NCBI GenBank assembly: GCA_003223595.1
Contig: QHVR01000403.1
Location: 1-31,280, forward strand
DNA from: Acidobacteriota bacterium
GTDB taxonomy: Bacteria > Acidobacteriota > Terriglobia > Terriglobales > Acidobacteriaceae
Length of the DNA: 31,280 nt
Direction of reading: 5' to 3'
Part shown: positions 1 to 31,280 of the stretch, piece by piece
Numbering within the stretch: the stretch's first letter is position 1
Layout of the letters: every line of letters starts with the position of its first letter
Notes under the pieces: generated by a model
Seen by the model: the letters and a program-made list of their open reading frames with translations, nothing else
The model's database searches: none
Told to the model about the DNA's origin: nothing
Translations under genes and position numbers: made by a program

Positions 1-37
1 TGGAATTACAGGCTTGGAGACGCCGCGTTCGAATTGC

Positions 38-1654
38 TCAGCTCATTTCTCCCCATCCTCCGCCTCCGGGGGTTTCAATTTTAATGCGCTCGCCCTTGCG
101 CAGGCGCGTGCTGAATTTGCCGGGCATCTCTTGCTGCTGACCATCCTGCTTGATGATGAACGCGCTGCCGACAGCGCCATCGGCGCCACCCGCGAGTCCC
201 CACGGCCCACGCTTGCGCCGGTCGGCGAGCAAAGTGACGTCGCAATCGCAGAGGACCTCGATTTCGCGCACAATGCCGTCGCCACCGTTGAATCTTCCCC
301 TTCCGCCGCTCCCGGTGCGCAGCGAGTACGAGCGCACGCGCAAAGGATAGGCATACTCCAGCGCCTCAGCCGGAGTGTTGAGCGAGTTCGTCATGTGAGT
401 ATGGATTCCGGAAACACCGGGTTTGGTGGGACGCGCACCCATCCCGCCAGCGATAGTTTCGTAGTAGGTGAACGGTTCGCCGGTGCGCGGATCGATGCCG
501 CCGATGGTGAGATTATTCATGGTGCCGGAAGCAGCGGCGGGGATACCATCCGGAACCGCCTGGGACAGTGCGCGCAGAAGCACGTCCACGATTCGTTGCG
601 AGGTTTCCACGTTCCCGCCGGCGACGGCTGCCGGAGGCCTGGCGTTGACAATCGTGCCCTCGGGGGCAATGACCTGGATCGGGCGCATAAGACCTGCGGC
701 TGCGGGAACATCTTCGGTGAGCAGACACCGGAACACATAGAAGCATGCCGAATAGGTGATGGCCGCCACTGCATTGATACTGCCCTGAACCTGGGGATCG
801 CTTCCGGTGAAATCCACAGTGACGAGGTGCGAGCGGGAAGCGCCTGGTTTGGAAGTATGGACCGTTATTTTTACGTTGATCTTGATGGGTGCGTCGGTGA
901 TGCCGTCGTTATCGAGAAAGTCCTCGGCCGAATATTCTCCGGGCGGGACCTGCTGCAGGAAGGCGCGCATCAGCTCTTCGGAATAGCGCTGCAACTGCGC
1001 CGCGGCCTCGGTGCAGCGCGCGAGACCATACCTGATGCTGATCTCGCGAAGCCGTTCCGCGCCGGTATGGCAGGCTGCGATCTGCGCGCCGAGATCGCCT
1101 TCGCGTTCGTCCGGCGTACGCACGTTGGTCAGGAGCAGGGCAAGAATTTCGGTATTGGTGGATCCGGCGCGCAGCAGTTTAATCGGAGGGATGCGAACGC
1201 CCTCCTGGTAGATCTCGCGGCAGAGTCCCATGGAGCCGGGGTAAGCGCCGCCCACATCGGCATGGTGAGCGCGCGAGGCTACGTAAAAGTCGGGACCACG
1301 CTTCGCGTGAGGAGCAGCTTTCGCTGCGTTCACAAATACTGGAGCCACGAGGGTGATGTCGGGCAAGTGAGTTCCGCCGCGAAAGGGATCGTTGAGGATG
1401 ACCACGTCGCCATCGTGCATGGGACCGGATTCAATTGAAGCTGCGACCGACAGGGGCATGGATCCGAGATGCACGGGCATGTGATCGCCCATCGCGATGA
1501 CGTGTCCTTCGCGATCAAAAACTGCGCAAGAATAATCGCGCCGCTCCTTGATGTTGGGAGAAAAAGCCGTGCGGCGGAGCGCCGCGCCCATCTCCTCGGC
1601 GATCGAGTGAAAGATGCTTTTGAAAATTTCGAGTTCGATGGCATCGCTCGCCAT
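38..1654 (-). CDS. Hydantoinase B / 5-oxoprolinase subunit B family protein
   Basis: Family motifs EEMGAALRRTAFSPNIKERRDYSCAVFD, NDPF.GGTHLPD, HHADVGG, GGNVETSQR, YYETIAGG and ETPGGGG. Start moved from the track's TTG 1696 to ATG 1654 (MASDAIELEIF), which lies 7 nt after a TACACT -10 box. No A subunit in the window. Confidence 0.93.
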   Translation of the reverse strand: MASDAIELEIFKSIFHSIAEEMGAALRRTAFSPNIKERRDYSCAVFDREGHVIAMGDHMPVHLGSMPLSVAASIESGPMHDGDVVILNDPFRGGTHLPDITLVAPVFVNAAKAAPHAKRGPDFYVASRAHHADVGGAYPGSMGLCREIYQEGVRIPPIKLLRAGSTNTEILALLLTNVRTPDEREGDLGAQIAACHTGAERLREISIRYGLARCTEAAAQLQRYSEELMRAFLQQVPPGEYSAEDFLDNDGITDAPIKINVKITVHTSKPGASRSHLVTVDFTGSDPQVQGSINAVAAITYSACFYVFRCLLTEDVPAAAGLMRPIQVIAPEGTIVNARPPAAVAGGNVETSQRIVDVLLRALSQAVPDGIPAAASGTMNNLTIGGIDPRTGEPFTYYETIAGGMGARPTKPGVSGIHTHMTNSLNTPAEALEYAYPLRVRSYSLRTGSGGRGRFNGGDGIVREIEVLCDCDVTLLADRRKRGPWGLAGGADGAVGSAFIIKQDGQQQEMPGKFSTRLRKGERIKIETPGGGGWGEMS

Positions 1655-1933
1655 GAGGCGCAGTGTAATGGATTGGCGGGCGAAGTTGCATGGCAAGCTA
1701 CCGGCGATGGTTCATGATTGTGGGTTTTCGCCCATGTTCAGGGTCGCGGCTCGGTGCTCAATGACACGCAAAATTGTTGATCCCTGCGAGAATTTTATTG
1801 ACAGTTTATTAACCATAGCTCAATATCTTGTGTTATAGGGCCTCCCGGTACGATAAGTAGGGTTGGCCTTTCAGATTAAGGGCCCAAAGTGGTTACCCCT
1901 TGCAAGGGAAAATCGTTCACGGAGGCACCTTCA

Positions 1934-1972
1934 ATGGCAACGAAGAAGAAGGCAAAAAAGAAGAAACACTAA
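1934..1972 (+). CDS. Candidate 12-aa lysine-rich microprotein MATKKKAKKKKH
   Basis: GGAGG at 1921-1925, 8 nt upstream of ATG 1934; stop TAA at 1970-1972; sits in an otherwise non-coding gap. Too short for the ORF track. Confidence 0.55.
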   Translation: MATKKKAKKKKH

Positions 1973-2036
1973 CTGTAGGCGAGAAACTACTTCGCATACA
2001 CCACGGTTTTTAACTGGCCTCTCGAGAGAAGCACCT

Positions 2037-2071
2037 CTTGGGAGGCTTTCCCGTTTTGAGGGCCTCCCAGG
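2037..2071 (+). terminator. GC-rich hairpin (tgggaggc/gcctccca) without a U-tract
   Basis: Perfect 8-bp inverted repeat at 2039-2046/2062-2069, extendable by 2 bp; lies between the microprotein ORF and merR. Confidence 0.4.
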
Positions 2072-2179
2072 GCAGCAGGGCCCAAATCAGTCTTATGGAT
2101 GCGCGAAATTCTGCGACGGGCGCTTCTGCCTGTGGCACAATAGGCGAAACCTGCGGCCCTAAGCCGCCCCTCGCTGAAG

Positions 2180-2584
2180 ATGGCTATGCGAAAACGAAGC
2201 CCTGCCAAACAGAAGGCCGATGAAGTCCTGATCCCCGACAAACTTTACTTCCGCATCGGAGAGGTTGCGACCCTGTGCCGGCTTCCCGCTTATGTCTTGC
2301 GATTCTGGGAGTCGGAGTTTCCGCAGCTGAAGCCGGTAAAAAGCAGCACGGGGCAACGCATGTACCGCAAGCGTGACGTGGAAAACGTGCTGCGCATTAA
2401 GCAGCTGCTGTACGAGCAGGGGTTCACGATCTCCGGCGCGCGGCAACAACTGCGAGCCGAGACGAAATCCGATAAGACGCAGAGCGCGATTCCGTTCCCG
2501 TCCACCTCGACGCCAGAGATCCAGAACATCCGGCGAGGGTTGCGGGAAATCCTGGATCTGCTTTCAAGCCGGCGCACAGGATAA
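2180..2584 (+). CDS. MerR-family HTH transcriptional regulator
   Basis: IPDKLYFRIGEVATLCRLPAYVLRFWESEFPQLKP...GQRMYRKRD...LLYEQGFTISGAR is the HTH of the short MerR/MlrA-like subfamily. Confidence 0.93.
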   Translation: MAMRKRSPAKQKADEVLIPDKLYFRIGEVATLCRLPAYVLRFWESEFPQLKPVKSSTGQRMYRKRDVENVLRIKQLLYEQGFTISGARQQLRAETKSDKTQSAIPFPSTSTPEIQNIRRGLREILDLLSSRRTG

Positions 2585-2683
2585 TCCTCAGGCACTTTGT
2601 TCGGGTTTCGTAACGCAAAGCAATGTTTGGCGCGGTTCCTTCCAATCTCGTAGAAAATCGGCTCAACAGTGAGGGGGAGAGGA

Positions 2684-2845
2684 GTGGCTCCGGGCGATTG
2701 TCCGAAGTGTGGCGGCTCTGGATATGTAGCGAAGCCGGTCGAGCTGAATGGCAAGACCGAAGGCATAGCGTTTATCCAGATCAAATGCCCCGCTTGCGGA
2801 GGAACCGGCCGGAAGCGCGCAATCTCACCTGAAACCGCCGGCTGA
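2684..2845 (+). CDS. 53-aa zinc-finger microprotein with two DnaJ-type CxxCxGxG motifs
   Basis: Manual translation from GTG 2684: MAPGDCPKCGGSGYVAKPVELNGKTEGIAFIQIKCPACGGTGRKRAISPETAG*. Purine-rich SD region (gggggagagga) directly upstream; stop TGA at 2843-2845. Confidence 0.75.
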   Translation: MAPGDCPKCGGSGYVAKPVELNGKTEGIAFIQIKCPACGGTGRKRAISPETAG

Positions 2846-2880
2846 CCGCACGGCCTGCGGTGCTTGCGAAACGTACGGAA

Positions 2881-2924
2881 CCCGGACCGCCATACTTCCC
2901 GTCCTACAAAGTGGACGGTCCGGG
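2881..2924. terminator. Long imperfect hairpin between convergent genes
   Basis: cccggaccg (2881-2889) pairs with cggtccggg (2916-2924), with further imperfect pairing inside the arms. Confidence 0.4.
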
Positions 2925-2971
2925 CCGCACGCAAGAGCTGGGGTCCCGTTCCTTATCCTTTATTCAATTGA

Positions 2972-4288
2972 TTAAGCGATTCCCGCGGCCTTCGCGCCAG
3001 CCTTGCGCGGGGGAGTGGCAGTCTCCACGCGGTTCCTGCCATTGGCTTTGGCGCGGTAGAGAGCTTTGTCGGCGGCTTGCAGGACTGCATCGGGATCGGA
3101 TTGCCTTTTTGCCGAGCTGGCTACTCCGATACTCACCGTGACCGAAGTCGATGCGGGTGCAGGTGCGGGGGCAGGCGGCTGAGCCAGTTCACGAATGACT
3201 TGTCCCTTGGTAGTGCGGCGGCGAGTGCGATCGGTGCGGCGATCCGGACCGCGGGGCGCCACGCGGCGATCGTGGCCACGCAGGCGAAATTCCGAAGCCT
3301 GGATGTTCTCCCGCAGCCGCTCGAGATGGTCGAGCACGTCGGAAGTGTTTTTGCCCGGGAACAGGATATTGAATTCTTCTCCGCCGCAACGGTAAGCGCG
3401 GCCGCCTCCAGTCACTCGAGCCAGATTGGATGCGACCAGGCGCAAAACCTGATCGCCGGTGTCATGTCCGTAGGTGTCATTGAATTTCTTGAAATGATCG
3501 ATGTCGACCACGGCAATGGAATAGGGCTGCTGCAGCCGCTGCATGGAATCGTTGAAGGCGCGCCGCGAAGGTAGCGTAGTTAACTCGTCATGGTAAGCGA
3601 GCAGATAAGAACTCTCGATGACGGAAGCGAAGAGAATGCAGGCAGCGGTCGCGGCATACAGCGTAGCGAGCCGTGGGTTGGTGGCGAAGTGCAGGGAGAG
3701 GAAAAAGGCGGAAAGCGCCCAAATCAACGCGCTCTCGACTGGCTTGCGGATCAACAGAAAACGAATCAGAAGAAAAGCCGCCGCGGCCGCGAAGATTACA
3801 AGCGTGTAGTTGGGCAGAGTTATGCTGGTGCCGAGGTGGCGCGGGTGGGCGGCAGAAGGAAGACCGGTCTCAGCGGTACGGCAGAGCACCGCGACCACCG
3901 TAGCTTCCACAAAAAGAAACAAGCTCACCGGCCCAAGCGATTGGACGGTGAAACCGCGCTCGTGCATGAGCGCAATCAGGACAAAATTCAGCGGAACCAA
4001 TACCGCCACGGCATCGGCTGCGGTGATCAGTACAGGCATCTGTGCTCCGCCCCATAGGGCGATCGCACTTTCCGCCATGAACAGAACGCAAAGCGCCACG
4101 AAAATGCGGCTGGAATGGAAGCGCCAGGCCAGCAGCATGCCTCCGGCCATAGCGCAGTAATAGAGAAAGCTAAGAGCGGGCAGAGCAAGCGTCAGCCAGC
4201 CCAGGGAGACGAGGGCAATCACGCCTAGCACTAGCGCGCCTCCCGGCAGCAGCAGAGATCTCAGGATGGTTTTGCTCAGGGAATTCAG
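2972..4288 (-). CDS. Membrane-bound diguanylate cyclase (GGEEF type)
   Basis: Several hydrophobic N-terminal segments, then DELTTLPSRR, DIDHFKKFNDTYGHDTGD, RCGGEEF and ADKALYRAK. The frame is open upstream of GTG 4231 to a CTG at 4288 preceded by AGGAG, so the start is uncertain. Confidence 0.92.
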   Translation of the reverse strand: MNSLSKTILRSLLLPGGALVLGVIALVSLGWLTLALPALSFLYYCAMAGGMLLAWRFHSSRIFVALCVLFMAESAIALWGGAQMPVLITAADAVAVLVPLNFVLIALMHERGFTVQSLGPVSLFLFVEATVVAVLCRTAETGLPSAAHPRHLGTSITLPNYTLVIFAAAAAFLLIRFLLIRKPVESALIWALSAFFLSLHFATNPRLATLYAATAACILFASVIESSYLLAYHDELTTLPSRRAFNDSMQRLQQPYSIAVVDIDHFKKFNDTYGHDTGDQVLRLVASNLARVTGGGRAYRCGGEEFNILFPGKNTSDVLDHLERLRENIQASEFRLRGHDRRVAPRGPDRRTDRTRRRTTKGQVIRELAQPPAPAPAPASTSVTVSIGVASSAKRQSDPDAVLQAADKALYRAKANGRNRVETATPPRKAGAKAAGIA

Positions 4289-4497
4289 AGCTTACTCCTG
4301 CACGGAATACCGCATTCTGGAATTATCTCCGTTGGGCGATGGGGAAGGAATTGGCGGAGCAGGTTCGGAGGCCTGCGTTCGGATTTGAAACGGCTGCCCA
4401 TTACCGGAACCCCATACCTTCGTGCCCAGCGACTTCCGGCTGCACTTCAGTATTTTCTAAATAGACTGGGCTGTTCGATTAAGGACGGCTCAATATT

Positions 4498-5844
4498 ATG
4501 CGAATTCTTATTGCAGAAGACGATGAAGCCCTAGCCAGATTCGTACGCCAAGGTCTGGAAGCAGAGCACTATTCGGTGGATGTGGTGGCCGATGGGGAGC
4601 AGGCGCGCACGGCGGCGATCGAGCGGGCCTATGACACGGTGATTCTAGATCTCAACCTGCCCAAACTGGATGGAGTCAGCGTGCTGCGGCAGCTGCGGAT
4701 GAAGAAGCCGAGCCTGCCGGTGCTGATACTTACGCAGCGCACCAAGGTGGAGGATCGGGTGGTTTGCCTGGACACCGGGGCGGATGACTACCTGGCGAAA
4801 CCCTTCTCGTTTTCCGAACTGTCGGCGAGGCTGCGGGCGCTGCTGCGCCGCAGCCATTTGCCTTCGGAATCAGTGTTGGTGGTGGGAGATTTGAAACTGG
4901 ACCGGGTGCAGCGGATTGTGGAGCGCTCCGGCAAGCGAATCGAACTCACGGTGAAGGAATTCGCGCTGCTCGAGTACCTGATGCACAACGCCGGGCGGGA
5001 CGTCACGCGCGCCATGATCATCGAGCATGTGTGGAATCTGTCCTTCGATACGACGACGAACGTAGTCGACGTCTATATCAATTATGCCTCAGCTCAAGTC
5101 GACCAGCGCAAGGTCGGCAAGCTGGCCATGGCGATTCAGGTGGCCTTTCAGGAACTCGGAGTTTTTTCCGCGTCTACGACCAAGGTTCCTATCGCGATCG
5201 ATGAGCCGATGCCATTCAGCACGGTGCAGACGATCGAGAACGCGAAGCGCACGACCGAGTTGGGCCGTATCTCGTCGTCTCCTCTGGATGAACTCAGGGC
5301 GGCGTCGGAGGAGGCGAACCTCTCCACCCTGCAGGCAGAATTGCAGCAGGCTTTGCAAAAGGAAATCGCAATGCACTCTGTGTCGGTGCACCGGGAGATC
5401 GAGGGACTGGTGATCAGTCTAAGGGAATTTGGATTTTTCGATAGCGGCTCGGCCAGACTCCGGCCTGCCGCAGTACCCGCTCTCGATCGCATTGCGTCGA
5501 TTCTCGTGATTCGCACCTGCCGGATTCGCATTGAAGGCCATACCGACAACATCCCGATTCACACTCCGCAAGTGGCTTCGAACTGGGAACTGTCGACTGC
5601 ACGCGCGACCGAACTGGTGCGGTTTCTGATCGTGCGCTACAACTTCTCTCCCGATCGCCTTGCAGCCGCGGGATACGCCGAGTACCACCCGATTGCCAGT
5701 AATGCCAGCGTTGCCGGGCGGGCGCAAAACCGCCGTGTCGATCTGGTGATTCTGGCCGGGCATCTCGAACGCAAGGACGCGCTCGCCGACAACTCGCGTT
5801 CCAAACCTTCCGCCGGTGCAGTCTCATCGGCTTTGCCTCGCTAA
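4498..5844 (+). CDS. Chimeric ORF: OmpR-family response regulator (truncated wHTH) fused in frame to the MotB periplasmic/OmpA-like domain; possibly a deletion remnant
   Basis: Residues 1-196 are REC (DLNLP, KPF) plus a winged helix ending at NVVDVYINY. The remainder starts YASAQVD and carries MotB-type FFDSGSA, RIEGHTDN, NWELSTARA, GYAEYHP and NRRVD. No MotB transmembrane helix. Confidence 0.85.
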   Translation: MRILIAEDDEALARFVRQGLEAEHYSVDVVADGEQARTAAIERAYDTVILDLNLPKLDGVSVLRQLRMKKPSLPVLILTQRTKVEDRVVCLDTGADDYLAKPFSFSELSARLRALLRRSHLPSESVLVVGDLKLDRVQRIVERSGKRIELTVKEFALLEYLMHNAGRDVTRAMIIEHVWNLSFDTTTNVVDVYINYASAQVDQRKVGKLAMAIQVAFQELGVFSASTTKVPIAIDEPMPFSTVQTIENAKRTTELGRISSSPLDELRAASEEANLSTLQAELQQALQKEIAMHSVSVHREIEGLVISLREFGFFDSGSARLRPAAVPALDRIASILVIRTCRIRIEGHTDNIPIHTPQVASNWELSTARATELVRFLIVRYNFSPDRLAAAGYAEYHPIASNASVAGRAQNRRVDLVILAGHLERKDALADNSRSKPSAGAVSSALPR

Positions 5845-5868
5845 AGTCAAACGCCTCGGTGCCGATGA
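5842..5868 (+). promoter_or_regulatory. Sigma-28 (FliA) promoter upstream of cheR
   Basis: TAAA-gtcaaacgcctcggt(15 nt)-GCCGATGA against the consensus TAAA-N15-GCCGATAA; overlaps the upstream stop codon. Confidence 0.8.
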
Positions 5869-5946
5869 ATTTCTCGGAGCGAATATTTTCTTATCCTGCG
5901 GAGCACCTGCAATGAGTCCCAGTTCCAGACCTGCGAGGCGGCGCGT

Positions 5947-6846
5947 GTGAGTGCGACTGCAGCGCAGGCCGTCATTGGTTTTGAAGGTCCACCGGACCCC
6001 GATCTGGTACGCATTCGCGATCTGGTTTATCAGGTGGCGGGAATTTTTCATCCCGACAGCAAGCTTGGCTTGCTCTGGGAGCGCTGTGGCCGTCGGATGA
6101 AGGAACGGAAAACAAAAACGTTCCGCGAGTACTTCGAGTGCCTCACCGTAAAACCCAATCGCCGGGCGGAACTGTTGGCCCTGCTGAATGAGATTACGAT
6201 TGGGGAAACCTGCTTCTTTCGTAACCAGGCGCAACTGCATGCAGTGCGCGATCTGGTAATCCCGACAATCATTGAAGCGAAGGCCAAGCTTCCCATCCGT
6301 CGCATGCGGATATGGAGTGCGGGATGCTCGACCGGCGAGGAACCCTACACATTGTCCATGTTGTTGTTGGAGGAATCACAGCGCCGCCTGCGAGATTGGA
6401 CATTTGAGATTCTGGCCACGGACCTGAACGAGCGCTCCCTGGCTCACGCCAAGAACGGCCTGTACGGGAGCTACGGCACACGCAACTTGAGCGCCTATTA
6501 CCGGGAGAAATATTTCTCGCCCGAGGGCGAGCAACTGCGAGTGCAACCGGTGGTGCAAAGGAACGTGAGCTTCAGCCGCCTGAACCTGTCCGACGATGCG
6601 CGGATGACGTTCATGAAGAGCGTGGACATGGTCTTCTGCTGCAATGTGCTCATCTATTTTGATCTGGCCTCGAAGCGGCGAGTCATTCAGCACTTCTACA
6701 ACAACCTTCTTCCGCACGGCTATTTGTTCTTGGGACCTTCCGAGTCGCTCTACGGGGTGACGGAAGAATTTCGCCTGGTCCACCTTCCTGGCGCTACGGC
6801 GTACGTCAAAGGGGAGCGCTCCCTGGCGGGAAAGAAGGCTTCATGA
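5947..6846 (+). CDS. cheR: Chemotaxis protein-glutamate O-methyltransferase
   Basis: ITIGETCFFRN, RIWSAGCSTGEEPYTL, ATDL, FCCNVLIYFD and GYLFLGPSES. Confidence 0.95.
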   Translation: MSATAAQAVIGFEGPPDPDLVRIRDLVYQVAGIFHPDSKLGLLWERCGRRMKERKTKTFREYFECLTVKPNRRAELLALLNEITIGETCFFRNQAQLHAVRDLVIPTIIEAKAKLPIRRMRIWSAGCSTGEEPYTLSMLLLEESQRRLRDWTFEILATDLNERSLAHAKNGLYGSYGTRNLSAYYREKYFSPEGEQLRVQPVVQRNVSFSRLNLSDDARMTFMKSVDMVFCCNVLIYFDLASKRRVIQHFYNNLLPHGYLFLGPSESLYGVTEEFRLVHLPGATAYVKGERSLAGKKAS

Positions 6847-7739
6847 GTGCGACGACGACTACCACCAAGCTGCTGGAACGAGTTAAGGATCTGAAGCAGA
6901 TCCCTACCATTCCCGCGGTGCTGGCACCGTTGCTGCGCTACCTGGAGCAACCGGTCGAAGATCTCGACATTCAGAAAGTCACGGACGTGATTGCGCAGGA
7001 CAAGGCTCTGGCTGCGCAGTGCCTGAGAATGGCAAACAGCCCCCTATTCGGTCGATTCCAGAAAATAGACTCGCTTCGCACGGCCATCCTGGGGTTAGGT
7101 TTCCAGCGGGTCAGCGACATTGCGATGTCTTGCGGTGTTCTCAATCTCACGCCTAAGGACACGGGAGGGATTGATCCTGTGGTGTTCTGGGAGCACTCGC
7201 TGGGGTGCGCCCTGGTCTGCCGCCATTTTGCGCGCACGATCTCCTATCCAGATCCGCGAAAAGCGTATCTCGCGGGGCTGCTCCACGATCTCGGCATTGT
7301 CGTCAACCTGTGGAGTTTTCCGGAGGAATTTCGCAGGGTTTTCGAACGGGCTCGCAGCCAGCGCATCCCGTTGCATGAAGCCGAGCAAGCGGTTCTCGGC
7401 TTTACGCACTGCGATAGCGGAAGCCTGCTGGCAGAGAACTGGGACCTCTCCGCCGATCTACACGCAGTTGTGTCCCTGCACCACTGTTCGTATGAATCCA
7501 GCGAACACGCTCCGCTGATTGCGGTGGTAGAACTCGCCGATCTGCTGTGCCGCATGAGCGGTCTGAACTACGGGTATCTCGAGAACCGGCAAGTGAATGT
7601 GCTGGAACAGCCGGGCTTTGCTGTGCTGTTGCAGAAGTTCCCCGCTTTGCGGGACTTCGATTGGGCGCGCCTGACATTCGAACTCGACTCCTACATGGAT
7701 GAGGTGCACGGCCTGGTGCATGCGATTTACCGCAAATGA
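6843..7739 (+). CDS. HDOD-domain signal transduction protein
   Basis: IPTIPAV, IAQDKALAAQCLRMANSP, AILGLG, FWEHSL, LAGLLHDLG and GFTHCDSG; 4-nt overlaps with cheR and cheB. Confidence 0.93.
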   Translation: MSATTTTTKLLERVKDLKQIPTIPAVLAPLLRYLEQPVEDLDIQKVTDVIAQDKALAAQCLRMANSPLFGRFQKIDSLRTAILGLGFQRVSDIAMSCGVLNLTPKDTGGIDPVVFWEHSLGCALVCRHFARTISYPDPRKAYLAGLLHDLGIVVNLWSFPEEFRRVFERARSQRIPLHEAEQAVLGFTHCDSGSLLAENWDLSADLHAVVSLHHCSYESSEHAPLIAVVELADLLCRMSGLNYGYLENRQVNVLEQPGFAVLLQKFPALRDFDWARLTFELDSYMDEVHGLVHAIYRK

Positions 7740-8827
7740 TAGAGAGTGATTCAACCCGCTCGCTGGCTCGCATCCTTATTGTGGACGACAGCGCTTTCAT
7801 GCGCACCGCGCTGGCGCGCATGATCAAATCGGAGGCCGGGTTCGAAGTCGTTGGAACGGCGTGCACGGGGGCGGACGCTCTAGAGAAGATTGCTGCGTTG
7901 GATCCGGACGTGGTCACTCTGGACCTGCAAATGCCAGGAATGGACGGATTGGAAGCATTGCGTCACATCATGACTGATTTCCCGCGCCCAGTCATAATGG
8001 TCAGCGCGGCGACTGAGAAGGACGCCGAGATTACGTTCAACGCGCTGAGCGCTGGCGCATTCGATTGTGTTCCCAAGCAGATGTCGTCGTCATCGCTCGA
8101 GATCGCCCACATCCGTTCGGATCTGATCTCGAAAATTCATGCCGCTTGCCAAGCGCGGCATCCGGGATTACCGCATTCGCTTTGCCGGAAACCCCCGCAG
8201 CCCGCTTATCAAAGAGGTGCAGATTTTCGCAGGGTGAATCCAGCCATCGTGGCCATTGGGACCTCGACCGGCGGACCGAGAGCTTTGGAACAAATCCTTC
8301 CCCGGCTTCCCGGAGACTTTCCTATTCCCATTATGATCGTGCAGCATATGCCCGCGAGCTTTCTCGCCTCGTTTGCACAGCGGTTGCAGTCGCTCTGCGC
8401 AATTGAGGTTCACGAAGCCAGGGATAAAGAAATCATTCGCCCCGCCACGGTTTATGTCAGCCCGGCCGGTCTTCATACACGGGTGCAGAGGGGCACGCCT
8501 GGGTCGCAGGTATTCATTTCGCTCGATAGAAATCCAGCGGACGCGCTGCACATTCCCTCCGCTGACGTGCTTATGGAATCCTTGGCAAAACTTTATGGGA
8601 ACCGCGCGATGGGAGTGATCCTGACCGGTATGGGGTGCGACGGCTCACAAGGAATGAAAGCCATTCATCACGCAGGAGGGCTCACCATTGGACAGGATGA
8701 GGCGACATGCACGGTTTACGGCATGCCGCGTGCCTGCGCTGAACTTGGGGTCCTGATTCGTGTCGTCCCACTGTCAGAAATTCCGGGTGAACTCCTGCAA
8801 GCTGTGCGGCGCAGCATGCACGCGTAA
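7736..8827 (+). CDS. cheB: Chemotaxis response regulator protein-glutamate methylesterase
   Basis: REC domain (VDDSAFMR, DLQMP) plus the methylesterase triad motifs GTSTGGP, QHMP and TGMGCDG. Confidence 0.95.
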   Translation: MIESDSTRSLARILIVDDSAFMRTALARMIKSEAGFEVVGTACTGADALEKIAALDPDVVTLDLQMPGMDGLEALRHIMTDFPRPVIMVSAATEKDAEITFNALSAGAFDCVPKQMSSSSLEIAHIRSDLISKIHAACQARHPGLPHSLCRKPPQPAYQRGADFRRVNPAIVAIGTSTGGPRALEQILPRLPGDFPIPIMIVQHMPASFLASFAQRLQSLCAIEVHEARDKEIIRPATVYVSPAGLHTRVQRGTPGSQVFISLDRNPADALHIPSADVLMESLAKLYGNRAMGVILTGMGCDGSQGMKAIHHAGGLTIGQDEATCTVYGMPRACAELGVLIRVVPLSEIPGELLQAVRRSMHA

Positions 8828-8834
8828 TCACGGC

Positions 8835-11375
8835 TCATTTCGGCGCACTTAGCACCGTCTGGAAGGGATCGAGCACGATCTTTCGAGTTCCCGCGGGCGC
8901 GGATAGCCGGAACGGGGTCTCCTCCCCATCGGCAAAGACGCGGCCCAGCAAGACGTACTGCTTACCCGCAGCTATCGCGTACACCGGAACCGCTGTCACC
9001 AGGTCCTCGGGTGCCTGTTTTTGCAAAATCGTTCCGGTCACCGTAACACCGCTTCCCTTGGCCGAAAACTTCACGCCTTTCAGCTCAAACTTGGGAAGCG
9101 AGATGCCATTGACCCATCCCTCAACAAACCAATCCAGCGACTTTTTGTGTTCGTAGCGGAGTGAAGCCGGAAGCTCTTCAGCGAAGACATCCATCAGCTC
9201 CCTGGTGCTGATTGCCCTGCCTTCATAGCGCTGACGAACTCGTCTCAAGGCGCGTACAAAAGGTTCCTCGGAATTCGCTGTGTTCCTAGCCTTCGCTTCT
9301 CCGCTCTCCGCATCCTTGAGCATCGTCCGGAGCATGTGAAAGAGCCACGTTCCCCGGCCATAGGTGAGGACCTCGTAACTTTGTGGCGAGCGAGAAGACA
9401 CCAGCCGCGTTCCGAGCGTCACCGGTCCTGCGTCCTCCGGAGATCTTTCTTCCTGATCCTTGCTGGCCAGTTCGCGGCGGTAATCCTCCATGATCATGCG
9501 GAATCCCGCCGGATTCTGCTCCTGCAGCATCATCAGGGTGCAGTACTGGGAGAGCCCTTCGGAGAGCCATTGGTCGCGATAGCTGCTCCACGACACCAGG
9601 TCGCCCCACCACTGATGCGCCGTCTCGTGAGCAGGTACGAGGCGCTGCAGCAGAATCTGCGTCTCCCCGTAATGCAACTGTTCTCGTTCCTGATCGCTCA
9701 GGAAGGCGTAAGAGGACAAGAAGACCAACCCGGGCCAACCCTGGCTGGCACGCCCTGGCAGCTGCGTCAGCGCTAGATGACTGTAAGGAAACGGGCCGAA
9801 GCGGTCGGAAAAATACTGGATGGCTTGCGCGGCCTCCTCGCCGACCCTGACCTCATTCTGCGCCGGGGAAGGCCGAACCGGGACGATAACTTGCGGCCGC
9901 CGCATCGGATTTTGCGGAGGAGGAGCGATGACCTGAATTTGCCCTGTAGGGAAGTCCTTCTCCATACTGCGGGTCGCGTAGGTCTCGATAGCGACACTGC
10001 CCACGCGAGTCGTGGCCTCCCGGTACTTGCCGAGGTTAAACCCGGCCAGTGGAATGTGACGATCCGAGACCCACCGCGTCACCTGTTGCCCGTTCGCCTT
10101 AGGAATCTGACCCTGCAAGACCTCTGCAGGTTTTCCTGTCGCCACCAGTGTCCAGTCTTGGGGATAGCTGAACTGCAAATCGAAATCAGCCATTTCCATA
10201 CCGCGGTTTGGATACCAGGTGCCGCGAGCGCCAACATACAGCAACCCGCTGCCCTGTTCCTCCAGAACTTCTCCCCCGTAGGAAAATTCCAGCTCGAATT
10301 TCTGACCGGTTCGCGTGGGCTCTGGAAGTACAACCGCGATCACATCGTTACCCCGGCGTGAGAGTTCCGTGCCCTCCAGGGAAGGATTGTGAATGAACTC
10401 CACGGGCCGGCCGTCCAGGGTTACGCTGTTGGTTGGCAGAAAGCGCGAAAGTTCAAACAGAAGTGTTCTTTCGCCGCCGTCGAGCACCTCGCATTGCAAG
10501 CGCGCGCGCGCCTGAATGCGTTTGGGAGGCGTCACCTCGGTGTTAATGGCGAACCGGCGCACGGCGATGCGACTGGCTCGGAGTCTCTGGTTCTGGGGCT
10601 GAGGAGAGCTATCCAGTTTCGGCCGCCTTGATGCGGTGCGCGGTGAGAACGAAGTCCACACGTCGTAATAGTTTTCCCCGTTCACTAATTTGGCCTGGCC
10701 AGCCTGCACTTGCTCGGGCGCAGTGGAGTCAAAAAAGACGTCGAACACTCCTAACGTGGTGCCCTGCAGACGCGCGTGCAGAAAGCGATCGGACGCTTTG
10801 GCTTCTTGCTCGGAACTGCCCGACGCTCCACTCACGGGTAGCATTCGGCTGAAGGTCATGAGCAGCCTCATGGCGTCTATCGGGGCAAGATTTTTAGCGG
10901 TCGGAGCCCAGCGGTCTACAAACTGCTGTTTCTCGTCGCTGGCGCGCAGATCCGGCGCGAGTTCGCTTGCCGCATCCTCGTTGAATCTGAAGTACGCGGT
11001 TGCAAAGCGTTCCTCCAAGATTGCCATTCCGGTGAACAGGCTCATGGATCTTCGTTCGACTTCATCGGGAGGGCTCAGAAGAATCTCGCCTTCGCCTTCG
11101 AAGAATGCACCCGTGATGTGGCCCATGACGTCCTGCGTGAACCCGATAGTGCCGTCGTCCAGACTGATTTGGATCGCGGTGCGATTCAGGGAGGCGCCGC
11201 GCACGCGATAAACGCGGGCAGGGTCGAGGCTCACCTCCCCGAGTTGCGTATAGAGCGTTGCTGCTTGCTTTCCGGATGACTCCTGGGCGGCAATCGGCGT
11301 CCACGGACAGGTGCAGAGTGCAAGCAAAGCCGCGGCCAGCAAGGAAATTCGGTTCGTCCCCAGTACCTTCGTCAC
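8835..11375 (-). CDS. Secreted M1-family (gluzincin) aminopeptidase-like protein
   Basis: N-terminal signal peptide; HETAH-x18-E (HETAHQWWG...WLSEG); TYGRG. SQGWPG occupies the GAMEN position. Confidence 0.88.
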   Translation of the reverse strand: MTKVLGTNRISLLAAALLALCTCPWTPIAAQESSGKQAATLYTQLGEVSLDPARVYRVRGASLNRTAIQISLDDGTIGFTQDVMGHITGAFFEGEGEILLSPPDEVERRSMSLFTGMAILEERFATAYFRFNEDAASELAPDLRASDEKQQFVDRWAPTAKNLAPIDAMRLLMTFSRMLPVSGASGSSEQEAKASDRFLHARLQGTTLGVFDVFFDSTAPEQVQAGQAKLVNGENYYDVWTSFSPRTASRRPKLDSSPQPQNQRLRASRIAVRRFAINTEVTPPKRIQARARLQCEVLDGGERTLLFELSRFLPTNSVTLDGRPVEFIHNPSLEGTELSRRGNDVIAVVLPEPTRTGQKFELEFSYGGEVLEEQGSGLLYVGARGTWYPNRGMEMADFDLQFSYPQDWTLVATGKPAEVLQGQIPKANGQQVTRWVSDRHIPLAGFNLGKYREATTRVGSVAIETYATRSMEKDFPTGQIQVIAPPPQNPMRRPQVIVPVRPSPAQNEVRVGEEAAQAIQYFSDRFGPFPYSHLALTQLPGRASQGWPGLVFLSSYAFLSDQEREQLHYGETQILLQRLVPAHETAHQWWGDLVSWSSYRDQWLSEGLSQYCTLMMLQEQNPAGFRMIMEDYRRELASKDQEERSPEDAGPVTLGTRLVSSRSPQSYEVLTYGRGTWLFHMLRTMLKDAESGEAKARNTANSEEPFVRALRRVRQRYEGRAISTRELMDVFAEELPASLRYEHKKSLDWFVEGWVNGISLPKFELKGVKFSAKGSGVTVTGTILQKQAPEDLVTAVPVYAIAAGKQYVLLGRVFADGEETPFRLSAPAGTRKIVLDPFQTVLSAPK

Positions 11376-11396
11376 GTGGGTTGGGCATTCCTCCGT

Positions 11397-11405
11397 TGCT
11401 AGAAT
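11397..11405 (+). promoter_or_regulatory. Extended -10 promoter (TG-c-TAGAAT), probably leaderless transcript
   Basis: TGCTAGAAT ends 8 nt before ATG 11414 and no SD is present. Confidence 0.6.
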
Positions 11406-11413
11406 GCGCCTGA

Positions 11414-12829
11414 ATGCGGCTGCGTGTCACCTTTCTGGCTCTCTGTCTGGCGCAGGCTTGGCCTGGTCTCTGGGCGGATACTATTCATCTGAAAAATGGC
11501 CGCAAGATTCTCGCGGATCATGTCCGCGAGAACGGCAATCGCTACCAGTACGAAGTTGGGGACGACTCCTACGGGATCCCCAAGTCCGCGGTGGACCATG
11601 TGGAAGCGGGTGGTTTCGCAGCCCGCAGCAGCGCGACCGAGAAGCTTGGTGATCTGCCGAGCTTCGACTCCGCAGTCATCAGCCTCGCCAAGGAAGGCGA
11701 CCTCACCGCAAAAATTATCCGGGATGGGAAAGTCGATCAGGATGGGCTGAGCACCCTGGAGGCAAAAGGCAATCCCGTCTTGAGTTCCACGGCAAATTTC
11801 ATCGCCGGCAAGTTTGAGTTCGAACACGGCAATATTGCGCACTCGCAGCAATATTTCGAGAGCGCTCTCCGGTTCCAGCCGGAGAGTGCGACCGTGCTTA
11901 CGTATTACGCGGCAGTCTTGGCTCGTACGGGAAACTCCGGCCAGGCGCTGCCTTATGCTGAACGCGCAGTTCGGGCCAATCCTGATTCGGCCGATGCGTA
12001 CACGATGCTCGGGTACGCGCAGTTCGCTTCGGATCACACCAAGGACGCCATTGTGTCCTGGAAGCGCTCCCTCGCGCTTCGTCCGGATGCCTCGGTGCAG
12101 CGCTTTCTGGATAAAGCGCAGCGCGAGCAGGCGGCCGAAGCCGAGTTCGTGCAGAACGAAAGCAGCCATTTCGTGCTGCACTACGAAGGTAAGCAGAGCG
12201 AAGCCCTCGGCACGCAAATCCTAGCCGCTCTCGAAGCAGATTATGACGACCTCGTCCGCGATCTCGGTAGTCCTCCTCGCGACAGTATCCAGGTGACGCT
12301 CTATACCGAGACGGCGTTTTTTGACGTGACCCACGCCCCCAGTTGGGTAGGCGCCCTCAATGATGGCAAGCTGCGCATCCCGATCAGCGGTCTCACATCA
12401 GTGAGTCCCGAACTGGCCCACGTGCTCAAGCACGAGCTGGCGCACTCGTTCGTAGCCAAACTCTCGGCCGGCCGCTGTCCTCCATGGCTCAACGAGGGTA
12501 TTGCGCAGTTCCTGGAACCCAGAAGCCTTGCGGGCGATGGCCGCCAGCTAGCCCATCTTTTTAAGACCCAGCAGAACCTTCCATTCAACGTGTTGGAGGG
12601 CAGTTTCATGAAGCTTTCGGGCGGCACGGCTTACATTGCTTATGCCGAGAGTCTGGCGGCCGTAACCTTTATTAGCGATTCCTACGGGTTGAGCGACGTG
12701 CAACGCATTTTGGAACGCATCAGCCAGGGGAATTCAACCGAAGCTGCCCTTCGTGCCACCATTCACTCCGATTACGGCCAATTCGAGATGGACTTAGGGC
12801 GTTATCTCGCCGATAAGTACGGAGAGTGA
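11414..12829 (+). CDS. Secreted TPR-repeat protein with C-terminal peptidase MA-like zinc domain
   Basis: Signal peptide, DTIHLKNG small N-terminal domain, TPR-like helices (ALPYAERAV...DAYTMLGYAQ) and HELAH...WLNEG. Confidence 0.85.
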   Translation: MRLRVTFLALCLAQAWPGLWADTIHLKNGRKILADHVRENGNRYQYEVGDDSYGIPKSAVDHVEAGGFAARSSATEKLGDLPSFDSAVISLAKEGDLTAKIIRDGKVDQDGLSTLEAKGNPVLSSTANFIAGKFEFEHGNIAHSQQYFESALRFQPESATVLTYYAAVLARTGNSGQALPYAERAVRANPDSADAYTMLGYAQFASDHTKDAIVSWKRSLALRPDASVQRFLDKAQREQAAEAEFVQNESSHFVLHYEGKQSEALGTQILAALEADYDDLVRDLGSPPRDSIQVTLYTETAFFDVTHAPSWVGALNDGKLRIPISGLTSVSPELAHVLKHELAHSFVAKLSAGRCPPWLNEGIAQFLEPRSLAGDGRQLAHLFKTQQNLPFNVLEGSFMKLSGGTAYIAYAESLAAVTFISDSYGLSDVQRILERISQGNSTEAALRATIHSDYGQFEMDLGRYLADKYGE

Positions 12830-12926
12830 GCCGGTTGGGTTAGCGGAAATAGAAAGCCTGCTCTCCTGCCCGGCTGGGCACGGGCTGGACAGCCCAAGAG
12901 CTTTCACTGCGTATAAGCGGGCTCAA

Positions 12927-12955
12927 TTGCTCACATCGGATTTCCATGCTAGCTT
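12927..12955 (+). promoter_or_regulatory. Sigma-70-type promoter
   Basis: TTGCTC-N17-TAGCTT with a TG extension, 18 nt before GTG 12974. Confidence 0.5.
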
Positions 12956-12973
12956 GCATTTGAGTATTAATCT

Positions 12974-13741
12974 GTGCGTTCCTTTTTCAAATTTAGCGGA
13001 TCAGATACACCGGTTGCGGTCGAGCCGACCCCAACCGTTTTCCCCAACATCGATGGCGCCGATATAGCAGCCGTCTTCGCCGGCAACCGCGTGGCGGGAG
13101 ATTTTTATGACTCGGTGCGCGTCAGCCCTGAGCGAGTTCTTATTGGCCTGCTCGATGTTGCCGGCCGCCGCGAAGCAAACCGCAAGCTCCTCATCACGGC
13201 GCAGGAAACTTTTCGCGAGTCCGGCAGGGAACTGTTTTCGGCGGTCGATATCAATGAATCCGACGCCATGATCGAACTCAACGTACTTATCAATCGCCGC
13301 TTGATTGAAGCTTCTAACGGGGTTCACTCCTGCCCGGCTTTCACCGCCTGTTATCACGAGAGACTGGGGACACTCTGCTATTGCAACGCTGGACATACTT
13401 CCGGGCTGCTCCGCGATAGCACCGGCATTGTCGAACTCGGTTCCACGGGATTGCCCTTGGGCCTGTTCTCGCACGCGACCTCCGATGCGCGAATGGTGGG
13501 CATGGAAAGGTCTGCCGCCCTGCTGCTGGTGTCTCAGGGGTTAGTCTCTTGCGAAGGCGGGGGCCGAGACAACGGCGGGCATGAATTCGGCTTGGAGAAA
13601 GTCAGGAAAGTGCTTCAAAATGCATCCTCCCTTAGTGCCAAAGAGCTATGCTCGTCCGTCCTTAGCTCGGTAGCCGACTACAGCGGCCATGTTCCCCTCT
13701 GCGATGACCGTACGGCACTTGCCCTGATTCGGACCCGCTAG
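12974..13741 (+). CDS. Stand-alone SpoIIE/PP2C (RsbU-like) phosphatase-domain protein, degenerate
   Basis: GDFYD, DVAG, NAGH, GLPLGL and DDRT are present; SQG replaces the usual (T/S)DG motif. Confidence 0.82.
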   Translation: MRSFFKFSGSDTPVAVEPTPTVFPNIDGADIAAVFAGNRVAGDFYDSVRVSPERVLIGLLDVAGRREANRKLLITAQETFRESGRELFSAVDINESDAMIELNVLINRRLIEASNGVHSCPAFTACYHERLGTLCYCNAGHTSGLLRDSTGIVELGSTGLPLGLFSHATSDARMVGMERSAALLLVSQGLVSCEGGGRDNGGHEFGLEKVRKVLQNASSLSAKELCSSVLSSVADYSGHVPLCDDRTALALIRTR

Positions 13742-13903
13742 GCAAACTTTTGTGGGCTATCTAGGCGTCCAACAGGAAGGTACCAGCGGTCCCTCGGCCT
13801 ATCTCCTTTCACGTGCCCTTGTGTCGCCAATCTGGCCGGAAGGAGTAAAATATCTTATCGGCCTAACCCCACCGTTTGACCGCAAGCCCAGGAACTGGCC
13901 TAC

Positions 13904-15064
13904 ATGACTCCTATGAAGAAACGTTGCCTGACATGTATCGCTTTGGCTTGTCTGCCCGCGCTCGCGGCCGGACAGGTTGTGGAAGAAATCGTCGCTCGCG
14001 TGAATAATCAGATCATTACCCGTTCCGAATTCACTCGCAGCAAGGACCAGCTTCGGGACGAGGTCAAGCAGCAGGACCCGAACGACGCCGACAAGGTCTA
14101 TGGCGCCAAGGAAAAGGACGTCCTGCGCGACCTGATCGACCAGCAACTTCTTCTCGACAAAGGCAAAGACCTTGGCATCACCGGCGACACCGATCTGGTG
14201 AAGCGCCTGGACGAGATGCGCAAGAGCATGAAGCTGGACTCTTTGGAAGCGCTGGAGAAGGAAGCCGAAAAGCAGGGCATCTCCTGGGAAGATTTCAAGC
14301 AGCAGCAAAAGAACCAGATCATCACCCAGAAGGTCATCGGCGAAGAAGTCAGCAGCAAGCTCTCGATTACCAAGGAAGAAGCTGAGAAGTTTTACGAGGA
14401 CCACAAGAACGAGATGGAGCAGCCCGAATCCATCCGCCTAGCAGAAATTCTGGTGGCACCGAAGACGTCGTCGATCACGCCTGACTCCAAGGCGGCCGGG
14501 ACGCCCGCTGATTCTAAAAACCCGGAGGAGGAAGCTGCCAAACAGGCTGCCGACGCTACCGCGCTAGCTGCTGCGGAAGCCAAGGCCCACGATCTGCTCA
14601 AACAAATCCGTGATGGCGCGGTCTTCGAGGATGTTGCCAAAAAATACTCGGATGGTCCCTCCGCAGCGGACGGCGGCGCGCTCGGCTTATTCAAGCGCGG
14701 ACAACTCGCCAAAGAACTCGAAGATAAGACCTTTGCGATGAAGGCGGGCGAGGTTACAGACGTGATCCGAACCAAGCAGGGCTACGTTATTCTCAAAGTT
14801 GTCGACCATCAGCAGGCTGGCATCCCTTCCCTGAAAGACGCCATGCCAAAGATCCAGGACGCTCTCTACTACGAGAAGCTGCAGCCTGCTCTGCGCGCAT
14901 TTCTCACGAAACTTCGCGAGGACGCTTACATCAAACTGGCGCAGGGATACGTGGACTCCGGCGCCAGTCCAAACCAGACGCTGCCGATCGAGACCACCTC
15001 GGCCAAAGAGGCCGATGCCAAGAAACTGGACAAAAAGAGGCACAAGAAGCTGGGTGTGCTCTGA
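13904..15064 (+). CDS. SurA/PrsA-type peptidyl-prolyl cis-trans isomerase
   Basis: Signal peptide, VVEEIVARVNNQIIT (SurA N-domain) and parvulin motifs FEDVAKKYSDGPSAADGGALG and IRTKQGYVILKV. Confidence 0.92.
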   Translation: MTPMKKRCLTCIALACLPALAAGQVVEEIVARVNNQIITRSEFTRSKDQLRDEVKQQDPNDADKVYGAKEKDVLRDLIDQQLLLDKGKDLGITGDTDLVKRLDEMRKSMKLDSLEALEKEAEKQGISWEDFKQQQKNQIITQKVIGEEVSSKLSITKEEAEKFYEDHKNEMEQPESIRLAEILVAPKTSSITPDSKAAGTPADSKNPEEEAAKQAADATALAAAEAKAHDLLKQIRDGAVFEDVAKKYSDGPSAADGGALGLFKRGQLAKELEDKTFAMKAGEVTDVIRTKQGYVILKVVDHQQAGIPSLKDAMPKIQDALYYEKLQPALRAFLTKLREDAYIKLAQGYVDSGASPNQTLPIETTSAKEADAKKLDKKRHKKLGVL

Positions 15065-15100
15065 TCTTCCCTGACCTGATGCCTACCAGAGTCGCCGTTT

Positions 15101-15125
15101 GACAGCTGCTGGCGGCCGTCCCTAC
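15101..15125 (-). repeat. GTAG-type REP-like palindrome
   Basis: Minus strand reads GTAG-G-GACGGC-cgccagca-GCTGTC (6-bp stem with one G-T pair); intergenic. Confidence 0.4.
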
Positions 15126-15196
15126 ATAGGCGCAGCAGCATGTCCTCCTGAAATCATGCGCATTCCAGAGGGGCTGCTTTATACTTGCCACATCCC

Positions 15197-16291
15197 ATGA
15201 AGGACTTCTACATCGGCGATTGCGTGCGCCACGAGAACAAGGTCATCACCTCGACTTTCGTCGTGGTAGCCAAACAGATCAAGCCGAAGAAGACCGGCGA
15301 ACCTTATCTCGCGTTGACGCTTGGCGATCGCAGCGGGCAGCTCGAAGCCAAGATGTGGGACAACGTGGAGGAAGTACTGGAGGCCTTCGAGCAGGATGAC
15401 TTTCTCAAGATCAAAGGCCTAGTCAATAAATACAAGCAGCGCTTCCAGCTCACGATTCACAAGCTGCGAAAACTCGGTGATGGCGAAATCGATTTTTCCG
15501 ACTACCTTCCCAAGACCACGAAGGATGTCGACGAACTCTGGCAGACGCTAACGAACTTCATCGCCAGTCTCGAGAACCAGCACCTGAAGGGGCTGGTGCA
15601 GGCGTTCATGGCAGATCCGGAAATTGCCGGCGCGTACCGCAACGCCCCCGCCGCGAAAACGCTGCATCACGCCTATATTGGTGGCCTGCTGGATCACGTG
15701 GTGTCGCTGTTCCGCTCCTGTGACCTGATCTGCAGAAACTATCCGCAGATCAACCGCGATCTGCTGCTCACCGGCGCGTTTTTCCATGACATCGGCAAGA
15801 TCCACGAGTTGACGTACAACCGCTCCTTCTCATATTCGACAAAGGGTCAGCTCCTGGGGCACATGATCATCGAACTGGAGATGCTGCAGGCCAAGCTGTC
15901 TTCCCTGCCAGACTTCCCTGATGAACTCAAAATCATGATTGAGCACATGATCATCAGCCACCACGGAGAGTACGAGTTCGGATCGCCCAAGCTGCCGATG
16001 TTCCCTGAAGCTCTGGTGCTGCACTATCTTGATGATCTCGATTCGAAGATGGAAGCCATGCGGGCTCAGTTCGAGCGCGATGCCACTCTCGACGGTCCCT
16101 GGACGACTTACAATCCGTCGCTCGGCCGTCCGGTGCTCAGCACAGAGAAGTTTCTCCGTCCGAGAAAAGTTGCGGAACCCGAGGAGCCCGTGATCACCGT
16201 TACGCCACTCGACCCGGCGCCAGAACCGACCGCACTTGAGCCGGAAGAGACTGTCCAGACGGGCCTGCCCGGCCTGAATCCCACGCGCTAG
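15197..16291 (+). CDS. yhaM: 3'-5' exoribonuclease YhaM/Cbf1 family (OB fold + HD domain)
   Basis: N-terminal OB fold (YLALTLGDRSGQLEAKMWD) and HD motifs HHAYIGGLLDH, HDIGK, SHHG and DDLDSK. Start placed at ATG 15197. Confidence 0.88.
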   Translation: MKDFYIGDCVRHENKVITSTFVVVAKQIKPKKTGEPYLALTLGDRSGQLEAKMWDNVEEVLEAFEQDDFLKIKGLVNKYKQRFQLTIHKLRKLGDGEIDFSDYLPKTTKDVDELWQTLTNFIASLENQHLKGLVQAFMADPEIAGAYRNAPAAKTLHHAYIGGLLDHVVSLFRSCDLICRNYPQINRDLLLTGAFFHDIGKIHELTYNRSFSYSTKGQLLGHMIIELEMLQAKLSSLPDFPDELKIMIEHMIISHHGEYEFGSPKLPMFPEALVLHYLDDLDSKMEAMRAQFERDATLDGPWTTYNPSLGRPVLSTEKFLRPRKVAEPEEPVITVTPLDPAPEPTALEPEETVQTGLPGLNPTR

Positions 16292-16424
16292 TCCGCGCTG
16301 GCTTCGCCCTTACCCAATAGTCGTATCACCGTCGATATCCTCCCTGCCCTTCTCATTCATTGCCGCTCCGCCGTGAATCCATTAGAGTTAGGGCACACCG
16401 AAATTCAAGGATACGGAGGCTCTT

Positions 16425-17114
16425 ATGCGCTCGCGTCTAATTCTGTTCACATTCGCCCTTTATCTAGCATTTGCATTGGGATGCAACAAGCAGCCGGCAG
16501 CTGACAACAGCAGTGATCCTAACCCCACGGATCAGAACGCACCCGCTTCCGCGGAGCAAGGTGGTTCTTCTACCCGTCAACCCAAAGAACGAAAAGAACA
16601 CAAGGCTGAAGCTCGCAGGATGGCGGTACCGGCAGGGACCGCCGTGACCATCAGCCTGGGGGACTCGATCGGCTCAAAGATCAGCCAGTCTGGCCAGACG
16701 TTCGCGGGTAGTGTCGCGAAAGACGTCGTGGTCGGCGGCCAAGTCGCCATTCGTCAAGGCGCCAATGTGAGCGGCACGGTAACGGATGCGAAGCCGCTGG
16801 GAAAATTCGCCGGTGGCGCGGTCCTGCAAGTGCGTTTGGATTCCATCAATAATGTGCAGGTCGCAGCTGCTGAGCGGACGTTCAACCAGAAAGGAAAAGG
16901 CAAACGCACTGCGGTAGCGACGGGTGGAGGCGCGGCCTTGGGCGGAATCATCGGCGGCCTGGTCGGCGGCGGCAAGGGCGCGGCTATTGGATTGGCCGCT
17001 GGCGCTGGTGCCGGGGCCGGGGGCTCGGCCCTGACCGGCAACAAGGACATCGTTCTTCCGGCCGAGTCGAACATCACCTTCGAACTGTCTCAGGCTCTTG
17101 AACTTAGGAAATAA
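16425..17114 (+). CDS. Hypothetical lipoprotein with C-terminal glycine-zipper
   Basis: GGAGG SD; lipobox ALG-C; VPAGT...beta-rich domain; [23 protein letters not shown]. Confidence 0.8.
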
Positions 17115-17135
17115 CTAGGCTGAGCCGCAAGCCTT

Positions 17136-17175
17136 GCCCCATCCTCCCGCGTCCTGTGTGGCGGATGGGGCTTTT
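17136..17175 (+). terminator. Rho-independent terminator
   Basis: gccccatcc/ggatggggc 9-bp stem followed by TTTT. Confidence 0.7.
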
Positions 17176-17330
17176 GATTTCCTGTTTCGTGTTTATGAAA
17201 GAGGTTTGCGAACTTTTGATTTGCGTGTCCCGCGCCGTTTTGGCACTTTGGTCACGCCCAAAAACTCGAATTTATCTTCCCAAACTCCACCCCTGATGTA
17301 ATAAAATTTGTGTTCCCCCCGGAATCACTT

Positions 17331-17549
17331 ATGGAAAAGTTTGATTTCAATCTGATCTTTTGCCTGATCGTGCAAGCGAACCTGGTGTTCGGCGTAGCTG
17401 GACTCGTCTGGCCCGAGAAGTTTATGTCTCTCTATGGGATCCTGATGTTTCCTTGGCCACCCAGCGAACGCGCGATTCGTGTGAACGGGCTTATTGCGAT
17501 TTTGGGATGGCTTCTAGTGCTGGCCAAGATGTTCATAACTCACCTGTAG
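17331..17549 (+). CDS. Small hypothetical membrane protein (two hydrophobic segments)
   Basis: A TAAAAT -10 at 17302-17307 favours ATG 17331 over GTG 17310; two predicted TM stretches. Confidence 0.6.
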   Translation: MEKFDFNLIFCLIVQANLVFGVAGLVWPEKFMSLYGILMFPWPPSERAIRVNGLIAILGWLLVLAKMFITHL

Positions 17550-17621
17550 CGCCTGGTCGGACGAATCAGCCTGCAGAACCCACGATTCCGAGTCCAGATC
17601 CCGTAACCACCCCCAGAATTA

Positions 17622-17696
17622 GCCACAGATTCGCACGGATTTCACGGATCAGAATTCAAAGAGAATTGATCTCTGAAAATCCGTGAAATCCGTGGC
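17622..17696. repeat. Intergenic long inverted repeat built from CAC(A/G)GAT units
   Basis: Perfect 16-bp arms cacggatttcacggat (17634-17649) and atccgtgaaatccgtg (17679-17694), plus an extra unit gccacagat at 17622. Confidence 0.8.
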
Positions 17697-17822
17697 CAGG
17701 CTCTCAGCTCATCCAAACGTAAAGTTATGTAAAAAGGTCCGGGTCCTCTCACGGAATCCAGTACAAATGTCTGCCGGAGCGGTACATCACCGATTCTGAT
17801 CATCGGCGGAGGATTCGTCGGA

Positions 17823-20800
17823 ATGAACTACAGCCGGATTGCTATCCTTCTTGTTTTCCTCACTCCTTTTGTCGCCGCACAGAAACGTCAGCCGAACAAG
17901 CCTACTGAACCAAACATGCCGACGACTCCTACCGGCGAGCCTGCGGAGGAGAAATTCGCTCCCGAAGCGGGTGTTGTGTCCCCGCCGAAGCCAGAGCCTG
18001 CCAAGTCTCCGTTTGAAGGAATGAAGTACCGCCTCGTCGGCCCATTCCGCGGCGGACGCGTACTCGCGGTTGCGGGCGTCCCGGGTCAAGCGGATACGTA
18101 TTATTTCGGCGCGGTCGCCGGGGGCATGTGGAAGACCACAGATGGCGGCCTCAACTGGCACCCGTTGTGGGATAAGTTTTCCGAAGCGTCGCCCTCCGTC
18201 GGCGCCATCGCTATTGCGCCGTCTGATCCCAATGTCATCTACGTCGGTACCGGCGAAGCCTGCATACGGGGCAATATCGTGATGGGCAACGGCGTGTATA
18301 AGTCCACCGACGCTGGAAAAACGTGGAAGTACTCAGGCCTGCGCGACACCCACTCGATCGGCCGTATGATCGTGCATCCCAAAGATTCGAACACAATTTA
18401 TGTCGCTGCTCTCGGCCATCCGTTTGGCCCGAACACCACCCGCGGAGTCTTCCGCTCGCGCGACGGCGGCAAAACCTGGCAGCGCATCCTATATGTGGAC
18501 GACAAGACCGGAGCCATCGACATCCAGTTCGATCAATCCAATCCCAACATTATGTTCGCGGGGATGTGGCAGGCAGTGCGCAGGCCGTGGACCATGGAAT
18601 CCGGAGGCCCGGGCAGCGGGCTGTATCGTTCCGCCGACGGCGGCGACGTCTGGACCAAACTCACGGGCAAGGGCTTGCCCGAAGGCACGGTCGGACGCAT
18701 TGGGATTGCCACTACTCCCAACCCGAACCGGATATACGCGCTGATCGAGGCCGAAAAGGGTGGTCTCTTCCGCTCAGATGACGGCGGCGAGAAATGGGAA
18801 CTCATCAATGAGGATCGGCGTTACCGTCAGCGCGCCTGGTATTACACACACGTGTTCGCCGATCCCAAGAATCCCGATGTGGTTTACATCCTGAACACAG
18901 GCTCGTACCGATCGATCGATGGCGGAAAGACTTTCAACTCCATCCACACGCCGCATGGTGATAACCATGGCTTCTGGATTGATCCCAACAATCCGCGGCG
19001 TCTAATCAACGGCAACGACGGCGGGGCAACCATTTCCACCGACGGCGGCGCCAGTTGGACCACGCTCTACAACCAGCCAACGGCGCAGTTCTACCACATC
19101 GCTGCCGACAACCGATTTCCCTACTGGCTGTACGGAGCGCAGCAGGATAATTCCACGGTCGCGATTGCCACGGCGAGTGCCAGCGGCGGCATCGATCAGA
19201 GCGACTTTCACGAGGTCGGCGGCGGTGAAAGCGGCTATGTCGCTCCCGATCCCAAGGACCCCGAGATCGTTTATGCCGGTTCGTATGGCGGAGACATTAC
19301 CCGCTACGATCATCACACCGAGCAAACGCAAGCGGTCAATCCGTGGCCGCGCAACGTGATCGGCTGGGGGATGGCTGATCTGAAGCACCGTTTCCAATGG
19401 ACCGAACCTATCGTGTTCTCGCCTCACGATCCGCACACTCTTTATTACGCTGGGGAAGTTCTTTTCAAGACCACCGATCAAGGTATGAGCTGGAGCATGA
19501 TTTCCCCCGACCTCACGCGCAACGACAAATCCAAGCAAGAGCCGGCCGGAGGCCCCATTACCAAAGACAACACCGGTGTCGAGGTGTATGACACCATCTT
19601 TTCGGTAGTGGAGAGTCCCGCCCAGAAAGACCTGATCTGGGCCGGCAGCGACGATGGTCTGATTCACATCACGAAGAATGGCGGCCAGAGCTGGGACAAT
19701 GTGACGCCCAAAACTATGCCCGAGTGGGGCACCGTCAGCATGATCGAAGCCTCGCCCACAGACGCAGGCACCGCCTACGTTGCCGTCGAGCGCCACAAGT
19801 CTGACGACTTCACGCCATATATTTTCAAGACGACCGATTTCGGAAAATCCTGGACCACGCTGGTGAACGGCATTCCTAAAGACGATTACGTACATGCCGT
19901 TCGCATCGATCCTAAGCGCAAGAACCTGCTCTACGCCGGCACCGAGCGCGGGGTGTACATCAGCTTCGACGACGGCGCGAATTGGCAACCGATGCAGCTC
20001 AACCTGCCCGTGGCTCCCATCAACGACCTGATCGTCAAAGGAGATGACCTGGCGGTCGCCACGCACGGTCGCTCATTCTGGGTCTTGGATGATCTATCCC
20101 CGTTGCGCCAATGGAATGAGGGGATGAAATCGGACGACGTGCACTTGTTTACGCCCGCCGAAGCAAATCACACGACATTCTCCGGATCTTTTTTTGGCCC
20201 AAGCGGAGCCGCGGGGCAAAATCCCCCAGCCGGTGCGGTCGTCTACTACTACCTGAAAACTGAAATCAAGAAGCCCGAAGAAAAGAAAGACGAGAAGAAG
20301 GAAGAGAAGAAATCCGAATCCGCCGCCAACCCTGCTGCAGTCGACGCGCCCGGCCGCGCTGCGACCACGCCGGATGCCAACTCTTCGGGCGATAAACCCG
20401 AATCGCGGATCAAGATCGAACTCCTCGATGCGAGTGGCAAGGTAATCCGGACTTATCCTCCCAAGCACCCTCCCGCTCCCGAAGCGGATGAAGGCTTTGG
20501 CAGTCACAAGCCTGAGGAATTGCCTACCGAAGCCGGCATCAACCGCTTTGTCTGGGATCTGCACTACGAACCCGTCCCGCGTATTCCCAACTCGCCGCTC
20601 TGGGGAGGTTCCACTGAGGGCCCGCTCGCTCTTCCTGGCGACTACCAGGTGCGCCTCACGGTTGACGGCAAGTCGCAAACGCAGGCCTTCAAAATCGTGC
20701 CCGACCCTCGCCTGAAAGTCACTGCAGAAGATCTAAAGAAGCAGTTCGATTTAATGCAGCAGATTCTGGGCAAAGTCACGCAAGTGCACGACGCGGTGCG

Positions 20801-21206
20801 CCAGATCCGCGACATCCGCGCGCAGATGGCCACGCTGGATAAGCGCCTGAAAGATGAAAAGAACCCGAACGCCAAAGCCTTGGCCGACGCCGGCAAGGAT
20901 CTGGACAAGAAGATGACCACAGTCGAGGAAGCGCTGATCCAGACAAAGTCGAAGAGCGGGCAGGATGTGCTGAACTATCCCATCCGTCTCAACAACCTGC
21001 TGGTCGCGCTCGGTGGAGTCGTGTCGAGCGCCGACGCCGCCCCCACGAAGCAGGACTATGAAATGTACGATGACCTGAGCAAACAGGCTGACGAACAGTT
21101 GTCGAAGTGGAGCGAGATCGTGAAAACGGATTTGCCTGCCTACAACAAGTTAGCCCAGGAGAAAGCGATTCCTGCGGTGGGGCTAGCTCCGCAAACGGAA
21201 GAGTAA
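17823..21206 (+). CDS. VPS10/sortilin-like BNR (Asp-box) repeat beta-propeller protein, often annotated glycosyl hydrolase
   Basis: Signal peptide; GPFRGGR; repeated S/T-x-D-G-G-x-x-W Asp boxes; HGDNH; GAQQDNS; C-terminal coiled region; GGAGG SD. Confidence 0.9.
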   Translation: MNYSRIAILLVFLTPFVAAQKRQPNKPTEPNMPTTPTGEPAEEKFAPEAGVVSPPKPEPAKSPFEGMKYRLVGPFRGGRVLAVAGVPGQADTYYFGAVAGGMWKTTDGGLNWHPLWDKFSEASPSVGAIAIAPSDPNVIYVGTGEACIRGNIVMGNGVYKSTDAGKTWKYSGLRDTHSIGRMIVHPKDSNTIYVAALGHPFGPNTTRGVFRSRDGGKTWQRILYVDDKTGAIDIQFDQSNPNIMFAGMWQAVRRPWTMESGGPGSGLYRSADGGDVWTKLTGKGLPEGTVGRIGIATTPNPNRIYALIEAEKGGLFRSDDGGEKWELINEDRRYRQRAWYYTHVFADPKNPDVVYILNTGSYRSIDGGKTFNSIHTPHGDNHGFWIDPNNPRRLINGNDGGATISTDGGASWTTLYNQPTAQFYHIAADNRFPYWLYGAQQDNSTVAIATASASGGIDQSDFHEVGGGESGYVAPDPKDPEIVYAGSYGGDITRYDHHTEQTQAVNPWPRNVIGWGMADLKHRFQWTEPIVFSPHDPHTLYYAGEVLFKTTDQGMSWSMISPDLTRNDKSKQEPAGGPITKDNTGVEVYDTIFSVVESPAQKDLIWAGSDDGLIHITKNGGQSWDNVTPKTMPEWGTVSMIEASPTDAGTAYVAVERHKSDDFTPYIFKTTDFGKSWTTLVNGIPKDDYVHAVRIDPKRKNLLYAGTERGVYISFDDGANWQPMQLNLPVAPINDLIVKGDDLAVATHGRSFWVLDDLSPLRQWNEGMKSDDVHLFTPAEANHTTFSGSFFGPSGAAGQNPPAGAVVYYYLKTEIKKPEEKKDEKKEEKKSESAANPAAVDAPGRAATTPDANSSGDKPESRIKIELLDASGKVIRTYPPKHPPAPEADEGFGSHKPEELPTEAGINRFVWDLHYEPVPRIPNSPLWGGSTEGPLALPGDYQVRLTVDGKSQTQAFKIVPDPRLKVTAEDLKKQFDLMQQILGKVTQVHDAVRQIRDIRAQMATLDKRLKDEKNPNAKALADAGKDLDKKMTTVEEALIQTKSKSGQDVLNYPIRLNNLLVALGGVVSSADAAPTKQDYEMYDDLSKQADEQLSKWSEIVKTDLPAYNKLAQEKAIPAVGLAPQTEE

Positions 21207-21211
21207 GGCGT

Positions 21212-21243
21212 TGAGGAGCAGGGTTTGTGAGGCCTGCTCCTCA
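21212..21243. terminator. Hairpin between convergent genes
   Basis: Perfect 11-bp stem tgaggagcagg/cctgctcctca with a 10-nt loop. Confidence 0.65.
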
Positions 21244-21259
21244 GCTGAATCTGGCGCGA

Positions 21260-21643
21260 TCACGCCTCCGCTTTCACGCGGTCTGCTAAACGCTTGGGCG
21301 CGAGGAGCGTGTAGCTGCCAAGCAAGAGTTCTCTGACTTCGTCCCAGTCAATCTTGCCCACGTCCAGCCGCAGCGCTACCCAGCCTCTCGAGGCGACGTA
21401 GGCCGGGAGATAAAATCTATCGGGCTGAGCCTCGACCAGTGCCTTGTTGTCGCCCGGCAAAACCTTTCCGGTGACTGCGACGATGCCATCGCCATGATGA
21501 TCATCGAGGAAGTATGAGAACGTCTTCTTGCGTACGAGGAACTGGGCGTGTGATCCGTAGATCTGGCGAGTGACGTCTGGAAGAGCAAGCGCAATTTCGG
21601 TGACGCGCGTGAGCCGAGGGTCTTCGGCGGATGGCTTCGGCAT
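21260..21643 (-). CDS. MmcQ/YjbR family protein
   Basis: FLVRKKTF, RFYLPAYVASRGWVALRL and WDEVRELLLGSY...APKRL. Confidence 0.88.
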   Translation of the reverse strand: MPKPSAEDPRLTRVTEIALALPDVTRQIYGSHAQFLVRKKTFSYFLDDHHGDGIVAVTGKVLPGDNKALVEAQPDRFYLPAYVASRGWVALRLDVGKIDWDEVRELLLGSYTLLAPKRLADRVKAEA

Positions 21644-21712
21644 GCTGTCCCCTTAGACGCTGGGTATGATATCTCAAGCGGTAAGGTGGTGGCGCATGGT
21701 GAGCGCTAATCC

Positions 21713-22585
21713 TCACCCAACGAGCTTCATGGCCGAGCGCACAACCGGTTCGGCCGGTTCGGCCGAGCGGCGGCTTGGCTTTTTCTTGCCGAATACTCCG
21801 AAATAACGTTTGCGCAACTTTTCGGCTTGCGAGAGAGCCGACTCGAATTTGTCGCGAGTCGTTGATTTCAGATGTTGCATGAGCTTGCACTGAGCTCCAT
21901 GATCGAGAACCTTGTCCGCAATATTGACCAGCTCTTCCCAGTCATGCCACTCGCCAATTGCGCCTTTGACCGTTGCCAGGGCAGCAATCAAATCCTGATC
22001 AGCGGCATCGGCCAATCGAAGTACGTTTTGCAGTTCCTTTACTTGCAGCCGGAAAGGATGCAAGTTGGAGTGGTCGAGCCTTGGAATAGAGCCCAGCTCC
22101 GAAGCTAGCTTGAGCGCCGAAGAGGACGGGTCGGCGAGGAGTGTTTTCTTGTCCTCAATACTTTCTTCTTTCCGGCCCAGCTCTCGCTGCACCTGCTTCA
22201 AACGTCGCCTTAGTTTAGTGCCATCCTGTCGAGAAGCCGAATGAAATTTTCTGGCGTACTTGTGGCGTCGTGCTCCGAGGTGTTCCAGCAGCTGAACCGC
22301 GCAGTCCTGCTCAGCATCTTCGGCGTGGACGCTCGCCGCATAGGTGGTGAGTATATCCATGTCCCTGATTTTCCCTGCGCGCTTGCGAAGCCGGGAAAGA
22401 GGCTTAAGGACGCGTCGTCCGAGGCCGCTATTCTCGAGCCCGAAGGCTTGCAGCGTGGCTTCCATTTTCCGCGAGTTTGTTCGAAAATCGTGCACCTGCT
22501 CGGGCGTGGGTCTTGCCGACATGTTCTTAAGGAGCTTGCGAAGCTTGCCCGGGGGTTTTTGAACTCTCTTGAAATCAAGGGCCAT
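21713..22585 (-). CDS. CHAD-domain protein (polyphosphate-binding family)
   Basis: VHDFRTNSRK, RKRAGKIRDMD, LHPFRLQVKEL and GEWHDW. Start moved to ATG 22585, which has an AGGAG SD. Confidence 0.88.
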   Translation of the reverse strand: MALDFKRVQKPPGKLRKLLKNMSARPTPEQVHDFRTNSRKMEATLQAFGLENSGLGRRVLKPLSRLRKRAGKIRDMDILTTYAASVHAEDAEQDCAVQLLEHLGARRHKYARKFHSASRQDGTKLRRRLKQVQRELGRKEESIEDKKTLLADPSSSALKLASELGSIPRLDHSNLHPFRLQVKELQNVLRLADAADQDLIAALATVKGAIGEWHDWEELVNIADKVLDHGAQCKLMQHLKSTTRDKFESALSQAEKLRKRYFGVFGKKKPSRRSAEPAEPVVRSAMKLVG

Positions 22586-22655
22586 GAGTTGCTCCTGGCC
22601 AGACGAATTGTTTCGCGCTTCAGCAGAGTGCGCGACCGGTCCCATTTGTTTTTTT

Positions 22656-22680
22656 GGATGCGGGGAAAAAGTGGAGGTTG
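22656..22680 (-). promoter_or_regulatory. Putative alternative-sigma (ECF-like) promoter CAACC-N15-CATCC upstream of the CHAD gene
   Basis: Same bipartite motif found at 28442-28467 (-) and 28533-28557 (+). Confidence 0.5.
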
Positions 22681-22761
22681 TCGCGCAAAGGGAGAACGCG
22701 GACGCCGTGCGAGAGTGAATTCGGCTACACACTCCTGCTGCGAGGGGCAGGCTCTGGAGCT

Positions 22762-23097
22762 TTAGAAACGCGGGTTGCTGCGGGGCGTATCCGGCTCACG
22801 GCGAAACCGGCGCGGCCAGGATTCATCCTGGGTTCTCCGCGCGGTGCCTTTTCGGCAAACTGCCAGAGCTCGCAACGCGAGCGACGCATGGTTAAGGGCG
22901 CGCAACTCCGGTGACAGCATACGCGAGTTGAACAGTTCCACTTCGCGTGCTGCGATCAGCCGCTCGGCCAATACTATGCGCATTTCAATCAGAGCCGGAT
23001 TCGACTCGAACAGGGCGGACATATACGTGCGATACCAGGGTTCCGAGCGATACAGTGCTTCGCGTCTCAGGGGTGCAGATCCATTTTCTAGTCCCAC
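22762..23097 (-). CDS. Small helical hypothetical protein (paralog B)
   Basis: WYRTYMSALFE...RIVLAERLIAAREVEL...ELRALNHASLAL aligns with the upstream gene; the two overlap by 10 nt. Confidence 0.75.
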   Translation of the reverse strand: MGLENGSAPLRREALYRSEPWYRTYMSALFESNPALIEMRIVLAERLIAAREVELFNSRMLSPELRALNHASLALRALAVCRKGTARRTQDESWPRRFRREPDTPRSNPRF

Positions 23098-23360
23098 AGC
23101 AGGCCCCCGCTCTCGGTATTCATATACATCAGAAGAATGCCAAGGTAAGTCAGCGCGTGAAGTATATCTTGTGCCTCGCGCGGGCTGCTCGGGGCAACCT
23201 GGCGGAGTTCGATGGTGCGATTTTCGATGGCGTGCCGTGCCCGCTCAATCTCAAGCAGCGCTTGACTTCGATCCCGCTCCACCATGGCATCGAAATACGC
23301 CTTGTACCAAGCTGGCTGTGCGCATCGTGGAGTTGGGCCGGTTTCCGATTTGGATTGCAT
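23088..23360 (-). CDS. Small helical hypothetical protein (paralog A)
   Basis: WYKAYFDAMVE...EIERARHAIENRTIEL...EAQDILHALTYL shares its motif with paralog B. Confidence 0.78.
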   Translation of the reverse strand: MQSKSETGPTPRCAQPAWYKAYFDAMVERDRSQALLEIERARHAIENRTIELRQVAPSSPREAQDILHALTYLGILLMYMNTESGGLLWD

Positions 23361-23377
23361 AACGAATCTCGGAGAGA

Positions 23378-23399
23378 CAAACCCAAAAGCATGGGTTTG
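23378..23399. promoter_or_regulatory. Operator-like palindrome CAAACCCA-N6-TGGGTTTG
   Basis: Perfect 8-bp inverted repeat ending 17 nt upstream of the paralog A start codon. Confidence 0.4.
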
Positions 23400-23460
23400 C
23401 GGCTTGATCAGTTAATAAGAAGGGCTTCAGTCGGACAATACAGAAAAACACGTAGCGGAA

Positions 23461-23484
23461 CAGCTATAACGTTGGCGATAACTG
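23461..23484. promoter_or_regulatory. Operator-like imperfect palindrome CAGCTAT-N10-ATAACTG
   Basis: 6 of 7 positions match as an inverted repeat; lies between the XRE gene stop and paralog A. Confidence 0.3.
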
Positions 23485-23513
23485 AGCTTGGTCCGTTGGA
23501 TTTTGCCGCAGCT

Positions 23514-24329
23514 TCACGGAGCGCCCGCAATCCACCACAACACTTTTCCAACAACGCGCAATCCGCCGGATTTGCTGAGCACGAAGGATTCATACTCGCG
23601 ATTCTCGGCCTCAAGCATCTCCAGCGTGTCATAGCGGCGAAGGCGGGACACGCTCAAGCCATGACCGTGGCTGGAAACGATCACGAGCTTTCCACAAAGC
23701 TGGTCGCGTTCGGTTTGAAACGAATCGACGGCAATAAGATCGCCCTGATGGATCAGCGGTTCCATCGAATGACCCTTCACCCGCAGCAAGCTGGTGTAGG
23801 CCGGATTCGGGCACCATGAGGCAGGAACGCCGATCATTTCTGCAACTGGCATTGTTCTTAAGCTGCGATGATCTCCGTCGGCGCCATGCGTTCCCACCAC
23901 CCCCTTCAAGAGGGGAATGCCAATGACTTGGGGCAGCTTCTGATCGATACCCGTAGTTGCGGGATGAACTAATTCCAGCGCGGGAGCTTCCGTGCGTTTC
24001 TTACGCGAACTGCCGCCCAGTGCGTGTACCATTTTTGCCGGTTGGATCCCCGCTTTCTCCCAGAAGAACCAAGCCTCGGTCTTGTCCCCTAAATTTCCCA
24101 GCTGAATGAAGTGCTCGGCTGAGGGTTGGAGCAAGCCTCGCTCCCAGCGCGAAATTGTCATGGCGGAGCATTCCATTCGGCGCGCCAGTTCGGCCTGATT
24201 GATGGTCAGGTGCTCGCGAAGTGCCGTGATCTGGGTGGCCCACTCGGGAAGCGAGTTGGCCCTGCCTTTCTTCTTCATGACGCTGTCAACCATGATACCT
24301 TTGCGGCCGCAAGGCCCGAAGCTCATCAC
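23514..24329 (-). CDS. XRE-family HTH + S24 (LexA/CI-like) transcriptional regulator, catalytic Lys absent
   Basis: LREHLTINQAELARRMECSAMTISRWERG is an XRE HTH. The S24 fold reads LLRVKGHSMEP...GDLIAVD...LSVSRL...LEAEN...VVGKV. GGGGAG SD lies before GTG 24329/ATG 24326. Confidence 0.9.
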   Translation of the reverse strand: MMSFGPCGRKGIMVDSVMKKKGRANSLPEWATQITALREHLTINQAELARRMECSAMTISRWERGLLQPSAEHFIQLGNLGDKTEAWFFWEKAGIQPAKMVHALGGSSRKKRTEAPALELVHPATTGIDQKLPQVIGIPLLKGVVGTHGADGDHRSLRTMPVAEMIGVPASWCPNPAYTSLLRVKGHSMEPLIHQGDLIAVDSFQTERDQLCGKLVIVSSHGHGLSVSRLRRYDTLEMLEAENREYESFVLSKSGGLRVVGKVLWWIAGAP

Positions 24330-24354
24330 GCCTGCTCCCCGCCGGGCTCAGGAG

Positions 24355-24382
24355 AGTATACTGCCGGGAATCAAGCTGGCAA
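24355..24382 (-). promoter_or_regulatory. Sigma-70 promoter of the XRE-S24 gene
   Basis: TTGCCA-N16-TATACT on the minus strand, 25 nt upstream of GTG 24329. Confidence 0.65.
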
Positions 24383-24433
24383 TACGGATTCTGCTGAAAA
24401 CCGGGGGCCCTCGACGGGTAAAACACGACTCAT

Positions 24434-24883
24434 ATGCCTAAGTATGTCATTCAAAGCAAGCGCGGTGCGCCTCCGCAAGGGGCGTATTCACAAGGGTGGC
24501 GCGCCGGAGATTTTGTCTTCGTGACCGGGACCGGCCCAGTTGATCCCGTTACCGGCAAGCTGGTGGGGGACACCATTGAGCAGCAGACTGAACAGACCAT
24601 CGATAACCTGGCTGCGATCCTGGGGGCTGACGGGGCGACACTTTCGGACATTGTGAAGATGACTGTGCACCTTAGCGATACAAGCCTGTTTGCTCGTTAC
24701 AACCAGGTCTATGCGCGTCGATTGTCGCGACCGTACCCGGTGCGAACCACGGTGGGCAGCGATCTCGGGCACTCGCCGGGGATGCTGATCGAGATGGATT
24801 GCGTCGCGTACAGCGTTCAAAAAACCAAGAAAGCATCAGGCCGGAACCGGCTACGTCCGAAAGCACGGAAGAAATCGAAGTGA
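24434..24883 (+). CDS. RidA/YjgF/YER057c family enamine/imine deaminase
   Basis: GAYSQG, FVFVTGTGP, IVKMTVHL, PVRTTV (catalytic Arg position) and LIEMDCVA. Confidence 0.9.
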   Translation: MPKYVIQSKRGAPPQGAYSQGWRAGDFVFVTGTGPVDPVTGKLVGDTIEQQTEQTIDNLAAILGADGATLSDIVKMTVHLSDTSLFARYNQVYARRLSRPYPVRTTVGSDLGHSPGMLIEMDCVAYSVQKTKKASGRNRLRPKARKKSK

Positions 24884-24931
24884 GATTTCGCCGAAGGTCT
24901 GCAGAGTGGAGCCATCGCGGGCCGGATTCGA

Positions 24932-26098
24932 TCATCGGCGGTTCGGAACTTCTTGTTGCTGCAGGAGCGGCATTTCCCGACCGCGGGCCGAAACCTTTTC
25001 CACTGACTGAATCTCGCCTTTCCGCACCAATAGGGCGGTATCGAAGTTATTGACGGTTGGGCACACGTGCCGCGGAATAAGATAGAGAACCTCGCCTATG
25101 TCCGGTACCGGTCCGGACTTCACCTGCATCGGAAGGTGCTCCTCGCTGGGGCCGATGGGTGTCAACTCCGGATGGCCCATAACGACGCAGGTGGGGACTC
25201 CGGCATCGGCAGAAACCGATTTGTGCCCGGCATCGCAAGTGACGATGCCTGTGGAGGGGTGACTCACGAGACGCGTCACGACCACAGCGGCGGGAGCATA
25301 GCCGTACTCGGCGGGCAATTGTGCCATGCTCGTTGCGTCACAGTACACAATGGTGCCGGGGGAGATCCGGTGTACAAACGGAGCGTCGCGGAAACCTTCG
25401 TAGCTGAGCGAGCACGGGAACGTGGGTGTCCCCGCTGTGATCAGCTCCGGGATTTGGAAGTCATTTCGCGCAGCCTCCGTCACCAATTGCATCAGGCGAT
25501 CGTAGCCGGCGTGCGCAGCACGGGTTCGCTGCGGTTCGTCCTCGTGCCCAAATTGCCCATCGTAATAATGTAAGCCGCGAAACTCCAGCTTGGCCCGGCG
25601 CATCGTGCGAATGAGTTCAACCACCTCAGAGTTGTTGCCCTGCTCGATTCCCGTGCGGTTCATGCCGGGATTGATGTCGAGAAAAATTCCGACTTGGCTG
25701 CCGATCCATTGTCGGATTTGCTGCTCGTTTTCTGCCAGTACGGAAATCCGAACCTGGCGAAAGCGATCTGCGATTTCACGTACCCGCTGGGCATTTGCAC
25801 CCATGACGGGATACGCGACGAGAACGTCGTTCGCGCCGTTTTCACACGCGGTCAGCAGTTCGAGAGTGGTGGCGCATTTGAAATTGCGGACGCCACAATC
25901 CAGCAACGCGTGCAGGGTGTAGGCGAGCTTGGCGGTCTTGATGTGGGCACGCCAGCGGTCTGGATTTGCATCGAGCAGGTCCAATGTGTGGGCCACATTG
26001 GACGCGATGACATCGGGATAGAGCACCAGAGCAGGGGTAAGCACGTGCTCGAGATCCGAGACACCGTAGCGGTCGTTCCAGGGGAAATCGCTGATCAT
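24932..26098 (-). CDS. Fold-type III PLP enzyme, D-threonine aldolase / D-serine dehydratase (DSD1) family
   Basis: LTPALVL, RAHIKTAK (PLP Lys), MNRTG, AGTPTF, DAGHKSVSAD, SEEH and PRHVCPTVN. Start placed at ATG 26098. Confidence 0.88.
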   Translation of the reverse strand: MISDFPWNDRYGVSDLEHVLTPALVLYPDVIASNVAHTLDLLDANPDRWRAHIKTAKLAYTLHALLDCGVRNFKCATTLELLTACENGANDVLVAYPVMGANAQRVREIADRFRQVRISVLAENEQQIRQWIGSQVGIFLDINPGMNRTGIEQGNNSEVVELIRTMRRAKLEFRGLHYYDGQFGHEDEPQRTRAAHAGYDRLMQLVTEAARNDFQIPELITAGTPTFPCSLSYEGFRDAPFVHRISPGTIVYCDATSMAQLPAEYGYAPAAVVVTRLVSHPSTGIVTCDAGHKSVSADAGVPTCVVMGHPELTPIGPSEEHLPMQVKSGPVPDIGEVLYLIPRHVCPTVNNFDTALLVRKGEIQSVEKVSARGREMPLLQQQEVPNRR

Positions 26099-26155
26099 TG
26101 ACTTGTGTGCACTCACAGTTGTCGATGATACGCCGGGAGCCGAGGGCGGACCAGG

Positions 26156-26184
26156 TTGACCCACTCGGCCCTGGAGAGTAGGCT
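26156..26184 (+). promoter_or_regulatory. Sigma-70 promoter of the permease
   Basis: TTGACC-N17-TAGGCT. It supports ATG 26198 as the start; the track's TTG 26156 is the -35 box itself. Confidence 0.65.
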
Positions 26185-26197
26185 CTCAATTCTTGCC

Positions 26198-27631
26198 ATG
26201 CCTGTTCCGGAAGCGACTTATGCAGGACGTCCTCAACTGGTCCGCGGCCTCACGCTGTTGCCGGCAATTGCGGTTGTCGTAGGCGACACAATCGGCACCG
26301 GAGTTTTTCTTGTCTCCAGCGATATGGCTCGGGTGGCCGGGTCCGCGCCCCGCGTGCTGGCAGCATGGGTGATCGGCGGATTCATCGTCCTATTTGGTGC
26401 GTTTTGTTACGCGGAGCTCGGGGCGGCTTTTCCCAAGGCAGGCGGACCCTACGTTTACCTCAGCCGCGGTATCGGCCCGCTTTGGGGATTTCTATTCGGC
26501 TGGATGAGTTCGTTTCTTGAGCGGCCGGTTGCCATGGCGACGTTGGCTGCGGGTATTGTGAGGTTCCTCAGCTTTTTGTGGCCGCCGATCGCGCATCCCT
26601 GGTTCACAGGTTATGTGGGCAGTTACAGATTCATCTTCACCACGGCTCAGCCATTGGCGGCGGTGGTGGTTGTGATCGCTACTGCACTGAACTATTTCAG
26701 CGTGCGGCTGAGTGGCGCGATTCAGGTTCTGCTTACGCTGTTGAAGGTGGCCGCAATTCTTGTCATCGTTGTCGCCGGGGCGGCGGTTGCATCGAGAATC
26801 AATTCTGCCGCCATGCCCGTAGTTCCAGCGCTGTTTAGTTTTGCGAGCTTCACCGCATTGCTCACCGCACTAGTGCCTGCGATGTGGGCTTACAACGGAT
26901 TCAATGACCTGGGCGATCTCGGAGAGGAAATCATTGACCCGCAGAAAAATATCCCGCGGGCAATCATTATTGGACTCGCCATTATCGCGGGCCTGTACCT
27001 GATGGCCAATGTAACCTATTTTCATGTCCTACCGTTCGCGTCGGTAGCGGCATCGGAGCACGTGGCCTCGGATGTAGTGCAATCGTTTTGGGGACCGCGT
27101 GGCGCGCAATGGCTGACCCTTGCGATGGCGATGTCGGCGTTGGGTGCGCTTCACGTCGTCATTCTTACCGGAGCGCGCATTCCATACGCGATGTCACGCG
27201 ACCGCCTGTTTTTCAAGTTTGCAGAGCGCCTGCATCCCTCGTTTCACACCCCAAGTGGATCGCTGCTATTTCTGGGCTCGGTGGCTGCCGCCCTGGCCTT
27301 GAGCGGAACTTTTGAAGAGCTCTACTCGCTATTTGTGTTTGCAGTGTGGATATTCTTCGCGTTGGCCGCCGTCGCGCTGCTGCGATTGCGGATGAAGCAA
27401 CCGCATTTGAATCGGCCTTATCGGGTGTGGGGATATCCGTGGACTCCGCTGATTTTTCTGCTCGCCGCAATCGCTCTCACCGTGAATCTTTGGACCGTGC
27501 GCCCGATTCGGTCCACCATTGGATTGCTGGTGATTGTGGCGGGAATTCCGTTCTACTACCGTTGGCGTAAAGGGATGGCGCTGCTTGCCAACTCGGAAGA
27601 AAGTGCAGTGCAACAAGAAGGCCGGCAGTGA
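26198..27631 (+). CDS. APC-superfamily amino acid permease
   Basis: VVGDTIGTGVF, YAELGAAFPKAGGPYVYL, AMWAYNGF, PQKNIPRA and RPYRVWGYP; about 12 hydrophobic segments. Confidence 0.93.
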   Translation: MPVPEATYAGRPQLVRGLTLLPAIAVVVGDTIGTGVFLVSSDMARVAGSAPRVLAAWVIGGFIVLFGAFCYAELGAAFPKAGGPYVYLSRGIGPLWGFLFGWMSSFLERPVAMATLAAGIVRFLSFLWPPIAHPWFTGYVGSYRFIFTTAQPLAAVVVVIATALNYFSVRLSGAIQVLLTLLKVAAILVIVVAGAAVASRINSAAMPVVPALFSFASFTALLTALVPAMWAYNGFNDLGDLGEEIIDPQKNIPRAIIIGLAIIAGLYLMANVTYFHVLPFASVAASEHVASDVVQSFWGPRGAQWLTLAMAMSALGALHVVILTGARIPYAMSRDRLFFKFAERLHPSFHTPSGSLLFLGSVAAALALSGTFEELYSLFVFAVWIFFALAAVALLRLRMKQPHLNRPYRVWGYPWTPLIFLLAAIALTVNLWTVRPIRSTIGLLVIVAGIPFYYRWRKGMALLANSEESAVQQEGRQ

Positions 27632-27661
27632 TGCCGGCCTCCATGCGTCCGCAAAATGAGT

Positions 27662-28265
27662 TTAGCGGTTGGTGCCACCCGTGTTGCCACTGGTGTTGCA
27701 CGATCCCGAGACTTTCTTCACTTTGGTCACGGTGAACATCTGACCGGCCGATCCCGTTCCGGCCGAGCCAGTAGCGGACTGTGAGCCAGCAGAAGATCCG
27801 GTGGACGCGCTGGCGCCCGTGGAGCCACTTCCGTAGCCGCTGGACCCAGATGTGCTGCCCTTCACTTCGACTTCGTTATTTACGTGTTGGCTCAGCTTCG
27901 AAGTATCGCCCGAAAGTTGGTATTGAGTTCCCGAAGCATCAGTCAACGTATAGCCGCCGCCGGAGCTGCTGAGGCAGCCGCGCAGCGTGGTATGGCCGCT
28001 GCCATTCTGTCCCGAGGAACCCGGGGCGCCAGCCGTCTGGCCATTTTCGCTACCGGTTTGGGGTTTGGCCCGTGGTTTGGGCTCCGCTCTGGGCGTCGCT
28101 CTGGCTGCCACTCTGGCTGCCTGCCTGGCCACTCGACTGTCCAGCTGAACTGGAGCTGCCGGTAGAGCCCGATCCGGTAGAGCCCGATGAGGATGGAGTA
28201 CCTTGCGCTGCCATCCAGGCAGTGCAGGCCAGGAAAGTGATGGTGAGTAAGATTGTCTTTGACAT
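27662..28265 (-). pseudogene. Secreted Gly/Ser-rich protein with DUF5818-like domain, interrupted by a +1 frameshift
   Basis: ATG 28265 has an AGGAG SD and signal peptide (MSKTILLTITFLACTAWMAAQ) but stops at 28050. The LRGCL...LTDASGTQYQLSGD...HVNNEVEVKG domain is in another frame. Removing one base of the C4 run (G at 28060-28063 on +) gives a 200-aa ORF. Confidence 0.75.
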
Positions 28266-28441
28266 TTGAATGCTCCTGTTTTTGTGCTGATTTTCGATGA
28301 CGATGTGGATCGCGTAATTTGGCAGGAACTCAGCGGCGGCCGGTTGGAATTGCTTAGCATCCTGGTGGGTGCGCTCTACCAACTGTTCTCTAACTCCGAG
28401 TTGAACAATGGCCTCGTTTCTCGGACGAGTGGGCGGAAATA

Positions 28442-28467
28442 GGATGAGTATGCCTGCATCGAGGTTG
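28442..28467 (-). promoter_or_regulatory. Putative ECF-like promoter CAACC-N16-CATCC
   Basis: GCAACC-tcgatgcaggcatact-CATCCTA, oriented toward the DUF5818-like gene but about 175 nt upstream of it. Confidence 0.4.
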
Positions 28468-28532
28468 CTGCCTGGAAAAGGCTCCTGCTTGCGCGGGGGG
28501 CATTCCAGCGTTGCTCCGGTATGCTTTGCCTC

Positions 28533-28557
28533 CAACCGTCTAGCGCTGACCGGCATC
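28533..28557 (+). promoter_or_regulatory. Putative ECF-like promoter CAACC-N16-CATC
   Basis: CAACC-gtctagcgctgaccgg-CATC, 21 nt before the yihY ATG 28579. Confidence 0.5.
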
Positions 28558-28578
28558 GCAAGACCGGTACTTTCTTCT

Positions 28579-29504
28579 ATGGCGGAGTCCGAGCTTACGG
28601 CTGATCAGCAGATCGAGTCCATTTGGGCTCTGGGAGGGCTGACATGGCGAGAGCTCATGCGGCGCGTCTGGGGAGGTATTAACCGGAACGACTTGATCAA
28701 TCGCGCTTACGAGCTGGCCTACAACTTTCTCATGGCTGTGTTCCCGATGCTGCTTTTCATGCTAGGGCTGCTGGGAATGCTGGCTTCGGAGGGCAGCAAA
28801 ATCCGTAGCGATCTCTTCTATTACTTTCAATTGGTGCTGCCACCGATGGCGTACAAGCTGCTCGTGCAGACACTTTCCGAGGTCACTCCCGCGTCGACCG
28901 GTGGAAAGCTGACATTCGGGTTACTGTTTGCCTTGTATTCAGGATCGGCAGGCATGACGCAGCTGATGTCCACGTTGAATGCGGCTTATGAAGTTCGCGA
29001 GGAGCGTTCATGGCTCAAAATTCACCTGGTCTCTCTCACGCTGACACTGGCCATGGCCGTTCTGCTTATCGCCGCGCTGTTCCTAGTGCTCGCAGGCGGG
29101 CAAGTGATCGCGTCTGCGGGACAAACCGTCGGATTCAATGGAGCTGCGTGGATTGTCATGAAAATTGTCCAGTGGGCGGTAGCCCTGGCCTTCGTGGTGT
29201 TCGCGTTTGCAAGCATTTACTACTTTGCGCCGAACGTACACGAACAGCATTGGTACTGGCTTACGCCGGGGTCGGTGGTGGGAGTTGGGATGTGGGCAAT
29301 CGCGTCGGCGTCTACCTGCGTTTTTTTAATACATACAGCAAGACGTATGGTTCGCTCGGAGCAGTGATCATACTTATGCTGTGGTTTTACTTGACGGGAC
29401 TTTCCTTCCTGATTGGCAGCCAGATCAATGCGACGATTGAGCATGCGGCTGCGGAACACGGCCACATTGAGGCGAAAGGGCCCGGGGAAAGAAAGGCTGC
29501 ATAG
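28579..29504 (+). pseudogene. yihY: YihY/virulence factor BrkB family membrane protein, frameshifted near 29310
   Basis: Frame 1 carries AYELAYNFLMAVFP, LNAAYEVREERSW and HWYWLTPG...WAIAS. The C-terminal VYLRFFNTYSKTYGSLGAVIILMLWFYL continues in another frame to 29504. Confidence 0.8.
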
Positions 29505-29533
29505 TGCCCTGTTAGCTGGTGGAGTAGCGCACC

Positions 29534-29563
29534 ACCACAGAGGACAAAGGGGATCACAGAGGA
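29534..29563. repeat. Single arm of a CACAGAGGA-type intergenic repeat
   Basis: accacagagga-caaagggga-tcacagagga, a roughly 10-bp periodicity resembling the 17622 element; lies between convergent genes. Confidence 0.45.
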
Positions 29564-29584
29564 AGAAGAAGTGGAGATCGCCGT

Positions 29585-30679
29585 TCAGGTTTGCTTGGGG
29601 ACGCTCGTGAGACCTGTGTTCGATTGCTGATGCGCTGAAGGATGATCCTGCAGCGGGAGTCTCCAGTTCCGCGCAGACACGTGGCCAGCGTGAACCCAGG
29701 CGAAGCGGGTGATCAGAGATCCTGCGATAGCGGACCATGATGCCCATTTGCGCAGCTTGGAGGAGCGCCGCTCGCCTCCGAATAGACTGGCGGCGCGAAG
29801 CAGCGTTGGCAGCGGACCCGAGAGCACGCCTCCCGTGCGAGTAATCACGCCGCTCGGTCCGTGCTTCAAAGGATCGAGATGATCATGGGAGCGGCTTTCG
29901 ATGCGCAGACCTTGCCAGCTTTCGAAAATGGCGGCGCCGAGTCCGAGAGCCTGTAGAGCGCGGCTCTTGCGGTGTCCCATCAGCTCCAGAATTCCCACCG
30001 CGGCGCCGAGTCCCGAAGCTGCGAAATGAAGTGGTAGATCTCCCGCATTGCTATTCCATACCGGAATAGCAGTCGCGCCGATCAGTACACCGGTGTAGTT
30101 TGAAAATGGAAGGCCGAAGAGCAGGGATGCGGCCTGACCGGCATTTTCCAGTACCTTCACCGGCAAGGATGGACCGTAACGGTCGGTGAGGAAACCGGCG
30201 AAAGCGGCAGCGGCGGCTCCGCTGGAAAATCCAAGTAGCGTCCAGACGCCTACCGACATGGGACTCTGCGGCTTGAAGACCCGCAACATGGCCAAGAAGC
30301 GTTCGGGCCGGCCTAAGTCGGCGATCAGGAGCGCAGGAGAGATCACCGATCCGGCAGCGGCGATCCAACGCGCGTGCTGAACCAGTTCACGATCCGCTCC
30401 GGTGTAATCGGCGATGGCACCAATCACCGCAGCGGCGCCGGCAGCTCCGCCAACGAAGAAGTAAAGCGGAATCTCCCAGGTCCAGGGCGGTTGCTTAAGC
30501 AGTGGGATGCCGTAATAACCGGTGTCGGGCGAGGCTTGCGGGAATGGCGCGCCGGCAGGACGCGGGCTGACGACTTGTAGTTTGCCGCGTCGTTCTGCCT
30601 CGCGTCTTATTTCGTCGAGCCGCTGCTCGCGCCGGGAATCGCCTGCTTCCATGTCGCGCAATCGTAGCAGATCGCTCAT
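29585..30679 (-). CDS. NrfD/PsrC family membrane anchor subunit of a molybdoenzyme complex
   Basis: WTWEIPLYFFVGG, LIADLGRPERF, SPMSVGVWTL and YTGVLIGATAIPVW; 4-nt overlap with the Fe-S gene. Confidence 0.9.
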   Translation of the reverse strand: MSDLLRLRDMEAGDSRREQRLDEIRREAERRGKLQVVSPRPAGAPFPQASPDTGYYGIPLLKQPPWTWEIPLYFFVGGAAGAAAVIGAIADYTGADRELVQHARWIAAAGSVISPALLIADLGRPERFLAMLRVFKPQSPMSVGVWTLLGFSSGAAAAAFAGFLTDRYGPSLPVKVLENAGQAASLLFGLPFSNYTGVLIGATAIPVWNSNAGDLPLHFAASGLGAAVGILELMGHRKSRALQALGLGAAIFESWQGLRIESRSHDHLDPLKHGPSGVITRTGGVLSGPLPTLLRAASLFGGERRSSKLRKWASWSAIAGSLITRFAWVHAGHVSARNWRLPLQDHPSAHQQSNTGLTSVPKQT

Positions 30680-31278
30680 CGCGCCCTCCCGTCGTGACGG
30701 GCTCCATCGGAAAGAAAAGCCACGAGGGTGCCGCCCAGCAGCAGGCCTGCGGCGATAGCGGACGAACGCCAGCTCTTTTTCAAATACACAGTCGGAACTT
30801 CCGGCGCCGGGGGAAGATTGTAGGTTCGAGGATCGCCGCGAACGATAAAGAAGGCATGCGTTCCTTCCACGCTGGTGTCAAGAGGATCATAGATGGTGGC
30901 ATCGCCCATGCCGCGCCGATGCAACTCTTCCACTCGCGACTGCGCCTCGCGGCGGAGATCTTCAATTTCTCCGAATTTGATGGATTCCGTGGGACAAGCT
31001 TTCGCGCACGCAGGCTGCAATCCGACTTTCTGTCGGTCATAGCAGAAGGTGCATTTGAAGGCGCGACCATCCTTCTCATTGCGCTCCACAACCCCAAATG
31101 GACACGCAGTGACGCAGTAGCCACAACCGTTGCAGACATCCGGTTGGATGAAAACTCCGCCGAATTCCGTCCGCACAATTGAGCCGGTGGGGCAAGCCTC
31201 GAGGCATCCAGCCTGCTCGCAGTGCTTGCAGACGTCAGAGGAAAAGCTCCACGAGTTGTGTTCTCCAGCGTTGCCGCC
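30676..31278 (-). CDS. 4Fe-4S dicluster subunit (formate dehydrogenase beta/DmsB-like), 5'-truncated by the window edge
   Basis: The frame is open to the window end: DVCKHCEQAGCLEACPTG...CNGCGYCVTACPFG...KCTFCYDR...PACAKACPT. Confidence 0.92.
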   Translation of the reverse strand, partial: GGNAGEHNSWSFSSDVCKHCEQAGCLEACPTGSIVRTEFGGVFIQPDVCNGCGYCVTACPFGVVERNEKDGRAFKCTFCYDRQKVGLQPACAKACPTESIKFGEIEDLRREAQSRVEELHRRGMGDATIYDPLDTSVEGTHAFFIVRGDPRTYNLPPAPEVPTVYLKKSWRSSAIAAGLLLGGTLVAFLSDGARHDGRAR

Positions 31279-31280
31279 AA

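What the first reader, a model, noticed from the sequence alone, without database searches (positions are those of the whole stretch)
1921..1972. 12-aa Lys-rich micro-ORF MATKKKAKKKKH with a textbook Shine-Dalgarno
The 1655-2179 gap has no long credible ORF, yet it holds GGAGG-N8-ATG followed by 7 Lys codons out of 12, in an AT-rich promoter region (TTGACA at 1798-1803). It could be a basic nucleic-acid- or ribosome-binding microprotein, or a Lys-sensing leader peptide for the downstream merR gene. Sequence and SD are seen directly; both functions are inference.
Basis: partly seen in the sequence, partly recalled or inferred. Interest (0 to 1): 0.6.

Follow-up and report, generated by a model that had tools for sequence, protein, structure and literature searches.

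The report
Conserved 12-codon polylysine micro-gene
The 12-codon lysine-rich reading frame is a real, unannotated gene with its own promoter and terminator, kept almost letter-perfect in many soil Acidobacteria and duplicated in this genome; it is not a leader for the neighbouring merR gene, and its function is still unknown.

Summary
In detail: GGAGG (1921-1925), 8 nt, ATG 1934, MATKKKAKKKKH, TAA 1970-1972.

- **A self-contained unit.** It spans about 1785-2057 and holds a promoter, a roughly 100-nt leader with a covarying 5' hairpin, the SD and ORF, a post-stop hairpin and a 12-bp terminator.
- **Widely conserved.** The unit is present in 23 of 24 same-genus genomes and in at least four further genera of Terriglobales.
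- **Coding signature.** Among 116 environmental copies chosen by a leader motif, 115 keep an intact ORF of 39, 42 or 45 nt. In the 39-nt class all 10 variable sites are third codon positions. No copy contains arginine.
- **A second copy.** Contig C99 of this genome encodes MATKKKAKKKKKH with largely unrelated flanks ("type B"). These two ORFs are the only KKKxKKK-coding stretches in 4.4 Mb.
- **Not a merR leader.** merR follows in nearly every copy, but at 157-1713 nt, behind a terminator and with its own conserved promoter-like box. Type B has no downstream gene.

Function is inferred only. The most likely product is a free oligolysine polycation that binds nucleic acid. This scan has already followed up type B on other DNA; this is the first follow-up of type A.

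The parts
1785..1797 (+). A/T-rich box directly upstream of the -35 (GAGAATTTTA here; consensus tgcAnAaTTnTg). It looks like an UP element or an operator.
   Evidence: Consensus over 145 distinct type A promoters; function inferred.
1798..1803 (+). -35 hexamer TTGACA
   Evidence: Invariant in all 20 aligned loci. The -35 and -10 boxes themselves were the search criterion; what that call shows is the 17-nt spacing in 145 of 153 distinct sequences and the conserved flanks.
1821..1830 (+). -10 region CAATAT plus invariant CTTG (CAATATCTTG). The inferred transcription start is about 1832-1836.
   Evidence: Invariant block. It has only 3 of 6 matches to TATAAT, so the consensus scan missed it. The full promoter arrangement is unique in this genome. 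The start site is inferred, not mapped.
1837..1870 (+). 5'-terminal stem-loop of the mRNA (helix 1)
   Evidence: RNAalifold on 23 sequences. Five of nine pairs change on both sides (7, 11 and 9 sequences at three of them); 92% of cells are paired.
1897..1925 (+). Conserved leader box CCCTTGCAAGGGAAAATCGTTCACGGAGG: a small hairpin, then the AAGGGAAAAT motif shared with the type B leader, then the Shine-Dalgarno GGAGG (1921-1925)
   Evidence: Near-invariant. The exact 22-mer recovered at least 120 metagenome contigs. It matches exactly in four further genera and with one mismatch in a fifth genome.
1934..1972 (+). Micro-ORF MATKKKAKKKKH plus TAA
   Evidence: The peptide is identical in 16 of 20 same-genus loci; three others have in-frame extra Lys and one has K to E. 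Of 116 environmental copies, 115 are intact, and the 39-nt class has 10 of 10 segregating sites at codon position 3.
1979..1995 (+). Post-stop hairpin GCGAG-N-CUUCGC
   Evidence: Helix 4. One pair covaries G-C to A-U in 8 of 23 sequences.
2017..2057 (+). Intrinsic terminator: 12-bp stem GCCUCUCGAGAG / CUCUUGGGAGGC, conserved loop AAGCAC, then UUUCCCGUUUU
   Evidence: Helix 5: 98.5% paired, with the C-G to U-A change in 7 sequences. Alignability ends just after it. The U-tract here is weaker than the consensus UUUUCCUUUUU, which is why one search did not flag it.
2131..2141 (+). TGTGGCACAAT box upstream of merR, a likely extended -10 promoter with a TGTGnCACA palindrome. It is not part of the micro-gene and is listed because it shows merR has its own signals.
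   Evidence: The only conserved island between the terminator and merR; function inferred.
2180..2584 (+). MerR-family regulator gene, the conserved downstream neighbour and not part of the unit
   Evidence: Pfam MerR_1, E = 6e-19. It lies on the same strand 157-771 nt after type A in nearly all loci and about 200 nt after it in four of the five genomes from the four further genera.

Best explanation
**Shown.** The region 1785-2057 is an independent, monocistronic micro-gene. A sigma-70-type promoter (TTGACA-N17-CAATAT, with an A/T-rich box upstream) would give an mRNA of about 225 nt. That mRNA starts with a covariation-supported stem-loop and carries a near-invariant leader box that ends in GGAGG. 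It encodes the 12-residue peptide MATKKKAKKKKH and ends in a hairpin plus a 12-bp intrinsic terminator.

Selection acts on the peptide: substitutions are synonymous, length changes are whole codons, and Lys is never replaced, not even by Arg.

The genome holds a second copy ('type B', contig C99). It has a different promoter and terminator, a leader that shares only a 10-nt motif with type A, and different neighbours, and it encodes the same peptide with one more Lys.

**Inferred.** After removal of the initiator Met, the product is an 11-residue oligolysine (net charge about +7) with no hydrophobic residues. The strong expression signals would allow it to be made in bulk. It most likely acts as a free polycation on nucleic acid, like a detached histone-H1 or HU-tail repeat on DNA, or like a tiny basic ribosomal protein on rRNA. 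The two copies with different control regions would let the cell set its level under different conditions. merR is a long-standing neighbour, not a gene controlled by translation of this ORF.
For: **Conservation of the whole unit.** It is found in 23 of 24 same-genus genomes at 70-90% identity, while the DNA beyond the terminator cannot be aligned.

**Peptide.** It is identical in 16 of 20 loci. Three others have in-frame extra Lys codons and one has K to E.

**Unbiased environmental sample.** The 116 copies were chosen by a leader 22-mer, not by the ORF. ORF lengths are 39 nt (77), 42 nt (29) and 45 nt (9), with one frameshift. The 77 ORFs of 39 nt comprise 19 distinct sequences that all encode one peptide. 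All 10 segregating sites are at codon position 3, whereas 38 of the 39 sites after the stop vary, evenly across phases. There is no Arg, Asn, Glu or Gln at any Lys position.

**Paralog.** It encodes the same peptide with one extra Lys; its flanks are otherwise unrelated and it sits between a thiolase gene and a convergent helicase-nuclease gene. The two copies in G000 differ only at third positions over the first 10 codons.

**Uniqueness.** These are the only two KKKxKKK-coding stretches in the genome; about 0.001 are expected.

**RNA structure.** 96.6% of cells are paired, and 45 cells change on both sides against 16.6 in shuffles (0 of 500 shuffles reach this).

**Reach.** The same architecture occurs in genera g35, g37, g47 and g56, with the peptides MPAKKKAAKKKK(K)H and MATKKKAAKKKKKH. 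merR there is only 67-70% identical.

**Composition.** The K/A/T/P make-up without Arg matches the Lys-rich tails of nucleoid proteins. The same MATKKKAKKK prefix opens an HU-type protein (PF00216, E = 2e-17) and all-K/A/V proteins of 112-120 aa in Gammaproteobacteria.

**Other phyla.** Near-identical micro-ORFs with unrelated flanks occur elsewhere, which points to a generic target.
Against: **No direct evidence.** I obtained no evidence of transcription, translation or binding. The metagenome hits were long DNA contigs. Protein look-ups gave nothing usable.

**Size.** An 11-mer is short for stable binding and might be degraded quickly.

**Patchy distribution.** Five near-complete genomes from sister genera (g9, g13, g16, g18, g2) have no KKKxKKK stretch at all. 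The function is therefore dispensable or lineage-specific.

**Lys-only conservation.** A purely electrostatic role would tolerate Arg. Its complete absence hints at something Lys-specific, such as a modification or decoding by tRNA-Lys.

**Conserved untranslated regions.** The leader 22-mer and the terminator loop (AAGCAC) are more conserved than expression signals need to be, so the RNA may have a role of its own.

**Selection bias.** The HU-tail and other-phylum examples were found by searching for this very prefix. They show analogy, not homology.
Confidence: 0.6

Rival explanations
1. Ribosome-bound micro-protein. The peptide would occupy an rRNA pocket as a very short analogue of bS22, eL41, bL37 or bTHX. 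The two gene copies would resemble alternative ribosomal-protein paralogs.
For: There is precedent for unannotated, highly basic, highly conserved tiny ribosomal proteins found only by cryo-EM. Borrelia bS22 is 30 aa, 61% Lys or Arg and unannotated, and its authors expect more such cases (PMC10618245). This gene has a strong SD, a consensus -35, an UP-like box and a strong terminator. No recognisable bS22 was found in 301 Terriglobales genomes, so that pocket has no known occupant there.
Against: At 12 aa it is less than half the length of the shortest known examples. It has no Arg, whereas the Borrelia bS22 counts both Lys and Arg among its basic residues and, from my own recollection, the other known examples also mix Arg and Lys. 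It is not in a ribosomal-protein operon. Sister genera of the same family lack it. The NF047430 control rang only in Corynebacterium, so one search is a weak test.
Confidence: 0.15
2. Regulatory or dual-function RNA. The roughly 225-nt transcript would be the main effector, for example a sponge for an RNA-binding protein. AAG/AAA triplets are (ARN)n Hfq-type motifs and GGA motifs suit CsrA. Translation of the ORF would mainly tune the RNA's fate.
For: The leader 22-mer and the terminator loop are nearly invariant. The structure is supported by covariation. The untranslated regions are far better conserved than the adjacent intergenic DNA.
Against: No Rfam family matches. Type B shares the peptide but almost none of the RNA. 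The pattern of variation fits the genetic code, not an ARN motif. Third positions switch only between A and G in the Lys codons, but among three bases at the Thr and second Ala third positions and between C and T in His. AGN and AAY are never seen. Micro-ORFs in other phyla keep the peptide with unrelated flanks.
Confidence: 0.08
3. Lysine-sensing (or tRNA-Lys-sensing) leader peptide that controls merR by attenuation.
For: Seven of 12 codons are Lys, and a terminator follows the ORF. merR lies downstream on the same strand in nearly all type A loci, including genera where merR is only 63-70% identical. The U-tract in this genome is imperfect, so some read-through is possible.
Against: No mutually exclusive antiterminator pairing appears in the consensus or single-sequence folds. 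The stretch between the post-stop hairpin and the terminator is variable and has indels. The distance to merR ranges from 157 to 1713 nt, and an extra ORF that reads like a signal peptide sits in the 666-771 nt spacers. merR has its own conserved TGTGnCACAAT box. merR is not a lysine-pathway gene. Type B makes almost the same peptide (one extra Lys) with only a convergent gene downstream. The non-Lys residues (M-A-T, H) are also conserved, which is unusual for leader peptides.
Confidence: 0.04
4. Precursor or substrate peptide. The oligolysine would be modified on its Lys side chains or exported, giving a RiPP-like or secreted polycation.
For: The absolute preference for Lys over Arg would fit a Lys-specific chemistry. 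An earlier, unchecked note of this scan (e1-3208619) reports polylysine micro-ORFs next to a radical-SAM enzyme in other Acidobacteria.
Against: Neither copy has a modifying enzyme, transporter or protease gene as a conserved neighbour. The neighbours are hydantoinase B and merR for type A, and thiolase and a helicase-nuclease for type B. The peptide has no leader/core organisation and no signal peptide.
Confidence: 0.05

Closest known systems
Tiny polybasic ribosomal proteins: bS22 (NF047430; 30-33 aa), with bL37, bTHX and eL41 as analogues
   Same: Very short, extremely basic and missed by annotation. Highly conserved within a lineage, encoded by stand-alone genes, and patchy across bacteria (PMC10618245).
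   Different: This peptide is 12-14 aa, against roughly 24-33 aa for those proteins as I recall them. It is Lys-only, whereas they mix Arg and Lys. No match to NF047430 was found in six-frame searches of 301 genomes. It has not been shown on a ribosome. Sister genera lack it.
Lys/Ala-rich histone-H1-like tails and proteins of bacteria (Lys-rich tails on HU-type proteins, PF00216; chlamydial Hc1/Hc2; mycobacterial HupB C-terminus, the last two from my own knowledge)
   Same: The K/A/T/P composition without Arg. The identical MATKKKAKKK prefix starts an HU-type protein and all-Lys/Ala/Val proteins of 112-120 aa.
   Different: Those are long repeat arrays or tails attached to a folded DNA-binding domain. 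This is a single free 11-12-residue unit. The shared prefix was the search criterion, so it does not show homology.
Amino-acid-sensing leader peptides and attenuators (trpL, hisL, pheL type)
   Same: A short ORF dominated by codons for one amino acid, followed by a terminator hairpin.
   Different: There is no conserved alternative antiterminator and no biosynthetic operon downstream. The downstream gene has its own promoter-like box at a variable distance. The whole peptide is conserved, and a paralog stands entirely alone.
Other polylysine micro-genes noted by this scan (unpublished AI notes, e.g. e1-3944768, which is type B of Acidobacteria; also Vicinamibacteria, Binatia, Limnocylindria, Patescibacteria)
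   Same: The same layout: promoter, structured leader, SD, a polylysine ORF of 12-29 codons, then a terminator. Type B of e1-3944768 is the paralog I found on contig C99.
   Different: This locus is the second, differently flanked paralog (type A), which sits next to merR.

Membership tests
Translated conserved small-protein gene (sORF) | Start codon at proper distance from a Shine-Dalgarno site, conserved in relatives | tested here: met
   GGAGG-N7/8-ATG is present in all 20 same-genus loci and all 116 environmental copies.
Translated conserved small-protein gene (sORF) | Variation biased to synonymous sites; insertions and deletions in whole codons | tested here: met
   All 10 segregating sites in the 39-nt class are at codon position 3, against an even spread in the 39 nt after the stop. 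ORF lengths are 39, 42 or 45 nt in 115 of 116 copies.
Translated conserved small-protein gene (sORF) | Direct evidence of translation (Ribo-seq, mass spectrometry) | not testable with these tools
   No expression data were reachable. Searches gave none.
bS22 ribosomal protein (NF047430) | Significant match to the family profile | tested here: not met
   The six-frame search found 0 of 301 genomes of the order, G000 included. An artificial tandem of the peptide gave no hit. Caveat: the peptide is below the scan's 20-aa limit, and the control rang only in Corynebacterium.
bS22 ribosomal protein (NF047430) | About 30-aa bent helix that fills the 16S h2/h27/h44/h45 pocket | tested here: not met
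   The product is 12 aa. The pocket description is from PMC10618245. Occupancy itself cannot be tested here.
Leader-peptide transcription attenuator | Run of codons for the sensed amino acid in a short ORF | tested here: met
   7 of 12 codons are Lys.
Leader-peptide transcription attenuator | Conserved mutually exclusive terminator and antiterminator structures coupled to ribosome position | tested here: not met
   The consensus fold shows only independent hairpins. The linker between them is variable with indels.
Leader-peptide transcription attenuator | Controlled downstream operon that lacks its own promoter and belongs to the sensed pathway | tested here: not met
   Downstream is a generic MerR regulator at 157-1713 nt with its own conserved box. 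Type B has no downstream gene.
Histone-H1-like / Lys-rich-tail nucleoid proteins | Lys/Ala(/Pro/Thr)-rich low-complexity sequence with little or no Arg | tested here: met
   All type A and type B peptides contain only M, A, T, P, S, G, K and H, apart from a single K-to-E copy in G007.
Histone-H1-like / Lys-rich-tail nucleoid proteins | Long repeat array, or fusion to a folded DNA-binding domain | tested here: not met
   The ORF is a stand-alone 12-14 codons. Compare the 112-128-aa proteins.
Any Rfam RNA family | Covariance-model match | tested here: not met
   Across 1400-2800 on both strands at E up to 10, only two chance-level eukaryotic hits appeared. No tRNA or tmRNA was found.

The most novel reading that the evidence does not exclude
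These bacteria would encode a 'ribosomally made polyamine': a free 11-residue oligolysine produced in bulk from two differently controlled micro-genes. It would serve as a tunable cellular polycation for DNA, RNA or polyphosphate. Lysine would be specifically required (never Arg), perhaps because the side chains are modified or because translating the Lys run is itself part of the control.
Probability: 0.25. Interest if true: 0.8.

Novelty: new variant of a known kind. Interest (0 to 1): 0.6.

Why it matters
At 12 codons this is among the shortest free-standing bacterial genes with clear evidence of purifying selection on the peptide. It is invisible to standard gene callers: the locus gave one spurious protein call among 5.8 billion clusters.

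It is widespread in Terriglobales, a dominant group in acidic soils and peat. It exists as two paralogs with different control regions. Near-identical peptides turn up with unrelated flanks in other phyla.

If the product is a bulk polycation or an unrecognised ribosome or nucleoid component, it adds a missing player to the nucleic-acid charge balance or translation of major soil bacteria. It also shows that genome annotation overlooks at least this one gene class, and probably others like it. The strict Lys-over-Arg rule gives a sharp and easily tested handle on mechanism.

Tried and rejected
- **Known RNAs.** Rfam at a permissive threshold and the ARAGORN tRNA/tmRNA scan found nothing.
- **Promoter and terminator scan.** The consensus scan missed both signals. 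The -10 has only 3 of 6 matches, and the U-tract is interrupted by CCC.
- **Long-range anti-SD pairing.** In the single-sequence fold, GGGCCUCC at the 5' end pairs with the SD. This is not conserved; relatives use that segment for the covarying 5' hairpin. The single-sequence fold is not exceptional either (z = -1.3).
- **Programmed -1 frameshift.** The ORF contains A-AAA-AAG, but the -1 frame is broken by indels in relatives. The one environmental copy with an extra A (L261) looks like an error or a dead copy.
- **Hfq (ARN)n tract instead of coding.** Rejected because of the codon-specific pattern of variation.
- **MerR-type promoter.** TTGACA-N20-TATCTT would give the long spacer typical of such promoters. 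I rejected it because the spacer sequence is not conserved although merR is.
- **Expression evidence from public data.** The 37-aa overlapping frame was too short to search. The 99-aa frame found one 143-aa 'hypothetical protein' and no short calls. The metagenome scan returned only DNA contigs longer than 1 kb.
- **Trade-off with spermidine synthase.** TIGR00417 had no hit above cut-off in 301 genomes. Sub-threshold hits were at least as common in carrier genera, so there is no complementarity and the test is uninformative.
- **bS22 complementarity.** None was seen.
- **Literature.** Four searches found no description of a polylysine micro-gene.

Full report
**Observation.** GGAGG lies at 1921-1925, followed by 8 nt and ATG at 1934. 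The codons ATG GCA ACG AAG AAG AAG GCA AAA AAG AAG AAA CAC TAA read MATKKKAKKKKH and end at 1972. TTGACA is at 1798-1803. The unit lies in a 42-49% G+C trough between flanks of 57-62%. The only longer frame in the gap (99 aa, 1863-2162) is broken by indels in relatives and found just one 143-aa 'hypothetical protein' among 5.8 billion protein clusters. Rfam and the tRNA/tmRNA scan found nothing.

**Chance.** The whole assembly is 4.38 Mb, 57.5% G+C, 821 contigs and 78.5% complete. It contains exactly two stretches that encode KKKxKKK in any frame, against about 0.001 expected. One is this ORF. The other is on contig C99.

**Anatomy and conservation.** A blastn search with 1780-2200 found the region in 23 of 24 genomes of the same genus at 70-90% identity. 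Sixteen genomes of the sister family gave no match. The aligned block runs from just upstream of TTGACA to the end of a terminator and then stops abruptly. Its parts, in order:
- An A/T-rich box next to an invariant TTGACA, then 17 nt, then an invariant (G)CAATATCTTG. This spacing holds in 145 of 153 distinct sequences. The arrangement is unique in this genome.
- A leader of about 100 nt. Its first element is a stem-loop (1837-1870) in which five of nine pairs change on both sides.
- A near-invariant box, CCCTTGCAAGGGAAAATCGTTCACGGAGG.
- The ORF.
- A short hairpin (1979-1995) with one covarying pair.
- A 12-bp stem with conserved loop AAGCAC (2017-2046), followed by a U-rich run.

Across 23 sequences, 96.6% of cells in the proposed structure are paired. 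There are 45 cells with changes on both sides, against 16.6 in shuffles, and 0 of 500 shuffles reach that number. The structure also beats all slid controls. The promoter and the transcript ends are inferred from sequence, not mapped.

**Is the ORF coding?** In 20 same-genus loci the peptide is identical in 16. Three carry one extra in-frame Lys codon, and one has K to E.

For a sample that did not depend on the ORF, I scanned JGI metagenome contigs for the leader 22-mer (the scan stopped at 120 loci). Of 116 usable copies, 77 have a 39-nt ORF, 29 a 42-nt ORF and 9 a 45-nt ORF. One (L261) has an extra A in an A-run.
- The peptides are MATKKKAKKKKH (77), MPAKKKAKKKKKH (13), and a few variants with one more Lys or an AK-to-AAK change.
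- The 77 ORFs of 39 nt comprise 19 different nucleotide sequences that all encode the same peptide.
- All 10 variable sites are third codon positions. In the 39 nt after the stop, 38 sites vary, evenly across the three phases.
- No Lys codon is ever replaced by Arg, Asn, Glu, Gln or Thr.

A purine-tract or Hfq-type (ARN)n constraint would allow AGN and AAY. The genetic code explains the pattern; an RNA motif does not.

**A paralog.** Contig C99 (9532-9573) encodes MATKKKAKKKKKH. Everything around it differs:
- The promoter is ATTTTTTTC-TTGACTTC-N17-TATACAT.
- The leader is about 70 nt with two covarying hairpins.
- The SD region is AGGGAGAATAG.
- The terminator is GGGGACGCG...CGTCCCC followed by a T-run.
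- It sits between a divergent thiolase gene and a convergent UvrD/PD-(D/E)XK helicase-nuclease gene. That setting is kept in about 65 of 77 loci.

I call this copy type B and the finding type A. Over the first ten codons the two copies in this genome differ at four positions, all third positions. The only shared flank element is AAGGGA(A/G)AAT just before the SD. A type A variant (L072, L101) carries the type B form of that motif. This suggests, as inference, that A arose from a B-like copy.

**Distribution.**
- A strict ORF pattern (MATKKKAKKK) matched 64 of 301 genomes sampled from the order. That includes all 39 sampled relatives of the same genus, mostly with two copies, and genera g21, g22, g30, g33 and g60. 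The reversed-pattern control gave no match.
- The leader 22-mer also matched g35, g37, g47 and g56, exactly in four of the five genomes and with one mismatch in the fifth. There the unit has the same promoter, hairpins and terminator, but the peptide is MPAKKKAAKKKK(K)H or MATKKKAAKKKKKH. The strict count is therefore a lower bound.
- Record titles from the species-representative collection name Terriglobales, Acidobacteriaceae, Candidatus Sulfotelmatobacter and Candidatus Acidoferrum.
- Five near-complete genomes of genera g9, g13, g16, g18 and g2 have a merR ortholog but no Lys-rich micro-ORF near it, and no KKKxKKK stretch anywhere. The gene is therefore lineage-specific, not universal.
- The 301-genome samples include four unpublished genomes (G036, G040, G112, G257).

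**Relation to merR.** A same-strand MerR-family gene (Pfam MerR_1; no specific NCBIfam equivalog) follows type A in nearly all loci. This holds even where merR is only 63-70% identical and the upstream hydantoinase B gene is absent. The adjacency is old.

It does not look like control by the ORF, for these reasons:
- The terminator lies between the two genes.
- The spacer ranges from 157 to 771 nt (1713 nt in one case). In the long-spacer genomes it holds an extra ORF that reads like a signal peptide.
- The only conserved island in the spacer is a TGTGnCACAAT box about 40 nt before merR, which reads as an extended -10 promoter.
- No alternative pairing links the ORF to the terminator.
- Type B makes almost the same peptide (one extra Lys) with nothing downstream.

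Some read-through is possible here because the U-tract (UUUCCCGUUUU) is weaker than the consensus. The type A promoter spacer is not conserved, which argues against a MerR operator inside it.

**What the peptide may do (inference).** After Met removal the product is ATKKKAKKKKH, with a net charge of about +7 and no hydrophobic residue. I see two kinds of precedent.

The first is tiny basic ribosomal proteins. Borrelia bS22 is 30 aa, 61% Lys or Arg, unannotated, and was found only by cryo-EM. Its authors expect more cases (PMC10618245). Against this reading:
- The peptide here is less than half that length.
- It contains no Arg.
- It is not in a ribosomal operon.
- Sister genera lack it.

A six-frame search with the bS22 model (NF047430) found nothing in 301 genomes. 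The control rang only in Corynebacterium, so this is a weak test.

The second precedent is the Lys/Ala-rich tails of nucleoid proteins. The composition fits. The same ten-residue prefix opens an HU-type protein (PF00216) and all-Lys/Ala/Val proteins of 112-120 aa in Gammaproteobacteria. Those were found by searching for the prefix, so they show analogy only.

Micro-ORFs of 15-23 codons with the same prefix and unrelated flanks also occur in contigs labelled Gammaproteobacteria/Steroidobacteraceae, Planctomycetales, Omnitrophota and Bacteriovoracaceae. This points to a generic target rather than a lineage-specific partner.

I therefore favour a free nucleic-acid-binding polycation, with the ribosome as the main alternative. 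The strict Lys-only rule is the least explained feature.

**What is known.** Four literature searches found no description of such a gene. Earlier notes of this scan had already followed up type B on other genomes (e1-3944768, and first-reader notes e1-3997207, e1-4120802 and e1-3887082). One first-reader note described type A elsewhere (e1-4121189). I confirmed the existence and conservation of type B independently.

- Type A is a distinct paralog next to merR with its own conserved RNA architecture.
- Both copies coexist in most genomes of this genus.
- There is codon-level evidence from an unbiased environmental sample.
- The leader-peptide reading can be rejected.

**Verdict.** The gene is real, conserved and unannotated (about 0.9). 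It is an independent unit rather than a merR leader (about 0.9). Its function as a nucleic-acid polycation is a reasoned guess (about 0.45, with the ribosome at 0.15).

Noticed in passing
G000 contig C99:9400-9630 (locus L021:1400-1600): Second polylysine micro-gene of this genome (type B, MATKKKAKKKKKH). It has its own promoter, two leader hairpins and a terminator, and lies between a thiolase gene and a convergent UvrD/PD-(D/E)XK gene.
   Followed up: yes
window 2669-2845 (+): A 58-aa ORF with two CxxCxGxG motifs (DnaJ central-domain hit below the Pfam cut-off). By tblastn it is found only in the nearest relative (G024), not in the other same-genus loci.
   Followed up: partly
window 2131-2141: TGTGGCACAAT box (TGTGnCACA palindrome plus an extended -10 look) about 40 nt before merR. 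It is the only conserved element between the micro-gene terminator and merR.
   Followed up: partly
L031:1060-1530 (-); also L052, L077, L084, L160, L161: A family of 157-165-aa proteins in related Acidobacteria with the same MATKKKAKKK start, a Lys-rich N-terminal half and a conserved acidic C-terminal half; no Pfam match for the one member scanned (L031). Upstream, GGTGCTAGACT lies 6-7 nt before the ATG and there is no SD, which suggests a leaderless mRNA. G000 has a homolog of the C-terminal part on contig C683.
   Followed up: partly
L096, L111, L147, L165; L094, L115, L132; L085, L140, L149, L167: Micro-ORFs of 15-23 codons that start with MATKKKAKKK (for example MATKKKAKKKASKKK and MATKKKAKKKTAKKK), each with its own SD and terminator. 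They occur in contigs labelled Gammaproteobacteria/Steroidobacteraceae, Planctomycetales, Omnitrophota and Bacteriovoracaceae. Flanks are conserved within each group but unrelated between groups.
   Followed up: no
L003, L004, L048, L054 and others (spacer between type A terminator and merR): In a subset of same-genus genomes the spacer is 666-771 nt instead of about 200 nt. In L004 it holds an extra ORF that starts MKSFACMFAGLLILGEL and reads like a signal peptide.
   Followed up: no
L261 (metagenome contig), position about 50-130: The only type A copy with a broken ORF: one extra A in the GCAAAAAAG run. This could be a sequencing slip on the homopolymer or a dead copy.
   Followed up: no
L039, L040 (genus g22): A type A-like unit (same TTGACA...CAATATCTTG promoter and 5' hairpin) that encodes MATKKKAKKKAKKK, with a different terminator and no merR within 1.5 kb.
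   Followed up: partly
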